DNA of 64,000 nucleotides from Patescibacteria group bacterium (GTDB lineage Bacteria; Patescibacteriota; Patescibacteriia; Magasanikbacterales; GWA2-37-8), in contig JAKLGL010000002.1 of the NCBI GenBank assembly GCA_022710645.1, forward strand, positions 78,337 to 142,336, written 5' to 3'. Of this stretch, positions 1 to 64,000 are shown piece by piece. Position 1 is the stretch's first letter, and every line of letters starts with the position of its first letter. The position numbers and the translations under genes are program-made. Under the pieces are notes generated by a model. It was not told the DNA's origin. It searched no databases and saw only the letters and a program-made list of their open reading frames with translations.

Positions 1-3000
1 AAAATTGTTGCGCCAATTCCCTATAATTTTGCGGAGTGATTTCATAAGCTTTTTCTACAAACAATTTATCATCTCCTTCTTCTTCGCTTGTTCTGCCAAC
101 CACGCAAACCATTCTGCCTTCAACCCAAACATCTTTGGTAGTTTCATAAGTTTTTGGAAATACCAAAAGCTCCAATGTATCAGTCAGGTCAGCAATTGTC
201 ACAAACATCATAGTTTTTCCACTACGAGTAATTTTCTTTTTAGCCGATTCTATTATTCCTCCGACAATCACCCATTGATTCTTGCCTTGAGATGGCAAGT
301 CTTTAACCGGAACTAAACAGTCGCTCATTTTTTTTGCAAACGGTTCAAAAGGATGAGCTGTCACATACACCCCGAGTAATTCTTTTTCCCAATGCAAAAT
401 TTCATCTTTGGTGGCAACCGGAGCCGGATTTATTTTTACTTTATTGGTAAAACCGATAGAGCTTCCCGAAAATAAAGAATTTTGTTTGGTGTTGTTTTGT
501 TCGTGATTTTGTTTGATAAAGAGAAGAAAATTTTCAATATTTCCAAGCAACAATCCCCGGTCATAACCGAAAGCGTCCAAAGCTCCGCATTTGATGAGTG
601 CTTCAAGAGATTTTTTATTCAGATCTTTATCTTTGACTCGCTTGAAAAAATCTTCCAAATCTTTATATTTTCCACCTTCTTTTCTGGTGCGATAAATAAC
701 ATCTGCGATATGTTCACCCAAATTTTTAACTCCGCTCAAACCAAAACGAATATAAGGAGTCGTGCCGTCTTCCGGAGTTATCATGGCAAAATTTTTGAAA
801 CTTTGATTGATGTCCGGCGGTAAAACTTTGATACCAATCTTTTCACATTCATGAATAATTTCCGGCACTTTATCCATATCTCCGCTCTCCGCTATCAAAA
901 TCGCGGTCATATATTGAATCGGATAATTGGCTTTGAGATATGCAGTTTGATAAGCCACTACCGCATAAGAGGCAGCATGAGCTTTGTTGAAACCGTAAGC
1001 GGCAAACGGTTCGATTTTATGCCACAAATCGTCTACCAAAGCGGAATCCAATTTTCCAAATTCTTTACATCCTTTATAAAATTTTTCTTTTTGTTTTTCC
1101 ATTTCTTCGGGAATTTTTTTACCCATGGCTTTACGAAATTTATCCGCTTCTTCCCAGTTGTATCCGGCCAAATTTATAGCGGTCAACAAAACATCGTCCT
1201 GATAAACAATCAACCCCAACGACTGATCAAGATATGTTTCCATGCGCGGATCAAGATAAGTTATCAACTCCGGATTTTGTTTACGCGCAATATAATCCGG
1301 AATCACCGCCATCGGACCGGGACGGAAAAGCGCCACCATCGCCATGATATCAAAAATCGTTGTCGGTTTTAGTTCTTTGAGATAACGCGTCATTCCCGAA
1401 CCGGAAAGTTGAAATACACCGACAGTTTCACCGCGCGCCAACATCTCATAAGTTTTTTTATCATCCCAAGGAATATTGAAAACATCTATTTTTACTCCCG
1501 CGGTTTTTTCAATGATTTCTACGGCATGACCCAAAATAGATAGGTTACGAATACCCAAAAAATCCATTTTCAAAACTCCGGCCGCTTCTACAGTATGCAT
1601 TTCATATTGAGTCACGATACGTTCTCCCCCGGTTTCTCTTTGAATCGGCGTAAAATCTGTGAGTGGTGTCGGAGAAATAACCACACCCGCCGCGTGCATG
1701 GAAGTATGACGAGCACAGCCTTCTATTTTTTGCGCCAAATCAATCAATCTTTTTGCTTGCGCGTTTTTATCGTAAAGCTCTTTGAATTCCGGTTCCAATT
1801 CCAAAGCTTTGGCGATATTTATCTGAAAACCTTGAGCTCCGGCGGGAATAAGTTTTGATAATTGATCGCAAAAAGAATAAGAGTATCCTAACGCTCTACC
1901 CGCATCACGAATAGCTCCGCGCGCCATCATCGTACCGAAAGTTATAATCTGCGCCACTTTGTCCGCGCCGTATTTATCAGTAACATATTTGATCATATCA
2001 TCACGGCGGTCGTCGGCAAAGTCCGCATCAATATCCGGAGGACTCGGACGATAAGGATTCAAAAAACGTTCAAAAGGAAGTTTGAAATAAAGAGGGTTTA
2101 CCGTAGTGATACCCATAGCATAAGAAACTATGGAACCGGCGCCCGAACCTCTGGTTGTTTCCATAATTCCATTATTGCGCGCATAATTTACATAATCGGA
2201 CACAGCGATAAAATATGGAGAATAACCTTTTTTGGCGATAATCCCGAGTTCATAATCCACTCTTTCTCTCACAGCCGGAGAAATTTCTATCAATTTTGGC
2301 AATCTATCGTAAACTTCATCACGCAAATGTTCGTCAGCGGTTTTTCCTTCCGGTAATTCAATCGGCGGAAAATGCCATTTGTTTAATTCCAAAACCAAAT
2401 TTACTCTTTCCGCTATTTTGCCTGTATTTTCCAAAGCTTCCGGAATATGTTTGAAACGAGATGCGATATCTTTTTCATCGCAAAGAGAAAAATCCATCCC
2501 GACCATACTGTGACGTTCCGTATCTTCCAAAGTTTTTCCGTCTCTGATACAGGTCAAAATATCTTGAGCTTCCGCGTCCTCGGGATTCAAATAATGAACA
2601 TCGCGCGTGACGATAAGCGGAATCCCTGTTTCCTGGCTAATTTGTATCAATTGATTATTGATTTCCGTTTGACCTTCAAGCGCGGGAATATCCATCATTT
2701 CCAAAAAGAAATTTCCACGACCGAAAATCTCGTCATATTCAAGCGCGATTTTTTTGGCTTTTTCATAATTATTTTCTTTTTTCAAAGCCCAAGCGATTTC
2801 ACCGCGCATACAAGCGCTACCGCAAATAATACCTTCGTGATATTGACGTAATAATTCTCTGTCCATTCTCGGTTTATAATAAAAACCTTCGGTATGCGCC
2901 AGAGATGAAAGTTTCATCAAATTTTTATAACCAATATAATTTTCCGCCAACAAAAGAATATGAAAATACTTATCATGCGGATTTTTTTCCAAACGAGAAC

Positions 3001-3211
3001 CGCTGGCAATATAACCTTCCATCCCGATAATGGGTTTTATTTCTTCTTTGAGACATGCCTCATAAAATTCAATCGCTCCATACATATTGCCATGATCAGT
3101 CAAAGCCAACGCCGAAAAACCGCGTTTCTTCGCGGTCTTTACCAGTTCTTTGATTTTTGGCAATCCGTCCAAAAGCGAATAGTGGCTGTGGACGTGCAAG
3201 TGTGTAAACAC
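1..3211 (-). CDS. dnaE: DNA polymerase III alpha subunit, N-terminal part. The gene runs off the window start. GTG start at 3211.
   Basis: Minus-strand translation from 3211 reads VFTHLHVHSHYSLLDGLPKIKELVKTAKKRGFSALALTDHGNMYGAIEFYEA..., the PHP domain, followed by the polymerase core (GYNWEEADKFRKAMGKK, AAYGFNKAHAASYA). The ORF track lists only antisense junk ORFs here because this ORF has no end in the window. Confidence 0.85.
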   Translation of the reverse strand, partial: MFTHLHVHSHYSLLDGLPKIKELVKTAKKRGFSALALTDHGNMYGAIEFYEACLKEEIKPIIGMEGYIASGSRLEKNPHDKYFHILLLAENYIGYKNLMKLSSLAHTEGFYYKPRMDRELLRQYHEGIICGSACMRGEIAWALKKENNYEKAKKIALEYDEIFGRGNFFLEMMDIPALEGQTEINNQLIQISQETGIPLIVTRDVHYLNPEDAEAQDILTCIRDGKTLEDTERHSMVGMDFSLCDEKDIASRFKHIPEALENTGKIAERVNLVLELNKWHFPPIELPEGKTADEHLRDEVYDRLPKLIEISPAVRERVDYELGIIAKKGYSPYFIAVSDYVNYARNNGIMETTRGSGAGSIVSYAMGITTVNPLYFKLPFERFLNPYRPSPPDIDADFADDRRDDMIKYVTDKYGADKVAQIITFGTMMARGAIRDAGRALGYSYSFCDQLSKLIPAGAQGFQINIAKALELEPEFKELYDKNAQAKRLIDLAQKIEGCARHTSMHAAGVVISPTPLTDFTPIQRETGGERIVTQYEMHTVEAAGVLKMDFLGIRNLSILGHAVEIIEKTAGVKIDVFNIPWDDKKTYEMLARGETVGVFQLSGSGMTRYLKELKPTTIFDIMAMVALFRPGPMAVIPDYIARKQNPELITYLDPRMETYLDQSLGLIVYQDDVLLTAINLAGYNWEEADKFRKAMGKKIPEEMEKQKEKFYKGCKEFGKLDSALVDDLWHKIEPFAAYGFNKAHAASYAVVAYQTAYLKANYPIQYMTAILIAESGDMDKVPEIIHECEKIGIKVLPPDINQSFKNFAMITPEDGTTPYIRFGLSGVKNLGEHIADVIYRTRKEGGKYKDLEDFFKRVKDKDLNKKSLEALIKCGALDAFGYDRGLLLGNIENFLLFIKQNHEQNNTKQNSLFSGSSIGFTNKVKINPAPVATKDEILHWEKELLGVYVTAHPFEPFAKKMSDCLVPVKDLPSQGKNQWVIVGGIIESAKKKITRSGKTMMFVTIADLTDTLELLVFPKTYETTKDVWVEGRMVCVVGRTSEEEGDDKLFVEKAYEITPQNYRELAQQF

Positions 3212-3270
3212 AATTGAAAAGATTTAAGAGATTTAAAAGATTGCAAGATTTTTGAATAACAAGACTGTTT

Positions 3271-3344
3271 TGTCATTCCTGCGAAAGCAGGAATCCAGGA
3301 TTTTAAACGACTGCCGCTGGATCCCTGCTTTCGCAGGGATGACA
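3271..3344. repeat. Imperfect inverted repeat with 26-bp arms, each arm itself a small hairpin (cctgc-gaaa-gcagg). Arms are separated by 22 nt.
   Basis: tgtcattcctgcgaaagcaggaatcc ... ggatccctgctttcgcagggatgaca. Translated it gives the SFLRKQESRI / PAFAGMT junk peptide typical of a widespread palindromic repeat family. It sits in the dnaE upstream region. Confidence 0.6.
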
Positions 3345-3455
3345 GTTGAATTATATTGTAAAAAAATAAACCAAAAAGACCCTCCCTTTGGCTACTCCAT
3401 AATATCTCAAAAAACCGTCTTTGGCAACCTCCAAAAAATCTAGATTTTAAAATAA

Positions 3456-3486
3456 AAAAACCCGCACGTTATGCGCGGGGTATGAA
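3456..3486 (-). terminator. Rho-independent terminator downstream of paralog A.
   Basis: aaaaaaacccgcacgttatgcgcgggg is a GC stem with a T-run on the minus strand. It is near-identical to the terminator at 4805-4835. Confidence 0.5.
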
Positions 3487-3499
3487 AGAACAGCCGAAA

Positions 3500-4073
3500 T
3501 TAAAATGTTTCTTTACGAACAGCTAAAAACTTAGTTGCAGTAGATTCAGGCCAAGGATAATCAAATAGATAATTATCTAAATGATATCCAGATTTAGATA
3601 AATAATAACTAACAGGAACACAGGGGTGCTTATAACAATTAATAACGGACCCAAGAGCAACTACCATAAACTCCTTTTTTTTTGATTTCAGGATAAGTCC
3701 TGATAAAAACCTTGAATTCATGAAATGTTGCTGGACGAAGTCTGTTTTCTTCCATATGAGAAAGCACATCTTCTGTTGTAGGACGCCCTTCAAAAGGATT
3801 AAAAAGCTCTAAATCAAGATTAAATACACCATGTTCAATAACAGCAGGGAAATTACATTCTTTGTGAACAACATCAAAAACCACTTCTTCATTTTTTTCT
3901 TCATCATAATCAATAGAAATTGGATATTTTTTTGCAGAGATTAATTTATCTTCACAAAAATCTATCACTTTTTTCCTGTTTTTTGGATCAAATAAAGCAC
4001 GAGAATTTCTGTGTCCGAGTGCTTTCAAAAAAATCACCATCTCCTCAAAAAATCGTAACATTGTTTTCTCCAA
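3500..4073 (-). pseudogene. Paralog A of a three-member small-protein family. It is split into two overlapping frames (4073..3639 and 3793..3500) at an A9 homopolymer near 3664-3672. It may be a frameshifted pseudogene or a phase-variable gene.
   Basis: The N-terminus (FLKALGHRN..KKVIDFCEDKL) aligns with paralogs B and C (FIKAVGREN..KVKEFCKTL). Deleting one A from AAAAAAAAA fuses ...PEIKKK to EFMVVALGSV...AVRKETF. The upstream promoter and leader match copy C. Confidence 0.55.
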
Positions 4074-4078
4074 ATCTT

Positions 4079-4200
4079 TTCATTGTATTAATAATAAAAG
4101 GAACATATTTGTTGATTGCTTATCGTATAATATTTTAATGTTTTTGTCAACCCCGCTTAGCGGGGTTACAGTCACGCTCAGCGTGACAATATAATAATTG
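4079..4200 (-). promoter_or_regulatory. Duplicated upstream cassette (copy A). On the minus strand it reads hairpin gtcacgc-tga-gcgtgac, then hairpin ccccgc-tta-gcgggg, then -35 TTGACA, 17 nt, -10 TACGAT, then a conserved leader ending ATGGAGAAAACAATG.
   Basis: About 90% identical over roughly 115 nt to 6662-6775. The -35 is at 4145-4150 and the -10 at 4122-4127 (plus-strand coordinates). Confidence 0.5.
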
Positions 4201-4234
4201 ATCTAATTGATATTATCTTAACTTTTACAAGAAA

Positions 4235-4800
4235 TGAAAACCACCAGCTAACGCTGGTGGTTTCTTTCTTGCCGGCCGTTAGGCCGGCAGAGGCAACTTC
4301 GGTAGCTCTGGTCTGCGGGTTTGTTGATTATTGATATAGTTTTTAAGTTGGTATTCGTTAATACCGACGGTAGAGACAAAATAACCCCTTGACCAGAGCG
4401 AGCCCAACGGTAATTTATTGGGCGCCTTCTTTTTTAACCAATTACTACTTTTACCTTTGAATATTTGAACTACATAGGAAACGGAAAACTTAGGCGGAAT
4501 TATTATATAAAGATGAATATGTTCATCTCCGACATGCCAAGCTAACAATTTAATATCTTTCCATTTGGCTATCACCTTGAAAATTCTTTTTAATTCTTGT
4601 TTAATATACTTATCAACCAATACTTTACCGCGATATTTGGTAATCCAAACTAAGTGATATTGGCAAAGGTAAGTACAATGTTCCAGATTGTACAACCTAT
4701 ATGGTGCGGATGGAATAAAAATCACCTCCTTTCTGCTAAGCGGGGTGATTTTATTTTACCATGAGCTACGCTCCAAAAGGACACGCCGGCTAAAGCCGGC
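4235..4800 (-). mobile_element. IS200/IS605-family element carrying tnpA only. Boundaries are approximate.
   Basis: TnpA ORF flanked by subterminal hairpins: ccaccagc-taac-gctggtgg and gccggcc-gtta-ggccggc at 4243-4291, and cgccggc-taaa-gccggcg at 4775-4792. It is inserted between paralog cassettes A and B. Confidence 0.55.
4279..4725 (-). CDS. tnpA: IS200/IS605 family HUH/Y1 transposase TnpA (148 aa, GTG start).
   Basis: CQYHLVWITKYRGKVL ... DEHIHLYI (HuH) ... FKGKSSNWL ... LWSRGYFVSTVG (catalytic Tyr) ... NYINNQQ. This is a close pattern match to IS608-type TnpA. Confidence 0.8.
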   Translation of the reverse strand: MIFIPSAPYRLYNLEHCTYLCQYHLVWITKYRGKVLVDKYIKQELKRIFKVIAKWKDIKLLAWHVGDEHIHLYIIIPPKFSVSYVVQIFKGKSSNWLKKKAPNKLPLGSLWSRGYFVSTVGINEYQLKNYINNQQTRRPELPKLPLPA

Positions 4801-4804
4801 GGTT

Positions 4805-4835
4805 TTCGATTAATAAAAACCCGCACGTTGTGTGC
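4805..4835 (-). terminator. Rho-independent terminator downstream of paralog B.
   Basis: aaaaacccgcacgttgtgtgcggg has a 7-bp stem with a T-run on the minus strand. It is a near copy of the 3456-3486 terminator. Confidence 0.5.
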
Positions 4836-4853
4836 GGGATAACTTTGAGAATT

Positions 4854-5417
4854 TTAGGATTTGCGACGAAGGAGAAGAGCATTTTTTTTAAAAAAAAGAT
4901 CTCCATCCTTAAAATTATCACTTCCCCAACAATTTTCCTCCAGTAACTTAGATTCTTTGTCCCAAGTCAAATAATATTGATGGAAAGTATTTCCTATTCT
5001 TGGATTTAGATAATTGATGTTTTTTTCATCAACACCATCAACAAAAATCAAACAGTACTTCATAAAAATTTCTGGGAGACATTCTTTAAGCTCTAAAACA
5101 TAATCAATATCTTCAACCTCAACAACAGCGTTCAGTTCTTTTGCTCGTCTAATTACTTCATGGCCACTGATAGCATCCTCATCTTCTTTTAAAAAGGTTA
5201 TAATTTCATAAATCCGTCGACCAATTTTCATCTCTGTTGGTAATAAATTATGACCATTAGGTTTAATAGGGGCGAGAGTTTTACAAAAATCCTTCACTGC
5301 TCGACCGTTGTTTTTATCAACTAACCTTTCTGCATCTTCTTGTCCAAGATAATTAAGAAGATTGAGCAAATCTTTAACAGAAATTTTAACATGCAATCTT
5401 TCCATTTTAATCTCCAT
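4854..5417 (-). CDS. Paralog B of the small-protein family (187 aa). The likely true start is the second Met (MERLHVK...), using the GGAG inside ATGGAG as its SD.
   Basis: It shares FCKTL..LPTE.K.G.R.YE...FLK.DE..ISG and a C-terminal YY..W...LLLRRKS with paralogs A and C. It has its own consensus promoter. Confidence 0.6.
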   Translation of the reverse strand: MEIKMERLHVKISVKDLLNLLNYLGQEDAERLVDKNNGRAVKDFCKTLAPIKPNGHNLLPTEMKIGRRIYEIITFLKEDEDAISGHEVIRRAKELNAVVEVEDIDYVLELKECLPEIFMKYCLIFVDGVDEKNINYLNPRIGNTFHQYYLTWDKESKLLEENCWGSDNFKDGDLFFKKNALLLRRKS

Positions 5418-5458
5418 ACAAAGTTTAAAAATAAAAGGAACAATTTTACTAACTGCAT

Positions 5459-5487
5459 ATTATAGCACATTTTAGCACCCTTGTCAA
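5459..5487 (-). promoter_or_regulatory. Perfect sigma70 consensus promoter for paralog B. Minus strand: TTGACA-agggtgctaaaatgtgc-TATAAT, with the palindrome acccttgacaagggt overlapping the -35.
   Basis: Plus-strand tgtcaa at 5482-5487 and attata at 5459-5464, with a 17-nt spacer. The spacer is 14/17 identical to the promoter at 61503-61531. Confidence 0.5.
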
Positions 5488-5588
5488 GGGTATAATTTGG
5501 CTAATTTAAGACATTTTACAAAACAAAAACCCGCCATTTTCAGACGAATTTTTTATAATTTCGTAATTTTTCGTAAGTTCGTACGTAT

Positions 5589-5975
5589 TTATTTTTTCAT
5601 TTTCTTCGCCACTTTCTTAACCTTCTTCTGCGCAACCTCCATAGCTCTATCAACCGCATCTTTGGCGATGTCGCCAAAATCATCAACTTTATCATCCATA
5701 AAATTTCTAGCTTTTTTGGTAATGAAATTTTTTACCATTCCTCCGGCTGTTTCTTTGGCCATACCGAGCAAAGAAGAAATTCCTTCTATTTTATCTTGGA
5801 TAGAATTTATCGTATCTGTGATTCTCTGCAAACGAAGACGAAATTCTTCTACAATTGTATTTACATTTTTCAAAATCATCGCGGCGTAATAAAAAGTGTA
5901 ACAAAGAAACGCCGTTAACCAAATAATACAAAACGAAATGACGATATATAAAATATCTTTTGAATTTTCCAACAT
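5589..5975 (-). CDS. Small membrane-anchored coiled-coil protein (128 aa), possibly DUF948-like.
   Basis: N-terminal TM helix ILYIVISFCIIWLTAFLCYTFYYAAMIL followed by a charged helical tail. A strong RBS (aaggagg) precedes the ATG. Confidence 0.5.
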   Translation of the reverse strand: MLENSKDILYIVISFCIIWLTAFLCYTFYYAAMILKNVNTIVEEFRLRLQRITDTINSIQDKIEGISSLLGMAKETAGGMVKNFITKKARNFMDDKVDDFGDIAKDAVDRAMEVAQKKVKKVAKKMKK

Positions 5976-6069
5976 ATTTCCTCCTTATTAAATTTTAATT
6001 ATATTTGAATTATAACATTTTTTAGAAAAACGAGCAAATAGTCATAAATAAACTTACGAAAGTATATAA

Positions 6070-6122
6070 AAAAAGAAAACCCTGTATATCATTTGCTAAA
6101 AGCATTTGATACACAGGGGTAT
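6070..6122 (-). terminator. Rho-independent terminator for paralog C (12-bp stem).
   Basis: Minus strand: ccctgtgtatca ... tgatatacaggg followed by ttttctttttttat. Confidence 0.5.
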
Positions 6123-6182
6123 GAATTTGCGAAGTGCCCAAGGAATCAAGAAACGATTCCAAGAATCCAAGGACCCAAGCGA

Positions 6183-6662
6183 CTACTTGCGACGGAGAAT
6201 CAGACCAGCGTCACGCTGGTAGTAGTCGTTATGAGAGACCCAGCCTCCGATCCAACGGTCATCGTCCCAGTAGACATAGCAGACGTCACCGGAACCGTCG
6301 GGACGGTGCCAATTTGTAAAGACAAAGTAAACTTTGCCTCTAAAATTTTCCGGAATATTCTGCTGGTGATCCAGCAAATATTGCCCGTCGTCCTCTCCGA
6401 GATGTGCCAACATCTCTTTTGCCTGCCTGACCATACCGTTCCCAGAAATTATTTCCTCGTCCCCTTTGAGGAATCCGAGAAGTTCGTAGGTACGATCACC
6501 TACTTTTATTTCAGTCGGCAGGTCTGAAGGAGAAATAAGAGTTTTGCAAAACTCTTTTACTTTTTCTATATTACTTTCCTTAAGTAATATAGTGAAATTT
6601 TCTCTCCCGACGGCTTTGATAAAATTACTGATTTTTTTTAAGAAATTCATTTCAATCTCCAT
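6183..6662 (-). CDS. Paralog C of the small-protein family (159 aa). The C-terminal variable half is GC-rich.
   Basis: MEIEMNFLKKISNFIKAVGREN..KVKEFCKTLISPSDLPTEIKVGDRTYELLGFLKGDEEIISG ... YVYWDDDRWIGGW...LILRRK. Its promoter cassette is the same as paralog A's. Confidence 0.6.
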   Translation of the reverse strand: MEIEMNFLKKISNFIKAVGRENFTILLKESNIEKVKEFCKTLISPSDLPTEIKVGDRTYELLGFLKGDEEIISGNGMVRQAKEMLAHLGEDDGQYLLDHQQNIPENFRGKVYFVFTNWHRPDGSGDVCYVYWDDDRWIGGWVSHNDYYQRDAGLILRRK

Positions 6663-6775
6663 TACAAATTTATAATAATAAAAGGAACTATTTTATTGAT
6701 TGCTTATCGTATAATATTTTAACTTTTTTGTCAACCCCGCTTAGCGGGGTTGTAGTCACGCTCAGCGTGACAAAA
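6662..6775 (-). promoter_or_regulatory. Duplicated upstream cassette (copy C): two GC hairpins, then TTGACA-17-TACGAT, then the conserved leader.
   Basis: tgtcaa at 6729-6734, ccccgcttagcgggg at 6735-6749, gtcacgctcagcgtgac at 6755-6771, and the -10 atcgta at 6706-6711. Confidence 0.5.
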
Positions 6776-6861
6776 CTCCATTTAATTCAGCTAATTTAGC
6801 GATTCCGCAAAACAAAAAACCGCCCTTGCGAGCGATTTTTAATATCCAGTATCCAATATTT

Positions 6862-9324
6862 TTACCCTCTCATTTCCGCTTTAAACTTTTCTTTCAAAAT
6901 ATTTGAAATTTTCCCCATCACTTCATCAACTTCTCCGGTATTAAGTGTTCTTTCCGAAGAACCGAAAATAAATCTGTAAGCCATGCTTTTATCCCCCGCT
7001 TTCACATGTTCACCTTCGTAAACATCAAAAAGTTCTGCGGATTTCAAAAGAGGATAAACATCTTTGATTTTGGAAATAATTTCTTGATGAGAAATATTTT
7101 TATCAACTGTAAAAGCTAAATCTCTTTCCACAGTCGGAAATTCGGAAATCGACGTGTAAGTAAAAGGATTTTTCTCTTTCAATATATCGAGCAAATCATT
7201 CAAATTAATTTCCAATACCCCGACTCTTTCGTTTAAATCCCATTTTTTCGCTGTGAGAGGATTGATTTCAAAAATCATACCGACCATTTTACCATCAATA
7301 AAAATTTCTCCCACTCTGCCCGGATGGGCAAAATTTTTCACAAACTTCGGAGCTTCAATCAAAAAGTCTGTTTTCAAATCCGCCATGATTTTTTCCAAAG
7401 CCAAACGAACTGGGAAAAATCCGCTTTGTCCTTTTTTGGAATAATTCACGATTGTCAACACACTATCTTGTCTCGGCAATAATTCATCATTATTGGAAAG
7501 AGCTCTCGGACCGGCCAATTCCGCCAAATAAATTTTACCGATTTCAAAAATATTCACTTGATCAAAATTTTCCATGTTTTTTTGAACATTTTCCAACACA
7601 TTCGGCAACAATTCTCGACGTAAATACGGTTTTTCTTTTGAAAGCGGATTATCAAGTTCCAAATATTTGGTTTTATCTTCGCCTAAACGTTCAATTTGAG
7701 CATCGCTGATAAAAGAATAATTATAAACTTCGTCATAAGCGAGTTCTTTGGATAAAATATTGCGTAAACGATGTTCCAAATCTCGCAATTCATTTTTCTC
7801 CGGCGGCGCAATTTCAAAAGACGGTAAAATACTTTCTATTTTATCGTAACCGTAAATTCTGCCTATTTCTTCGGCTAAATCCTCGGCCATGGAAATATCT
7901 TTGGTCGCGCGCCAGGTCGGAATTTTCACGCTTAAACCGTCTTTACCTTTTTCTTTAACTTCAAAACCCAAGCGTGTCAAGATACCGATAATTTCTTTTT
8001 TATCCAAATCAATTCCGATTTTCTTACAAATATCTCCGACACTGGTTTGAATCGGTCCGGTAGCCAAATGAAAATTCTTTTCATCTACTATATTACTTAC
8101 AACTTTGGCTTCCGGACAAAAATCCAATATCATTTCTACTGCTTTTTTCAAAGCATCAGACGTCATATTCGGATCCAAACTTTTTTCAAAACGCGCGGAA
8201 GAATCTGTGCGACTATCATAACGAAGCGCAGTTTTGCGAATATTTACCGGTTCAAAATTAGCTGATTCAAAAATAATTGTTGTTGTGCTATCACTGATAC
8301 CACTATCAAATCCGCCCATCACCCCAGCTAGAGCAATAGGTTTTTCTTCATCCGCAATTACCAAATCATTTTCCGTCAATTTAATCACTTTTTCATCAAG
8401 TAATTTAAAATCTTCTTCCGGTTTAGCGGTACGAACAATAATAGTTTTTGAATTTTTGTTTTTAGTTTTTAAATTATTGGCATCAAAAGCATGAAGTGGT
8501 TGTCCCAAATCATACATTATATAATTGGTAATATCCACGACATTGTTGATACTACGCAAACCAACAGCTGACAAACTTTGTTGCAACCAAAGCGGAGACG
8601 GCCCGATTTTTATTCCATCTACTACGACCGCCATATAACGCGGACACAATTTAATATCATCCACATCTACTTTTAATTTTATTTCTTTACCGGGAATAAT
8701 TTCTTTTGTTTCATAATTTTTTAATTCTCGTGGAAAAAGCACAGATACTTCACGCGCTATACCGTAATGTCCCCACAAATCCGGGCGGTTGGAAAGTGAT
8801 TTATTGTCAATTTCCAAAACTACATCGTCTAATCCTAAAGCTTTTTTCAATTCTGTTCCTGGTTTAAATTTCAATTCTGTAAAATCCAAAATTTCTTTCT
8901 CTCCTTTTGCCGGAAACATCTGTTCCAAACCGATTTCACTACCTCCACACATCATCCCGTAAGAATCTACATCGCGAATTTTGGTTGGTACAATTTCTAC
9001 CAAATCTTTTTCCCCATGCCAATGTACTTTGGCTCCGACTTTGGCCACTGCCACTAACATTCCATCCGCTACATTGCTACCACCACAAACAATTTGCAAA
9101 CTTTCTTTTCCTACATCCACCAAACACAATTTCAATTTATCAGCATTTGGATGTTTGTCAGCTTTGAGGACTTTTCCAACTACAATATTATGTAGCCCGT
9201 CACCTTGTCTGATAATATTTTCCACTTCTACCGTACTCAATTTCAATTTTTCCGCTACTATCTCCGGAGTAATGGAATCAGGCAAGGTAATATATTTTTT
9301 TAACCAATTGTAAGAAATATTCAT
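6862..9324 (-). CDS. pheT: Phenylalanine--tRNA ligase beta subunit.
   Basis: 820 aa. The N-terminus MNISYNWLKKYI is PheT-like, with the tRNA-binding and B3/4 regions arranged in PheT order and pheS immediately downstream in the operon (pheS is transcribed first on the minus strand). Confidence 0.9.
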   Translation of the reverse strand: MNISYNWLKKYITLPDSITPEIVAEKLKLSTVEVENIIRQGDGLHNIVVGKVLKADKHPNADKLKLCLVDVGKESLQIVCGGSNVADGMLVAVAKVGAKVHWHGEKDLVEIVPTKIRDVDSYGMMCGGSEIGLEQMFPAKGEKEILDFTELKFKPGTELKKALGLDDVVLEIDNKSLSNRPDLWGHYGIAREVSVLFPRELKNYETKEIIPGKEIKLKVDVDDIKLCPRYMAVVVDGIKIGPSPLWLQQSLSAVGLRSINNVVDITNYIMYDLGQPLHAFDANNLKTKNKNSKTIIVRTAKPEEDFKLLDEKVIKLTENDLVIADEEKPIALAGVMGGFDSGISDSTTTIIFESANFEPVNIRKTALRYDSRTDSSARFEKSLDPNMTSDALKKAVEMILDFCPEAKVVSNIVDEKNFHLATGPIQTSVGDICKKIGIDLDKKEIIGILTRLGFEVKEKGKDGLSVKIPTWRATKDISMAEDLAEEIGRIYGYDKIESILPSFEIAPPEKNELRDLEHRLRNILSKELAYDEVYNYSFISDAQIERLGEDKTKYLELDNPLSKEKPYLRRELLPNVLENVQKNMENFDQVNIFEIGKIYLAELAGPRALSNNDELLPRQDSVLTIVNYSKKGQSGFFPVRLALEKIMADLKTDFLIEAPKFVKNFAHPGRVGEIFIDGKMVGMIFEINPLTAKKWDLNERVGVLEINLNDLLDILKEKNPFTYTSISEFPTVERDLAFTVDKNISHQEIISKIKDVYPLLKSAELFDVYEGEHVKAGDKSMAYRFIFGSSERTLNTGEVDEVMGKISNILKEKFKAEMRG

Positions 9325-9336
9325 ATACTTTCAAAA

Positions 9337-10368
9337 TTAAAATTGTTTTACAAACCGAAGGTCACCACTCTGTAATAAACGAACATCATCGATTCCGTAT
9401 TTGAGCATTACCAAACGAGTTAGACCAAAACCAAAAGCAAAACCGCTGTAAACTTTCGGATCAAGTCCGCCATAATTCAAAACATTTGGATGAATCATAC
9501 CAGCACCAAAAATCTCCATCCAACCGGTGTGTTTACAAACACTACAACCTTTACCACCACACAACAAACAGGTCACTTCTCCGTTTACTCCCGGTTCTAC
9601 AAATGGATAAAATTTTGGACGTAAACGAACTTTTGTTTCCGGTCCAAATAAATTTTTTGCCACAGTTTCCAAAACCGCTTTCATGTGGCCAAAATTAATA
9701 TTTTTATCTATTACCACACCTTCCATTTGATAAAATGTATGTTCGTGACGAGCATCGGTGGATTCATTACGAAAACATCGTCCCGGAGTAATCATGCGAA
9801 GCGGAGCGCCATATTTTTCCATAGCCCGCACTTGATTGGCAGAAGTATGAGTTCGCATCAACCAATTTTCATGATTTTTGATATAAAAAGTATCTTGCGA
9901 TTCTCTGGCCGGGTGAGTCGGAGGAATATTGATTGCTTCAAAATTGTAATAATCACTTTCCAATTCAGAACTATCAAGTACCATAAAACCCATGGAGGTA
10001 AATAAATCTTCCAATTGTTTTTGCACAATAGAACTCGGATGAATATGTCCGCTTTCTTTTTTTGGTAAACACGGCTGACTCAAATCAATCTTTTCTTTGG
10101 TAATTTGTTCAGCAAAACCGGCATTGTTCAATTCTTCTCTTTTTTTATTGATTGATTCTTCTAATTCTTTTTTGATTTCATTGAGTATTTGTCCGAAATT
10201 TTTCTTTTCTTCCGGATTAAAATCTTTGAGACCTTTCATGAGTTCGGTTAATTCACCGTTTTTACGACCTAAATATTTATTTTCCAAACTTTCAAGTTCC
10301 TCCGCGGTTTTAACACTAATAATCGCGGGCAGAGCTTCATTTTTTAATTGTTGCAATTTTTCTTGCAT
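9337..10368 (-). CDS. pheS: Phenylalanine--tRNA ligase alpha subunit.
   Basis: 343 aa, class II aaRS core ...FRNESTDARHEHTFYQMEG... Adjacent to pheT. Confidence 0.9.
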   Translation of the reverse strand: MQEKLQQLKNEALPAIISVKTAEELESLENKYLGRKNGELTELMKGLKDFNPEEKKNFGQILNEIKKELEESINKKREELNNAGFAEQITKEKIDLSQPCLPKKESGHIHPSSIVQKQLEDLFTSMGFMVLDSSELESDYYNFEAINIPPTHPARESQDTFYIKNHENWLMRTHTSANQVRAMEKYGAPLRMITPGRCFRNESTDARHEHTFYQMEGVVIDKNINFGHMKAVLETVAKNLFGPETKVRLRPKFYPFVEPGVNGEVTCLLCGGKGCSVCKHTGWMEIFGAGMIHPNVLNYGGLDPKVYSGFAFGFGLTRLVMLKYGIDDVRLLQSGDLRFVKQF

Positions 10369-10373
10369 ATATA

Positions 10374-11534
10374 TTAAAATATTTTATTTATCAAATTTAC
10401 AAAAACTCCTTTAAACGCCGTTAAATCTTTGATAGTAACGGCCAAAATCAAAATCATGAGCAACATAAAACCAATCGAATGAGCGATTTGTTCAAATTTT
10501 GCCGGAGCTAATTTTTTATTTATTTTATTTAAAATCAAAAATAATAATCTTCCGCCATCAAGCGCTGGGATCGGTAAAATATTAATAAATGCTAAATTTA
10601 AAGATAAAATAGCGGTAAATTGGAGTAAATAAATAAAACCTAATTTTGCGATTTTACCCGTCATCACCGCGATTCCTACCGGTCCGGCCATGTCTCCGGC
10701 TACACTGGTACCAACAAATAATCCGACGATAAAATCATAAAAAGCTGTCGCAATAGCCCCAAACATCAAAAATGCATTTTTGAAACCGTAATAAAAAGCC
10801 AAATACCAAGGATAAGAAACCGTGCCCAATTCCGCGATTGCCACACCTATTCCCGCTTTACCGGTATCAGGATAAACAAAAGGTTTGATTTCTTTGGTGA
10901 TGATTTCTTCTCCGCGTTTTACAGAAACAGAAATATTTTCTTCTTTGTGAGAATTCACGTAATCTTGCATTTCTTTGAGACGAGGATTGTTAATAGAACC
11001 TACTTTTATCACTGTATCCCCCTCTTGTAGACCGGCTGTTTCCGCCGGTTTACCGGAAATAATTTGTAAAATCTCCACGCGTTGATTTTTTACTTTAGCG
11101 CTATTTGGCAGTTCCTCGGTAATCTGAGGTAAACCAAAAAGATAACCTATTCCAAAAAGAACACCGGCTAAAACTATATTCATTACAACACCGGCAACTA
11201 TGGTTATGGCTTTTGGCCAAAAACTTTTGGTTTGAAAACTATCTGGCGCCAAATCTTGTTCATTTTCTCCACGAATACTAACAAAACCTCCTAAAGGCAA
11301 CCAATTTATACTATATAAAGTATCGGCCGGACATTCTTTGGCTTCGTATTTACCGCCGACAAAACGAATTTTTTTGGTTATTGGATCTTTATACCAACCA
11401 AAAGCGCGCGGTGGAAAACCAAAACCAAATTCATAAACTTTCATCCCGCTTTTACGCGCAGAAATAAAATGTCCGACTTCGTGAGACAGAACAAGCACGG
11501 CGAGAACAGCGATGAAGATGATGAGGGTGGCCAT
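10374..11534 (-). CDS. rseP: RIP metalloprotease RseP (site-2 protease, M50) with a PDZ domain.
   Basis: HEVGHFISARKSGMKV (HExxH motif) and multiple TM helices, 386 aa. Confidence 0.8.
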   Translation of the reverse strand: MATLIIFIAVLAVLVLSHEVGHFISARKSGMKVYEFGFGFPPRAFGWYKDPITKKIRFVGGKYEAKECPADTLYSINWLPLGGFVSIRGENEQDLAPDSFQTKSFWPKAITIVAGVVMNIVLAGVLFGIGYLFGLPQITEELPNSAKVKNQRVEILQIISGKPAETAGLQEGDTVIKVGSINNPRLKEMQDYVNSHKEENISVSVKRGEEIITKEIKPFVYPDTGKAGIGVAIAELGTVSYPWYLAFYYGFKNAFLMFGAIATAFYDFIVGLFVGTSVAGDMAGPVGIAVMTGKIAKLGFIYLLQFTAILSLNLAFINILPIPALDGGRLLFLILNKINKKLAPAKFEQIAHSIGFMLLMILILAVTIKDLTAFKGVFVNLINKIF

Positions 11535-11640
11535 AAAAATATTGAATATTAAATATTGAATATTAGTTAGGATTTTTAGTTTTCTCCAATATCCAATATT
11601 CAGTATTCAATCTACTTGTCAAAAAGACTAATTTTATATA
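11535..11640. repeat. AT-rich intergenic palindromic repeat built on aatattgaatatt / ccaatattcagtattcaat motifs.
   Basis: aaaatattgaatattaaatattgaatattagttaggattttt ... ccaatatccaatattcagtattcaat. Related to the repeats at 12247-12364 and 46674-46780. Confidence 0.4.
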
Positions 11641-11679
11641 CAATAAAAAAACAATTAAGTAATTTTTAACTTAAAATCT

Positions 11680-12246
11680 ATGAGTATACTTTACATCGTT
11701 TTGGGGGTTTTGGCAATAGTCATAATTTGGCTTATTGCTACATATAACGGCTTGATTACAACAAAAAATCGCGTAGACGAAGCGCTTAGCGATATTGATG
11801 TTCAGCTCAAACGTCGTTATGATTTAATCCCGAATTTAGTGGAAACTGTCAAAGGCTATATGACCCACGAACAAAGCACTTTGATTAAATTGACCGAGGC
11901 TCGCGCTTCCGCTATGTCCGTTCATGATAATAAAAACGCTACTTTAGCCCAAAGAGAACAGGCCGAAAATGCCTTATCTTCCACTTTAAAATCTTTATTT
12001 GCCGTAACGGAAAATTATCCTGATCTCAAAGCCAGTCAAAATTTCTTGCAACTTCAAGATGAAATTTCCGATACAGAAAATAAAATCCAAGCTTCTCGCA
12101 GATTTTATAATGGTAATGTTCGTGATTTCAACACCAAAATTCAAATCTTCCCTACCAACCTTATCGCCGGAATGTTGAAATTTGTTAAATACGATTTTTT
12201 TCAAGCCGCCGAACAAGAGAGAAATAATGTACAAGTTAAATTCTAG
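11680..12246 (+). CDS. lemA: LemA family protein.
   Basis: N-terminal TM helix plus the IDVQLKRRYDLIPNLVETVKGY motif. It is paired with an htpX-like gene, as is common. Confidence 0.8.
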   Translation: MSILYIVLGVLAIVIIWLIATYNGLITTKNRVDEALSDIDVQLKRRYDLIPNLVETVKGYMTHEQSTLIKLTEARASAMSVHDNKNATLAQREQAENALSSTLKSLFAVTENYPDLKASQNFLQLQDEISDTENKIQASRRFYNGNVRDFNTKIQIFPTNLIAGMLKFVKYDFFQAAEQERNNVQVKF

Positions 12247-12364
12247 GAATTAAAGCTCTAAGCTCTAATTCCTAATCTCTAAACAATATTAAAAACAAAA
12301 TTTCAAAATTAGATATTTGATATTCAAACATTGTTTAGGATTTAGGGTTTAGGATTTAGGATTT
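12247..12364. repeat. MITE-like element: roughly 35-bp terminal inverted repeats (ctctaagctctaattcctaatctctaaacaatatt / aatattgtttaggattt...) around an AT-rich core. It ends in a TTTAGGA/TTTAGGG tandem heptamer run (about 4 units, 12334-12364).
   Basis: Same architecture and about 80% similarity to 46674-46780. Confidence 0.5.
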
Positions 12365-12370
12365 TGTTTT

Positions 12371-13270
12371 ATGTATAATGAAATAGCTTCAAACAAACGC
12401 AAATCTGTCTTTTTGATGATGTTTTTCATCGCCTTTATTATTCTCATTGGCTATATTTTTGATTTAGCTTATGGAAATAAAAACGGCATTTCCGGAATTT
12501 TTATCGCGGTGATTTTTTCTTTGGGCATGACAACTATCTCTTATTTTCAAGGAGATAAAATCGCGCTTAGCACTACCGGCGCCAAATTGGTGGAACATGA
12601 CGATAATAAATATTACTATCATTTGGTGGAAAATCTCTGTATTACCAACGGGATGCCGATGCCAAAACTCTATATCATAGAAGATCAAGCGATAAACGCT
12701 TTTGCCACCGGACGAAAACCAGAGTTAGCTTCTATTGCCGTGACTCGCGGAGCCTTGGAAAAACTAACTAACGAAGAAATGGAAGGCGTATTAGCTCATG
12801 AATTGTCACATATCAAAAATTATGATATTCGTTTTATGATGCTTGTGGCCGTGTTGGTCGGAGCTATTGCTATAATGTCGGACATTTTTTTACGGTCCGG
12901 TTTTTGGGGTGGACGCGGTAAAAACGATCGCGAAGGAAGCAGTAACCAACTGGCCGCTATTTTCATGGTTATCGGAATCATAATCGCAATTTTATCCCCT
13001 CTTATCGCCGAACTCATCAAACTAGCCGTATCACGTCAAAGAGAATATCTTGCCGATGCTTCCGGAGCTTTACTCACTCGTTACCCCGAAGGATTGGCCA
13101 ACGCCTTACAAAAAATATCCGAAGAAAACAGGCCTCTACAAAAAGCATCTTCAGCTACCGCCCATCTTTTCATCGCTTCGCCGTTTAGCGGTAAAAAACT
13201 TTCCGCTATGTTTTCAACTCACCCGCCGGTAGAAGAAAGAATCAAAAGATTAAGGTCAATGGGAAGATAA
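12371..13270 (+). CDS. htpX: M48 family zinc metalloprotease, HtpX-like.
   Basis: VLAHELSHIKNYD (HExxH motif), four TM segments, 299 aa. Confidence 0.8.
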   Translation: MYNEIASNKRKSVFLMMFFIAFIILIGYIFDLAYGNKNGISGIFIAVIFSLGMTTISYFQGDKIALSTTGAKLVEHDDNKYYYHLVENLCITNGMPMPKLYIIEDQAINAFATGRKPELASIAVTRGALEKLTNEEMEGVLAHELSHIKNYDIRFMMLVAVLVGAIAIMSDIFLRSGFWGGRGKNDREGSSNQLAAIFMVIGIIIAILSPLIAELIKLAVSRQREYLADASGALLTRYPEGLANALQKISEENRPLQKASSATAHLFIASPFSGKKLSAMFSTHPPVEERIKRLRSMGR

Positions 13271-13318
13271 AAAATTCAATTTTAAATAAAAAAAAGGCAG
13301 GCCGATAAACGACCTGCT

Positions 13319-13858
13319 TTATTTATTGTCCGCAATCAGCTGGCACAACTCTTTGGCCAGAACCGAGGGACTTTTTAAAAAATCTTCACCTTTCAAAGAA
13401 GGAAAATCTTTTCCGGGTTTTGCTCCGCGACGGAGAAGGTCTTCAACAAATTCTATGCCGTAAAATTTCTTTGTTACTGCGGCATATTCAACAGACAACA
13501 GAAGAGCTGATTTCTTTTCGCTGGTTTGAATATTTACTTCAACCCCTAGCTCTAAAAGTTCTCTAAAAAGAGAGCTGTCCCGTTGACATATCGCTATCTC
13601 CAATAACGATATCCCCTCAACATCCGTCCCGTTTAATTGCAATCCATTTTCTTTGAAAATTTTGAGTAAAAAGACAGCTTGGCGTCGCGAAAAAATACGC
13701 ACCAAAAAACCTTTTTTTACTCCAAAAATGCAATTAGGGTCGACTTCTCCGGACAAAAGCCAGAAAGGCACATCTTCAAACCACCCTTTTTCAAGAGCTT
13801 TGATAAACTCCTTTTTATTTTCTTCAGGAGTTAAAGATTGCTTCATACGTCCACTCAT
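13319..13858 (-). CDS. Ankyrin-repeat-like hypothetical protein.
   Basis: GISLLEIAICQRDSSLFRELLELGVEVN fits an ankyrin repeat consensus. Hairpin terminators flank it on both sides. Confidence 0.45.
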   Translation of the reverse strand: MSGRMKQSLTPEENKKEFIKALEKGWFEDVPFWLLSGEVDPNCIFGVKKGFLVRIFSRRQAVFLLKIFKENGLQLNGTDVEGISLLEIAICQRDSSLFRELLELGVEVNIQTSEKKSALLLSVEYAAVTKKFYGIEFVEDLLRRGAKPGKDFPSLKGEDFLKSPSVLAKELCQLIADNK

Positions 13859-13990
13859 CTTTTTACCCCTTTTGTTTTATTATAAAGAACTAACATATAA
13901 TTTAAGCATAAAATAACAAAAAAGTCAATGTTTTGATATTTATTGAAATAAAAAACCGGGGTCTTCGTAAACCCCGGTAGACTGAACGAA

Positions 13991-14377
13991 CTATCTTATT
14001 CCGTATCTTTTTCCTACGAAATAACAGGCAAGGTGATCATTGAAATTTTTTCTGATAAATTTCATCTGGTTGAAATTGACTACGACATATACCAATTCAC
14101 CGTTAGTACACGCCGATGCGTAATTTTTTATGAAAGATATCATTGCTTTCTGATCGTGTTCCGCCTCCAAAAAAGAACTTGCTATCGGTTTAATCTGCAT
14201 GCAGTCGCTTATCTTTCTTCCAATTTCATAAGACTGCCCAGTATGCGCGCAAAGCACGCGTTTTTCAGGTTTTTTAATGGCAAAGTCTTTGATTCCTCGA
14301 TCAAATTCTTCAACCACCATTTCAGGATTTTGACAATGATTAGCAGAAACAAACACAATTCCGGATTCTGACGGCAT
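13991..14377 (-). CDS. Hypothetical protein (128 aa) with strong RBS GGAGGGA.
   Basis: ORF with taggagggaacgATG. It is preceded by a 44-aa small ORF and the CCCCGC hairpin/promoter module. A terminator lies at 13955-13980. Confidence 0.5.
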   Translation of the reverse strand: MPSESGIVFVSANHCQNPEMVVEEFDRGIKDFAIKKPEKRVLCAHTGQSYEIGRKISDCMQIKPIASSFLEAEHDQKAMISFIKNYASACTNGELVYVVVNFNQMKFIRKNFNDHLACYFVGKRYGIR

Positions 14378-14386
14378 CGTTCCCTC

Positions 14387-14518
14387 CTAAAAATGAAAAG
14401 ATCTTACTGAAAATCTGCCATACCTTTTTTTACCGCCTAACATTGAATTTACGGCAATACCGCAAATCAATATTAGCAGAATGAAATAAACCAATCCGTT
14501 AATAAAAACGCGTTTCAT
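14387..14518 (-). CDS. Possible 44-aa hydrophobic peptide, MKRVFINGLVYFILLILICGIAVNSMLGGKKRYGRFSVRSFHF.
   Basis: Short ORF between the promoter module and the 128-aa gene. It has a single predicted TM helix. Not in the ORF track because of its size. Confidence 0.3.
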   Translation of the reverse strand: MKRVFINGLVYFILLILICGIAVNSMLGGKKRYGRFSVRSFHF

Positions 14519-14559
14519 TTAACACCTCATGTGCGTATGATGAATAAAGAGCTCGCATC

Positions 14560-14603
14560 AGTATAAACTAAAATTTATCTTTTGTCAACCCCGCTAAGCG
14601 GGG
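14560..14603 (-). promoter_or_regulatory. Third copy of the CCCCGC-hairpin plus TTGACA-17-TATACT promoter module.
   Basis: Plus strand tgtcaa at 14583-14588, ccccgctaagcgggg at 14589-14603, and -10 agtata at 14560-14565. Confidence 0.45.
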
Positions 14604-14696
14604 CCCCGTCCCATTCCATAACTTCTACCTACAAAAAAACCAGCTTTAAACTGGTTTTTTTGTTTGTTTTAACCTTTAAACGGAACTAATTTTAAA

Positions 14697-16052
14697 CTAT
14701 TTTTCAATAATTTGCCTTATTTCAGAGGTTTTTTTCACCACTATTTCCTCGTCTATTCCTTCCAAATTCAATCTTAATAGAGATTCCGTGTTACTCACTC
14801 TGACGTTAAACCAAAAATCAGGATATTCAAAAGTCAGCCCGTCCAAATCGGAAATTTTGGCATCCGCGAATTTTTCTTTGAGTTTTTCCAGTACCGCGGT
14901 TTTGTCCGCAACTTTAAAATTTATTTCTCCGGAATGGAAATATTTTTTCAAAGGTTTTACATAGTCAGCCAAGGAAATATTTTTTTCTGAAAGTTCTTGC
15001 AATAATTTTAAAGTCACAATCATTGGCGCTTCAAAAACTCCGTAAGGAAATTTTGCAAAAAAATGTCCAGAAGATTCTCCGCCAAAAACCGCACCTGTTT
15101 CAAGCATCTGTTTTTTGATAAGCGAATGACCGACTCGAGTCACACTTGGCACTCCTCCGTTTTGTAAAATCATATCGCGAGTAATTTTTCCCGGACGAAT
15201 GTCATAGCAAATCGTGCTTCCCGGGTTATCACGTAAAAATAATTCCGCCATAATCCCGCGTATTATAGCGGGTTCTACCAATTCTCCGGTGTTATCAACA
15301 AAAAATATTCTATCTCCGTCACCATCGGTCGCAATACCCAAATCAGCATTTTCTTCCAAAACACGTTTTCTTAAATCTGTATTATTTTCTTCTTTAAACG
15401 GATCAGCTTCGTGAGCCGGAAAAGTGCCGTCCAAATCAAAATTCATTTTTATGAGTTCTATTTGCGGTAAATCTCTAAATAATTCTTCCAAATATTGAGC
15501 TCCCATAGCATTGGCCGTATCCACGACTATTTTCATGGGTTTTATTTTTTTTAAATCCGCAAATTTTTCTTCTTCTTTTATCTGGGCAAACAATATTTCT
15601 TCTTTCAAAACAACATTACCTTTGTTTTCAGAAATTATAAATTCGTTTTGTTCCACCCATTTTTGCAATTCTTCCATACCGTTGCCTTGACCAAAAGGTT
15701 TAGCTCCTTCACGCACAATTTTTATCCCATTATATTGCGCCGGATTGTGCGAAGCGGAAACCATTAACCCTCCATCATAACCGAAATAAGCAACAGAAAA
15801 ATAAAAAGTCGGAGTGGAAACCAAGCCAACATCAATTACCCGAACTCCGCTTTGAATCAATCCTTCAACCACTTGTTTTTTTAAACTCGGAGAAGATATT
15901 CTCATATCAGCACCTACCACAATGGTAATTTGCTCTTTATTTAGCTCTTTTTTACGCATCAAAGCAAAGGCTTGAGCGATTTTTTTAGCCAATTCTTCAT
16001 TTAACTCTTGCGGATAAATACCGCGGATATCATAAGCCTTATAAATTGACAT
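14697..16052 (-). CDS. Phosphoglucomutase/phosphomannomutase family (alpha-D-phosphohexomutase).
   Basis: MSIYKAYDIRGIYP N-terminus and the SASHNP active-site phosphoserine loop. 451 aa. Terminator hairpin at 14637-14670. Confidence 0.8.
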   Translation of the reverse strand: MSIYKAYDIRGIYPQELNEELAKKIAQAFALMRKKELNKEQITIVVGADMRISSPSLKKQVVEGLIQSGVRVIDVGLVSTPTFYFSVAYFGYDGGLMVSASHNPAQYNGIKIVREGAKPFGQGNGMEELQKWVEQNEFIISENKGNVVLKEEILFAQIKEEEKFADLKKIKPMKIVVDTANAMGAQYLEELFRDLPQIELIKMNFDLDGTFPAHEADPFKEENNTDLRKRVLEENADLGIATDGDGDRIFFVDNTGELVEPAIIRGIMAELFLRDNPGSTICYDIRPGKITRDMILQNGGVPSVTRVGHSLIKKQMLETGAVFGGESSGHFFAKFPYGVFEAPMIVTLKLLQELSEKNISLADYVKPLKKYFHSGEINFKVADKTAVLEKLKEKFADAKISDLDGLTFEYPDFWFNVRVSNTESLLRLNLEGIDEEIVVKKTSEIRQIIEK

Positions 16053-16139
16053 AGACTATTGAAATTAGATCTTGTTTTTTATATAAAAAAATTATATAAT
16101 AACCCCGAGAATTAAGCAAATTCCTATTTTTGATTTTAT

Positions 16140-16610
16140 ATGAAAAAAATATTAACTCTTTGCATAGTTCACGATGAAAGTAGAGTTCTTTTGGGTATGA
16201 AAAAACGCGGTTTTGGAATGGATAAATGGAACGGATTTGGAGGAAAAATTCAAGACGGAGAGACTATTGAACAGGCAGCTGTTCGCGAATTACAAGAAGA
16301 AGCAGGTATTACCCCTTTAAAAATGGAACAATTTGGTTTATTAAACTTTAAATTTCAAGACGGTGCGAGTGAAGAAATGGAAGTAGCGGTTTTTTCTGTC
16401 ACCGATTTTGATGGTATTCCGACCGAAAGCGAAGAAATGCGTCCCGCATGGTTTCTCAAAAGCGAAATACCTTACGAAAAAATGTGGGCTGATGACAAAT
16501 ATTGGCTACCACTACTTTTTGCCGGAAAAAAATTTAACGGCAATTTTGAATATATGGATTACAATATCATGCTTAGTCATGAAGTGGAAGAATTAAATCA
16601 AATCTTGTAA
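16140..16610 (+). CDS. NUDIX hydrolase (MutT-like).
   Basis: Nudix box GGKIQDGETIEQAAVRELQEEAGI. Confidence 0.75.
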   Translation: MKKILTLCIVHDESRVLLGMKKRGFGMDKWNGFGGKIQDGETIEQAAVRELQEEAGITPLKMEQFGLLNFKFQDGASEEMEVAVFSVTDFDGIPTESEEMRPAWFLKSEIPYEKMWADDKYWLPLLFAGKKFNGNFEYMDYNIMLSHEVEELNQIL

Positions 16611-16618
16611 TTATAATT

Positions 16619-19144
16619 ATGCATTTATCCGAACGATTTAGTACACATCTCAAAAATGTTTTGGTCAAAGCCATCCAACTGGCAACCGAATTAAAACAAA
16701 AGGAAGTTGTTCCGATACATCTTTTATTTGCCATTTTGAAAGAAAAAGGTTCTTTGGCTCACGAAATATTACAAAGAACCAATCTAAAAGAAAACATATT
16801 GGAAAATGCCATTTTAAATATTCCTTCAAATAACAGACAGGATCCCGAACAAATTTCAGTTAACACTACCACCCAAGCCGATTTGGCGCCACTATCTTCC
16901 ATCGCTAAAGGAGTCTTGGAGAAAGCTTTTCTTATCGCTTCAGAAAATAATCATAATTTTTTAGGAACCGAACATCTACTGTCGGCTATTTTACAAATAA
17001 ATGACCCTGTTGTTTCTGAGATAATCAATCAAACTAAAACTTCAATCAAAGAAATAGAAGACCAGTTAAAAAATATCCTTGTCGGAACTTCTCAATTTCC
17101 CCAAATTGATGAAATAGCTCAAACATTTGATAAAATTTCCGAAAATATTGAAAACGAAATTCCCGTATCGGAAATTATCCCTAAGAAATCAAAAAATAAC
17201 ATCAAACAAAAATCGGAATCGGCTTTAGAAGTTTTTGCCACCGATTTGACAGATCAGGAAATTCAAAAAAATATTGATCCGGTTATCGGAAGAGAAAAAG
17301 AAATAGAACGTCTGGTGCAAATTATTTGTCGCCGCAATAAAAATAATCCCATTTTACTTGGTGATCCAGGAGTAGGCAAAACCGCTATTGTTGAAGGTTT
17401 GGCAAAAAAAATAACTCAAGGCGAAGTGCCGGATTTATTAAAACGTAAAAAAATTTACGCACTCGATATGGGGCTACTTATTGCCGGAACCATGTATCGC
17501 GGTGAATTTGAATCTCGTTTACGACAAGTCATAGAGGAAACTTTGCAAAATCCAGATATTATTTTATTTATCGATGAATTACACAATATCGTAGGAGCCG
17601 GAAGCTCGCAAGGTAGTATGGATGCGGCAAATATTTTGAAACCGGCTTTGGCTCGCGGACAAATTCGTTGCATAGGTAGTACCACCGGAGCTGAATTTAA
17701 AAAATTTATTGAAAGCGACGCTGCTTTGGAAAGGCGTTTTCAACCGATAATCGTACGCGAACCGACGATTGATGAAACCGTCAAAATCTTAAACGGTTTG
17801 AAAAAAAATTATGAAAAATATCACCGAGTGAAAATAAACGAAAATGCGGTTATAGCTGCGGTTAAACTTTCGGTTCGCTACATCAACGATAAATTTTTAC
17901 CTGATAAAGCCATTGATTTGATAGATGAGACAGCTTCAGCCAAAAGATTGAGTTTTAGCGCCGATATCAAAGAAAATAAGCTTTGGCAGTTGAGAAAAAA
18001 ATTGAATAAAATAATCTTTGATAAGGAAAAAGCGGCTTTGGATAATGATTTTGGCTTAGCAATGACCATGAAAGAAGATGAAATAAAGATAGCCGGAGAA
18101 ATAAAAAAATTAGAAAAAGAAATCAATGAACAAAAAGAGAGATTTCTCGGTACAATCACAGAAAAAGACGTCATGGAAACAATAGCTAAAATCATAGGCA
18201 CCACCCCAAACGAGCTCATACTTGACAACAGAGATCGTTTCTTAAAAATCAAAGAAGGTTTGAAAAAAAACATAATTGGTCAAGATGAAATCATAGATGA
18301 AATCATAAAAACCGTCGAAAAATCACAATTGGGATTGACCGATCCGCAAAAACCTTTGGGTTCTTTTATGTTTGTGGGTGTTTCCGGGACCGGAAAAACT
18401 GAACTTAGCAAATTGTTGGCTAAATATTTTTATCCAAATACCGATGCTTTGATAAAATTGGACATGAGCGAATTTAACGAATCTTTTGGAGTTTCTAAAC
18501 TACTCGGTTCTCCGGCCGGATATGTCGGCTACAAAGAAACAAATCAATTTACCGATAAGATAAAAATGAATCCTTATTGTGTGATTTTGTTCGACGAAAT
18601 AGATAAAGCCCATCGTGACGTAACAAAACTTCTTTTGCAATGTTTGGAGAATGGCACTATTACCGATTCCACCGGCAAGAAAATTTCTCTAAAACATGCT
18701 ATAATAATTATGACCACTTCTTTGTTTGCCGATGAACTTAGTAAGGATACATTTGGCTTTACAGATGATAAAAATCATAATTCTGATACCAAAAACAAAT
18801 TAATGGAAAAACTTAAAGAACGTTTTTCTCCGGAACTTATAAATCGCTTAGATAAAATCTGTTTATTCAATCCTTTAACTCAACAACATTTGGAGAAAAT
18901 AGCTCGTTTAGAAATAGATTCTTTCAATGAAAGATTGAAAAATTATAAAACCAAATTAGCAGCTTCGCAAAACATATTCACTTGGGCGATCTCTTCACTC
19001 AAACCGCAGAATCTCAATGCTCGCGAGCTGCGTTCCTTGATAGAAAACCGTGTGGAAGAAATGATGGCAGAAATAATTTTGAAAGGAAAAATAAAAAAAC
19101 AATATTCGTTAAAGATAAAAAACGATAAACTAACAATTGTTTAA
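16619..19144 (+). CDS. clpC: Clp/Hsp100 AAA+ chaperone (ClpC-like, two AAA domains, Clp-N repeats).
   Basis: Duplicated N-terminal Clp repeats, a [15 protein letters not shown] Walker A motif, a second NBD with [12 protein letters not shown], 841 aa. Confidence 0.85.
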
Positions 19145-19145
19145 T

Positions 19146-19703
19146 ATGGCGGACAATTTTTCCGACGCCAAAAAACAATATCAGACTCCGAAACCGTTCG
19201 AATATGAACAGCCGGATATAGAATCATCGACTTCCAAAGCGGCCGATGAAGCTTTTGAAAAAAGAAAACAAGCGGAAAAACAACAAAAAATCGATAAGGA
19301 GCAGAAAGAACAATTATCTCCGGAGGAACAGTCAAACGCCGCTGTGGAAATGAGTCAAAAAAAACAAGCTCAAACACAAAAAGTAGATTCGCAACAAGAG
19401 CAAGCTGCCCGTTTAGCCGCTACCGCCGCCACATCTATACCGGTTGCCGGTGGGTTTATAAAAATAACCGCCTTTTTGATCCGAGGATTAAAAGTTTTTT
19501 TTGGCGAACAAATAGCCGGTTTTATCGCCGTTTGGATAATATTAACTGCTTTGATTTCACCTTTAGCTTTAATACCTATAGTCGGATTGATCTTTATCTT
19601 TGTTTTACCTCCCTGCGCAGCTTTAGTTTTTACCCCTCTGCTTTGGCCGAAATTAAAACCTTTTGTAGAAGAAGCTGGAAAAATAAATCCAATAAAAAAA
19701 TAA
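19146..19703 (+). CDS. Hypothetical membrane protein with a Gln/Lys-rich N-terminus and C-terminal TM helices.
   Basis: ATG at 19146 (MADNF...). The C-terminal region is hydrophobic: FIAVWIILTALISPLALIPIVGLIFIFVLPP. Confidence 0.45.
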   Translation: MADNFSDAKKQYQTPKPFEYEQPDIESSTSKAADEAFEKRKQAEKQQKIDKEQKEQLSPEEQSNAAVEMSQKKQAQTQKVDSQQEQAARLAATAATSIPVAGGFIKITAFLIRGLKVFFGEQIAGFIAVWIILTALISPLALIPIVGLIFIFVLPPCAALVFTPLLWPKLKPFVEEAGKINPIKK

Positions 19704-19724
19704 TTTTAAATTTATAAATTAAAT

Positions 19725-20966
19725 ATGTCGGAAACTACAAAAAAAATATTATTGATAATCGGTTTAGTCGCGATTACCGCACTTTTAGGCTTCGGTCTTT
19801 ATTATTTTTTCTCCAGAACTATACCCGGAACCACAACCAAACCTTCCGGTGAACAAATAACAACCACCACCGGTCAAGGATTTGTACCTTCTGGAGTTCG
19901 TGTAGTTACCACTACCGGTCCAAACGGAGAAATAATTACAACCACCTTACCAACAGCCGGTACTATTCCGACAGTCGGTCCGGGTTATTATCAAAGAGAA
20001 ACGGTTACTAAACTTATTGAACAACCTGTTTCTTATACCGCCATAAATAATAAAAACGGCGAATTACGATTTTACAACGAAAACGATGGAAAATTTTATA
20101 AAGTGGAAAATGACGGAGCCGTACAAAAACTTTCCGACAAAATATTTTATAATGTTTCCAAAACAACTTGGGCTAACGGCAGTGATAAAGCAATTTTGGA
20201 ATTTCCGGACCAAAATAAAATAATTTATAATTTCGAAGAAGACAAACAATATACCCTACCTAAACACTGGGAAGAGTTTTCTTTTTCTCCGGACGATGAT
20301 AAAATCGCCGCCAAAAGCATCGGCTATTCGGAAGATAATCGTTGGTTACTGACGGTAAAAGACGACGGTACCGGCACCTCTCTTATCGAACCTATGGGTA
20401 ACAACGCAGATAAAGTAACGGTTTCTTGGTCTCCTAATCGTTCGGTCATAGCTTTCAGTAAAACCGGCGGTAATGATCTGGGAACTTATCGTAAAGAAAT
20501 ATTGTTAATAGGACAAAATCAAGAAAATTTCAAATCTATAACCGTCGAAGGTTTAGGGTTTGAATCTCAATGGTCTCCGAACGGAGAAAAATTGCTTTAC
20601 AGTGTCTACAGCCCGAATAGCAATTATAAACCAGAATTATGGATAACCAATGCCTCAGGAGAAAAAATCGGTTCCGGAAGAGAATTGCTTAAGCTTAATA
20701 CTTGGGCGAACAAATGCACTTTTGCCGATAATAATATTCTTTATTGCGCCGTACCCAGAACCTTACCTCAAGGCGCCGGCATATCCCCTTCTATCGCCAA
20801 CGGTACATTGGATGATCTTTATAAAATAGATTTATCAACCGGACTTAAATCTCCGATAGATTTGGGAGGAGATTATTCCATAAAAAACATTTATTTTGAT
20901 AAAACCGCTTCTAAATTATTTTTTTCCGATTATAATCAAACCGGTTTATTTGAAGCTAAACAATAA
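19725..20966 (+). CDS. Membrane-anchored beta-propeller protein (TolB/PD40-like repeats) with a Thr-rich linker.
   Basis: N-terminal TM helix, then TTTKPSGEQITTTTG..VVTTTGPNGEIITTT, then repeated WSPNGEK/WSPNRS blades. Confidence 0.5.
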   Translation: MSETTKKILLIIGLVAITALLGFGLYYFFSRTIPGTTTKPSGEQITTTTGQGFVPSGVRVVTTTGPNGEIITTTLPTAGTIPTVGPGYYQRETVTKLIEQPVSYTAINNKNGELRFYNENDGKFYKVENDGAVQKLSDKIFYNVSKTTWANGSDKAILEFPDQNKIIYNFEEDKQYTLPKHWEEFSFSPDDDKIAAKSIGYSEDNRWLLTVKDDGTGTSLIEPMGNNADKVTVSWSPNRSVIAFSKTGGNDLGTYRKEILLIGQNQENFKSITVEGLGFESQWSPNGEKLLYSVYSPNSNYKPELWITNASGEKIGSGRELLKLNTWANKCTFADNNILYCAVPRTLPQGAGISPSIANGTLDDLYKIDLSTGLKSPIDLGGDYSIKNIYFDKTASKLFFSDYNQTGLFEAKQ

Positions 20967-20972
20967 AATTGT

Positions 20973-21620
20973 ATGAATAAAAAAATAATGTTTTTAAGTA
21001 TATTGATTTTAATATTAATGTTTCTTTTTACTTTTTCGGTTATCAAAAAAAGTTCGCAAATAAATATCAAACCGACAAGTAAACCTTTAATCGAAGATTT
21101 ATCGGTAATTTTACCAGCTGATGAAGAAGAACATATTTACGGCAATCCGGGGGCACCAACCACGGTAAACGAATTTTTTTCTTTTGAATGCGACCTGTGC
21201 GCAAAAAGGCATGCGGAAATAATTTCTTTTATAGAAAAAAATCCGGGACAGGTTCGTTTGATAACCAGAGAAATAGCAAAAGAAGATTGGTTAGGCAATA
21301 AAAAAACATTTCCCCTACTCACTCTTAAGTGTGCCGACTTGCAAGATAAATATTGGGATTTTTTAAACCAGGCCGTCCAATTGCGTAATTTTGACACAAA
21401 AACAACGGAAAAGCTCGTTACAGATTTGAAATTGAATACCGAACTTTTCAATCAATGTCTGCAAAATAATGAATACAAAAATAACATCATTAACGAACAA
21501 AACAATTTAACAAATCTCGGTTTTACAGAAACTCCCAATATTTTTATAAACAATAAAAAAGTAAATTTAACCGACGATGTAAAATTGGAAAATATTTTAA
21601 AACAAGTCCCTATACAATAA
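20973..21620 (+). CDS. Thioredoxin-fold thiol-disulfide oxidoreductase (DsbA-like), membrane anchored.
   Basis: N-terminal TM helix and a CDLC (CxxC) motif in FFSFECDLCAKRH. Confidence 0.6.
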   Translation: MNKKIMFLSILILILMFLFTFSVIKKSSQINIKPTSKPLIEDLSVILPADEEEHIYGNPGAPTTVNEFFSFECDLCAKRHAEIISFIEKNPGQVRLITREIAKEDWLGNKKTFPLLTLKCADLQDKYWDFLNQAVQLRNFDTKTTEKLVTDLKLNTELFNQCLQNNEYKNNIINEQNNLTNLGFTETPNIFINNKKVNLTDDVKLENILKQVPIQ

Positions 21621-21621
21621 T

Positions 21622-23151
21622 ATGAAAAAATTCATCGCATTATTGTTTATTTTTTTCGGAATCTTACAACCTTCTCTTGCTTCCGCTGAAGATGTTCTTT
21701 GTACTTGCACTTACATCAATAAAAATGGAGACCCTCTAGAAAAAACTACGCAAGAATTCGTAACCAATATTGGCGAATCGTCTTGCGATTCTTTACCGGT
21801 AGTAATAAACGGCCGCAATTGTCCTTCAGGCATAGAAAACTGTGACGAAATAGCTTCTTTTTGTCAGGCCGTTCCGACAACTTACGAAACGATCAGATGC
21901 GTTTGTGAAGTTTATTCCGTTCCCTATGAAAGAATAGACGCCACTATTTATCCTTACGTTCAAAAATTCCCCAACGAAACCAAAGAAGGAGTTTGTAATA
22001 AAAAAGCCATAGAACTTGATCAAGCCAGCAATAATACAACTAAAAATTATTGCAAAGTTTATGTTCCGGCAACAACTAAAATAGAAGACGAATTCGGTTT
22101 AAAGGCTCCGACATTACAAGTAAAAATTCCAGGCTTAGAAAAATTTTCCGAACCCCCTTCAATAATGGATGAGAGCGGTCGAGCTTATTTCCCTTGGGTC
22201 GGAGAATATATCCGCGCCGTTTATAATTTCGGTTTAACCATCATAAGTATTTTGGCGGTTATCATGATTATCGTTTCGGGAATTAAAATAGTAGGTTCGG
22301 GTTTAGGTGGAGATCGTAAAGACGCATACAAAAGAATAACTCAAGCCGTTATCGGGTTAGCTTTGGCTTGGGGATCTTACACATTGCTTTATCTGATAAA
22401 TCCTGAACTTTTAAATTTAAAAAGTTTGGGGGTAAAGCTTATCCAACCTATGGAAATATACGAAGGTTTAGGTGAAGGAGAAAGCGGTCCGGAAACTGCC
22501 GGAAAATGTGGCGGCATGTCGGGAAAACCACAAACTTTAGCGTCAAATTTCGGGCTTAAAGGAGACTTTTATCAACATTCAAATTATAGTACTCGTTATG
22601 GAAATACTTGCGAGGTGCCGGCAGTAATAAAAGCCGTAGTCCTCCATTATACAGCCACCCCACCGGCAACAAAAATTTCCGGTATAGTTAAATATTGGGG
22701 AAATGACCAGTTACCTATTAATGAAAGACCGGGGGCTTCTTGCCAAATAATTTTAGACAGAGACGGAAGTGCTTATCAAATTACCGAAAAATTGGAAGAA
22801 AAAGTTATTTGTCACGGAGGTTCTAGCGGTAAAAATTGGAATATCGGAGGAATAGGCATAGAGATAATGGGAGAAAACACCAAAGAATTATTGGGTAATA
22901 AAAAACAGATTGAAGCAGTTGCTGCTTTGGTAAAAAAAATAAGTGTGAATTACGGAATCCCTCTAACCAATAATGTGGATAATCTGTTCAACGGTACTGG
23001 TGGAATTTTTTCTCACCAACAAATTACCAAATGTGAAGGAGCTACCAATCAAAAACAGGATCCCGGAGAAGAATTTATGAAAGAAGTTTTTAAACAATTA
23101 GGAGGAAACTATACCGACTGGACCACTGATAATAGATGCTACAAGAAATAA
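21622..23151 (+). CDS. Secreted Cys-rich protein with a two-TM pilin-like (TrbC/VirB2-like) segment and a C-terminal N-acetylmuramoyl-L-alanine amidase (Amidase_2/PGRP) domain.
   Basis: Signal peptide, 14 Cys in the first 140 aa, TM pair YNFGLTIISILAVIMIIVSGIKIVGSG...AVIGLALAWGSYTLLYLI. The amidase_2 pattern is VVLHYTATPP...ILDRDGSAYQ...CHGG...IGIEIMG...AVAALV. Confidence 0.55.
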   Translation: MKKFIALLFIFFGILQPSLASAEDVLCTCTYINKNGDPLEKTTQEFVTNIGESSCDSLPVVINGRNCPSGIENCDEIASFCQAVPTTYETIRCVCEVYSVPYERIDATIYPYVQKFPNETKEGVCNKKAIELDQASNNTTKNYCKVYVPATTKIEDEFGLKAPTLQVKIPGLEKFSEPPSIMDESGRAYFPWVGEYIRAVYNFGLTIISILAVIMIIVSGIKIVGSGLGGDRKDAYKRITQAVIGLALAWGSYTLLYLINPELLNLKSLGVKLIQPMEIYEGLGEGESGPETAGKCGGMSGKPQTLASNFGLKGDFYQHSNYSTRYGNTCEVPAVIKAVVLHYTATPPATKISGIVKYWGNDQLPINERPGASCQIILDRDGSAYQITEKLEEKVICHGGSSGKNWNIGGIGIEIMGENTKELLGNKKQIEAVAALVKKISVNYGIPLTNNVDNLFNGTGGIFSHQQITKCEGATNQKQDPGEEFMKEVFKQLGGNYTDWTTDNRCYKK

Positions 23152-23175
23152 ACTTCCTTTTGTTTTTAAAATATT

Positions 23176-24522
23176 ATGCCCAAAAATCAAACAATTTTTA
23201 TTTGTTCCAATTGCGGCGCGCAATTCCAAAAATGGGTTGGGCGTTGTTTGGAATGTGGAAAATGGGGAACAATAGATAAAAATCCAACTACTATATCCCC
23301 TGACGAAAAAACCGAAGAAACAATTTATCCGACCATTAAAACCGTTCCGCTTAATGAAATAAAAGGCGTGGAAACAAAAAGAATCACAACCGGCATTTCC
23401 GAAATAGATAGAGTGCTTGGCGGCGGGCTTGTGCCCGGAAGTTTTGTCTTACTCGGAGGCGAACCGGGAATCGGAAAAAGCACTATTGCCCTGCAATTGG
23501 CCAATACCATCCAAAATACCTTTTATATTTCCGGCGAAGAATCCACTGAACAGATAAAAATGCGTGCTGATAGATTGGGAATAAAAAATAATAGCCTGAT
23601 ATTGGCCAATGAAACACACGTGGAAAAAATAATCGCCACCATAAAAGAAAAAAAACCGGTTTTGGTAGTGATTGATTCCGCACAGACAATTTATTCGGCC
23701 GAGTCAGATGGTGAAGCTGGCGGATTGTCGCAAATCCGCGTTTGCGCCACCAAAATCATGGAAACTGCCAAAACAACCAACACAGCCATAGTTCTGGTCG
23801 GACACGTCACCAAAGACGGTGAAGTGGCCGGTCCAAAAACCTTGGAACACCTTGTTGATACCGTGCTTTATCTTGAAGGCGACCGCCACCATTTTTACCG
23901 CGTACTACGCACAGTTAAAAACCGTTTTGGCAGTACGGATGAAGTCGGAGTTTTCAATATGGGACAAAACGGATTGGAAGAAGTAAAAAATCCCAGTGCC
24001 TTGTTTTTGGAAGAACGCCAGGAAAATTTACCCGGTAATGTCATCACCTGTCTTATGGAAGGCACCCGCCCAATGCTTTTAGAAATACAAGCATTGGTTT
24101 CTAAAACTTCTTTTGGCTATCCGGTACGCAAAGCCAGCGGATTTGACCTCAATCGCTTACACGTTTTGATAGCAGTACTACAAAAACGCGTCGGGCTCAA
24201 TTTGGAATCATACGATATCCATCTCAACGTGGTCGGTGGATTGACAGCCGACGAACCGGCGGCTGATTTGGCCGCGGCTCTGGCCATTGCTAGTGCCTAC
24301 AAAGACAAACCACTTGATTCCCACCTGGCTTCATTTGGTGAAGTTGGATTAAACGGAGAAATCAGACCTGTCCCCTATGCTGAAAAAAGGATAAAAGAAT
24401 GCGAACAACTCGGCATGAAAGCCGTCATCACAAATTTGGGAGCAAAAAATAAACTTAAAACTTCGGAAAAAGTAAAAATAGTAGAAATAAAAAATATTCA
24501 GGAAATTATAAAGCATACATAA
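23176..24522 (+). CDS. radA: DNA repair protein RadA/Sms.
   Basis: C4 zinc finger CSNCGAQF...CLECGKWGT, RecA-like Walker A GGEPGIGKST, Lon-like C-terminus, 448 aa. Terminator at 24528-24550. Confidence 0.9.
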   Translation: MPKNQTIFICSNCGAQFQKWVGRCLECGKWGTIDKNPTTISPDEKTEETIYPTIKTVPLNEIKGVETKRITTGISEIDRVLGGGLVPGSFVLLGGEPGIGKSTIALQLANTIQNTFYISGEESTEQIKMRADRLGIKNNSLILANETHVEKIIATIKEKKPVLVVIDSAQTIYSAESDGEAGGLSQIRVCATKIMETAKTTNTAIVLVGHVTKDGEVAGPKTLEHLVDTVLYLEGDRHHFYRVLRTVKNRFGSTDEVGVFNMGQNGLEEVKNPSALFLEERQENLPGNVITCLMEGTRPMLLEIQALVSKTSFGYPVRKASGFDLNRLHVLIAVLQKRVGLNLESYDIHLNVVGGLTADEPAADLAAALAIASAYKDKPLDSHLASFGEVGLNGEIRPVPYAEKRIKECEQLGMKAVITNLGAKNKLKTSEKVKIVEIKNIQEIIKHT

Positions 24523-24581
24523 AAAAACCACCCGCAAGGGTGGTTTAAAATTAAGGTACAAATGATTCAGATCAGATAGGT

Positions 24582-24965
24582 TTAAGAAGGTCTTGTTTGC
24601 GAACACCGGCAAGGTTTTTTCGCCTGTTTTTCTGCAAGCAAACAAAGATTTTTTGCCTCTTCTGCTTTTTGAACATCTTCAAATTCTTTCGGGATAGATC
24701 CGTTTTCTAGCACATGCACATTGGTGCAAACAAGATGCCGGAAAACCAAGCGGGCTTTGGAACCGTCAAAAAACTTAACGGTTGTTTCACCCTCTGGAAT
24801 AGTCTTCAGATCGGAAGCTCCGCCGACAAATTCGGCGATGGTTCCAACCTGGGTCAAATGGCATGCAGCCTCTTGACCTTTCAGTTCGCGATGACGACAA
24901 GGAGCCGCTTTTTTGAACAGAGCTTCGACTACCTGAGCCGCAGTTAAAATTCCATTACCGGGCAT
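24582..24965 (-). CDS. Hypothetical GC-rich small protein (127 aa) with paired cysteines. It is convergent with radA.
   Basis: Strong RBS ataggaggcattccATG. The local GC content is visibly higher than the flanks. Cys pairs are CRHRELKGQEAAC and KKPCRC. Confidence 0.5.
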   Translation of the reverse strand: MPGNGILTAAQVVEALFKKAAPCRHRELKGQEAACHLTQVGTIAEFVGGASDLKTIPEGETTVKFFDGSKARLVFRHLVCTNVHVLENGSIPKEFEDVQKAEEAKNLCLLAEKQAKKPCRCSQTRPS

Positions 24966-25062
24966 GGAATGCCTCCTATAAAAAAATAATAACGAACCGC
25001 CGATACTTTAACACAAAACCCTTGATAGTTCAAGGGTTTTATTAACAGGATTTATTTATTAA

Positions 25063-27177
25063 TTATTCAAGGTGGATGCTTTTTTCCCAAGCTCCGAATT
25101 TAGCTTTTAACCCGGGGTATTTGGCCAATTTTGGCGCTAATTCTTTTGCCGTTTCCCGCGCTTTTTTTACCAATTCTTGATCCGTCAATTTGGCCAAACG
25201 CAAATTTTCTTCTCCGCTCTGCGCCGTGCCATATACATCGCCCGGTCCCCTGATTTCCAAATCCTTTTCCGCCAATTTGAAACCATTGTTTTCTCTTTCA
25301 AAATATTTCAAACGCTCGGATGATTTTTGTGTTTGTTTTTGCGGAAACAGAAAACAGTAAGATTGATATTCACTTCTACCCACGCGTCCGCGGAATTGAT
25401 GTAATTGTGCCAAACCAAATCTCTCTGCTCCTTCTATCATCATTACTGTGGCATTCGGGATATCTACTCCGACTTCAACTACAGACGTAGAAACCAAAAT
25501 ATCAATTTCTTTATCTTTAAATTTTTTCATTATCAAATCTTTTTCTTCATTTTTCATTTTGCCATGCAAATATCCAACTCGTAAATTCGGAAAAATATTT
25601 TTACTCAATTTTTCATACTCGCTCATCACACTTTTCTTTTCCAAAGAAACATTCCAAGCCGGTTGGTAATTATTTATTTCAAGTTCTGTTTCATCTTCTT
25701 TTAATTTTTCCTCTATTAACGGGCAAATCACAAACACTTGTCTCCCCTGTTTTACTTGAGCACCGATAAATTCATAAGCTTTTTGACGATTATGTTCTTC
25801 TACCAAACGTGTCATTATTTTTTTTCTTCCAAGAGGCATTTGTGAAATGATAGAAACATCCAAATCACCATAAACCATCAAAGCAAAAGATCGCGGAATC
25901 GGAGTGGCCGTCATACTCAAGAAATGCGTTCCTGCCCCTTTTTCTTTTATCAATTTTCTTTGGTTCACACCGAAACGATGTTGTTCATCCACCACCACCA
26001 TTCCTAATTTTGAAAAATTAACTTTATCACCCAACAATGCATGAGTACCAATAATAATATCTACTTCCCCGTTTTTAATTTTATCAAAAACTTCTTTTTT
26101 ATTATTAGATTTTACCTTACTTGAAAATTGAAAATTGAAAATTGAAAATTTCGCGTTGGTAAGCAACGCGATCCTTACTTTATCACCTAATAGCTTACAC
26201 AAAGTATTATAATGCTGATTGGCCAATATCTCGGTGGGCGCCATTAAAACACCTTGAAACTTATTCAAAACAACATTTAACAAACAAATACCGGCGACAA
26301 TTGTTTTGCCCGACCCTACATCGCCGGACAACAGACGATTCATAGGTATATCCTTTTGTAAATCCTGCAAAACCTCCCAAGCTGACAAGCGCTGGGTATC
26401 GGTCAGCTTATATGGCAAAGAAGAAACGAAGTTTTTTATCTCTTGCTCAAAAAAATTCATTTTCGGTGCGTTTCTTTTTGTCCTATTGGCACGCGTAATT
26501 TCGGCTTTGAGTTGCAAAAGTAATAATTCGTTAAACTTGAGACGATCAGTGCTTTGTTTAAGCTCTATTTCATCATCAGGGAAATGAATTCCGCGAACAG
26601 CTGCAGACAATGGCGCAAAGTCATATTTTTCTATAACTTCCTCAGGCAACCAATCTTTCATTTTGTCGGCTAAGGGAAGAACTTGTTCTACAAGATATCG
26701 CATTTGTTTTTGCGATACGCCGTGAGTCAGCGGATACATAGGCACCAAGCGTGCAGTATGTGATTGACGTTCTTTAAATTTTTCATAATGAGGACTATTC
26801 ATTTTCACTCCGAACATGTCGACGCTTATTTTCCCCGATAAATATATTTGATCCCCGGTTTGTAAAATCTTGGAAATAAACGGTTGATTAAACCAAACTA
26901 CCCGCAAGGATCCGCTATCATCGCTAACCATGGCTTCAATAATATTTTTTCCACGCCTGCGGCTTCTTTTATTGTTTAAAAATTCCACCCTGACTAAAAC
27001 TGTAGCCGTCACACCCTCTTGTAAATCCCGTATTTTGTAAATTTGACGATAATCTTCATAACGAAAAGGAAAATATGACAAAAGATTCCCAACATTTTTA
27101 ATGTTAAGGCGTTTCAAATGCGCGGCAGCTGTTTTGCCCACCCTATTTAAAGAAGATATCGGGGTGGTTAAATTCAT
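25063..27177 (-). CDS. recG: ATP-dependent DNA helicase RecG.
   Basis: N-terminal wedge domain, helicase motifs (GDVGSGKT, DEQHRFG), 704 aa. Terminator hairpin at 25012-25038. Confidence 0.9.
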   Translation of the reverse strand: MNLTTPISSLNRVGKTAAAHLKRLNIKNVGNLLSYFPFRYEDYRQIYKIRDLQEGVTATVLVRVEFLNNKRSRRRGKNIIEAMVSDDSGSLRVVWFNQPFISKILQTGDQIYLSGKISVDMFGVKMNSPHYEKFKERQSHTARLVPMYPLTHGVSQKQMRYLVEQVLPLADKMKDWLPEEVIEKYDFAPLSAAVRGIHFPDDEIELKQSTDRLKFNELLLLQLKAEITRANRTKRNAPKMNFFEQEIKNFVSSLPYKLTDTQRLSAWEVLQDLQKDIPMNRLLSGDVGSGKTIVAGICLLNVVLNKFQGVLMAPTEILANQHYNTLCKLLGDKVRIALLTNAKFSIFNFQFSSKVKSNNKKEVFDKIKNGEVDIIIGTHALLGDKVNFSKLGMVVVDEQHRFGVNQRKLIKEKGAGTHFLSMTATPIPRSFALMVYGDLDVSIISQMPLGRKKIMTRLVEEHNRQKAYEFIGAQVKQGRQVFVICPLIEEKLKEDETELEINNYQPAWNVSLEKKSVMSEYEKLSKNIFPNLRVGYLHGKMKNEEKDLIMKKFKDKEIDILVSTSVVEVGVDIPNATVMMIEGAERFGLAQLHQFRGRVGRSEYQSYCFLFPQKQTQKSSERLKYFERENNGFKLAEKDLEIRGPGDVYGTAQSGEENLRLAKLTDQELVKKARETAKELAPKLAKYPGLKAKFGAWEKSIHLE
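26123..26150. repeat. Tandem heptamer (gaaaatt) x4 inside recG, followed by the palindrome cgcgttggtaagcaacgcg. The unit is flanked by 8-bp direct repeats ccttactt (26115-26122 and 26173-26180).
   Basis: Read directly from the sequence. It encodes the extra FSIFNFQFSS segment relative to typical RecG. Confidence 0.6.
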
Positions 27178-27179
27178 AT

Positions 27180-28112
27180 TTATTTCAAAACTTTTTCTTT
27201 TTCCAATTCTTTAACAGATAACCAAAAGAAAATTCCGACTACGACAAAAGTTATTATCGGAGCGGTAAATGAAGAAATTTGTAAATTATAACTTTCCCCT
27301 ATCATAATTGCACCCAAAGATAAAATGGAATACATAGCTCCATTTTTTAAATAACGATATTTTTTGATAGTGTTCAAACCATGAATAGTAAAATAACGAA
27401 CTATATAAGCGCCTAGACCATTACCTAATACAATCAACGGTACCGACATTGTAAAAGCAAAAGCCCCGAGCACACCGTCAATGGAAAAAGTGGTATCAAT
27501 AAGTTCCAAATACAAAATTTTGGCAAAATCTGACATGGTTTTATTATGACTTAATTCTTTTTCAGCAGCTTCGGCATTAGTCTTGAAACCGGTAGTGATA
27601 AAAAAAGCCGTTGAACCTATTACCGCACCAAGCGCGATAAAAGGGTTAATTTTGATAGTAGTCCAAACAACGAAAAGCAAAATCAAAGAAATTATGGAAT
27701 AAAACCAAAAATTCAATTTATGATGAACATATTTTTCCAAAAAGAAAGCGTATTCTTTGGTTTCCAAAAATAACCAATGAAAAAATAAAAAGACAAGATA
27801 AATTCCACCGCCGGCCAAAAGAATAGGGGTGCTTTTTTCAATACTTTCTTTGACCGCTGGATCTGAACTGAAAGTAGCCCAAAATGAACCGACCAAACCA
27901 AGATCGGGATTGGCAAAATATACTATAATAAGAGGTAAGAGGCCTCGAACAACAAAGACAGCGATAATAATACCATAAAACAAAAACCATTTTCGCGCGC
28001 GTTGCGACATGGTTACTAAAACATCGGCGTTTATAACAGCATTATCAATACTGCTGATAATTTCAAATAAAGAAAGACCCAGAACTATGGCCACAGCTTC
28101 GGCTACACCCAT
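27180..28112 (-). CDS. TerC family integral membrane protein.
   Basis: SIDNAVINA motif, multiple TM helices, 310 aa. Confidence 0.7.
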   Translation of the reverse strand: MGVAEAVAIVLGLSLFEIISSIDNAVINADVLVTMSQRARKWFLFYGIIIAVFVVRGLLPLIIVYFANPDLGLVGSFWATFSSDPAVKESIEKSTPILLAGGGIYLVFLFFHWLFLETKEYAFFLEKYVHHKLNFWFYSIISLILLFVVWTTIKINPFIALGAVIGSTAFFITTGFKTNAEAAEKELSHNKTMSDFAKILYLELIDTTFSIDGVLGAFAFTMSVPLIVLGNGLGAYIVRYFTIHGLNTIKKYRYLKNGAMYSILSLGAIMIGESYNLQISSFTAPIITFVVVGIFFWLSVKELEKEKVLK

Positions 28113-28294
28113 ATAAATTTATAAAATTATAAAATGAAATGTTGATATTATTTTAGCAGATTTAGGGGAAAAAATAAAGGAAACATGATCTCGCCTACTC
28201 GTCCCGCTTGTTTTCCCAAACCCTTTCAAGTTCAATTCCTAGTGTAACCATAGTAATAAAAAAACACCCCCTAACGGGAGTGTTTTTTTATTAT

Positions 28295-28366
28295 GTGATC
28301 TCGCTAGGAATTGAACCTAGATTTGCAACTTCGCAGGCTGCTGTCCTATCCGTTGAACGACGAGAC
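28295..28366 (-). tRNA. tRNA-Arg, anticodon GCG as read (72 nt, CCA not encoded).
   Basis: Manual cloverleaf: GGTCTCG..GTTC-AACGGAT-AGGAC..GCAGC-CTGCGAA-GTTGC..CTAGG-TTCAATT-CCTAG-CGAGATC-A. Confidence 0.7.
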
Positions 28367-28431
28367 CTTTTGGGCTTAAAAATTGATGCTTTTAGCATCA
28401 ATTTTTAAACTGGCTATACTATAACACAAGT

Positions 28432-28938
28432 TCAATGTAATTTCAAGAGTCTACCCATTTTATCGGAAAAAGGCTCGTCTTCTTCCTCTAAATTTTCCGT
28501 AACAAAACGACTCAGATATTTATGTACCAAACGCGGATCAATATCACCCAACGGAATATGCAGACGGTGTTTAAAAACATCTTTGAGTCCAAAATATAAA
28601 ACCTTAACTTCCGGAGGATTATAAATAACCCAAAAATCTTTCAATTCACTAAAACGATAATACTTATTACCAACTATAATGCCCGTTTCTACGATAGCAA
28701 AAGGAATTTCGATCGGCTCGTTTTTGTCTTGTAAAAAAATAATAATGGAAAAAAGCACAATAATAATGCCAAAAAGATAATTTTGACTTATAAAAGCATA
28801 GGCAACCAAAGCTAATCCTAAAATACTGGCAAGCCAATACCAACGAGAAGAACGTTCATGTTTTTCATATTCTTTAAAACTCCAAGAATATACTACTTCT
28901 CCAAAATTAACTTGTTCTTTGGTCAAATCTTGTGGCAT
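28432..28938 (-). CDS. Hypothetical membrane protein. The start is reassigned to Met-25 of the track ORF so that it does not overlap tRNA-Val.
   Basis: The track ORF 28432..29010 runs into the tRNA at 28952-29025. An internal ATG at 28938 gives MPQDLTKEQ... with two TM helices. Terminator at 28385-28415. Confidence 0.5.
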   Translation of the reverse strand: MPQDLTKEQVNFGEVVYSWSFKEYEKHERSSRWYWLASILGLALVAYAFISQNYLFGIIIVLFSIIIFLQDKNEPIEIPFAIVETGIIVGNKYYRFSELKDFWVIYNPPEVKVLYFGLKDVFKHRLHIPLGDIDPRLVHKYLSRFVTENLEEEDEPFSDKMGRLLKLH

Positions 28939-28951
28939 ATTTTTATTTATG

Positions 28952-29025
28952 TGGATGATACTGGATTCGAACCAGTGGCCTTTGCAATGTGAATGCAACG
29001 CTCTAACCAACTGAGCTAATCATCC
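28952..29025 (-). tRNA. tRNA-Val, anticodon CAC (74 nt).
   Basis: GGATGAT-TA-GCTC-AGTTGGTTA-GAGC-G-TTGCA-TTCACAT-TGCAA..CCACT-GGTTCGAATCC-AGT-ATCATCC-A. Confidence 0.8.
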
Positions 29026-29040
29026 TTTTTGAATCATTCC

Positions 29041-29120
29041 CTCCGCATATTTAAGAGCGTATGCTCCCCGCCCGTACCGAATGGTACGTTCGGGAGGGTA
29101 ACCAACTGAGCTATGAATCC
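29041..29120 (-). other. tRNA-like 5' fragment: 18/22 identical to the first 22 nt of the adjacent tRNA-Val, followed by a GC-rich imperfect hairpin. It does not fold as a complete tRNA.
   Basis: GGATTCATAGCTCAGTTGGTTA then CCCTCCCGAACGTACC-ATTC-GGTACGGGCGGGGAG. No T-arm or matching acceptor 3' strand was found. Confidence 0.35.
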
Positions 29121-29283
29121 GTTTCAGATATTTTCAAGTTATTTCTGAGAACATTTATAACAAAAAACCCCCTACACCCCGAATTAATTTTAACATAGGC
29201 AAAAAAACTTATCAAGTGCTTATTTTATCATAGAATAAACAAACATTGAATTTAAAAAAACGCTATGATATAATCATTTTCGT

Positions 29284-30846
29284 ATGGAAAACAAAGAAAA
29301 ACAAACAACTGAAGAACAAAAAATCGAAGATCTTGAAGCTGGAAAAACAAAAAAAATAAATCGACTGTGGTATTTAGCGACCGGAGTATTTTTGGTCTTA
29401 CTTTCTTTTTTGGCTTATCATAACATACAAAGCGCCAAAAGTGGCGGCTTACAATTGTTGGAGCCGAAAAAATTCGGTATTTTTTCTTCGGTAAAAAATC
29501 TGTTTTTTAATTCCGGCGGAATGGTAGAAGGACAAAAGGATGATAGGATAAACATACTTTTGCTTGGTATAGGTGGTAGCGGACATGACGGGCCTTATCT
29601 TTCCGATACTAATATTATCGTCAGTATCAAACCTAGCACTCAAGAAGTAGCTATGATTTCCATTCCCCGCGATTTGGGTGTACAAATAAAAGATAAGGGA
29701 TTAAATAAAATAAACTTTGCCGACGCTATTGGAGAAGCGGAAAACCCCGGACAAGGAGGCGAATATGCCAGACAAGTATTTGAAGAAATTTTTGGTATTT
29801 CAATCCCCTATTATGTACGTGTCGATTTTAAAGCTTTTGAAGAAATAATTAATTCCGTAGGCGGTTTGGATGTTGATATATCCAACTCTTTTATTGACCA
29901 ATCATACCCCGGAGAAAATTATTCTTACCAAACTGTGCAATTTGAAAAAGGTGTAGAACATATGGACGGCGCAAGAGCTTTGATTTATGCTCGTTCTCGT
30001 CACGGAACCAATGGTGAAAATTCCGATTTTGCTCGTTCTCGTCGACAACAACAAATCATGTCTCTACTCAAAGACAAACTAATGTCTTTTGAAACATACA
30101 GCAATCCGGCAAAAATAAAAAATATTTTGGATTCTTTATCCAAAAATATTTCAACCAATTTTAATATAGGACAGATAATTTATTTGGGAAATTTGGTAAA
30201 AAACACTAAACAAACAGATATAAAAAACTTGGTTCTTGATAGTGGAATCAACGGCTTTACCGTTCCTTATGTCGGCGAAAATGGTGCATTTATGCTCGCT
30301 CCTCGCGGAGGAAAGTTGGACTATATCAATTACGCTATAAATAGAATCTTTGACAATGTCACCACTACTCCAAATTGGAATGTAGTAATAAACGACGAAT
30401 CTGTTTATAAATTCAACGAAGAAAAGAAAACCGTATCATCGACTGATCAACGTCATACAATTCCCGTCTGGCCGAATATAAAAATAGAAATACTCAACGG
30501 TACTTGGCGCGCCGGATTGGCTTCTCGTTATCAAAGCAAATTAGAAGATAACGGTTTTAATGTCATTTCTATAGGAAACGCCGATAAAAGACCTACGGAA
30601 AAAACCACTATTTATCTCATAAATAAAGACATTGATAACGAGGTAATCATTGCTTTAAATAAAGACATAACGGGTAAAATAATAAACTCAGCTCCTGACT
30701 GGTATTTGGCAAAATTTATTACCACCACTGATGCGTTGCCCAATAATTATGAAGGTTTGGATGAAGAAGGAGAAACCTCAGAAATATTGACAAATTCGCT
30801 AATCTCTGATATTCTTATCGTTCTTGGCGCTGATGCAAAAGAATAA
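29284..30846 (+). CDS. LytR-CpsA-Psr (LCP) family cell-envelope protein with a C-terminal LytR_C-like domain.
   Basis: N-terminal TM helix, NILLLGIGGSGHDGPYLSDTNIIVSIKP...ISIPRDL core, 520 aa. Confidence 0.8.
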   Translation: MENKEKQTTEEQKIEDLEAGKTKKINRLWYLATGVFLVLLSFLAYHNIQSAKSGGLQLLEPKKFGIFSSVKNLFFNSGGMVEGQKDDRINILLLGIGGSGHDGPYLSDTNIIVSIKPSTQEVAMISIPRDLGVQIKDKGLNKINFADAIGEAENPGQGGEYARQVFEEIFGISIPYYVRVDFKAFEEIINSVGGLDVDISNSFIDQSYPGENYSYQTVQFEKGVEHMDGARALIYARSRHGTNGENSDFARSRRQQQIMSLLKDKLMSFETYSNPAKIKNILDSLSKNISTNFNIGQIIYLGNLVKNTKQTDIKNLVLDSGINGFTVPYVGENGAFMLAPRGGKLDYINYAINRIFDNVTTTPNWNVVINDESVYKFNEEKKTVSSTDQRHTIPVWPNIKIEILNGTWRAGLASRYQSKLEDNGFNVISIGNADKRPTEKTTIYLINKDIDNEVIIALNKDITGKIINSAPDWYLAKFITTTDALPNNYEGLDEEGETSEILTNSLISDILIVLGADAKE

Positions 30847-30934
30847 ATTACAAAATTACAAAAATTAAAAATTGAAAAGATATTATCTAATCTTTGTAAT
30901 CTCTGCTATTTCTTCAATCTTTTAAATCTGGCTT

Positions 30935-32389
30935 ATGGCTACTCCCGCAAAAATCATAGAACAAAATCTACCTACCGTCGCTTTGGTCGGCAGAGTTAAT
31001 GTTGGTAAATCCACCCTTTTCAATAAAATCACCGAAACCGCGCATGCCTTGGTCTCAAATATTCCCGGCACTACCCGCACCCGCAATATAGGAATCGCTT
31101 CTTGGCGCGGAAAACAATTTCGCCTTATTGATACCGGAGGTTTAACCTTTGACGAAAGTGTGCCGCTCGAAAAAGAAATCATCGCCCAAACTGAAATAGC
31201 TCTAAACGAAGCCGACGTGATAGTTTTTGTGGTTGATATTCAAGATGAACTTTTGCCTCAAGAAAAAGAATTGGCTCGCCGTCTCAGACAAAAAGAAAAA
31301 AATAAGCCTGTTATTTTGGTAGCCAATAAAGCGGATAATGCCGCTTTCCGTTCCCGTGCTTATGAAGAGCAGTGGCTCAAATTGGGTTTAGGAGAACCTA
31401 TTCCAGTTTCAGCTGGCAACGGCAGTAATGTAGGAGACTTTTTGGACTTACTTTATAAACAATTCAATAAAACAAAAATTCGTCCCAAACAAGAAAAAAA
31501 TTTAAACCCGATTAAAGTAGCTTTGATAGGAAAACCCAATGTTGGTAAATCCACGCTTTTTAACAGCTTGATAGGAGAAGAAAGAGTTATTGTAAGCGAA
31601 ATGCCGCATACTACTCGCGAACCGCACGATATTTTGGTGGAAGCCGAAGATCAAGCTATGTTATTTGTTGATACAGCCGGTATAAGACGCAAAACCAAAG
31701 TCAGCGGAGAATTGGAAAGAATAGGTATTGGTAAAAGTTTGGATGCTATAAATAAAGCCGACATTGTTTTATTTCTTCTTGATGCCGGAGAACCGATAAC
31801 TGATCAAGATCAACAACTTGGCGGATTTCTTAAAGAACATACCAAAAGCACTATCATCGTAATAAATAAATGGGATAAGGCCGAAGCCAATGACGATGAG
31901 TTTCGCGGAGAAGTTAAACAATTGATTTATAACAATTTTCCTCACTTGGATTTTGCGCCCGTTGTTTTTGTTAGCGCCAAATCGCAATATCGCGTACACC
32001 AAATTTTTCCTCTTATCAAACAAGCATATGAGGCCAGACAAATCACGCTTGATGATGCCACACTGAAAGAATTCCTCAAAAATACTACACACAAAAGAAT
32101 GCCGACGACCGGAAAAGGTGTACGCCATCCGAAGATTTTGAGCTTGAAACAATTGGCCAGCAATCCGCCGGTATTTGAATTGATGATCAAGGTAAAAACT
32201 TCTTTACATAATTCTTACATCCAATATCTCAAAAAACGCTTGCGTGAAAAATTCGGTTTTTTCGCCACTCCGCTCATAATCAAAGTTTCAAAATTGAAAC
32301 AATTGGCTTTTAACAAGCAAGAGAGAAAAGCCGGAGAAAAACCCGTTAGAAAAAGAAAATTTGTACGCACCGCGCAAAGATACAGATAA
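30935..32389 (+). CDS. der: Ribosome-associated GTPase Der (EngA) with a basic C-terminal tail.
   Basis: Two G domains (VALVGRVNVGKSTLFN, VALIGKPNVGKSTLFN) plus a KH-like domain. Terminator at 32395-32425. Confidence 0.9.
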   Translation: MATPAKIIEQNLPTVALVGRVNVGKSTLFNKITETAHALVSNIPGTTRTRNIGIASWRGKQFRLIDTGGLTFDESVPLEKEIIAQTEIALNEADVIVFVVDIQDELLPQEKELARRLRQKEKNKPVILVANKADNAAFRSRAYEEQWLKLGLGEPIPVSAGNGSNVGDFLDLLYKQFNKTKIRPKQEKNLNPIKVALIGKPNVGKSTLFNSLIGEERVIVSEMPHTTREPHDILVEAEDQAMLFVDTAGIRRKTKVSGELERIGIGKSLDAINKADIVLFLLDAGEPITDQDQQLGGFLKEHTKSTIIVINKWDKAEANDDEFRGEVKQLIYNNFPHLDFAPVVFVSAKSQYRVHQIFPLIKQAYEARQITLDDATLKEFLKNTTHKRMPTTGKGVRHPKILSLKQLASNPPVFELMIKVKTSLHNSYIQYLKKRLREKFGFFATPLIIKVSKLKQLAFNKQERKAGEKPVRKRKFVRTAQRYR

Positions 32390-32487
32390 AAATAAAATCG
32401 TCCGCCTAAGGCGGACGATTTTTGTCTCCCTGATTATTTCTATATCCTTCTTGATGTTAAGCACTATATAATATATACTATACTCAT

Positions 32488-33012
32488 ATGAAACTTATAA
32501 TCGGTCTTGGAAATCCCGGTAAAGAATACGAAAAAACGCGTCATAACGCGGGTTTTTTGGTTGTTGATGCGCTGGCCCAAAAACTTGGCGCAAGTTTTAA
32601 ATTCCAAAAAAAATTCAATGCCGAAATCGCGCAAACCAAACTTGAAGGCGAAGACGTATTACTCATGAAACCGCAAACTTTCATGAATTTATCCGGCGAA
32701 TCTGTTCGCGCGGTAATGGATTTTTATAAAATCAAACCCAAAGATATTGTTGTAATCCAGGATGACAAAGATATACTTTTTGGACAAGTAAAATATCAAA
32801 CCGACAGATCTGCAGCCGGACACAATGGCATAAAATCTATCATTGAACATTTAAGCACACAGGAATTTGCTCGCATTCGCATTGGTGTGGCTTGGAAAGA
32901 CAAAGAAAAAATGGGAGAGACGGCAGAGTTTGTGCTACGGAATTTTAGCAAATCGGAAATGGAAGAATTGAATGTAATTATTGAGGAAATTTGTGGAAAA
33001 ATACTTTCATAA
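32488..33012 (+). CDS. pth: Peptidyl-tRNA hydrolase.
   Basis: MKLIIGLGNPGKEYEKTRHNAGF. Confidence 0.9.
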   Translation: MKLIIGLGNPGKEYEKTRHNAGFLVVDALAQKLGASFKFQKKFNAEIAQTKLEGEDVLLMKPQTFMNLSGESVRAVMDFYKIKPKDIVVIQDDKDILFGQVKYQTDRSAAGHNGIKSIIEHLSTQEFARIRIGVAWKDKEKMGETAEFVLRNFSKSEMEELNVIIEEICGKILS

Positions 33013-33091
33013 TTTACAATTTACAATTTTTAATGAATTTCCAATATTACAATTTACAATTGAAGATTGATTAAAAATTAAAAATTTCGTT
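33013..33091. repeat. Short direct repeats, caatttacaatt x2, around an AT-rich core.
   Basis: aatttacaatttacaatttttaatgaatttccaatattacaatttacaattg. Confidence 0.4.
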
Positions 33092-34171
33092 GTGTTTCTC
33101 TTACTCCCCTTCTTCCCAAAAATCACCTATTCCCGCTTCAAAAAGGCGGTGAATTATTTTTTAAACCCCGAAGATATTTGGTCTGCCGAAATTAGTGATT
33201 TGATTACCGCCGGTTGGGAAGAAAATGTGGCTGAGGAATTCGTGACTTGGAAAGATAAACAAACAAAAGAAAAATTACAAGAAATTTTGGACAAAGAAAA
33301 TATCCGCGCGATTAAAATAGATGATGCGGAATATCCAACTTTACTCAAAGAAATAAAGGATCCTCCGTTTGTTTTATTTGTGCGCGGAAAAATTCCCTCT
33401 TTTATTCCGCGAAGTATAAGTGTAGTTGGTACACGCAAACATAGTATTTATGCCAAAATAGCCGTACAAACTATTGTCACTGATCTGGTAAAACGCGGTT
33501 TTGTGATAGTTTCCGGATTAGCTCTCGGAATTGATGCTTTGGCTCACGAATATGCTCTCAAGGCTGGCGGAAAAACCGTAGCTTTTTTGGGAAGTAGTGT
33601 AGTGCAAAAAGAAATTTATCCGGTAAACAACCAAAAATTAGCCGAAGAAATAGTCGCAAACGGCGGAGCGGTAATTTCCGAATATCCGCCCGGTTTTGAA
33701 CCCACACTTTACTCTTTTCCCATGCGAAACCGTCTTATCGCCGGTTCTACCCCCGGAACACTGGTTATTGAGGCCCCAAATGGCTCAGGATCGCTGATTA
33801 CAGCGGAAAACGCCAAAGAATACAGTAGAGTTGTAATGTGCCTCCCCCACCCTATAAACTCAGTTTTTGGCGCCGGAGGTAATTTATTATTGAAAAAAGA
33901 CGCCAAAATTGTACTAAAATCCGAGGATATTTTGGAAATTCTCAATTTGAATTTAGCGGTCAAAGAAGTCACAAAACAAACAGTGATGAATTTTAGCTCT
34001 GATGAAGAAAAAATTCTAAATACCTTGTCAACTGAGCCAAAAAACATTGATTTTATCATCCGTGAATCAGGCCTACCCGCTCCCCAAGTCAGCACTCTAA
34101 TGGTACTTTTGGAAATGAGAGGTATTATCAAAAACGCCGGGAATATGAATTTTTATAAAAATATCGTTTAA
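33092..34171 (+). CDS. dprA: DNA processing protein DprA (Smf), GTG start.
   Basis: Rossmann-like core SVVGTRKHSIYAKIA...VSGLALGIDALAHEYAL, 359 aa. Confidence 0.85.
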   Translation: MFLLLPFFPKITYSRFKKAVNYFLNPEDIWSAEISDLITAGWEENVAEEFVTWKDKQTKEKLQEILDKENIRAIKIDDAEYPTLLKEIKDPPFVLFVRGKIPSFIPRSISVVGTRKHSIYAKIAVQTIVTDLVKRGFVIVSGLALGIDALAHEYALKAGGKTVAFLGSSVVQKEIYPVNNQKLAEEIVANGGAVISEYPPGFEPTLYSFPMRNRLIAGSTPGTLVIEAPNGSGSLITAENAKEYSRVVMCLPHPINSVFGAGGNLLLKKDAKIVLKSEDILEILNLNLAVKEVTKQTVMNFSSDEEKILNTLSTEPKNIDFIIRESGLPAPQVSTLMVLLEMRGIIKNAGNMNFYKNIV

Positions 34172-34248
34172 TTTGTTTAAATTGACAAATTATTTTATTA
34201 CTTTTATAATAAAATTAGATCTTTATAAATTTTAATAAGGGGTTAGTC

Positions 34249-34419
34249 ATGTCAAAGCTTTCGGAAAAAGAACAAAAAAGAATAGACAAAATCAATCAGG
34301 TAGATGAAGAAGAATTAAGATTTGCTACTTCTGTAAGAGAGGTGCTTCCACCGCTGTGGGGAGAAAAAAAAGAAAAAAAAATTGAAGTTAGGGTTTATCC
34401 CATGGAACCTCCAAAATAG
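34249..34419 (+). CDS. Small ORF (56 aa) behind a perfect consensus promoter. It contains A8/A9 tracts.
   Basis: TTGACA (34182-34187), 17 nt, TATAAT (34205-34210). RBS aaggggttagtcATG. MSKLSEKEQKRIDKINQVDEEELRFATSVREVLPPLWGEKKEKKIEVRVYPMEPPK. Followed by a hairpin. Confidence 0.35.
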   Translation: MSKLSEKEQKRIDKINQVDEEELRFATSVREVLPPLWGEKKEKKIEVRVYPMEPPK

Positions 34420-34593
34420 CGTCCTTTATGGGCGCTTTTTTATTAAAAATTATTTATTTTGCAAAAATATTATCTAGAATTTGAAATAATTTTGAAAATA
34501 AAAAAATGACAGGGTTTATTCTGTCATTTTTTATTTATTTTAGAAGTATCAAAATATCAAAGAAACAAAATAAAAAAATAAGTTAACAAGTGA

Positions 34594-36510
34594 TTACACT
34601 TGCCTGCCCGCCTCTGGCGGGCGGAGAGAAAAGACAAACCCGTAGTAATCATACCACCTAAAGTCAGGCCTGGCATCGTTGCTGTCGAGCCAAAGAGCGT
34701 CGCCACTATTGCGCAGAGTGAACACGCGCGGGTGGCGGACGCTGTCGGCTATTTGTTTCATTCCAATTACAATATATTCTCTAGTTTGATTTTGCAATCT
34801 GAAATTTGGCCCCGTTTCCGGAGGACAAAGTTCTAAACCAAGTTCTTTAGCTTTGGCAAATATTTCATCCGTGGTTTGATTTTTAGTTTTGAGATCTGCT
34901 ACTTTTAAACGGATAAGGGTTTCATTTTGTTTGGTTTTTGAAGTAGTAAAATCAGGACTATTAAACACATCTTGCGCCCAGTCGGAGATTACGATATTTT
35001 GTTTTTTCATTTCTTCTTCTAATTCATCTTTGTTTTTTCCGCCAATTTCAATGTTATATCTTCGGATTTTACCTTCGGGAAATTCGGTGTAGATATGTTC
35101 GGTTTGAAGAACTTGGAAAATATTTGGGAACAGTTCACCAACGTAGGCCTTAGTATTTTCATTGATTTCTTTTTGGTTATGAGCAACTTGATTAGGTTCA
35201 TAATCAAAAATTATGAGTATATCTCTATCTTTGTTTCTGGTATCTCGTATTTCTTTGATACGAGGATCATCGTCATAACCAAAACCTTGAATAGGTCGGT
35301 CTATTTCATAAAGGAAAGTTAATTCGTCTTTGTTTAGTTCTTCGTTGTTTTTGGTTTTTTTATCAATTTGGGTGAGGAGTTTCATATCCGCGGATTTTTT
35401 GATATATTTTTCCGCTCCCGGCAGTTCGTTCATTTTCTTTTGCGCGATATCTACCATATTACCTTCAAGATTTTGGTCATTGTCAGATACTCCTCTTACT
35501 TCACCGATATCTTTTCCTTGCATTCTGATGGCTATGCGCGGAATGGTCGGCTTGCCTTGTTTGTCAAAAGTATAATAGACATAAAAATCACCGCCCTTGA
35601 GCTGGGTTTGCGCTGTGCCGAAACCTTTAGTGCACCAAGCTGTGCCTTTGTTTTGCAGGGACGCCCATAGAGCCGTCGGGTCTGTGTCTTTTTGATATTT
35701 TTTCCATTCACCTCTGGTTTCTTCTCGCATTTCCGGAGTAATTTCTCCAGATTGTTTTATCGCTTCGGTATATTGTTTGGCAAAAGAAAGTTTAGCGAAA
35801 TTTGCCACTTTTTCTTTGGTAATTAATTGATCTTCAGGAATATTTTCCAAAGCTGCTGATTTTTGGGCTTTTCTGAGTTTTTCAAGTATTTCCGGATTTT
35901 TATCAGCTTCGATCATTTGTTGCACATATGCTAAAGCTCCTCGATCAATATCAGGAAAAAGACGGACCGTTCCCGGAGATCGTTTAGTAAATTCTCCTTT
36001 ATCTTTGTCATAATCGCCCATATCAAGGATGTTGCGAAAGGCGTAATATCTAAACCAAGTCGGATAAGGCTCGTTGGCATCGGACAGATATGAAATCCAA
36101 CCATCCAAACTTTTTTCTACATCAGTAACAGCGATTTCTCCGCGCTCTGCAAGTTCTTCTTGTCCATATTGAGCTTCTATGCCCAAAGTTCTGGCGGCAC
36201 GTTCTTCAACTCTGGCCGCGTTTTCAGCCATTTTTTCTTTATGAGGACGGACATATTTATCCATTACCATTTCTCGGAGTAATGACAACGCCCGAGGACG
36301 AGATTCCGCATTAACTGTTTTTTTACTCTGCTTTTTATCAGGATCAAGGACTAAACCTTCTAGACGATCAAGGTAATTTTGAATCATGGATTCCGGATCA
36401 CCTTTTACCTTTTCGCCGGTTTGACTTTCAGTGCGTTTTTTGGCATTCAAAACTTCTTCACTGGTGTGAAGGTTGTATTTGTTTTTAAGGAAATTTGGGT
36501 TTTCGGACAT
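34594..36510 (-). CDS. Large orphan protein (638 aa) of unknown function, inserted between dprA and topA. The 3' end is GC-rich.
   Basis: Intact ORF, opposite strand to both neighbours, with a charged helical N-terminus. No motif I recognise. The last ~160 nt are GC-rich and end in the hairpin gcccgcc-tct-ggcgggc. Terminator at 34505-34540. Confidence 0.55.
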   Translation of the reverse strand: MSENPNFLKNKYNLHTSEEVLNAKKRTESQTGEKVKGDPESMIQNYLDRLEGLVLDPDKKQSKKTVNAESRPRALSLLREMVMDKYVRPHKEKMAENAARVEERAARTLGIEAQYGQEELAERGEIAVTDVEKSLDGWISYLSDANEPYPTWFRYYAFRNILDMGDYDKDKGEFTKRSPGTVRLFPDIDRGALAYVQQMIEADKNPEILEKLRKAQKSAALENIPEDQLITKEKVANFAKLSFAKQYTEAIKQSGEITPEMREETRGEWKKYQKDTDPTALWASLQNKGTAWCTKGFGTAQTQLKGGDFYVYYTFDKQGKPTIPRIAIRMQGKDIGEVRGVSDNDQNLEGNMVDIAQKKMNELPGAEKYIKKSADMKLLTQIDKKTKNNEELNKDELTFLYEIDRPIQGFGYDDDPRIKEIRDTRNKDRDILIIFDYEPNQVAHNQKEINENTKAYVGELFPNIFQVLQTEHIYTEFPEGKIRRYNIEIGGKNKDELEEEMKKQNIVISDWAQDVFNSPDFTTSKTKQNETLIRLKVADLKTKNQTTDEIFAKAKELGLELCPPETGPNFRLQNQTREYIVIGMKQIADSVRHPRVFTLRNSGDALWLDSNDARPDFRWYDYYGFVFSLRPPEAGRQV

Positions 36511-36639
36511 AGAAAAATGTTTAAAACTGCTTTGTTTATCTAATTATAGCATAAATTGATGATTTTGGCAATATACCACATTTTGATGATAAATTGACGA
36601 AAAAGGAACTATATAGTAGTATAGAGTTTAATAAATTTT

Positions 36640-38844
36640 ATGAAAACACTCGTAATCGTAGAATCTCCTACAAAAGCCAAGACTATTTCCAAATTTTTAG
36701 GACGAAATTTCACTATTAAGTCCTCTTTTGGTCATGTCCGAGATTTACCAAAAAGCAAGCTCAGTATTGATGTTGAACATGATTTTGTGCCAAAATATAT
36801 AGTTTCCAAAGATAAAACCAAGGTTGTCAAAGAACTAAAAGACGCGGCCAAAAAAGCAGATGAAATAATACTGGCAAGCGATGAGGACCGCGAAGGAGAA
36901 GCTATTGCCTGGCATTTGTCCGAAATTTTGGATTTGAAAAAGAAAGATCTCAAACGCATCACTTTCCACGAAATTACCAAACATGCTATTGAAGAAGCTC
37001 TCAAACATCCGCGCGAATTGGACATGAACTTGGTGGATGCGCAACAAGCTCGTCGTGTATTGGATAGACTTGTCGGTTATGAATTATCTCCGTTTTTATG
37101 GCGTAAAGTCGCCAAAGGATTATCTGCCGGACGCGTGCAATCTGTAGCTGTCCGCTTGATTGTAGAACGCGAACGTGAAATCAAAGATTTTAAAACCGAA
37201 GAATATTGGAGTTTGGACGGATTTTTTTCCAAAAACAAAAGTTCTTCTTTTGAAGCAAAATTGCATTCCATCGCTGACAAAAAATTGGACAAAATGGATT
37301 TGAAAAACGAAGAACAAGTAAATAAAATAATCGCTGATTTGGAAAATCAAAAATACACTATAAAAGATTTAGAGAAAAAACAAACCAAACGCAATCCTCT
37401 ACCTCCTTTTACCACTTCCACTCTGCAACAAGAAGCCAATAACGCTCTGGGTTTTTCCGCCAAACAAACTATGATGTTGGCGCAAAAACTTTACGAAGGC
37501 GTGGAGCTCGGAACCGAAGGACATGTCGGTCTCATCACTTATATGAGAACCGATGCGGTAAATTTATCGGAAAAATTTTTAAATGAAGCCCAAGATGTTA
37601 TCGCCAAAGAATATGGTGCAAAATACGGATTGAAAGAACCGAGATTTTATAAAAACAAAAATAAAAACGCGCAAGAAGCGCATGAAGCTATTCGTCCGAC
37701 AGATGTTTTCCGCACACCAAAATCAGTAGAACCGTATTTGGACAGAAATCAATTTCGACTTTATGATTTGATTTGGCGTCGAGCCGTAGCCACCCAAATG
37801 GCGGAAGCGGAAATGAATTCCGTAAGCATGGATGTAGTATCTGAAAACAATTATTTATTCCGCGCTACCGGTCAAACTATTATTTTTGACGGTTTCTTGA
37901 AATTATTTCCGGAAAAATCCAAAGAAAACGCTTTGCCGGAACTCACTACCGGAGATAAGGTTGATTGTGATGAATTAAAACCTGAACAACATTTCACCGA
38001 ACCGCCGGCCCGATATAGCGATGCTACATTGGTCAAAGCCATGGAAGAATTCGGTATCGGCCGTCCGAGTACTTATGCTCCGACTATCGCCACGATTGAA
38101 AGTCGCGGATATGTTGATCGTGATGAAAAAAAACGTCTCGCTCCAACCGATATTGCCTTTTTGGTAAATGATGTTTTGGTAGAACATTTCGCGCAAATCG
38201 TGGATTATAAATTTACCGCGGAAATGGAAGAATCTCTTGATGAAATCGCGGAAGGAAAAAAACAATGGCCTCCGGTGATTCGCGCTTTTTATACACCTTT
38301 CAAAGAAAATTTGGTTGCCAAAGACAAAGAATTGGTAAAAAAAGATATTGTGGAAATGGAAACAAATGAAGTTTGTGAAAAATGCGGAAAACCAATGGTT
38401 ATCAAAACTTCTCGTTATGGAAAATTTCTCGCTTGTACCGGTTATCCGGAATGTAAAAATACCAAAAATATCAATCGTGACGGTAAAGTGGAAGAAAAAG
38501 CTCCGGAAGAAATAACCGGTGAAAAATGTGAAAAATGCGGTGGCGATATGATCAAGAAGGTCGGGCGTTTTGGTCCTTTTATGGCCTGTGCCAACTATCC
38601 AAAATGTAAAAATATCAAAAATATCGATGTAAAAATAGATATGAAATGCCCGAAATGCAATATTGGCGATATTGTTCAGAAAAAAAGTAAACGCGGAAAA
38701 ATATTTTTCGGATGCAGTAAATATCCGGATTGTGATTTTGCGCTTTGGGATAAACCGACCGGTAAATTTTGCGAAAAGTGTAAATCTCCGATGGTAACTG
38801 ATAGAAAAGGCGTGGAAAAATGCAGTAATAAAGAATGCGAATAA
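36640..38844 (+). CDS. topA: DNA topoisomerase I with C-terminal zinc ribbons.
   Basis: Toprim N-terminus MKTLVIVESPTKAK, a catalytic Tyr region, and repeated CxxC..CxxC (CEKCGKPM..., CPKCN...). Two hairpins downstream at 38851-38912. Confidence 0.9.
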   Translation: MKTLVIVESPTKAKTISKFLGRNFTIKSSFGHVRDLPKSKLSIDVEHDFVPKYIVSKDKTKVVKELKDAAKKADEIILASDEDREGEAIAWHLSEILDLKKKDLKRITFHEITKHAIEEALKHPRELDMNLVDAQQARRVLDRLVGYELSPFLWRKVAKGLSAGRVQSVAVRLIVEREREIKDFKTEEYWSLDGFFSKNKSSSFEAKLHSIADKKLDKMDLKNEEQVNKIIADLENQKYTIKDLEKKQTKRNPLPPFTTSTLQQEANNALGFSAKQTMMLAQKLYEGVELGTEGHVGLITYMRTDAVNLSEKFLNEAQDVIAKEYGAKYGLKEPRFYKNKNKNAQEAHEAIRPTDVFRTPKSVEPYLDRNQFRLYDLIWRRAVATQMAEAEMNSVSMDVVSENNYLFRATGQTIIFDGFLKLFPEKSKENALPELTTGDKVDCDELKPEQHFTEPPARYSDATLVKAMEEFGIGRPSTYAPTIATIESRGYVDRDEKKRLAPTDIAFLVNDVLVEHFAQIVDYKFTAEMEESLDEIAEGKKQWPPVIRAFYTPFKENLVAKDKELVKKDIVEMETNEVCEKCGKPMVIKTSRYGKFLACTGYPECKNTKNINRDGKVEEKAPEEITGEKCEKCGGDMIKKVGRFGPFMACANYPKCKNIKNIDVKIDMKCPKCNIGDIVQKKSKRGKIFFGCSKYPDCDFALWDKPTGKFCEKCKSPMVTDRKGVEKCSNKECE

Positions 38845-39165
38845 AAAAACAAAACCTTCCTGATTACGGGAGGGTTTTTTAAAAGCGAAACACCTCCCCA
38901 GGGGGGAAGTGTTTCTAAATTGCGCAACGGCGAGACGCCTTAATGCCTTTGGTAATGCCAAGGTTCTGCCGCAACGCAAAATAATAATAACAAAAAAGAA
39001 TAAAAAAAGCAAGATAAAAAGCAAAACTCCGTGCCCAATAAATTGTGCACGGAGTTAAGCCAGCTTTAAAGGCTATCTTGACATTACCAAATATAATATA
39101 GCACATTTTTGGCATCTTGTCAAGAGTTGAATTTGAGGATATGATATATAGTAGAGATAAATTTT

Positions 39166-40671
39166 ATGAAAAGAGGTTGGTTTTTCGAAATTCCCAAAAA
39201 TTTAGATGCAAATTTGCTTTTTAAAGAATTAAAAACATACTGTTCACCAAGCGATGTTGAACGGGCTGTTTTAGCGTATGACTATGCCGCAGAAGCTCAT
39301 AAAGACAAGAAGAGATATTCCGGAGAACCTTATATTACCCACCCCTTAACTGCCGCATATTTTCTCGCCAAAATGCATATTGATATAAATATCGTTATTG
39401 CCGGGCTGCTTCATGACGTGCCGGAAGACGCCGGCATACCATTGGAAGAAATAGCTAAAAATTTCGGCGACGATATCGCCGGAATGATCAAAGGCATCAC
39501 TAAACTTGGTAAATTGAAATACCGCGGCTTGGAAAGATATATAGAAAATCTGCGTAAAATGTTTTTGGCTATGGCCGAGGACATGCGCGTGATGATTATC
39601 AAATTCGCGGACCGTATTCACAATCTGAAAACTTTGGAATTTCACACTCCGGCCAAACAATATCGCATTGCCAAAGAAAGCTTAGAAATTTACGCCCCTA
39701 TTGCCAACCGTCTCGGTATGGGCGAATTTAAAGGCGCTTTGGAAGATCTTTCTTTTCCCTATGTTTATCCGGAAGAATACGCCAGGGTTAAAAAAATTCG
39801 TGATAATTTCATCTCCGAATCCGAAGAATATTTGGAACAAACTATGGAAACCGCCAAAAAAGAATTGGCTAAAAATAATATTCAAACGATCGATGTTCAT
39901 GGCCGAAAAAAACAACTTTACAGTTTATATCAAAAATGTTTGGCAAAAAACTGGATGGTTGATCAAATTTACGATATTGTGGCTTTGCGTGTGGTGGTAA
40001 AAGATTTAGGAGACTGTTATGCGGCACTTGGCATCATCCATAAACTTTGGCGACCGCTCAAAGGACGTATCAAAGATTACATCGCCCAACCAAAACCAAA
40101 CGGTTATCAATCATTACACACCACTGTTTTTTGCGATGACGGTAAAATAGTGGAATTTCAAATTCGCACCCCTGAAATGCATGACGAAGCCGAATATGGT
40201 ATCGCCGCTCATTGGCATTATGATGAAAAAGGTAAAGCTAAAATACCGAATCGCGATATACCTTGGGCCAAAGAACTGGCTAAAATTCAAAAAGAGATTC
40301 TCAATAATATGTCCGATTTGGAAAATTTAAAATTGGATTTTTTCCAAAATCGAATCTTTATTTTTACTCCGGTCGGCGATGTTATAGACTTACCTGAAAA
40401 CGCCACTCCAGTTGATTTTGCTTATCAAATACACACCGACGTAGGAAACAAATGTATCGGCGCAAAAATAAACGATCAAATGGTCAGTTTGGATACTCCT
40501 TTGAAAAACGGAGATGTGGTGGAAATATTGGTAGACCGAACACGAAAAAATCCCAATTCCGACTGGCTGGAATTTGTAAAAACAAACAGCGCTAAAACAA
40601 AAATTAAAGAAGCTCTCAATAATAATAAAACCAACTGGTTAAAGAAATTGATTCCGCCATTAAAAAAATAG
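39166..40671 (+). CDS. RelA/SpoT-family (p)ppGpp synthetase/hydrolase, short form ending after the TGS domain.
   Basis: HD motif HDVPEDAG, synthetase domain, and a TGS domain (IFIFTPVGDVIDLPENATPVDFAYQIHTDVG). 501 aa, no ACT region. Confidence 0.85.
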   Translation: MKRGWFFEIPKNLDANLLFKELKTYCSPSDVERAVLAYDYAAEAHKDKKRYSGEPYITHPLTAAYFLAKMHIDINIVIAGLLHDVPEDAGIPLEEIAKNFGDDIAGMIKGITKLGKLKYRGLERYIENLRKMFLAMAEDMRVMIIKFADRIHNLKTLEFHTPAKQYRIAKESLEIYAPIANRLGMGEFKGALEDLSFPYVYPEEYARVKKIRDNFISESEEYLEQTMETAKKELAKNNIQTIDVHGRKKQLYSLYQKCLAKNWMVDQIYDIVALRVVVKDLGDCYAALGIIHKLWRPLKGRIKDYIAQPKPNGYQSLHTTVFCDDGKIVEFQIRTPEMHDEAEYGIAAHWHYDEKGKAKIPNRDIPWAKELAKIQKEILNNMSDLENLKLDFFQNRIFIFTPVGDVIDLPENATPVDFAYQIHTDVGNKCIGAKINDQMVSLDTPLKNGDVVEILVDRTRKNPNSDWLEFVKTNSAKTKIKEALNNNKTNWLKKLIPPLKK

Positions 40672-40713
40672 ACCTAACTAATAGGTCTATTTTTTTAATA
40701 CAAAATTATAAAA

Positions 40714-41637
40714 TTATTCAAGGCCGGTAATTTTACGGATAAGTTGAGCAAGCTCATCTTTGGAATAATAACTGATATTGATACTTCCACTTTCCCCGCG
40801 AGCGGTAATGGAAACTTTTGTTCCCAAAGATTCGCGAAGTTTTTCTTCCAAAAATAACAGGTTGGCGTCTCTTTTGATCGGAATTTTTTTAATTCTAACT
40901 TTTTGCGTTTCACGTTCCAGTTCTCGAACAGTTATCTTTTTTCCTAACATGGAGGCCAACATATCCAATCTTTCCTTGTCCGAAGGCAAAGAAAGAAGAG
41001 CTCTGGCTTGTCCGGTGTTTATTTTTCCCTCAACTAAAGATTCTTTAATTTGTTCGGGCAAATCCAAAAGACGCAACGTATTGGCTACGGCTGAACGACT
41101 TTTTCCCACCCTGTCGGCCACCTCTTCCTGGGTCAAATCAAATTCTTCTACTAGACGTCGATAAGCAAAAGCTTCTTCCAAAGGATTTAGATCGGCGCGT
41201 TGAACATTTTCTATCAAAGCTATTTCCAATTTTTCTTGATCTTTATATTGTTTTATGATCGCTGGCACTGTCGCCAAACCGGCAATCTTGCTGGCGCGCC
41301 AGCGACGTTCACCGGCAATTATTTCATAATTCCCATCGATTTTTTCCGATAAAATCAAAGGTTGTAAAACTCCGTGTTTTTTGATACTTTCCGCTAACTC
41401 ATTCAAAGGTTCGGCTTTGAAATTTTTACGCGGCTGATCTGGATTTCCGGTAATTTTACTTACGGGAACAAACCAAATATTTCCAGATTCGTTTTTTAAT
41501 TCTTTTTTTACATCATTTTTTTCTTTTTCAGAAACAACAACATCAGCCGGTTTCAAAATAACCGGCGCTGTAGCTACCTCTTTCTTTTGATTGTTATTGG
41601 CAGAAATTAAAGCACCCAAACCGCGTCCTAAAGACAT
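40714..41637 (-). CDS. parB: Chromosome partitioning protein ParB/Spo0J.
   Basis: ParB box GERRWRASKIAG and an HTH region. 307 aa. Confidence 0.85.
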   Translation of the reverse strand: MSLGRGLGALISANNNQKKEVATAPVILKPADVVVSEKEKNDVKKELKNESGNIWFVPVSKITGNPDQPRKNFKAEPLNELAESIKKHGVLQPLILSEKIDGNYEIIAGERRWRASKIAGLATVPAIIKQYKDQEKLEIALIENVQRADLNPLEEAFAYRRLVEEFDLTQEEVADRVGKSRSAVANTLRLLDLPEQIKESLVEGKINTGQARALLSLPSDKERLDMLASMLGKKITVRELERETQKVRIKKIPIKRDANLLFLEEKLRESLGTKVSITARGESGSINISYYSKDELAQLIRKITGLE

Positions 41638-41666
41638 AAAATTAAGTTAAAAGTTGCAAGTTAAAA

Positions 41667-42452
41667 TTAAATATTATTAGAATTGCTGTTTTCAAATCTT
41701 TCCATCAATTCCCTGCTTAATCTTTCATAGGCTTTTGCTCCTTTACCACTGGGTTCATAATGAAAAATACTTTTTCCGTAAGAAGGAGCTTCAGCTAAAC
41801 GCACGGTACGCGGAATGACGGAACGAAAAATATTGTTGGGAAAATATTTATAAAGTTCATGCAACACTTCTTCGGATAATCTATTACGGCTGTCAAACAT
41901 GGTTAAAACCGCACCCAAAACATTAAGCTCAGGTTTAACATTTTCTCTCACCAATTCAATAGTTTTGAGAAGTTGTCCTAAACCCTCTAAAGCATAATAT
42001 TCAGCCTGTACAGGAATGAGAATATGATCAGCCGCCACTAAACCGTTTAAAGTCAAAATACCAAGAGAAGGCGGGCAATCTATAATAATATAATCATAAG
42101 CATGTTTGGCTTGCGCTAAAATATCATCTAATTTAAATTCGCGTCTATCCAAATTAACCAATTCTACATTAGCTCCGGCTAAATCGGCGGTTGCGGGAAT
42201 AATGCGTAAACCTTCATGTTTGGAATTGACAATAACATCATGAACAGGGTGTTCATTAATCAATGCGTGATAAAGCCCTTTTTCAAGTTCATTGTGATTT
42301 ACTCCCAACCCCGAAGTGGCGTTGGCTTGAGGATCCAAATCTACAAGTAACACAAATTTCCCCAATTCGGCTAAACCGGCGGCTAAATTTACAGCTGTTG
42401 TAGTTTTACCCACACCCCCTTTTTGATTAACTACAGAGATAACTTTGGACAT
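41667..42452 (-). CDS. parA: Chromosome partitioning ATPase ParA/Soj. Start reassigned to MSKVISVV.
   Basis: Deviant Walker A KGGVGKTT. The track ORF begins 22 codons upstream with non-ParA residues. Confidence 0.85.
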   Translation of the reverse strand: MSKVISVVNQKGGVGKTTTAVNLAAGLAELGKFVLLVDLDPQANATSGLGVNHNELEKGLYHALINEHPVHDVIVNSKHEGLRIIPATADLAGANVELVNLDRREFKLDDILAQAKHAYDYIIIDCPPSLGILTLNGLVAADHILIPVQAEYYALEGLGQLLKTIELVRENVKPELNVLGAVLTMFDSRNRLSEEVLHELYKYFPNNIFRSVIPRTVRLAEAPSYGKSIFHYEPSGKGAKAYERLSRELMERFENSNSNNI

Positions 42453-42548
42453 ATATTGAAAAATTAGCCAAAAATTCATGACTGTGTTTATTTTAACACA
42501 AGCTTGACAAAAAATCAAAATATTGATATTATTATTGACATAAAACTT

Positions 42549-42600
42549 GCCCTGGTGGCGGCCCCATCACCTAAACTTCGTTTGGTGAGGGACTACAAGA
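42549..42600 (+). other. Exact 13-nt copy of the 5' end of tRNA-Leu (GCCCTGGTGGCGG), followed by a GC hairpin. It lies 90 nt upstream of the intact tRNA.
   Basis: GCCCTGGTGGCGG-CCCCATCACC-taaacttcgtt-TGGTGAGGGAC. Confidence 0.4.
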
Positions 42601-42650
42601 TAACCAAAAGTTATTAAAATGGTGGCTTAATTAAAAATTCAAAATCATTT

Positions 42651-42732
42651 GCCCTGGTGGCGGAATTGGTAGACGCGCACGACTCAAAATCGTGTACCGC
42701 AAGGTGTGAGAGTTCGATTCTCTCCTAGGGCA
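42651..42732 (+). tRNA. tRNA-Leu, anticodon CAA, class II with a long variable arm (82 nt).
   Basis: GCCCTGG..CACGA-CTCAAAA-TCGTG..GAGAG-TTCGATT-CTCTC-CTAGGGC-A. Terminator at 42743-42770. Confidence 0.8.
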
Positions 42733-42802
42733 CTTAAAATAAAAACAGGCTTAATGCCTGTTTTTATTTTAGGCGGGGTACCCTAGGCGAAAATCGAACT
42801 TT

Positions 42803-43372
42803 TTACAATATAATCAAGTTCGCTACTAAACCAAAAATTACCACACTGAGCATATCTTGAATAACTGTAGCAATAGGCCCAGTACCAGCAGCCGGATCTT
42901 TATTGGCTGATTGAAAAGCGTGCGCCACCAACAAAGCTACGACAGGCGCAGTGGCAATAGCTACAAAAGAAGCTATTGAAACGGTTAAGGACAATAAATT
43001 ACTACGGAGCCACAATAATGTAACTACTCCGGAAACAATGCCAAAAATAAGACCAAAAATCACTCCCAAAGAAAATTCTTTGTGTAGATACTTACTAAAA
43101 TCAGCTTTACCGGTCTTCAAATCTCTGGAATAAATAGCTTCGGTTTGTGTCCCTATAGCATCAGCCACATAAACCACAAAAGGCAAAAAGAAAGCCAATT
43201 GAACATTTTTTAATAAAACTTCTTCAAAGTTGGAAGTTACAAAAGAAATACCAATACCGAGCATTAATCCGAGCATCAAGGCCGGAGCTCTCAATTTAAA
43301 AAGCGTTCCTATTGATTCGTAATCATCATCGGCATACTGACAATGATTGTGATTTGGATTTTGATTATTCAT
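42803..43372 (-). CDS. MgtE-like divalent cation transporter, membrane domain only (189 aa).
   Basis: NKDPAAGTGPIATVIQDMLSVVIF matches the MgtE TM-domain signature. There is no N-terminal or CBS cytoplasmic domain. Confidence 0.55.
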   Translation of the reverse strand: MNNQNPNHNHCQYADDDYESIGTLFKLRAPALMLGLMLGIGISFVTSNFEEVLLKNVQLAFFLPFVVYVADAIGTQTEAIYSRDLKTGKADFSKYLHKEFSLGVIFGLIFGIVSGVVTLLWLRSNLLSLTVSIASFVAIATAPVVALLVAHAFQSANKDPAAGTGPIATVIQDMLSVVIFGLVANLIIL

Positions 43373-43479
43373 AAAAAATTATTTTATAAATAAACTTTAG
43401 CAAATTTAGAAGAAACTGTCTAATCAATCATTGAACCGATATTGTTTTTTCTTCAAAAAAAGGCTAAAATAAAGCTACT

Positions 43480-44448
43480 ATGAATTTTATAAATGTCGTT
43501 ATTTACGGATATATTATCACGGCTTGTTTGCTGGTTTATTTTATAATTCGCGATTTGAAAATAGCGGGTTTATTTTTCAATAGAAGAAAAAATCTTAGTT
43601 ATGCTTTAATTACAATTTTAATCTTTGGGGTTTTTATCGCTTTATATTCTCATTTTATTGAACCTTTTATTTTGGTTACTAAAACCATAGAAATAAATGA
43701 TACGAAAATAAAACAACCTTTCAAAATCGCTTTTGTGACTGATATTCAAGTCGGAAATCACAAAAAATCCGTTTGGGTGGAGAAAGTTGTAGAAAAAATT
43801 ATCGATCAAAATCCGGATCTGGTAATTTTTGGTGGAGATTTGATTGATAATGAAGGAACTTTTGAAAACGAAAGTAAATATTTGGAACCTTTGCGAAAAA
43901 TCGCGGAAAAATATCCGAGTTTTTATGTACTTGGCAATCATGAATACGGTTTGGGACAACCGGACAGATCTTTGGATCGTTTAGGCACGGGAAACCGCTC
44001 GCAAGAATTGATAGACGAAATGTCAAAACTGAAAATTTCTCTTTTGCGTAACGAATTGCACTGTTTAAAAATCAAACAACAAGATATTTGTCTTTTTGGT
44101 ATTGACGATATTTATGCCGGTAAAAATGACTATTCGGCATTGGAAAAACTTCCGGAAAAAATTCCTTTGATTTTTATCTCTCATAATCCTGACGGTATTT
44201 TGTCATACCCCGTTATTTTCCGTAAACCAGATTTAGTATTATCTGGACACACTCACGGAGGTCAATTGGCTTTTCCTTTTTTGGGGCCGTTGGGCGAAGC
44301 TGATTTGATTTTGCCAAAAAAATTCTATCGCGGACTTAATTATTGGAACGATATTCCTATTTTCACCTCAGTCGGAGCCGGAGAATCGGGCGGGCAAATA
44401 CGTTTTCTTGCCATTCCGGAAATAGTTTTCATAAATTTATTATCTTGA
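43480..44448 (+). CDS. Membrane-anchored calcineurin-like metallophosphoesterase.
   Basis: GDLID, GNHEY and SGHTHGGQ motifs. N-terminal TM helices. Confidence 0.75.
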   Translation: MNFINVVIYGYIITACLLVYFIIRDLKIAGLFFNRRKNLSYALITILIFGVFIALYSHFIEPFILVTKTIEINDTKIKQPFKIAFVTDIQVGNHKKSVWVEKVVEKIIDQNPDLVIFGGDLIDNEGTFENESKYLEPLRKIAEKYPSFYVLGNHEYGLGQPDRSLDRLGTGNRSQELIDEMSKLKISLLRNELHCLKIKQQDICLFGIDDIYAGKNDYSALEKLPEKIPLIFISHNPDGILSYPVIFRKPDLVLSGHTHGGQLAFPFLGPLGEADLILPKKFYRGLNYWNDIPIFTSVGAGESGGQIRFLAIPEIVFINLLS

Positions 44449-44491
44449 TTTTTAAGCTAATTTTTGCTAAAATAAAGACAATAAAAAATAT

Positions 44492-45499
44492 ATGCTTTAT
44501 CCAAAAAAACTCACTAAACTTAGCCAAATAAGCTTGGTTCACACCTCATCTCCGGTAGAAAGAAAGGATTTGGGTGATTTCAAAAAAGCAATCGAAAAAA
44601 TCCAAAAAGATTATCCGATGACAAAATTCTTTGACGTGGAAAGAAACTCCCTTGACCCACGCTATTTGTCGGCTTCCGGTTTGGAACGGTTGCGAAAACT
44701 ACGTAAAGCCCTAAAAAAAGTAGATTGGCTTTTGCCTGTTTATGGTGGTACCGGTTGCGCTGATATAGTTCGTAAATTATCACCAGAAGATTTATCACGC
44801 ATCAAAAAACGTCGACCTATTGTCAGCGGATTTTCCGATAGTACTTTTTTGATAAACTATTTGTATTTTAAGCTCAAACTTTTAACTTTCAGTTACGCCA
44901 ACGCTTGCGGACTTTATGATCATGACAATAATAAACTTTTTTTTGATATTATTTCCGGAACACAAAGAAATTTTTCTTTTAAAGAAGAAAGCTATAAATG
45001 GATAGGGCATGCCGGAGCGCCGGAAAAACCTATTGAGGGTTTTTGCATCGGTGGTAATTTCAGCACTTTCCGCGATATGCTGGATATTGGTGAAATCAAT
45101 CCCCGCTCTTGGGAAGATTACATTTTATTTATCGAGGAACTTGATATGGATTTGGAAGATTTGCACCGCATCGTAATATCTCTTGATCAGCGCGGAGTTT
45201 TCCGACATATCAAAGCTTTGGTTATCGGAAAAATGAATGAAAAAAAATTATCCGGAGATTATCGTCGTTTTAATTCTATCTTCAATCGCGAACCGGAAGA
45301 AAAATTTACCAATGTTTTTGAATATTTAATTTCCGATGTATTGAAAAAAAGAATGGCAGATAACGACCCGCTTTATATTTTAAAAGTGGAAAATTTCGGT
45401 CACGGGTTAAACAAAAATACAATGATCTTACCTATCGGGGGAAAAACCGTTATACATCCCGATAAAAAAATAGAGTTTGTAGGTCCATTTGTTGAATAA
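44492..45499 (+). CDS. LD-carboxypeptidase (peptidase S66 / MccF-LdcA-like).
   Basis: VSGFSDSTFL matches the S66 GxSDxT nucleophile motif. 335 aa. Confidence 0.65.
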   Translation: MLYPKKLTKLSQISLVHTSSPVERKDLGDFKKAIEKIQKDYPMTKFFDVERNSLDPRYLSASGLERLRKLRKALKKVDWLLPVYGGTGCADIVRKLSPEDLSRIKKRRPIVSGFSDSTFLINYLYFKLKLLTFSYANACGLYDHDNNKLFFDIISGTQRNFSFKEESYKWIGHAGAPEKPIEGFCIGGNFSTFRDMLDIGEINPRSWEDYILFIEELDMDLEDLHRIVISLDQRGVFRHIKALVIGKMNEKKLSGDYRRFNSIFNREPEEKFTNVFEYLISDVLKKRMADNDPLYILKVENFGHGLNKNTMILPIGGKTVIHPDKKIEFVGPFVE

Positions 45500-45545
45500 T
45501 TTTTTTAAACAAAATAAAAAACATCGGAATCAATTCCGATGTTTT

Positions 45546-46265
45546 TTATTTCAATAACGGGCTTGGTAATGGTATCTTTTTTTCGCTATGATAAGCACAA
45601 AAAATGAATAAAAGTTTTTCTTGTTTTTCAAGATCTTCTTCACTCATTTTGATTTGCGGCCAAAGTCCGGTGATAAGTAATTTCAAACTTTGTTTTTCTT
45701 GAGTATTAAAAAACAACATATTATTTGTTTCAATAGTTTTGCTTTTACAATCTTCACAAACACACCCACCGTGGAAAGCGGAAAAATATTTTGTTTCTTT
45801 ATCCTCCCCACAAATGACGCAATTTTTCAAAGTCGGTAAAAATCCAAGTAAGCATAATGATTTCCACAAAAAAGAAATTATTAAAACCCTGTTTGCCTCT
45901 TTGGTATTCTCGAGATAATTCAAGAAACCAAAAACCAAATCAAAAATCTTTTTTTCCGCCGCCCTCTCCGGCAAAATCACGTTTAAAACTTCACAAATAT
46001 ATCCAGCTATCAAACTTTTTTCCAAATTAGCCCGAATGTTTTTGAAACTTTCCACCGGAACAGCTTTGGTCAGGTGCCAAACTTCCTTTCCTTCCACAAT
46101 CTCCGCTTCAATCAAAAAAAACGGCTCCAAATAAGCCGAATTTTTAGCAATAACTTTTTTGACACCTTTGGCTAAAACTTCTATTTTTCCTTTTTCCGCC
46201 GAAAATAAAGCTACTACTTGATCAAATTCTTTTAAATCTCGACGTTTCAAAACAAACGATAACAT
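45546..46265 (-). CDS. recO: DNA repair protein RecO.
   Basis: N-terminal OB fold plus a C-terminal Cys4 motif (CVICGEDK...CEDC). Confidence 0.8.
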   Translation of the reverse strand: MLSFVLKRRDLKEFDQVVALFSAEKGKIEVLAKGVKKVIAKNSAYLEPFFLIEAEIVEGKEVWHLTKAVPVESFKNIRANLEKSLIAGYICEVLNVILPERAAEKKIFDLVFGFLNYLENTKEANRVLIISFLWKSLCLLGFLPTLKNCVICGEDKETKYFSAFHGGCVCEDCKSKTIETNNMLFFNTQEKQSLKLLITGLWPQIKMSEEDLEKQEKLLFIFCAYHSEKKIPLPSPLLK

Positions 46266-46268
46266 ATT

Positions 46269-46652
46269 TTATTTATTTGCTTCCAAATAATCTTGCAAAA
46301 TTATCATTGCAGCTTTTTCATCACGTGTTGCTCCCCCTTCCATTTGGTCTGCAGCAAAAGAACTTAAACGTTCATCATAAAAATCAACAGGAACATTGAT
46401 ATTTTTTTTCAAATCATCAATAAAGGCACGGACCCTTCTGCTATTTGGACTTTCTTGACCTTCCAATGTTAACGGTAAACCAAAAACCACTTTATCGATC
46501 TTTTCTTCATTGATTAATTTGGCTAAATTTAGCAACATTTCCGTTCTATCTTTGCCTCTGATTTGACCATAAGGCAAAACAACGCCGATTTCCATCTGTG
46601 TCCATGCAAGCCCTATTCTTTTTGTTCCAAAATCAACACCTAAAATATTCAT
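46269..46652 (-). CDS. ruvX: Holliday junction resolvase-like RuvX/YqgF.
   Basis: MNILGVDFGTKRIGLA. Confidence 0.85.
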   Translation of the reverse strand: MNILGVDFGTKRIGLAWTQMEIGVVLPYGQIRGKDRTEMLLNLAKLINEEKIDKVVFGLPLTLEGQESPNSRRVRAFIDDLKKNINVPVDFYDERLSSFAADQMEGGATRDEKAAMIILQDYLEANK

Positions 46653-46673
46653 AAATTTATAAAACTCTAAGTT

Positions 46674-46780
46674 CTAATTTCTAAACTCTAAACAATATTT
46701 AAATTCAAATATTTAATTACAAAATTTAAATATTGGATATTAGATATTAAATATTGTTTAGGATTTGGAGCTTAGAATTT
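46674..46780. repeat. MITE-like AT-rich element with terminal inverted repeats. It is the same family as 12247-12364.
   Basis: ctctaagttctaatttctaaactctaaacaatattt ... aaatattgtttaggatttggagcttagaattt. Confidence 0.5.
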
Positions 46781-46782
46781 CA

Positions 46783-47577
46783 TTAAACAACTTCTTTGTT
46801 TTCATCCGGTCTCCTTGTAATTACTTCACACCCTTTTTCTGTAACAACCACTGTGTGTTCATAATGAGCGCAAACCGAATCGTCTATGGTATCTATGGAA
46901 AAACCGTCCGAACCGTCTTTCACTCTCCAATCACCTAGAGAAACCATAGGCTCTATAGCCAAAACCATTCCCGGTTTCAATTTGAAATTTTCCATTTTTC
47001 TATCGTAATAATTAGGCACCATCGGATCTTCATGAACTTTATGCCCGACTCCGTGCCCTACTAATTCTCTGATTATACCGTATTTTCCCTGACTGTTTAC
47101 ATACTTTTCAATAGCCTTACCTATATCCGCCACACTATTCCCCGGTTTAACCGCTTTTATTCCTTCTTCAAGAGATTGTTTTGTGACACGCATTAATTCT
47201 TTTATTTTTGGATTAACTTTTCCTATACATAGAGTAATCGCCGTATCGGTAAACAATCCGTCTTTTTCCATGCCGATATCAACGGTAAAAATATCTCCAT
47301 CTTTCAAAATGACTTTTTTTGAAGCTATAGCGTGAACTATTTGTTCATTTACACAAGCGCAAATAGTAGACGGAAAAGGAATGTCTCTGGGGTCGCTTTG
47401 ATAATTTTTAAACGCCGGTTTACCGCCTGCTTTTTTTATCATTTCTTCGGCTTTTTTATCTATTTCCAAAGTATTTTCTCCAACAATGCAAAATTGGCTC
47501 AAATCAGCTAAAATTTGGCCTAAAATTTTACCTCCTTTTTGTAATTTTTGTATCTCTTCTTTGCTTTTTATAAGCAT
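46783..47577 (-). CDS. map: Methionine aminopeptidase type I.
   Basis: Metal ligands D..D..H..E..E in the pita-bread fold, 264 aa. Confidence 0.9.
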   Translation of the reverse strand: MLIKSKEEIQKLQKGGKILGQILADLSQFCIVGENTLEIDKKAEEMIKKAGGKPAFKNYQSDPRDIPFPSTICACVNEQIVHAIASKKVILKDGDIFTVDIGMEKDGLFTDTAITLCIGKVNPKIKELMRVTKQSLEEGIKAVKPGNSVADIGKAIEKYVNSQGKYGIIRELVGHGVGHKVHEDPMVPNYYDRKMENFKLKPGMVLAIEPMVSLGDWRVKDGSDGFSIDTIDDSVCAHYEHTVVVTEKGCEVITRRPDENKEVV

Positions 47578-47580
47578 ATT

Positions 47581-48249
47581 TTAACCGTTTATTATTTCAT
47601 TTTCTACCAAAAGCGTAACTTCGTCAATACTTTTCATTCCATCAATAATTTTCAACATTTTTCGTTTACGATAAAAATCCAAAATCGGTTTTTGCGCTGT
47701 CGAACCTTGAGCTTTGATTCTTTTTTTGATAACAACCAAATTATCATCTTTTCTCAATTTTAATTTACCTCCGCATTTAGGACAAATTTTCAATTTAGCG
47801 GTAAGAGAAGTCCAAGGGATAATTTCATCGCATTTACCGCAAATACGTCTTTTGGTTAATCGATCAAAAGATTCCCGATTGGAAATTTTGATATCCAAAG
47901 TCAAAACTTCATCGCCTAAACCAAGTTTTTCAAAATGTTTTTGAAAAGCGCGAGCTTGTTTTACATTTCTAATGGCGCCGTCAAAAATAATACCTTTTGA
48001 TTTTTTTAAAATCAATTTGTCAGCTTCTGGAAAAACTATTTTATAAACCAGCCAATCCGGAACCAGGTGCCCTTTTTTCATAAACTCCAGAGCCTTTATC
48101 TCTTTTTTTGCCAAATCCTGTCGTTCGCTTAAGCGACGTAATAAAGCTCCCGTACTAATATGAACATAGCCGAATTCTTCCACCATTCTTTTGGCTTGAG
48201 TACCTTTTCCCGAACCCGGACTGCCTATAAAAATAATGATTTTTTTCAT
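47581..48249 (-). CDS. adk: Adenylate kinase with a Zn-lid.
   Basis: GSPGSGKGTQ P-loop. CGKCDEI...CPKCGG lid. Confidence 0.9.
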   Translation of the reverse strand: MKKIIIFIGSPGSGKGTQAKRMVEEFGYVHISTGALLRRLSERQDLAKKEIKALEFMKKGHLVPDWLVYKIVFPEADKLILKKSKGIIFDGAIRNVKQARAFQKHFEKLGLGDEVLTLDIKISNRESFDRLTKRRICGKCDEIIPWTSLTAKLKICPKCGGKLKLRKDDNLVVIKKRIKAQGSTAQKPILDFYRKRKMLKIIDGMKSIDEVTLLVENEIING

Positions 48250-48356
48250 GATTTTTAAATTATTTTTTACGTCGGTATTATAACAAAAACACCCTTTTTA
48301 TACAATTAACCCCGCTTTATTTTTGAAGCGGGGTTAATTTGAAAATATATTATTTT

Positions 48357-49634
48357 TTACAGATGATCGTATTGATGCATCGTAACTTGAGAATCTATTT
48401 GTTTGTAAGTTTCAATAGCCACCGCAACCACGATAAGCAGAGAAGTTCCACCGATAGTTAAATTGCGAGAACCGATAATAGCTTGCAATAGCAGAGGTAA
48501 AACCGCAATCAAACCCAAAAATGAAGCTCCGACCAAATTGATACGATTAACGGTTTTTTGCAGATACATTTCCGTTTCTTTACCCGGACGAATACCCGGA
48601 ACAAAACCGCCTTGTTTCTGTAGATTCTCGGCGATTTTTTGCGGATGAAAAACAACTGAAGTGTAAAAATAAGTAAAACCGAAAACCATCAAGAAATAAA
48701 CGATACCGTAAAAAGCTTGGTTCTGAAATAAACCGATAATAAAATAAGCAAAACTTTGCAACCATTCAGCTTTGGCATTTACGAAAAATTGAGCGATCAT
48801 CGGGGGTATCATTACCAAAGAAATGGCAAAAATTATCGGAATAACTCCGGCCATATTCACACGGAGCGGCAGATGAGTAGAAGACCCGCCATAAACTTTA
48901 TTACCATGCATTTGTTTAGCATAATTTACCGGAATTTGACGTTGACCTTCATTGATAAAAACCACACCAACAACTGTCAAAACAGCTAAACCGGCAAACA
49001 TTAACAATGTATACAAACTGCCAGAATTATAGTTTACAACAACGCTCCCCAAAGCCGTAGGCAAAGAAGAAACTATACCGGCAAAGATAAGCAAAGAAAT
49101 ACCGTTACCGACTTTGCGTTCTGAAATAAGTTCGCCGAGCCAAACCAAAAACATGGTTCCCGCGGTAATACCGCACATCATTATCATCATATCAAATCCT
49201 GAAAAATCAGCCGGTAAAATGGAACGAGCGGAATTACTCAATAATTTGATCATGGCGTAAGACTGTAAAAAAGCCAAAGGTACGGTTAACCAACGAGTAT
49301 ACATGTTAATTTTTTGACGACCGCCTTCTCCTTCTTTGCTCATTTCTTCCAATTTCGGAACAATCATAGTCAATAATTGAAAGATAATGGAAGAAGTGAT
49401 GTAAGGAGCCACACCGAGCATTACAAGCGAAAAATTCTTTACTGTACCTCCGGCAAATACGTCCAACAATTGAAACATTTGTTGTCCGGCAAGAAAATCA
49501 CGCAAACTGCGGACATCAACTCCCGGAACCGGAATATGCGCTACCAAACGAAAGACGACCAATAATCCCAAAACCGCCAAAATATTATTGCGAACATCTT
49601 TGATTTTCCAAATTTTTTGAAAGGTTTCCCACAT
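48357..49634 (-). CDS. secY: Preprotein translocase SecY.
   Basis: Ten TM segments, 425 aa, in the conserved position after rplO. Confidence 0.9.
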   Translation of the reverse strand: MWETFQKIWKIKDVRNNILAVLGLLVVFRLVAHIPVPGVDVRSLRDFLAGQQMFQLLDVFAGGTVKNFSLVMLGVAPYITSSIIFQLLTMIVPKLEEMSKEGEGGRQKINMYTRWLTVPLAFLQSYAMIKLLSNSARSILPADFSGFDMMIMMCGITAGTMFLVWLGELISERKVGNGISLLIFAGIVSSLPTALGSVVVNYNSGSLYTLLMFAGLAVLTVVGVVFINEGQRQIPVNYAKQMHGNKVYGGSSTHLPLRVNMAGVIPIIFAISLVMIPPMIAQFFVNAKAEWLQSFAYFIIGLFQNQAFYGIVYFLMVFGFTYFYTSVVFHPQKIAENLQKQGGFVPGIRPGKETEMYLQKTVNRINLVGASFLGLIAVLPLLLQAIIGSRNLTIGGTSLLIVVAVAIETYKQIDSQVTMHQYDHL

Positions 49635-49672
49635 AGGGTTTGAAAATTATAACCTTAAATTAAAACCTTGTT

Positions 49673-50113
49673 TTATTTAATTTCACCGCCTAAATTTTTA
49701 ACAATTTCCGCGGCTGTAGACGTAAATTTAATTCCTTCAAAAACTAACTTTTTGGTTAGTTTGCCGGTGTTTACGATTTTTACATTTTTAACAGTATCTT
49801 TGATAAGATTTTTTTCCATCAACGAAGCTATGTTAACTTTATCTCCGTTTTGAAATTTCTTTTCCAAAGTTTCAAAAGTCAAAGTTTCCGGTTTTACTTC
49901 CAAAGAATTAAAACCTCTTAATTTCGGAGTGGATTGCATCAAACGACGAAAAGCTTTTTGACGTAAGCGATGGGCTCCGCCGGATCTGGCAGTTTGTCCT
50001 TTTCCGCCGCGAGTAGCAGAAGTACCGTGTCCGGAAGCGTTACCGCGACCGACTACTTTGCCTTTCTTGTTTGAACCGCGAGCCGGTTTTAAAGTATGAA
50101 TGTTCAATTTCAT
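49673..50113 (-). CDS. rplO: 50S ribosomal protein L15.
   Basis: KPARGSNKKGKVVGRGNASGHG. Confidence 0.9.
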   Translation of the reverse strand: MKLNIHTLKPARGSNKKGKVVGRGNASGHGTSATRGGKGQTARSGGAHRLRQKAFRRLMQSTPKLRGFNSLEVKPETLTFETLEKKFQNGDKVNIASLMEKNLIKDTVKNVKIVNTGKLTKKLVFEGIKFTSTAAEIVKNLGGEIK

Positions 50114-50117
50114 AAAA

Positions 50118-50744
50118 TTATTCTTTATTGCCTTTTTTAGTTTCTTTTTTTACCGGCTTGGCTGGAGTGAATTTTACTTCTGCTTTCTGAACAACAGCCG
50201 GTTCGACTGAAACTTTTTTATTTTGTTCTTTTTCTTTTATTTTTGCCATCACATCATAGCGTCCATTTTTGCTTTTGAAAGATTGTAGTGCGGCAAAAGT
50301 TGCTTGAACGATAGCGATTTTGTTTTTGGTACGACCCAATATTTTAGAAGATACATTAGGAACTCCGGCCAATTCCAAAACAGCGCGAACCGCACCACCA
50401 GCGATAATACCGGAACCTTTTGGGGCCGGTTTGAGCATTATTACGGCAGCGTTGGCTTTAGAGATAACTGGATGAGGAATAGTATCGTTTACTATCGGCA
50501 CATTGATAATGTGTTTTTTTGCTTGACGAACGGCTTTTTCTACACCATATTGTACATCCTTTCCTTTGGACAAACCAAAACCGACTCTACCTTTACGATC
50601 TCCCAAAATAACACAAGCGCGAAAGCTAAGATGTTTTCCGCCTTCGGTAACGCGAGTAACGCGAGCTAAGTCCAAAATATATTGGTCAAACTCTTTCTTT
50701 TCCTCGCGAGGACGGTTGTCTTTTTTGCGATTATTTTTATTCAT
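50118..50744 (-). CDS. rpsE: 30S ribosomal protein S5 with a Lys-rich C-terminal extension. It is directly followed by rplO, with no L30 gene between them.
   Basis: S5 dsRBD core. Only a 4-nt gap to rplO. Confidence 0.9.
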   Translation of the reverse strand: MNKNNRKKDNRPREEKKEFDQYILDLARVTRVTEGGKHLSFRACVILGDRKGRVGFGLSKGKDVQYGVEKAVRQAKKHIINVPIVNDTIPHPVISKANAAVIMLKPAPKGSGIIAGGAVRAVLELAGVPNVSSKILGRTKNKIAIVQATFAALQSFKSKNGRYDVMAKIKEKEQNKKVSVEPAVVQKAEVKFTPAKPVKKETKKGNKE

Positions 50745-50759
50745 ATGGAAAAATATTTA

Positions 50760-51134
50760 TTAAAATTGTAAACCGCCCGCTCTGGCTCCGTCTGCGGCTG
50801 CAGCGACACGTCCGTGATAACGATAACCGCCTCTATCGAAAATAGCTTTGGAAACACCTTTAGCTTTCGCCAATTCGGCCAATTTTTGACCGGCCAAAAA
50901 AGCTACGGCCACTTTAGCCTCTTTACCTTCAACTTTAGACGGTTTAATTTCCGCGGAATTTACAAAACATAAAGTTATCCCTTTGGAATCATCGACTAAT
51001 TGTAAGGTGATATTTTTTAAGCTGCGAAAAACCGACAAGCGAGGAGTTTCGGAAGTTCCAATAACTCTGGCGCGAACACGTTGATGTCGCACTTGTCTCA
51101 AATTATTTTTAGCTTTTGAAAAATTTCTTTTCAT
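50760..51134 (-). CDS. rplR: 50S ribosomal protein L18.
   Basis: Position in the cluster and composition. Confidence 0.85.
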   Translation of the reverse strand: MKRNFSKAKNNLRQVRHQRVRARVIGTSETPRLSVFRSLKNITLQLVDDSKGITLCFVNSAEIKPSKVEGKEAKVAVAFLAGQKLAELAKAKGVSKAIFDRGGYRYHGRVAAAADGARAGGLQF

Positions 51135-51157
51135 AACGGTAATTATTAAGCTATATA

Positions 51158-51706
51158 TTATTTAGCGGTTTTGGCCGCAGTTTTACCGGCTTTTCGTTGG
51201 ATAACTTCATCAACATATTTGATGCCTTTTCCTTTATAAGGTTCCGGTTTTCTTATCTTGCGGATTTGCGCCGCGGTTTCGCCGACCAAATGTTTATCAA
51301 TACCTTCTATGGTAATAAGGTTTTTTTCAACTTTAAAAGAAATTCCTTCCGGAGCCGCAAACACAACAGGGTGAGAATAACCAACTTCCAAAGCCAAATC
51401 TTTTCCTTTCATAGCAACTTTAAAACCTACGCCATTGATTTCCAATTCTTTTTTAAAACCATTAGTTACTCCTTCCAATAAATTTTCCAATAAACTGGAG
51501 AATGTTCCCCACAAAGCGCGATCTTTTTTATCGGTTTCATCAACAACGCTCACTGTCAACGAGCCATCTTGTTGAGCTACGGTTACACGCGGATGCAAAG
51601 CCAAGCTAAGTTTACCTTTCGGACCGTTAACTATCAAATTGCCGTTTTTTATTTCCACGGTTACGCCGGAAGGAATTTTTCGAATTATTTTACCTACACG
51701 AGACAT
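51158..51706 (-). CDS. rplF: 50S ribosomal protein L6.
   Basis: MSRVGKIIRKIPSGVTVEI... Confidence 0.9.
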   Translation of the reverse strand: MSRVGKIIRKIPSGVTVEIKNGNLIVNGPKGKLSLALHPRVTVAQQDGSLTVSVVDETDKKDRALWGTFSSLLENLLEGVTNGFKKELEINGVGFKVAMKGKDLALEVGYSHPVVFAAPEGISFKVEKNLITIEGIDKHLVGETAAQIRKIRKPEPYKGKGIKYVDEVIQRKAGKTAAKTAK

Positions 51707-51732
51707 ATAATTATAAAATTAAGATGTGGAAA

Positions 51733-52122
51733 TTAATAAACTTCGCAAATAACTTCACCGCCGACTTTTTCTCGGGAAGCTTCCCAGTTGGTCATAATTC
51801 CTTGCGGAGTAGACAATATAGCGATACCGAAACCGTTAAGCACCTTGCCGATTTCGCCGCTTTTAACATAACGTCTTTGTCCCGGTTTACTCACACGCTT
51901 AAGCGAATGAATCATCGGTTCGCGACCTTCGTATTTCAAAGAAATAACCAATTGAGGAATTTTATCTTTGGTCTTTTCCACTTTTTCCAAATAACCCTCT
52001 TTTGCGAGAGTTTGTGCAATCGCCATTTTAAGTTTTGAATAAGAAACCGTAACTTCGTGTTTTCTCACCATGGAAGCGTTGCGGATTCTAGTCAGCATAT
52101 CGGCGATAGGATCAGTCATCAT
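51733..52122 (-). CDS. rpsH: 30S ribosomal protein S8.
   Basis: MMTDPIADMLTRIRNA. Confidence 0.9.
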   Translation of the reverse strand: MMTDPIADMLTRIRNASMVRKHEVTVSYSKLKMAIAQTLAKEGYLEKVEKTKDKIPQLVISLKYEGREPMIHSLKRVSKPGQRRYVKSGEIGKVLNGFGIAILSTPQGIMTNWEASREKVGGEVICEVY

Positions 52123-52166
52123 AAAGCTTTTTGTTAAAAATATTTAAATAAATCGCAAATTAAAAT

Positions 52167-52352
52167 TTACCAACTTGATTTGCGAACGCCCGGAATCTTG
52201 CCATCGTTGGCTAATTCGCGAAAACAAATACGGCATAAACCGAATTTGCGAAAAAAACCGTGCTGACGACCGCATTTCCAGCAACGACGCACTATCCTAG
52301 TGCTAAATTTTGGTTTGCGATTTGATTTTGCTATTTGATTTTGAGTAGCCAT
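52167..52352 (-). CDS. rpsZ: 30S ribosomal protein S14, type Z (zinc-binding).
   Basis: 61 aa, with [20 protein letters not shown]. Confidence 0.9.
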
Positions 52353-52362
52353 AAGGGTTTAA

Positions 52363-52908
52363 TTATTTGGTGATAAAAGGAAAACCCAAAAGAGCCAACA
52401 AGGATCTGCCTTCTTCCTTGCTTTTAGCCGTGGTATTCACGGTTATTTCCAAGCCGTGGGTTTTATCGATTTCGGTTTGTTTAATTTCCGGAAAAGCCGA
52501 CAATTCTTTCAAGCCGAAATTATAATTTCCTTGACGATCAAAAGATTTATCGGAAATACCGCGAAAATCACGCACGCGAGGAAAAGTGATACTCAACAAT
52601 TTTTCCAAAAAATAATACATTCTCGGACCGCGTAGAGTCACTACAGCTCCGATTTCCATCCCTTCTCTGATTTTAAAGTTAGAAATGGATTTTTTGGATT
52701 TTGTGCGAACGGGTTTTTGACCGGAAATTTTAGTTAAGTTTTTTTCCACCAATTCGGCGAAATTTCCTTCTTTCAAAAAGCGACCATAGCCGACATTTAA
52801 GACGACTTTGGTAATTTTCGGCACTTGCATAACGCTTTTATAACCAAACTCTTTCATCAAGGCCGGAACCACTTCTTTTTTGTATTTTTGATATAAAATA
52901 GGAGTCAT
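52363..52908 (-). CDS. rplE: 50S ribosomal protein L5. Start set at the internal Met, which removes the overlap with rplX.
   Basis: MTPILYQKYKKEVVP... The track ORF carries an N-terminal extension overlapping L24. Confidence 0.85.
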   Translation of the reverse strand: MTPILYQKYKKEVVPALMKEFGYKSVMQVPKITKVVLNVGYGRFLKEGNFAELVEKNLTKISGQKPVRTKSKKSISNFKIREGMEIGAVVTLRGPRMYYFLEKLLSITFPRVRDFRGISDKSFDRQGNYNFGLKELSAFPEIKQTEIDKTHGLEITVNTTAKSKEEGRSLLALLGFPFITK

Positions 52909-52912
52909 ATTT

Positions 52913-53221
52913 TTAATCGATAAACTGTTTGCATTTTTTACAAACACGCTTTTTGACATCAGCTTCTTCTTTGGCGGCGACACGCACGGCTAATCCGCAT
53001 TTCGGACAAATAACTTTGGCGTTACTAGCGTTAAGCGGAGCCGGTAATTCTATAATTTGACCTTTTTCGCCTTGTTTTCTGGCGCGTAAATGTTTTTTAA
53101 GTAAATTCACACCTTCGACCACGATTTTGTTTTCTTTTTTGAAAACTTGGATAACTTTTCCTTCTTTACCGCGATCTTTACCGGCGATAATTTTTACTTT
53201 GTCATTGGTTTTTATATTCAT
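52913..53221 (-). CDS. rplX: 50S ribosomal protein L24 with a C-terminal CxxC...CxxC extension.
   Basis: KOW motif at the N-terminus. C-terminal CPKCG...CKKC. Confidence 0.85.
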   Translation of the reverse strand: MNIKTNDKVKIIAGKDRGKEGKVIQVFKKENKIVVEGVNLLKKHLRARKQGEKGQIIELPAPLNASNAKVICPKCGLAVRVAAKEEADVKKRVCKKCKQFID

Positions 53222-53246
53222 ATTTTTAAAATCAAATTTCTTTTCT

Positions 53247-53618
53247 TTATAAAACTTCCGGAGCCAAAGAAATAATCTTCTGAAAACCTTTGACGCGCAA
53301 TTCGCGAGCGATAGGTCCGAAAATACGAGTGCCTTTCGGTTCTTTGTTTTTTCTGTCTACTATGACGGCGGCGTTTTCATCAAAACGAATGTAAGTTCCA
53401 TCTCCTCTTCTGGTTTCTTTGCAAATACGCACCAAAACCGCATGAACTACTTCGCCTTTTTTAACCAAACCTCTCGGAGCGGCTTCTTTGACGGAACAAG
53501 TGACAATATCGCCTAAACGAGCATAACGTTTTTTATAACCGCCCAGCACGCGAAGACATTGTAATTTTTTGGCTCCGGAGTTATCAGCCACCACCAACAT
53601 TGAACGATGTTGAATCAT
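53247..53618 (-). CDS. rplN: 50S ribosomal protein L14.
   Basis: [18 protein letters not shown]. Confidence 0.9.
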
Positions 53619-53630
53619 ATATTTCAAAAA

Positions 53631-53900
53631 TTATTTTTGCTCTTTAATCACCGCTGCCAAACGCCATCTTTTGGTTTTGGATAACGGACGACATTCCACG
53701 AATTTGACGGTATCGCCGACTTTAGCGATTTTCTTTTCATCGTGAATGTGAAATTTTTCGGAAACGCGATACGATTTTTTGTATTTCGGATGCATTTTCA
53801 AAGCGTCGACTTTGACCACCGCGGTTTTTTCCATCGCTGCGGAAACAACCTGACCGATGAAAGAGCGCATGCTCTTGCTTTTTGTTTGTTTCTTTTCCAT
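53631..53900 (-). CDS. rpsQ: 30S ribosomal protein S17.
   Basis: Position and OB-fold pattern. Confidence 0.85.
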   Translation of the reverse strand: MEKKQTKSKSMRSFIGQVVSAAMEKTAVVKVDALKMHPKYKKSYRVSEKFHIHDEKKIAKVGDTVKFVECRPLSKTKRWRLAAVIKEQK

Positions 53901-53909
53901 ACGATTTTA

Positions 53910-54113
53910 TTATTTATTTAAACTGCGCAATTTCAGTTCGGTTTGAATGCGCGCAATGGTTTTTTTTGTTTCCGAAATTTTGCTATTTTGTTTCAAACTT
54001 TGAGCACTGACTTTAAAACGTAAAACTCGTAATTCTTCTTTCAAGTCCGCGGAAATTTTTTCCAATTCTTCGGAAGTTTTAATTTTGATATCTTTAAAAT
54101 CCATATTTTTCAA
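53910..54113 (-). CDS. rpmC: 50S ribosomal protein L29.
   Basis: 67 aa, helical, in the cluster position. Confidence 0.8.
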   Translation of the reverse strand: MKNMDFKDIKIKTSEELEKISADLKEELRVLRFKVSAQSLKQNSKISETKKTIARIQTELKLRSLNK

Positions 54114-54117
54114 ATTA

Positions 54118-54528
54118 TTATTTCACAATCATGCGAGTTTTAACCCCTAATTTATGACCACCCAAAGTCATGGCTTCGGTCGCCGATTCTTTGGTAATAC
54201 CGCCCATTTCAAAAATAATGGTGCCAGGTTTTACTACGGCCACATAATGATCCGGAGATCCTTTTCCTCCACCCATCGGAGTTTCATTGCCTTTTTGAGT
54301 AACCGGTTTATCGGGAAAAATACGAATCCAAATCTTACCACCGCGACGTACATAACGAGTCAATACGCGTCTGGCAGCTTCAATTTGACGGGAAGTAATC
54401 CAGCCGAAATCTTCGGATTTTAAACCGAAATCTCCGAAAGCCAAAGTGGTCAAACGAGTCGCTACGCCTTTTTGGCGGCTGCGACCTTTTTGCCATTTGC
54501 GATGCAATACTTTTTTAGGTAACAACAT
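54118..54528 (-). CDS. rplP: 50S ribosomal protein L16.
   Basis: [16 protein letters not shown]. Confidence 0.9.
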
Positions 54529-54541
54529 ATATTTGTTTTAA

Positions 54542-55216
54542 TTATTTCTTTTCTTCCCTTTTTTCAAATTTATCTCGACGTCCGAAAGCTTCTCCGTAAT
54601 AAATCCAAACTTTAACGCCGATTTTTCCATAAATAGTGTGGGCTTCGGCAAAAGCGTAATCAACATCGGAACGTAAGGTAATAAGCGACATTTTACCGGC
54701 GGAAAGATTTTCGCGACGAGCTATTTCCACGCCGTTCAAACGACCGGCCATATTGATCTTTACTCCTTTAGCTCCTGCTGCCATCACTTTTTCAAGTACT
54801 TGTTTCATGATACGACGGAAAGGAATACGTTTTTCTATCTCAGCCACCGCTCCTTGAGCGACGACTTGAGCGGAAAGAGCCGGTTGTTTTACCGGTAAAA
54901 CATTGATTTTTACTTTCAATTTATATCCCAAATATTTTTTTTCTATTTCTTTGCGGATATCTTCCAATCCTTGACCGCTACGACCGATAACTACGCCCGG
55001 TTTAGCAGCTAAAACAGTAATGGTCATTTCTTTCGGAGTTCTTTCCAAACAAATAGAATCAATTCCGGCTTCTTTTAATTTTTTATTCAAAAAAGCTCGT
55101 ATATTAACTTCTTGTTTCAAAAACAATGAAAGTTGGTCTTTTTTTCCAAACCATCTGGAATCCCAAGCATAAATATTGGGAATGCGATAAATTTTCGGAT
55201 GTACTTTGTGTCCCAT
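54542..55216 (-). CDS. rpsC: 30S ribosomal protein S3.
   Basis: MGHKVHPKIYR plus KH domain. Confidence 0.9.
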   Translation of the reverse strand: MGHKVHPKIYRIPNIYAWDSRWFGKKDQLSLFLKQEVNIRAFLNKKLKEAGIDSICLERTPKEMTITVLAAKPGVVIGRSGQGLEDIRKEIEKKYLGYKLKVKINVLPVKQPALSAQVVAQGAVAEIEKRIPFRRIMKQVLEKVMAAGAKGVKINMAGRLNGVEIARRENLSAGKMSLITLRSDVDYAFAEAHTIYGKIGVKVWIYYGEAFGRRDKFEKREEKK

Positions 55217-55227
55217 AGGTTTTAAAA

Positions 55228-55608
55228 TTATTTTTTAGCTTTTCCGCTAGTGGCGGATTTTTCGCGTTTTTCAACTGTTTTCAAAATCATCGTCACGTGA
55301 GATGTTCTTTGTCTTATCGGAGTCGCTCGACCGTGCGCTTTCGGCATCCAACGTTTTAGCATCGGACCTCCGTCTACGGTGATATTTTTGATAAACAAGG
55401 TCTCTTCGTCCAATTTAAAATTATTTTTAGCGTTAGCAATAGCGGAATTTAATAATTTCAAAATCGGCAAAGCCGCTCTTTTGTTGGTAAGAGTGAGAAT
55501 ATCGCGAGCGCGCAAAGCTTTACGTCCTTTTACCAAATCGGTAATCAAACGAACTTTTCGCGGCCCCATTCTCAAAAATCTTAATTTTGCAATAACTTCC
55601 TGGTTCAT
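55228..55608 (-). CDS. rplV: 50S ribosomal protein L22.
   Basis: Cluster position and motif. Confidence 0.85.
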   Translation of the reverse strand: MNQEVIAKLRFLRMGPRKVRLITDLVKGRKALRARDILTLTNKRAALPILKLLNSAIANAKNNFKLDEETLFIKNITVDGGPMLKRWMPKAHGRATPIRQRTSHVTMILKTVEKREKSATSGKAKK

Positions 55609-55616
55609 ATGTTTAA

Positions 55617-55946
55617 TTATTTTTTAGCTGCCGGAGCTGCTGCCGGAGCGGCGGAGGCATTAGCGGCCGCTTCTTGTTCTTTGGCCATCTTACCGCCGTG
55701 GCGAATAAATTTCTTGGTCGGAGCGAATTCTCCCAAACGATGACCTACCATATTTTCTTCCACAAAAACATTCAAAAAATCTTTACCGTTGTGGACCAAA
55801 AATGTCGTTCCCACCATTTCCGGAGAAATGACGCAAGCGCGAGACCATGTTTTGATAGGTTGACGCTTTCCGCTATCTTTCATCGTCAACACTTTTTTCA
55901 TAATTCGCGGATCGACGTAAAGTCCTTTTTTTAAACTTCTAGACAT
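55617..55946 (-). CDS. rpsS: 30S ribosomal protein S19 with an Ala-rich C-terminal tail.
   Basis: [12 protein letters not shown]. Confidence 0.9.
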
Positions 55947-55958
55947 ATTGATTACTTA

Positions 55959-56804
55959 TTAAGCGGTTTTTTTAACGCGTCTTTTAATAATAAATTTTTC
56001 ACTCCATTTTCCTGGTTTTCGGGTTTTTACACCACGGGCTTTTTGACCGTAAACAGTCATCGGACCTCTCTTTTGACCTATCGGAGAATGTCCCTCACCA
56101 CCACCATGCGGATGGTCTACCGGATTCATATTTTTACCTTTAACTCTAGGTTTGATTCCACGATGACGCATGCGACCAGCTTTACCCCAACGGATAAGAC
56201 GACGATCGGCATTACTTAGCATACCGATGGAAGCCATACCTTCTTTACGAACTTTTCTGATTTCTCCTGAAGGAAGTTTAATTAAAGCGAAATCTCCTTC
56301 AACACCAACCAACTGAGCTGACATACCGGCACCACGGACCAACTGTCCGCCTTTACCTGGAGTAACTTCAACATTATAAATGAAAAGACCTATCGGAATC
56401 TGAAAAAGAGGCATACGATTGCCGTTTTTGGCTTCTACTAAGTTTTTGGAAGAAACCACTTTATCTCCGACTTTCAATCCAGCAGGAGCCAAAACGTAAG
56501 ATTTTACATTATCAGCATATTTAATCAAAGCTATACGCGGGCCTCGATTCGGATCGTATTCAATAGCCAAAACTTCAGCCGGAATATCAAACTTTTCTTG
56601 TCTGAAATCAACCAAACGATAAAGTTTTTTCGCGCCACCGGCTTGATGACGAACAGTAATAACACCCTGGTTATTGCGACCTGCTTTTTGACGCAAAATT
56701 GTTACCAAGGATTTTTCCGGATTTTTCTTTGTCACATCGGAAAAAGAATCTACGCTGCTGATACGGCGTCCCGGAGTGGTAGGTTTGTAAACTTTAATAG
56801 GCAT
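55959..56804 (-). CDS. rplB: 50S ribosomal protein L2.
   Basis: GGGEGHSPIG-like C-terminus. Confidence 0.9.
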   Translation of the reverse strand: MPIKVYKPTTPGRRISSVDSFSDVTKKNPEKSLVTILRQKAGRNNQGVITVRHQAGGAKKLYRLVDFRQEKFDIPAEVLAIEYDPNRGPRIALIKYADNVKSYVLAPAGLKVGDKVVSSKNLVEAKNGNRMPLFQIPIGLFIYNVEVTPGKGGQLVRGAGMSAQLVGVEGDFALIKLPSGEIRKVRKEGMASIGMLSNADRRLIRWGKAGRMRHRGIKPRVKGKNMNPVDHPHGGGEGHSPIGQKRGPMTVYGQKARGVKTRKPGKWSEKFIIKRRVKKTA

Positions 56805-56831
56805 ACTTTTTATATTTTATTTCGTGAGCGA

Positions 56832-57146
56832 TTAAACACCTTCATGAGTAATAGTTTGTCCGGAAGCCAATGTAACAATAGCTTTTTTCGTATCACTTCT
56901 TTTTCCGGTAACGCGTCCGCGAGAAACAAATTTTCCTTGAACGTTTATCATGTTAACCGCTATCGGTTTTACATTATAAATTTCTTCAACCGCTTTTTTA
57001 ACTTCATTTTTTGTCGCTGTGCGATTGACCAAAAAACCGTATTTATTTTTACCCGCCTCAATAGCCATTTTTTCGGTTACGAGAGGGCGTAAAATAATTT
57101 TATAGGCCTTTTTGGTTTTATTTTCTTTTTTGATTTCGCTTGTCAT
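56832..57146 (-). CDS. rplW: 50S ribosomal protein L23.
   Basis: Cluster position. Confidence 0.85.
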   Translation of the reverse strand: MTSEIKKENKTKKAYKIILRPLVTEKMAIEAGKNKYGFLVNRTATKNEVKKAVEEIYNVKPIAVNMINVQGKFVSRGRVTGKRSDTKKAIVTLASGQTITHEGV

Positions 57147-57166
57147 ATATTTCTTTATTGATGATT

Positions 57167-57796
57167 TTATTTAACCAAAACGGCTTCCAATTGTTCCAAA
57201 CCCAATTTACTGACAATCACAGCTTCTTTGTTGAGCAAATCGGAAACAGTCACGTCTTTGGCGCGAATAGTGTTCAATTTTTTGAGGTTACGACTAATTT
57301 TCACCAAATTTTTATTGCTTTCATCATTGAGCAAAACAAAATTTTTGTTTTTACTCGGTAAATTTTTCAAAAATTCGGCCACCAATTTTGTTTTCGGTTC
57401 GACAAAATTAAAATCTTCAACCACATAAAAAGCGTTGTTTTGAGCTTTATCGGTCAAACACATTTTTACCGCTAAACGTCTGGTGTTTTTATTTATTTTC
57501 ATTTTCCAATTACGTTCCGATGTCGGACCGAAAGTCACACCACCGCCGCTCCAAATCGGAGAACGAGAAGATCCGTGACGAGCGCGACCAGTGCCTTTTT
57601 GAGCCCATGGTTTTTTACCGCCACCTCTGACATCGCCTCTGGTTTTGGTATGAGCGATAGATTCGCGAGCATTGCTGCTTTGCGCCACATAAACTTGGTG
57701 AACAACGGCCGGTTTTACTTCAACGTTAAATACGGCATCATTTAATTCAACGGCACCGATTTCTTTTCCTGAAAGATTATAAACTGCTGTTTTCAT
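57167..57796 (-). CDS. rplD: 50S ribosomal protein L4.
   Basis: Cluster position and motif. Confidence 0.85.
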   Translation of the reverse strand: MKTAVYNLSGKEIGAVELNDAVFNVEVKPAVVHQVYVAQSSNARESIAHTKTRGDVRGGGKKPWAQKGTGRARHGSSRSPIWSGGGVTFGPTSERNWKMKINKNTRRLAVKMCLTDKAQNNAFYVVEDFNFVEPKTKLVAEFLKNLPSKNKNFVLLNDESNKNLVKISRNLKKLNTIRAKDVTVSDLLNKEAVIVSKLGLEQLEAVLVK

Positions 57797-57810
57797 ATAA
57801 ATTCAAATAT

Positions 57811-58509
57811 TTAAGCGTTGTTTTCAGCCGGAGTTTCCTCTGCGACGCTTGCTGATTTAACTTCGACCTCTGCATTTTTTTTGCTGATTTTCAAATCGCC
57901 GTTTCCTTGCAAAATCAAAAATCCATTGCGACCTCCCGGTACGGCTCCTTTAATATATAAAATATTTTCCTGCGGATTAACTTCTACAATTTCCAAATTT
58001 TTTATCGTAACTTGTTCGCCGCCCATACGTCCGCCCATGCGCATGCCTTTAAAAACTCTTTGCACGCCACCGGCGCCGATAGAACCCGGCATTCTCAAGT
58101 TATCTTTATGACCATGAGAAGCTGGACCTCCGCGAAAATGATGTCTTTTAACCACACCGGCAAAACCGCGTCCTTTGGAAAAACCAATAACATCGATAAT
58201 ATCTCCGGCGGTAAAAGTCTCGGCGGTTATCAAATCCCCTTTTTCAATACCGTCTGTTTTTTCTACGGCAAAATCTTTCAAAAAGCGAACACTTTGCAAA
58301 CCTTTCAAATGACCGGCTTGCGGTTTGCTTAAGCGAAATTCTTTTTTATCGCCAAAACCAACCTGTAAAGCTTTTTGATTGTCTTTGCTTCCGTCCTTTA
58401 CTTGTACTACAACACAGGGACCGGCTTGAATTTTGGTAACCGGAACCATTTCGCCGCTCGGTAAAAATACCTGCGACATCTCCATTTTTTGTCCTAAAAT
58501 AAATTTCAT
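57811..58509 (-). CDS. rplC: 50S ribosomal protein L3 with a C-terminal extension.
   Basis: MKFILGQKMEMSQVF. Confidence 0.9.
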   Translation of the reverse strand: MKFILGQKMEMSQVFLPSGEMVPVTKIQAGPCVVVQVKDGSKDNQKALQVGFGDKKEFRLSKPQAGHLKGLQSVRFLKDFAVEKTDGIEKGDLITAETFTAGDIIDVIGFSKGRGFAGVVKRHHFRGGPASHGHKDNLRMPGSIGAGGVQRVFKGMRMGGRMGGEQVTIKNLEIVEVNPQENILYIKGAVPGGRNGFLILQGNGDLKISKKNAEVEVKSASVAEETPAENNA

Positions 58510-58929
58510 AATAAATAAATGTCATAGGCCTCTCGTTTCGGGTTAAAACGAGGTGCTTAACAAAAAAACTAGAAGCGCTAACATCGATATTTCTATCATC
58601 AATGATACTGCTTCTAGCCCTTTTTCTGCGTACCCTCTTTCAATATCGCAGGAAACCCTTTTTAAAAAGAGTCTTTGGCTTTTTACAATACATTTATTTT
58701 TGTTAGCGTTTTCCTTTCTTTTTGCATTATCGATTCTTTTGCCTAAAGGTTTTTGTCAGCTTTGAGCTGAACAATCTTATTTAGTTAAAGATTCAATAAT
58801 AAATTTTTTCCCATCCTAAGTCATTTTTTGACTTTTGTCAACCCGTCTTCGTTTATTTTTAAAATTCAAACGGATAAGGAAAATTAAATTTCTCGGGAAA
58901 AATATTTTTTTGTTGTAAACAAACTTCTT
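58510..58929 (-). promoter_or_regulatory. Unusual 420-nt structured spacer between rpsJ and rplC. It contains a minus-strand promoter (TTGACA-17-TAGGAT near 58818-58846), an 8-bp-stem hairpin followed by a T-run (58561-58620), and a 7-bp hairpin about 20 nt before the rplC ATG.
   Basis: Minus-strand reading: ...gggTTGACAaaagtcaaaaaatgactTAGGAT..., then gctagaagc...gcttctag+ttttttt, then cctcgttt-taacccg-aaacgagagg. Confidence 0.4.
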
Positions 58930-59271
58930 TTACATTTTAATTTCCACGTCTACACCTGAAGGCAAATTGAGACTCATCAAAGCATCAATGCATTTGGCGG
59001 AGGCGTCCAAGATATCAATCAAACGTTTATGAATGCGCATTTCGTACTGTTCACGAGCGTCTTTATGCACAAAAGTGGAACGGTTGACGGTAAATTTATT
59101 CACTTCGGTTGGAAGCGGTACCGGACCGACGACTTTGGCATCATTGCGCTCTGCAGTTTCGATAATGGTCTTGGTTGCTTGATCAATAATCTTATTGTCG
59201 TAAGCGCGAATTTTGATTCTGATTCTGCTTACTTCGGCGTGTTTCTTAATTGTCAGATTTTTTTCTGTCAT
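58930..59271 (-). CDS. rpsJ: 30S ribosomal protein S10.
   Basis: RIRIKIRAYD. Confidence 0.9.
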   Translation of the reverse strand: MTEKNLTIKKHAEVSRIRIKIRAYDNKIIDQATKTIIETAERNDAKVVGPVPLPTEVNKFTVNRSTFVHKDAREQYEMRIHKRLIDILDASAKCIDALMSLNLPSGVDVEIKM

Positions 59272-59336
59272 GTTATTAACATTAAAGAACTTTATAGCTT
59301 AAGGGGGCGCAATCACTTGCACCCCCTTAACTATAA

Positions 59337-60527
59337 TTATTTAATAATTTTTGTTACTACACCGGAACCAACGGTACGACCACCTTCGCGAATAGCGAAG
59401 TTCATTTTGTCTTCCATAGCAACCGGTTTGATAAGTTTAACAGTAAAGTTAACAGTATCTCCAGGCATAACCATTTCTGTGCCGGCAGGCAAAGTGACTT
59501 CACCGGTAACATCAGTAGTTCTGATATAGAACTGTGGTTTGTAACCGTTGAAGAAAGGTTTGTGACGACCGCCTTCTTCTTGTTTGAGCACGTAAACTTG
59601 AGCTTCATATTCGGTATGAGGAGTGATGGAGCCAGGTTTGGCCAAAACCATACCTCTTTCTACATCTTCCTTTTTTGTACCGCGAAGCAACAATCCGGCG
59701 TTATCTCCAGCTTGACCTTCTTTCAATTGTTTATTAAACATTTCAATACCGGTAATCACGGTTTTGGAAGTTTCTTCTTTCAAACCGACGATTTCAACTT
59801 CATCATTGATATGAACGGAACCGCGACCGATACGACCGGTAACTACAGTACCGCGACCTTCAATAGAGAATACATCTTCGATAGGCATCAAAAACGGTTT
59901 ATCAACATCGCGAGTAGGAGTCGGAATATATTCATCAACGGCTTTCATCAAATCCAATACGCATTTTGAAGCAGCTTCATCGCTAGGATTTTGCAAAGCT
60001 TTCAAAGCGGAACCGCGAATGATAGGAGTGGTATCTCCAGGGAAATTATATTTTTTGAGCAAATCACGAACTTCGGCTTCCACCAAATCAATCAATTCCG
60101 GATCGGTAACTTGATCAACTTTATTTAAAAAGACAACGATATACGGCACACCTACTTGACGAGCAAGCAAAATGTGTTCGCGAGTCTGAGGCATAGGACC
60201 GTCAGCAGCGGAAACAACAAGAATAGCACCGTCCATTTGAGCGGCACCAGTAATCATGTTTTTCACATAGTCAGCATGACCAGGACAGTCAACGTGAGCA
60301 TAGTGACGAGCATCAGTTTCGTATTCTACATGAGCTGTAGAAATGGTAATACCGCGAGCTTTTGATTCTGGAGCTTTGTCCAAATCATCCACGCCCTTAT
60401 TTTGAGCGGTCATGCCATGTGCAGTTAAAACTGACAAAATAGCAGCGGTAAGAGTAGTCTTACCGTGGTCGACGTGGCCAATAGTACCAACGTTGACGTG
60501 TGGCTTGCTTCGTACGAATTCAGCCAT
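59337..60527 (-). CDS. tuf: Elongation factor Tu.
   Basis: [14 protein letters not shown], 396 aa. A hairpin lies between tuf and rpsJ at 59290-59320. Confidence 0.95.
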
Positions 60528-60761
60528 ATTGGTTAACTTAAATCGTGCGGCACTTTCCCCGAGTGGTCGGGATAAGAGTTTTGTAATCCAACCGCGAAAA
60601 AAATTTTAAATAAAAAATGTTATCAAACAACAGCCCATAACCGTTTATTTGGTTAACAGCTGTTTTTTAATAGCTTTTGCATTATAGCAGGTATTTTTAA
60701 TTTTGGCAAGAGGCTAATGTGGACATTTTGTGCATAAATTAGCCACCGTTTAATTTTGATA

Positions 60762-61346
60762 TTATTCAACCGGTTCCAAATAAAACCTTTCCTCTTCTTC
60801 GGGAATATCATTAAGATTTTCTTCTCCAAAAAAACCGTTATTATAAAACTCCTGGTCCGGATCATTTTTTTTGCGTAATTTCTGCTCAAAATCCTCTTTT
60901 TTGACATCTCGACGGCGAGAAACTACATCCTGAGAGGTTAAGACATCTTTCAAAGAAACTAAACCCGGTCCAAGATTGTTTTTTCGCTCAGTTCTGCTAA
61001 AATTTATTTCTGGTTGGTTGTTTTTTCTATCTTCATTGATAAGCTGTTCCAAAGCCCGGTTGATGCTCTTTTTTTCTTTATTTTTACGCAAAATCTCCTC
61101 AAATTCTTCATATTTTTTCTTTTCTTCTTGCAGAGAATGCCAGAAAGCTATTTCTTTGTTTACTTTTTCAAGCATTTCATCTTCATTCAAATTTGCAATT
61201 TGATGATGGGTGCCAGAAGTAAGTTTTTCATATTCAGAAGCCGGTAAAATAACATACAAATCCCCGTTTTCTCCGTCTGCCAAAACACCACGACCATCTG
61301 TTTGACGCAGTAAACGAAATAAATCTTTAAAAACTTTATTAAACAT
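60762..61346 (-). CDS. Orphan charged/coiled-coil protein (194 aa) in the fusA-tuf insertion.
   Basis: ORF with promoter TTGACT-16/17-TAAAAT upstream. Terminator at 60620-60665. Confidence 0.5.
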   Translation of the reverse strand: MFNKVFKDLFRLLRQTDGRGVLADGENGDLYVILPASEYEKLTSGTHHQIANLNEDEMLEKVNKEIAFWHSLQEEKKKYEEFEEILRKNKEKKSINRALEQLINEDRKNNQPEINFSRTERKNNLGPGLVSLKDVLTSQDVVSRRRDVKKEDFEQKLRKKNDPDQEFYNNGFFGEENLNDIPEEEERFYLEPVE

Positions 61347-61563
61347 AGAAATATTGATTTTAAAAGTTTTTTCATTTTAACATTATGTGAAGAAAAGTCA
61401 AGTTTTTCAGCTATTTTGCTAATTTTATTTTTTATGCTAAAATAAAAATGGCTAGAAAAATAGCTTTTTGGCTAATTTTAGCCAAAATAAAGCAAAAAGC
61501 TCTTGACAAAGGTGTCAAACTGTGCTATAATAATATGTTTTATAGCTAATTTAAGAGAAAAAT

Positions 61564-62424
61564 ATGGAAAATTCTTTTCCTCCATACCATGAATTTATAA
61601 AACAAAACAAAAAACCTGAAAAAAAAGATGGTTTTTATATCTCTTCTATAGATCCAGCATCATCGGAGAAATTAAAAATATTAGAAAAGATGGCAGAAGA
61701 AGATATGAAAAAAGCAAAAAAGCCTTTAAAGCCAGCTATGGAATATTCGGAATTTAAAAATAGTGAACTAAAAAAAGGTTATTATCAAAAAATGAAGAGA
61801 TTGTTTTTAGAATATGAAAAATTAACTTCTCCGGAAGAAAAAGAAAGTTTTATAAAAAAAATAATCCAAGAAGAAAAATTAGAATTCAATGACCTATACA
61901 CCACTTGGATGTTTTTGATGGAAATTGAAAAACATAATGAAACTGAATTACTAAAACAAGAAAAGATTGTTGGAGAAACTGAAGGCGGAGGCGAAGTTAT
62001 TGAGGAACAAAAATTGGCAAACTCTTTAAATAATTTTAGAAATTTTTTAATTGATATTTCTAAACAAACCGATTGGATTTCTAAACCTGTAGATTATAAA
62101 GATTATTTAAAAGAAGGTTTTGAAATGGTAGATGGAAAACCAATAAACTTAGAAGATAAACTCGTGTTGGAAAAATTAAAACAAATAGAAAGTTTGGTTG
62201 AAAGTTACGATCCCGGTAGTGCTGATTCTATGAAATTGGTAGAGAAAGGTAAAAAAAATATACAAATAATTAGTAACTACCTAAAAGAAAGTCCTGAAAA
62301 TTTAGTTCAAAATATTTCAAGAGAATCTGACGAAAAAGGAAAGTCATTCTTTGAACAAATTTTAAAATCTCTGGTTACTAAACCTGTTGAAAATAATGAT
62401 TTAAACAATTTAATAACAACTTAA
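61564..62424 (+). CDS. Orphan protein (286 aa) behind a perfect consensus promoter.
   Basis: TTGACA (61503-61508), aaggtgtcaaactgtgc, TATAAT (61526-61531). The promoter is nearly identical to that of paralog B. Confidence 0.5.
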   Translation: MENSFPPYHEFIKQNKKPEKKDGFYISSIDPASSEKLKILEKMAEEDMKKAKKPLKPAMEYSEFKNSELKKGYYQKMKRLFLEYEKLTSPEEKESFIKKIIQEEKLEFNDLYTTWMFLMEIEKHNETELLKQEKIVGETEGGGEVIEEQKLANSLNNFRNFLIDISKQTDWISKPVDYKDYLKEGFEMVDGKPINLEDKLVLEKLKQIESLVESYDPGSADSMKLVEKGKKNIQIISNYLKESPENLVQNISRESDEKGKSFFEQILKSLVTKPVENNDLNNLITT

Positions 62425-62443
62425 AAAATTTAATTTTAAACAT

Positions 62444-62755
62444 ATGAGATTAGGAACATGGAATTTAGATGAGGCCAAAAAAGCCGAAGAAATAAAATTT
62501 TCACAAAAAAGATTAGAAAAACAAAACGCCCTTAAAAATTCAAACAGGGCAGAGCATAAGGATTTAAAAAAACACAGTGTCTTAACTGAACAAAACATAC
62601 GGGATCTAGCAGAAATAAATATCTCAAATCCATTTCTATATGACGATGATGAATTTGAAGGAGAAGGAGAAGGATCAAAAACACAAATTATTTCTCAAGA
62701 AGCATTGGAAGAAAAAGAATTAGAACAAGCAAGAAAAAGAATAGGTAAAGCTTAA
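62444..62755 (+). CDS. Orphan acidic protein (103 aa), probably co-transcribed with the previous gene.
   Basis: 20-nt gap from the upstream ORF. Terminator hairpin at 62762-62790. Confidence 0.45.
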   Translation: MRLGTWNLDEAKKAEEIKFSQKRLEKQNALKNSNRAEHKDLKKHSVLTEQNIRDLAEINISNPFLYDDDEFEGEGEGSKTQIISQEALEEKELEQARKRIGKA

Positions 62756-62808
62756 AAAATAAAAATCTCTCCGTTTTTGCGGAGAGATTTTTTATTTAAC
62801 AAAATGTT

Positions 62809-64000
62809 TTATTTTTGTTTTCCAGAGATGATATTTTGAGCGACATTATTCGGTACTTCGGCATAATGAGAAAATTCCATAGTGGAACTAGCGCGACCCT
62901 GAGTAATGTTGCGTAAATTGGTGGTATAACCAAACATAGAAGCGAGCGGAACAATGGCTTTCACCACTTTGAGTTGTCCGCGTTCAGTCATTTCTTGAAT
63001 TTGACCTCGTTTGGAGTTCAAATCACCGATAACGTCTCCCATGAATTGTTCCGGGGTTAAAACTTCAACTTTCATGATAGGTTCCAAAATAATCGGATTG
63101 GCTTTGCGACACGCATCTTGAAAAGCCATAGAGCCGGCCATTTTGAAAGCAGCTTCGGAAGAATCTACTTCATGATAAGAACCGTCAAAACAAGTAACTT
63201 TGATATCCACTACCGGATAACCTGCTTGCACACCGCGAGTGATGGCTTCTTTGATACCTTTTTCAATGGCCGGAATATATTCGCGAGGAACAACACCGCC
63301 TTTGACAGCATCGACAAATTCAAAGTTACCTTTGGTTTTATCTTCTTGAGGTTCAACACGCAACCAGCAATGACCATATTGACCGCGACCGCCAGATTGT
63401 TTGATATATTTACCTTCGGCTTCGGCGGAATTTTTGATGGTTTCTTTGTAAGCAACTTGTGGAGCGCCGACATTGGCTTCCACTTTAAATTCACGTTTCA
63501 TGCGGTCCACGATAATTTCCAAATGCAACTCACCCATACCTTCGATGATGGTTTGTAAAGTTTCTTCATCAGTATGAACGCGGAAAGTCGGATCTTCTTC
63601 GGTAAGCTTTTGTAAAGCCATACCGATTTTTTCTTGATCAGCTTTGGTTTTCGGTTCAATAGCGATAGAGATAACCGGTTCTGGAAAAGTAATTTTTTCC
63701 AAAACTATAGGTTTGTTTTCATCACAAAGAGTGTCTCCGGTCACCGTATCTTTGAGCCCGATAGCAGCGGCGATTTCACCGGCAAAAACTTCGTTTACAT
63801 CTTCACGATGATTGGCGTGCATACGGACGATACGAGAAATTCTTTCTCTTTCGCCTTTGGTAGAATTGAGCACATATGAACCGGTAGTAACTTTACCGGA
63901 ATAAACACGGAAGAAAATCAAACGACCGACAAAAGGATCGGTAGCAACTTTAAAAGCCAAAGCGGAAAAAGGTTCTTCGTCTTCGGCTTTACGAGACATA
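62809..64000 (-). CDS. fusA: Elongation factor G, C-terminal part. The gene continues beyond the window end.
   Basis: Domains III-V of EF-G: ...[16 protein letters not shown]..., ending SGKQK. Confidence 0.9.

Follow-up and report, generated by a model that had tools for sequence, protein, structure and literature searches.

The question raised by this locus is why fusA and tuf stand apart. In E. coli and most bacteria the str operon runs rpsL-rpsG-fusA-tufA, with further, secondary promoters for tufA located within fusA or beyond it. The window analysed here is a stretch of 64,000 nucleotides from a member of the Patescibacteria (CPR), bacteria whose translation machinery is stripped down and unusual. 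It has fusA and tuf in that order on one strand, followed by rpsJ, with a measured gap of 2,281 bp between the two genes. An earlier note, which put the gap at about 2.3 kb, took its contents for three orphan genes that interrupt the operon and that were perhaps delivered in the same way as the island between dnaE and pheT. We believe the answer is a different one. The region is probably a vertically inherited, lineage-specific str operon of a Candidatus Magasanikbacteria clade within the CPR, one that would now be split into separate units, whose promoter likeness is mostly generic, and which carries an uncharacterized protein, X, that may act on translation.

Layout of the junction

The genes of the junction and the hairpin that divides them are the following.

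59337..60527, minus strand: tuf (EF-Tu), from the open reading frame map and Pfam (GTP_EFTU 2.6e-63, with D2 and D3)
60762..61346, minus strand: ORF194, here called X, 194 aa, a conserved gene directly 5' of tuf
61564..62424, plus strand: ORF286, first gene of a pair; soluble, charged, taxonomically restricted
62444..62755, plus strand: ORF103, second gene of the pair; very hydrophilic (40% K/E/D/R), fast-evolving
62761..62792, both strands: predicted bidirectional intrinsic-terminator hairpin (CTCTCCG...CGGAGAG), with an A-run on one side and a T-run on the other
62809..63999, minus strand: 3' part of fusA (EF-G domains II-V; Pfam EFG_IV 1e-46, EFG_III, EFG_C)

The window stops inside fusA, which extends past its end; the part present is 91-94% identical to the copies in the related loci L081-L085. 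The open reading frame map places rpsJ and then the S10 operon 3' of tuf, and in L081, L083 and L085 rpsL and rpsG lie 5' of fusA. All three frames in the gap exist as they were first described, one of 194 aa on the minus strand and two of 286 and 103 aa on the plus strand. The hairpin lies in the gap as well, as does a predicted promoter at 61503-61531 that matches the consensus perfectly, and G+C drops to 0.28-0.30 at 61-63 kb. The hairpin, which does bound the plus-strand pair, is G+C-rich and has 13 pairs in the terminator scan, 5 of them G-C. It is predicted to be the shared end of the fusA unit (minus) and the ORF103 unit (plus). Since this terminator and two genes on the opposite strand stand between fusA and tuf, co-transcription or read-through from one into the other is unlikely here. 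The adjacency of fusA and tuf that marks the classical operon is absent from this genome.

A conserved gene beside tuf

ORF194 is not an orphan. It has at least 241 homologues among CPR (Patescibacteria) proteins, is 100% identical to a Candidatus Magasanikbacteria protein, and its place is fixed. An X homologue lies directly 5' of tuf in 13 of the 13 other loci with an HMM-significant match; the family HMM picks out one ORF per locus, always adjoining tuf, in L001-L003, L005 and L081-L090, and a weaker, sub-threshold X-like ORF of 81 aa in L004 is also directly 5' of tuf. Loci L081-L090 were retrieved via X homologues, so the position of X in them is independent evidence and its presence is not. 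The order rpsL-rpsG-fusA-X-tuf-rpsJ is common to several CPR lineages and can be seen in full in L086, L087 and L090. The window has one copy of X (dN/dS = 0.10). The gene is not universal across the CPR radiation but belongs to a sizeable subset of it, since it is missing from the CPR locus L006 and from the Saccharibacteria-labelled L008 and L012. It was not found in the non-CPR loci either, and the fusA-tuf gaps of all these X-less loci, the non-CPR ones included, are 24-443 nt.

The earlier note proposed to look for contiguous fusA-tuf in relatives and allowed that conservation of the three ORFs at this position would undo its reading. What the relatives have is X adjoining tuf in every HMM-matched locus and, within the clade, the plus-strand pair at the same position in L081/L082, L083/L084 and L085. 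Within the clade, the idea of three orphans interrupting the junction mostly fails. Literature searches brought up no CPR gene described from the fusA-tuf interval, and keyword searches of ribosome-focused CPR papers turned up neither fusA nor tuf nor EF-Tu.

Predicted separate transcription units

The predicted control elements of the junction are these.

60547..60596, minus strand: leader motif CGCGGTTGGATTACAAAA...CGACCACTCGG...CCGC, just 5' of tuf, conserved
60598..60672, minus strand: leader hairpin and U-run (fold z-score -2.9 for the leader)
60681..60709, minus strand: predicted tuf-proximal promoter TTGCCA-17-TGCTATAAT, 11/12 plus TG
61374..61401, minus strand: predicted X promoter TTGACT-16-TGTTAAAAT, 10/12 plus TG in the scan
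61468..61485, no strand: palindrome TTGGCTAATTTTAGCCAA, a candidate operator in the divergent control region
61503..61531, plus strand: predicted cassette promoter TTGACA-17-TATAAT with a TGTGC extended -10, TTGACAAAGGTGTCAAACTGTGCTATAAT, 12/12 plus TG

Judging by these sequence signals, the old operon would now be read in separate units. The transcript of fusA would stop at the bidirectional terminator, the plus-strand cassette would be transcribed from a strong consensus promoter, X from a promoter of its own, and tuf with the S10 operon from a further promoter, behind which come some 150 nt of conserved, structured leader. In most lineages X comes directly after fusA, and there is no separate X promoter. 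Here the promoter that had been claimed for ORF194 does appear, as a promoter-like site, at 61401..61374, and both of its boxes fall in invariant columns of the control-region alignment (A1). The terminator claimed along with it does not, as the terminator scan flagged none for ORF194. The hairpin and U-run at 60672..60598 lie 3' of the tuf promoter, and may be a terminator, an attenuator or a 5' stabiliser.

It had also been argued that tuf now needs a promoter near 60530-60620. A promoter of its own is indeed predicted for tuf, at 60709..60681, where it is conserved in L081, L083, L085 and L001. The promoter scan found no promoter-like site in 60530-60620, which is conserved 5' leader instead. 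The leader motif stands 5' of tuf in L001, L081-L085, L089 and partly L088. Compensatory changes are found in 6 of the 11 predicted leader pairs, and the inner stem AACC/GGTT becomes AATC/GATT in L083 and L085. The gathering-score matches to Rfam 15 in the window are three tRNAs only, and a permissive search of 60450-61600 returned nothing below E 0.5, only noise. A tRNA lies upstream of E. coli tufB; we found none 5' of tuf here. A possible analogy is the E. coli S10 leader, through which L4 mediates attenuation of a ribosomal-protein operon: here a conserved, structured leader with a hairpin and U-run would separate the predicted promoter from the opening gene of a tuf-S10 unit. The tuf leader differs in that it has no Rfam match and its sequence motif is restricted to loci of the Magasanikbacteria type.

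Compared with the classical str operon, then, the relatives keep the order rpsL-rpsG-fusA...tuf-rpsJ and tuf keeps a predicted proximal promoter. The differences are the conserved extra gene X between fusA and tuf in the CPR group, and the terminator and opposite-strand cassette between them in the Magasanikbacteria clade.

Promoter likeness and the case for co-regulation

The argument for common delivery rested on the likeness of the cassette promoter to another one in the window, to which we add a third of the same class.

5459..5487, minus strand: comparison promoter ("paralog B"), before a 187-aa ORF at 4854-5417, TTGACAAGGGTGCTAAAATGTGCTATAAT, a joint pattern match
39095..39123, minus strand: third promoter of the class, TTGACAAGATGCCAAAAATGTGCTATATT, before a short hairpin-terminated non-coding stretch

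The predicted cassette promoter is of the sigma-70 type, with TGTG directly 5' of its -10 box, and L081-L085 have TTGACA-N12-TGTGCTATAAT unchanged at the corresponding site. Its spacer was said to match that of the promoter at 5487 at 14 of 17 positions; our recount gives 13. Both would be almost perfect promoters of the sigma-70 type, having a TGTG extended -10, an A-rich spacer and, in certain copies, another extended -10 (TGCTAAAAT), and this would explain why they look alike. The joint pattern matches twice in the window against 0.00 expected, but the extended pattern TTGACAA-N7-AAA-N-TGTGCTATAAT also turns up in unrelated metagenome contigs, at least 120 of them, whose G+C is 0.25-0.64, and more than 146 viral-contig promoters are of the same class. 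The likeness is mostly generic consensus and does not imply co-delivery; the two promoters were probably not delivered together. A look-up of paralog B returned matches from the same genome only.

Something is left over, however. At the free spacer positions the two promoters agree in 8 of 12 (P ~0.01 against the class background), and both have an upstream TTGGCTAATTT element, an agreement beyond what the generic consensus by itself would lead one to expect. Some shared regulation of the two is possible for that reason. The palindromes across the -35 boxes do not provide it. Both exist as described, but they differ: TTGACA-AAGG-TGTCAA has its centre 3' of the -35 box and ACCCTTG-A-CAAGGGT has its centre inside it. 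Because the registers differ and the palindrome at 61503 is absent from the orthologues in the alignment, we reject them as a shared operator.

Could one DNA-binding protein, possibly X itself, co-regulate the cassette, paralog B and perhaps tuf promoters through GGCTAAT/ATTAGCC (TTAGCCAA)? X would then act as Phd/YefM antitoxins do on palindromic operators, at an element 5' of the -35 box, and X does have a weak Phd/YefM-like domain. The palindrome at 61468-61485 is preserved, slightly altered, in L081, L083 and L085, a related sequence, TTGGCTAATTTAAGAC, lies 5' of the promoter at 5487, and GGCTAATTT and ATTAGCC lie 5' of the tuf -35 box. The element is also enriched, with 11 occurrences of TTAGCCAA against 3.25 expected and 6 intergenic occurrences of GCTAATTT against 1.2, but half of the intergenic counts come from the fusA-tuf region alone. 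Similar palindromes precede consensus promoters in L095 and L102. We nevertheless find co-regulation of this kind doubtful. The spacing from element to -35 box varies (some 26 nt, 18 nt or other distances), in most lineages there is no separate X promoter that X could regulate, and the Phd/YefM similarity is below threshold in Pfam, while fold search gave no significant match to that family. As an aside, L095 is a locus with secE-nusG-rplK.

The opposite-strand cassette

A sub-clade of these bacteria carries between fusA and X, on the opposite strand, a cassette of two or three genes for fast-evolving, highly charged, soluble proteins, and has retained it since its lineages diverged. The pair is at the same position in 3 of the 3 related lineages sampled, a small sample. 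ORF286 is 83% identical to its L081 copy (dN/dS 0.11). Against L083 and L085 there are only motif matches, and (I/V)GETE(G/S)GG is the sole motif kept clade-wide; the L083 and L085 copies are 36% identical to each other (E 8e-32). ORF103 is 66% identical to its L081 copy by tblastn (dN/dS 0.12) and has a shorter N-terminus than this 128-aa orthologue, which in turn matches a 198-aa ORF of L085 (E 4e-7). Beyond the clade there is next to nothing: 4 homologues of ORF286 among 5.8 billion proteins, only its own cluster in a full HMMER search of 1.84 billion representatives, and no family match in Pfam, PHROGs, NCBIfam or PADLOC for ORF286, ORF103 or their L083/L085 counterparts. The pair is indeed a taxonomically restricted addition when set against more distant relatives. 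Across ORF194, ORF286 and ORF103 dN/dS is 0.10-0.12 versus 0.04-0.06 for tuf, fusA and rpsJ, and dS for the pair is 0.7-1.5. The cassette is under purifying selection (dN/dS about 0.11) and evolves very fast.

Are the three genes accessory cargo, recently inserted into a contiguous fusA-tuf by the mechanism that brought the dnaE-pheT island? The low G+C of the region and the low GC3 (0.18 for ORF286 and 0.17-0.18 for the cassette, versus 0.30-0.34 for the neighbours) could be read that way, as could the scarcity of ORF286 homologues, the IS200-type transposase of the island and the spacer match between the promoters. Yet ORF194 is an ancestral neighbour of tuf, and the pair is syntenic in every sampled clade relative, with no patchy presence seen in that small sample, has diverged more than its flanks and is under selection. 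No direct or inverted repeats flank the pair, no transposase, integrase or other mobility domains were found around it, and the junction lacks the REP-like element CCCCGCTTAGCGGGG of the island. We reject the cassette as a mobile element because it lacks repeats and mobility genes. The lack of PHROGs and PADLOC matches and the generic promoter pattern count against insertion too. The recent-insertion view is largely refuted, and we regard it as very improbable. An ancient foreign origin would also fit the low GC3 of the cassette.

That ORF286 and ORF103 are chance frames in an A+T-rich spacer, or that the region is a non-coding RNA, deserves next to no credence: the lack of families and homologues and the low-complexity, K/E-rich composition invite the suspicion, but in four lineages, despite strong divergence, the frames persist with comparable lengths, dN/dS is 0.11-0.12 at the dS values given, a conserved consensus promoter stands at the proper distance, and there is no Rfam match.

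What X may do

We infer the function of X only from its position and architecture. In the AlphaFold2 model (pLDDT 72 over the full length, 81 for the N-terminal part) an N-terminal alpha-beta-beta-alpha domain with a TGDR motif and Y-E is followed by a long helix (INRDI-W) and a disordered, acidic C-terminal part that ends in the motif RFYLEPVE. TGDR is present in 86 of 94 family members and INRDI in 85; at the C-terminus, PVFYEEP is found in 29/94 and ED..YLE in 45/94. Sequence search found no solved relative, and Foldseek of the model against the PDB gave no significant match (best E 0.13-0.17). Scans of ORF194 with Pfam, PHROGs, NCBIfam and PADLOC yielded a weak PF02604 match and a marginal PADLOC match to Cas11 (E 0.0019), judged spurious, and nothing else.

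The nearest family is Phd/YefM (PF02604), to which 60 of the 94 members have weak matches (best member E 4.9e-5). In hhalign, X aligns with YefM strands beta2-beta3 and the next helix (E 4.7e-4), a 24-residue segment of X against VLADGENGDLYVILPASEYEKLTS, and the layout is similar, with a small N-terminal domain and then a disordered acidic tail. It is tempting to conclude that X is a working type II antitoxin in a toxin-antitoxin module, but we hold this to be extremely unlikely. ORF194 itself scores 13.8 bits against a gathering cut-off of 29.8 (E 0.051), and the first, N-terminal strand of the YefM fold is missing from the predicted domain. No toxin gene of the Doc, YoeB or RelE type was found 3' of X; the next gene is tuf in 13/13 other HMM loci and in L004. 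One would not expect a mobile toxin-antitoxin module to keep such strict synteny with core translation genes.

Action on the translation machinery is most likely, in our opinion, and it is also the least certain step of our explanation. We propose that the N-terminal domain dimerises and that the conserved acidic-aromatic peptide at the C-terminus, carried by a flexible acidic linker, docks onto a partner, for example EF-Tu or the ribosome. SSB docks its partners through an acidic, aromatic-ended C-terminal tail, and the acidic tails of the archaeal and eukaryotic ribosomal stalk P-proteins recruit translational GTPases. The flexible acidic linker of X and its conserved aromatic-acidic end (PVFYEEPV, EEDRQYLEE or RFYLEPVE) may resemble these by analogy only, as X has no sequence homology to them. 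Stated in full, X would be an undescribed lineage-specific translation factor, or an EF-Tu/ribosome-binding regulator, in part of the CPR, one that arose from a Phd/YefM-like antitoxin domain and docks via its C-terminal peptide. We offer this tentatively and not as the likely outcome. In that role X might in addition sense the conserved tuf leader or control it.

Implications

It is important to realize that, where a "universal" operon shows a gap, the gap may be a long-standing trait of the lineage and not an insertion, that two perfect consensus promoters can look alike without a common history, and that fast-evolving genes that look like orphans can be stably inherited beside core genes. 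X, always beside tuf in a sizeable CPR subgroup and with two strongly conserved modules, is a testable candidate for a lineage-specific component or regulator of translation. If it is such a component or regulator, a functional tie to elongation in these bacteria with reduced genomes would account for its fixed place between fusA and tuf.

Gene order between fusA and tuf

The source of the window is a low-G+C CPR bacterium, and ORF194, the gene that we will call X, encodes a protein 100% identical to one named from Candidatus Magasanikbacteria. The region is laid out as follows.

Features between fusA and tuf
63999..62809, minus strand: fusA, 3' part
62792..62761: G+C-rich hairpin flanked by an A-run and a T-run
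62444-62755, plus strand, opposite to fusA and tuf: ORF103
61564-62424, plus strand, opposite to fusA and tuf: ORF286
Between ORF286 and ORF194: divergent control region of 217 bp
61346..60762, minus strand: ORF194 (X)
Between ORF194 and tuf: spacer of 234 bp
60527..59337, minus strand: tuf, followed by rpsJ, rplC and the remaining S10 operon

Our ORF map agrees with the coordinates and ORF sizes of the earlier note, and tRNA and Rfam scans found no tRNA or Rfam family in the gap. That note saw three orphan insertions here and took a promoter shared with another locus as a sign of co-regulation or common delivery. The observation largely holds, but the insertions and the delivery by way of a shared promoter are not supported. 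One of the genes is a trait conserved in the lineage, the other two are old but confined to the clade, and the promoters resemble each other mainly through consensus.

X is a fixed neighbor of tuf

Among tuf loci retrieved from one genome per species, four CPR loci outside the Saccharibacteria have an HMM-significant ORF194-like ORF directly 5' of tuf on the same strand (181 aa in L001, 131 aa in L002, 93 aa in L003 and 140 aa in L005). A weaker 81-aa version in L004 falls under the HMM threshold. Searching with a profile of ORF194-like sequences recovered at least 241 proteins at E ≤ 0.001, annotated as hypothetical apart from one that is misnamed, from sources including Magasanikbacteria and Falkowbacteria. 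All five of the distant members placed on their own contigs lie directly 5' of tuf, and in three of these five loci the order rpsL-rpsG-fusA-X-tuf-rpsJ is complete. Each locus matched by the X-family HMM has one matching ORF, invariably the one directly 5' of tuf; there was no match in any non-CPR locus examined, in the Saccharibacteria-labelled loci L008 and L012, or in the CPR locus L006. Loci that have both genes and no HMM match show a fusA-tuf gap of 24-553 nt, the 553 nt being that of L004. With so many homologues and a fixed place, ORF194 is no orphan. A contiguous fusA-tuf, assumed earlier to be the norm, is wrong for this CPR group; the ancestral order in the X-bearing group is fusA-X-tuf.

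L005, L009 and the sources of some X homologues are CPR-type str loci or X genes labelled Gammaproteobacteria, Planctomycetes, Kapabacteria or Marinilabiliales; mis-binning or mislabelling of MAG contigs is the probable cause. In L006 (5561-8001, Patescibacteria) tuf directly follows rpsK-rpsD-rpoA-rplQ, with neither fusA nor X upstream.

The other side of X is less stable. In L001 (3939-5442), L088 (2817-4312) and L089 (3164-4659), trmD and then a 16S rRNA gene come immediately before X-tuf; fusA is seen upstream of trmD-16S in L089 only, the stretches of L001 and L088 examined containing none. Since trmD and 16S stand upstream of X in these other Magasanikbacteria, the boundary 5' of X is a recurrent rearrangement point. 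Between fusA and X of L003 (2726-5519), another CPR genome, are two long ORFs, of 467 and 448 aa, with type IV pilin-like N-termini (FTLVELL and FTLIELL).

ORF286 and ORF103 are old and fast-evolving

We compared three relatives from the window's own sub-clade, whose X proteins are 83% (L081/L082), 77% (L083/L084) and 66% (L085) identical to that of the window. In each of them fusA and X are separated by two or three ORFs on the opposite strand. In L081 the counterparts of ORF286 and ORF103 are 83% and 66% identical to those of the window, and the L081 counterpart of ORF103 is 128 aa long. The first ORF of L083 or L085 matches ORF286 only in the motif (I/V)GETE(G/S)GG; the L083 and L085 first ORFs share 36% identity with each other (E 8e-32); the second ORF of L081 matches that of L085 at E 4e-7 and that of L083 at E 0.007. 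The tuf and fusA genes of the same lineages are 91-94% identical. Conserved position combined with such low identity argues that the cassette was inherited in place and is evolving very fast. Compared with L081, dN/dS is 0.11 for ORF286, 0.12 for ORF103 and 0.10 for X, vs 0.04-0.06 for tuf, fusA and rpsJ; all three are genuine genes under purifying selection. The insertion claim is unsupported for ORF194, a conserved lineage trait; ORF286 and ORF103 are indeed restricted to a clade, but they are old.

For ORF286, a search of 5.8 billion proteins gave four homologues, and a full HMMER run against 1.84 billion representatives returned its own cluster and nothing else. Charged residues make up 33-45% of the cassette proteins; no hydrophobic segment was found in them, and none of the libraries scanned assigns them to a family. 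GC3 is 0.17-0.18 in ORF286 and ORF103 vs 0.30-0.34 in their neighbors. This fits K/E-rich, fast-evolving genes; an ancient foreign origin would also fit, and no flanking repeats or mobility genes were found around the cassette.

The promoter likeness is mostly consensus

The site TTGACA-N12-TGTGCTATAAT at 61503-61531 (plus) is retained exactly at the orthologous position in L081-L085 and very likely drives transcription of the cassette. The earlier note compared it with the promoter of a gene in the dnaE-pheT island (5487..5459, minus). Both were quoted correctly, and their joint pattern has 2 matches vs 0.00 expected by chance. Their spacers agree at 13/17 positions rather than 14/17. Both do have a palindrome across the -35, but the two differ in sequence and register, and the TTGACA/TGTCAA palindrome at 61503 is missing from all three orthologues.

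The positions common to the window and orthologue promoters give the extended pattern TTGACAA-N7-AAA-N-TGTGCTATAAT, which has at least 120 matches in metagenome contigs of G+C 0.25 to 0.64; free positions in the matches listed show only mild base bias. Viral contigs hold more than 146 matches to the core promoter class. Most of the 13/17 agreement thus reflects a general strong-promoter consensus of -35 box, TGTG-extended -10 box and A-rich spacer. Where the bases are truly free to vary, the 61503 and 5487 promoters are identical at 8/12 positions, a level reached by 1.1% of pairs among 146 unrelated promoters of the class (among matches listed), so the excess likeness over the class background is mild. 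The 19-mer TGCTAAAATGTGCTATAAT, common to the 5487 promoter (5469-5487, minus) and the L081 (5770-5798) and L083 (5783-5811) orthologues, is a pair of extended -10 boxes set 10 nt from each other. This second box may account for part of the excess, and the 19-mer may represent tandem overlapping promoters.

What does go beyond promoter consensus is the element TTGGCTAATTT upstream of both promoters; its copy at 61468-61485 is palindromic and kept in the orthologues. Intergenic DNA has 6 copies of GCTAATTT vs 1.2 expected, half of them in the fusA-tuf region alone, and TTAGCCAA occurs 11 times in the window vs 3.25 expected. The element stands at variable distance 5' of strong promoters and is in places a full palindrome.

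Copies of the GGCTAAT/ATTAGCC element (TTAGCCAA)
Window: 61468-61485, 5497-5512, 60736-60743
L095 (a further contig): ~5165-5185
L102 (a further contig): ~3110-3130

Co-regulation through this element is possible, if weakly supported, but shared delivery is unsupported.

A third promoter of the class, TTGACAAGATGCCAAAAATGTGCTATATT (39123..39095, minus), lies in a 320-nt stretch without genes (38845-39165, minus). Downstream are a hairpin and T-run at ~39055..39020, then more hairpins. The stretch, for which Rfam gives nothing at the gathering score, is probably a small non-coding RNA.

The dnaE-pheT island (3400-6900) holds three paralogous ORFs (3639-4073, 4854-5417 and 6183-6662) with no family match, an IS200-type Y1 transposase (4279-4725; PF01797, E 1e-33), a 128-aa ORF, and a ~50-nt repeat ttgtcaaccccgcttagcggggtt..agtcacgctcagcgtgaca at about 4145 and 6730. 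Its palindrome CCCCGCTTAGCGGGG recurs at 14589.

A conserved leader precedes tuf

A promoter for tuf had been expected near 60530-60620. The promoter scan found no promoter-like site there and a strong one farther upstream.

Features of the tuf leader
60709..60681, minus strand: predicted tuf promoter TTGCCA-17-TGCTATAAT, kept in L081, L083 and L085, and also in L001, which is more distant
60672..60598, minus strand: leader hairpin with U-run, 3' of the promoter
60596..60547, minus strand: motif CGCGGTTGGATTACAAAA...CGACCACTCGG...CCGC, recurring 5' of tuf in L001, L088 and L089
60547-60672, minus strand: conserved tuf 5' leader as a whole; also L001 6376-6476, L088 5690-5790 and L089 5932-6032

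The leader folds better than 200/200 shuffles (z = -2.9). L083 and L085 both show compensatory change in the inner stem of the hairpin, and the motif UGGAUNACAAAA...CGACCACUCG is set within a helix with compensatory changes in 6/11 predicted pairs. The leader has no Rfam counterpart. It is a candidate cis-regulatory RNA of Magasanikbacteria-type genomes, which could act as an attenuator, stabiliser or protein-binding site.

What X might do

An AlphaFold2 model built with 94 family sequences gives X a small alpha-beta-beta-alpha domain (residues 1-45, pLDDT 81-90), then a long helix and a disordered acidic C-terminal part. TGDR is found in 86/94 members and INRDI-W in 85/94, and a Y-E pair is also conserved. 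Most end in an aromatic-acidic motif (PVFYEEPV in 29/94, EEDRQYLEE in 45/94), which is RFYLEPVE in the window's clade; the minimal 81-aa X of L004 keeps the N-terminal domain and terminal motif alone.

The N-terminal domain bears a weak likeness to Phd/YefM antitoxins over their beta-hairpin and helix. Weak Pfam matches occur in 60/94 members, and hhalign of X against a YefM sequence gave E 4.7e-4 over 24 columns. However, X of the window scores 13.8 bits vs a cut-off of 29.8, a fold search with the model did not recover the family, and unlike in toxin-antitoxin modules the gene 3' of X is tuf in every X locus, with no toxin gene. We therefore do not class X as an antitoxin. A tentative idea, to which we give a rather low chance, is that X would work as a dimer, an adaptor or regulator that attaches to EF-Tu or the ribosome through its tail peptide; alternatively it may regulate the tuf/S10 unit by binding DNA or RNA. 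The str operon here is a lineage-specific variant bearing an undescribed conserved gene, X.
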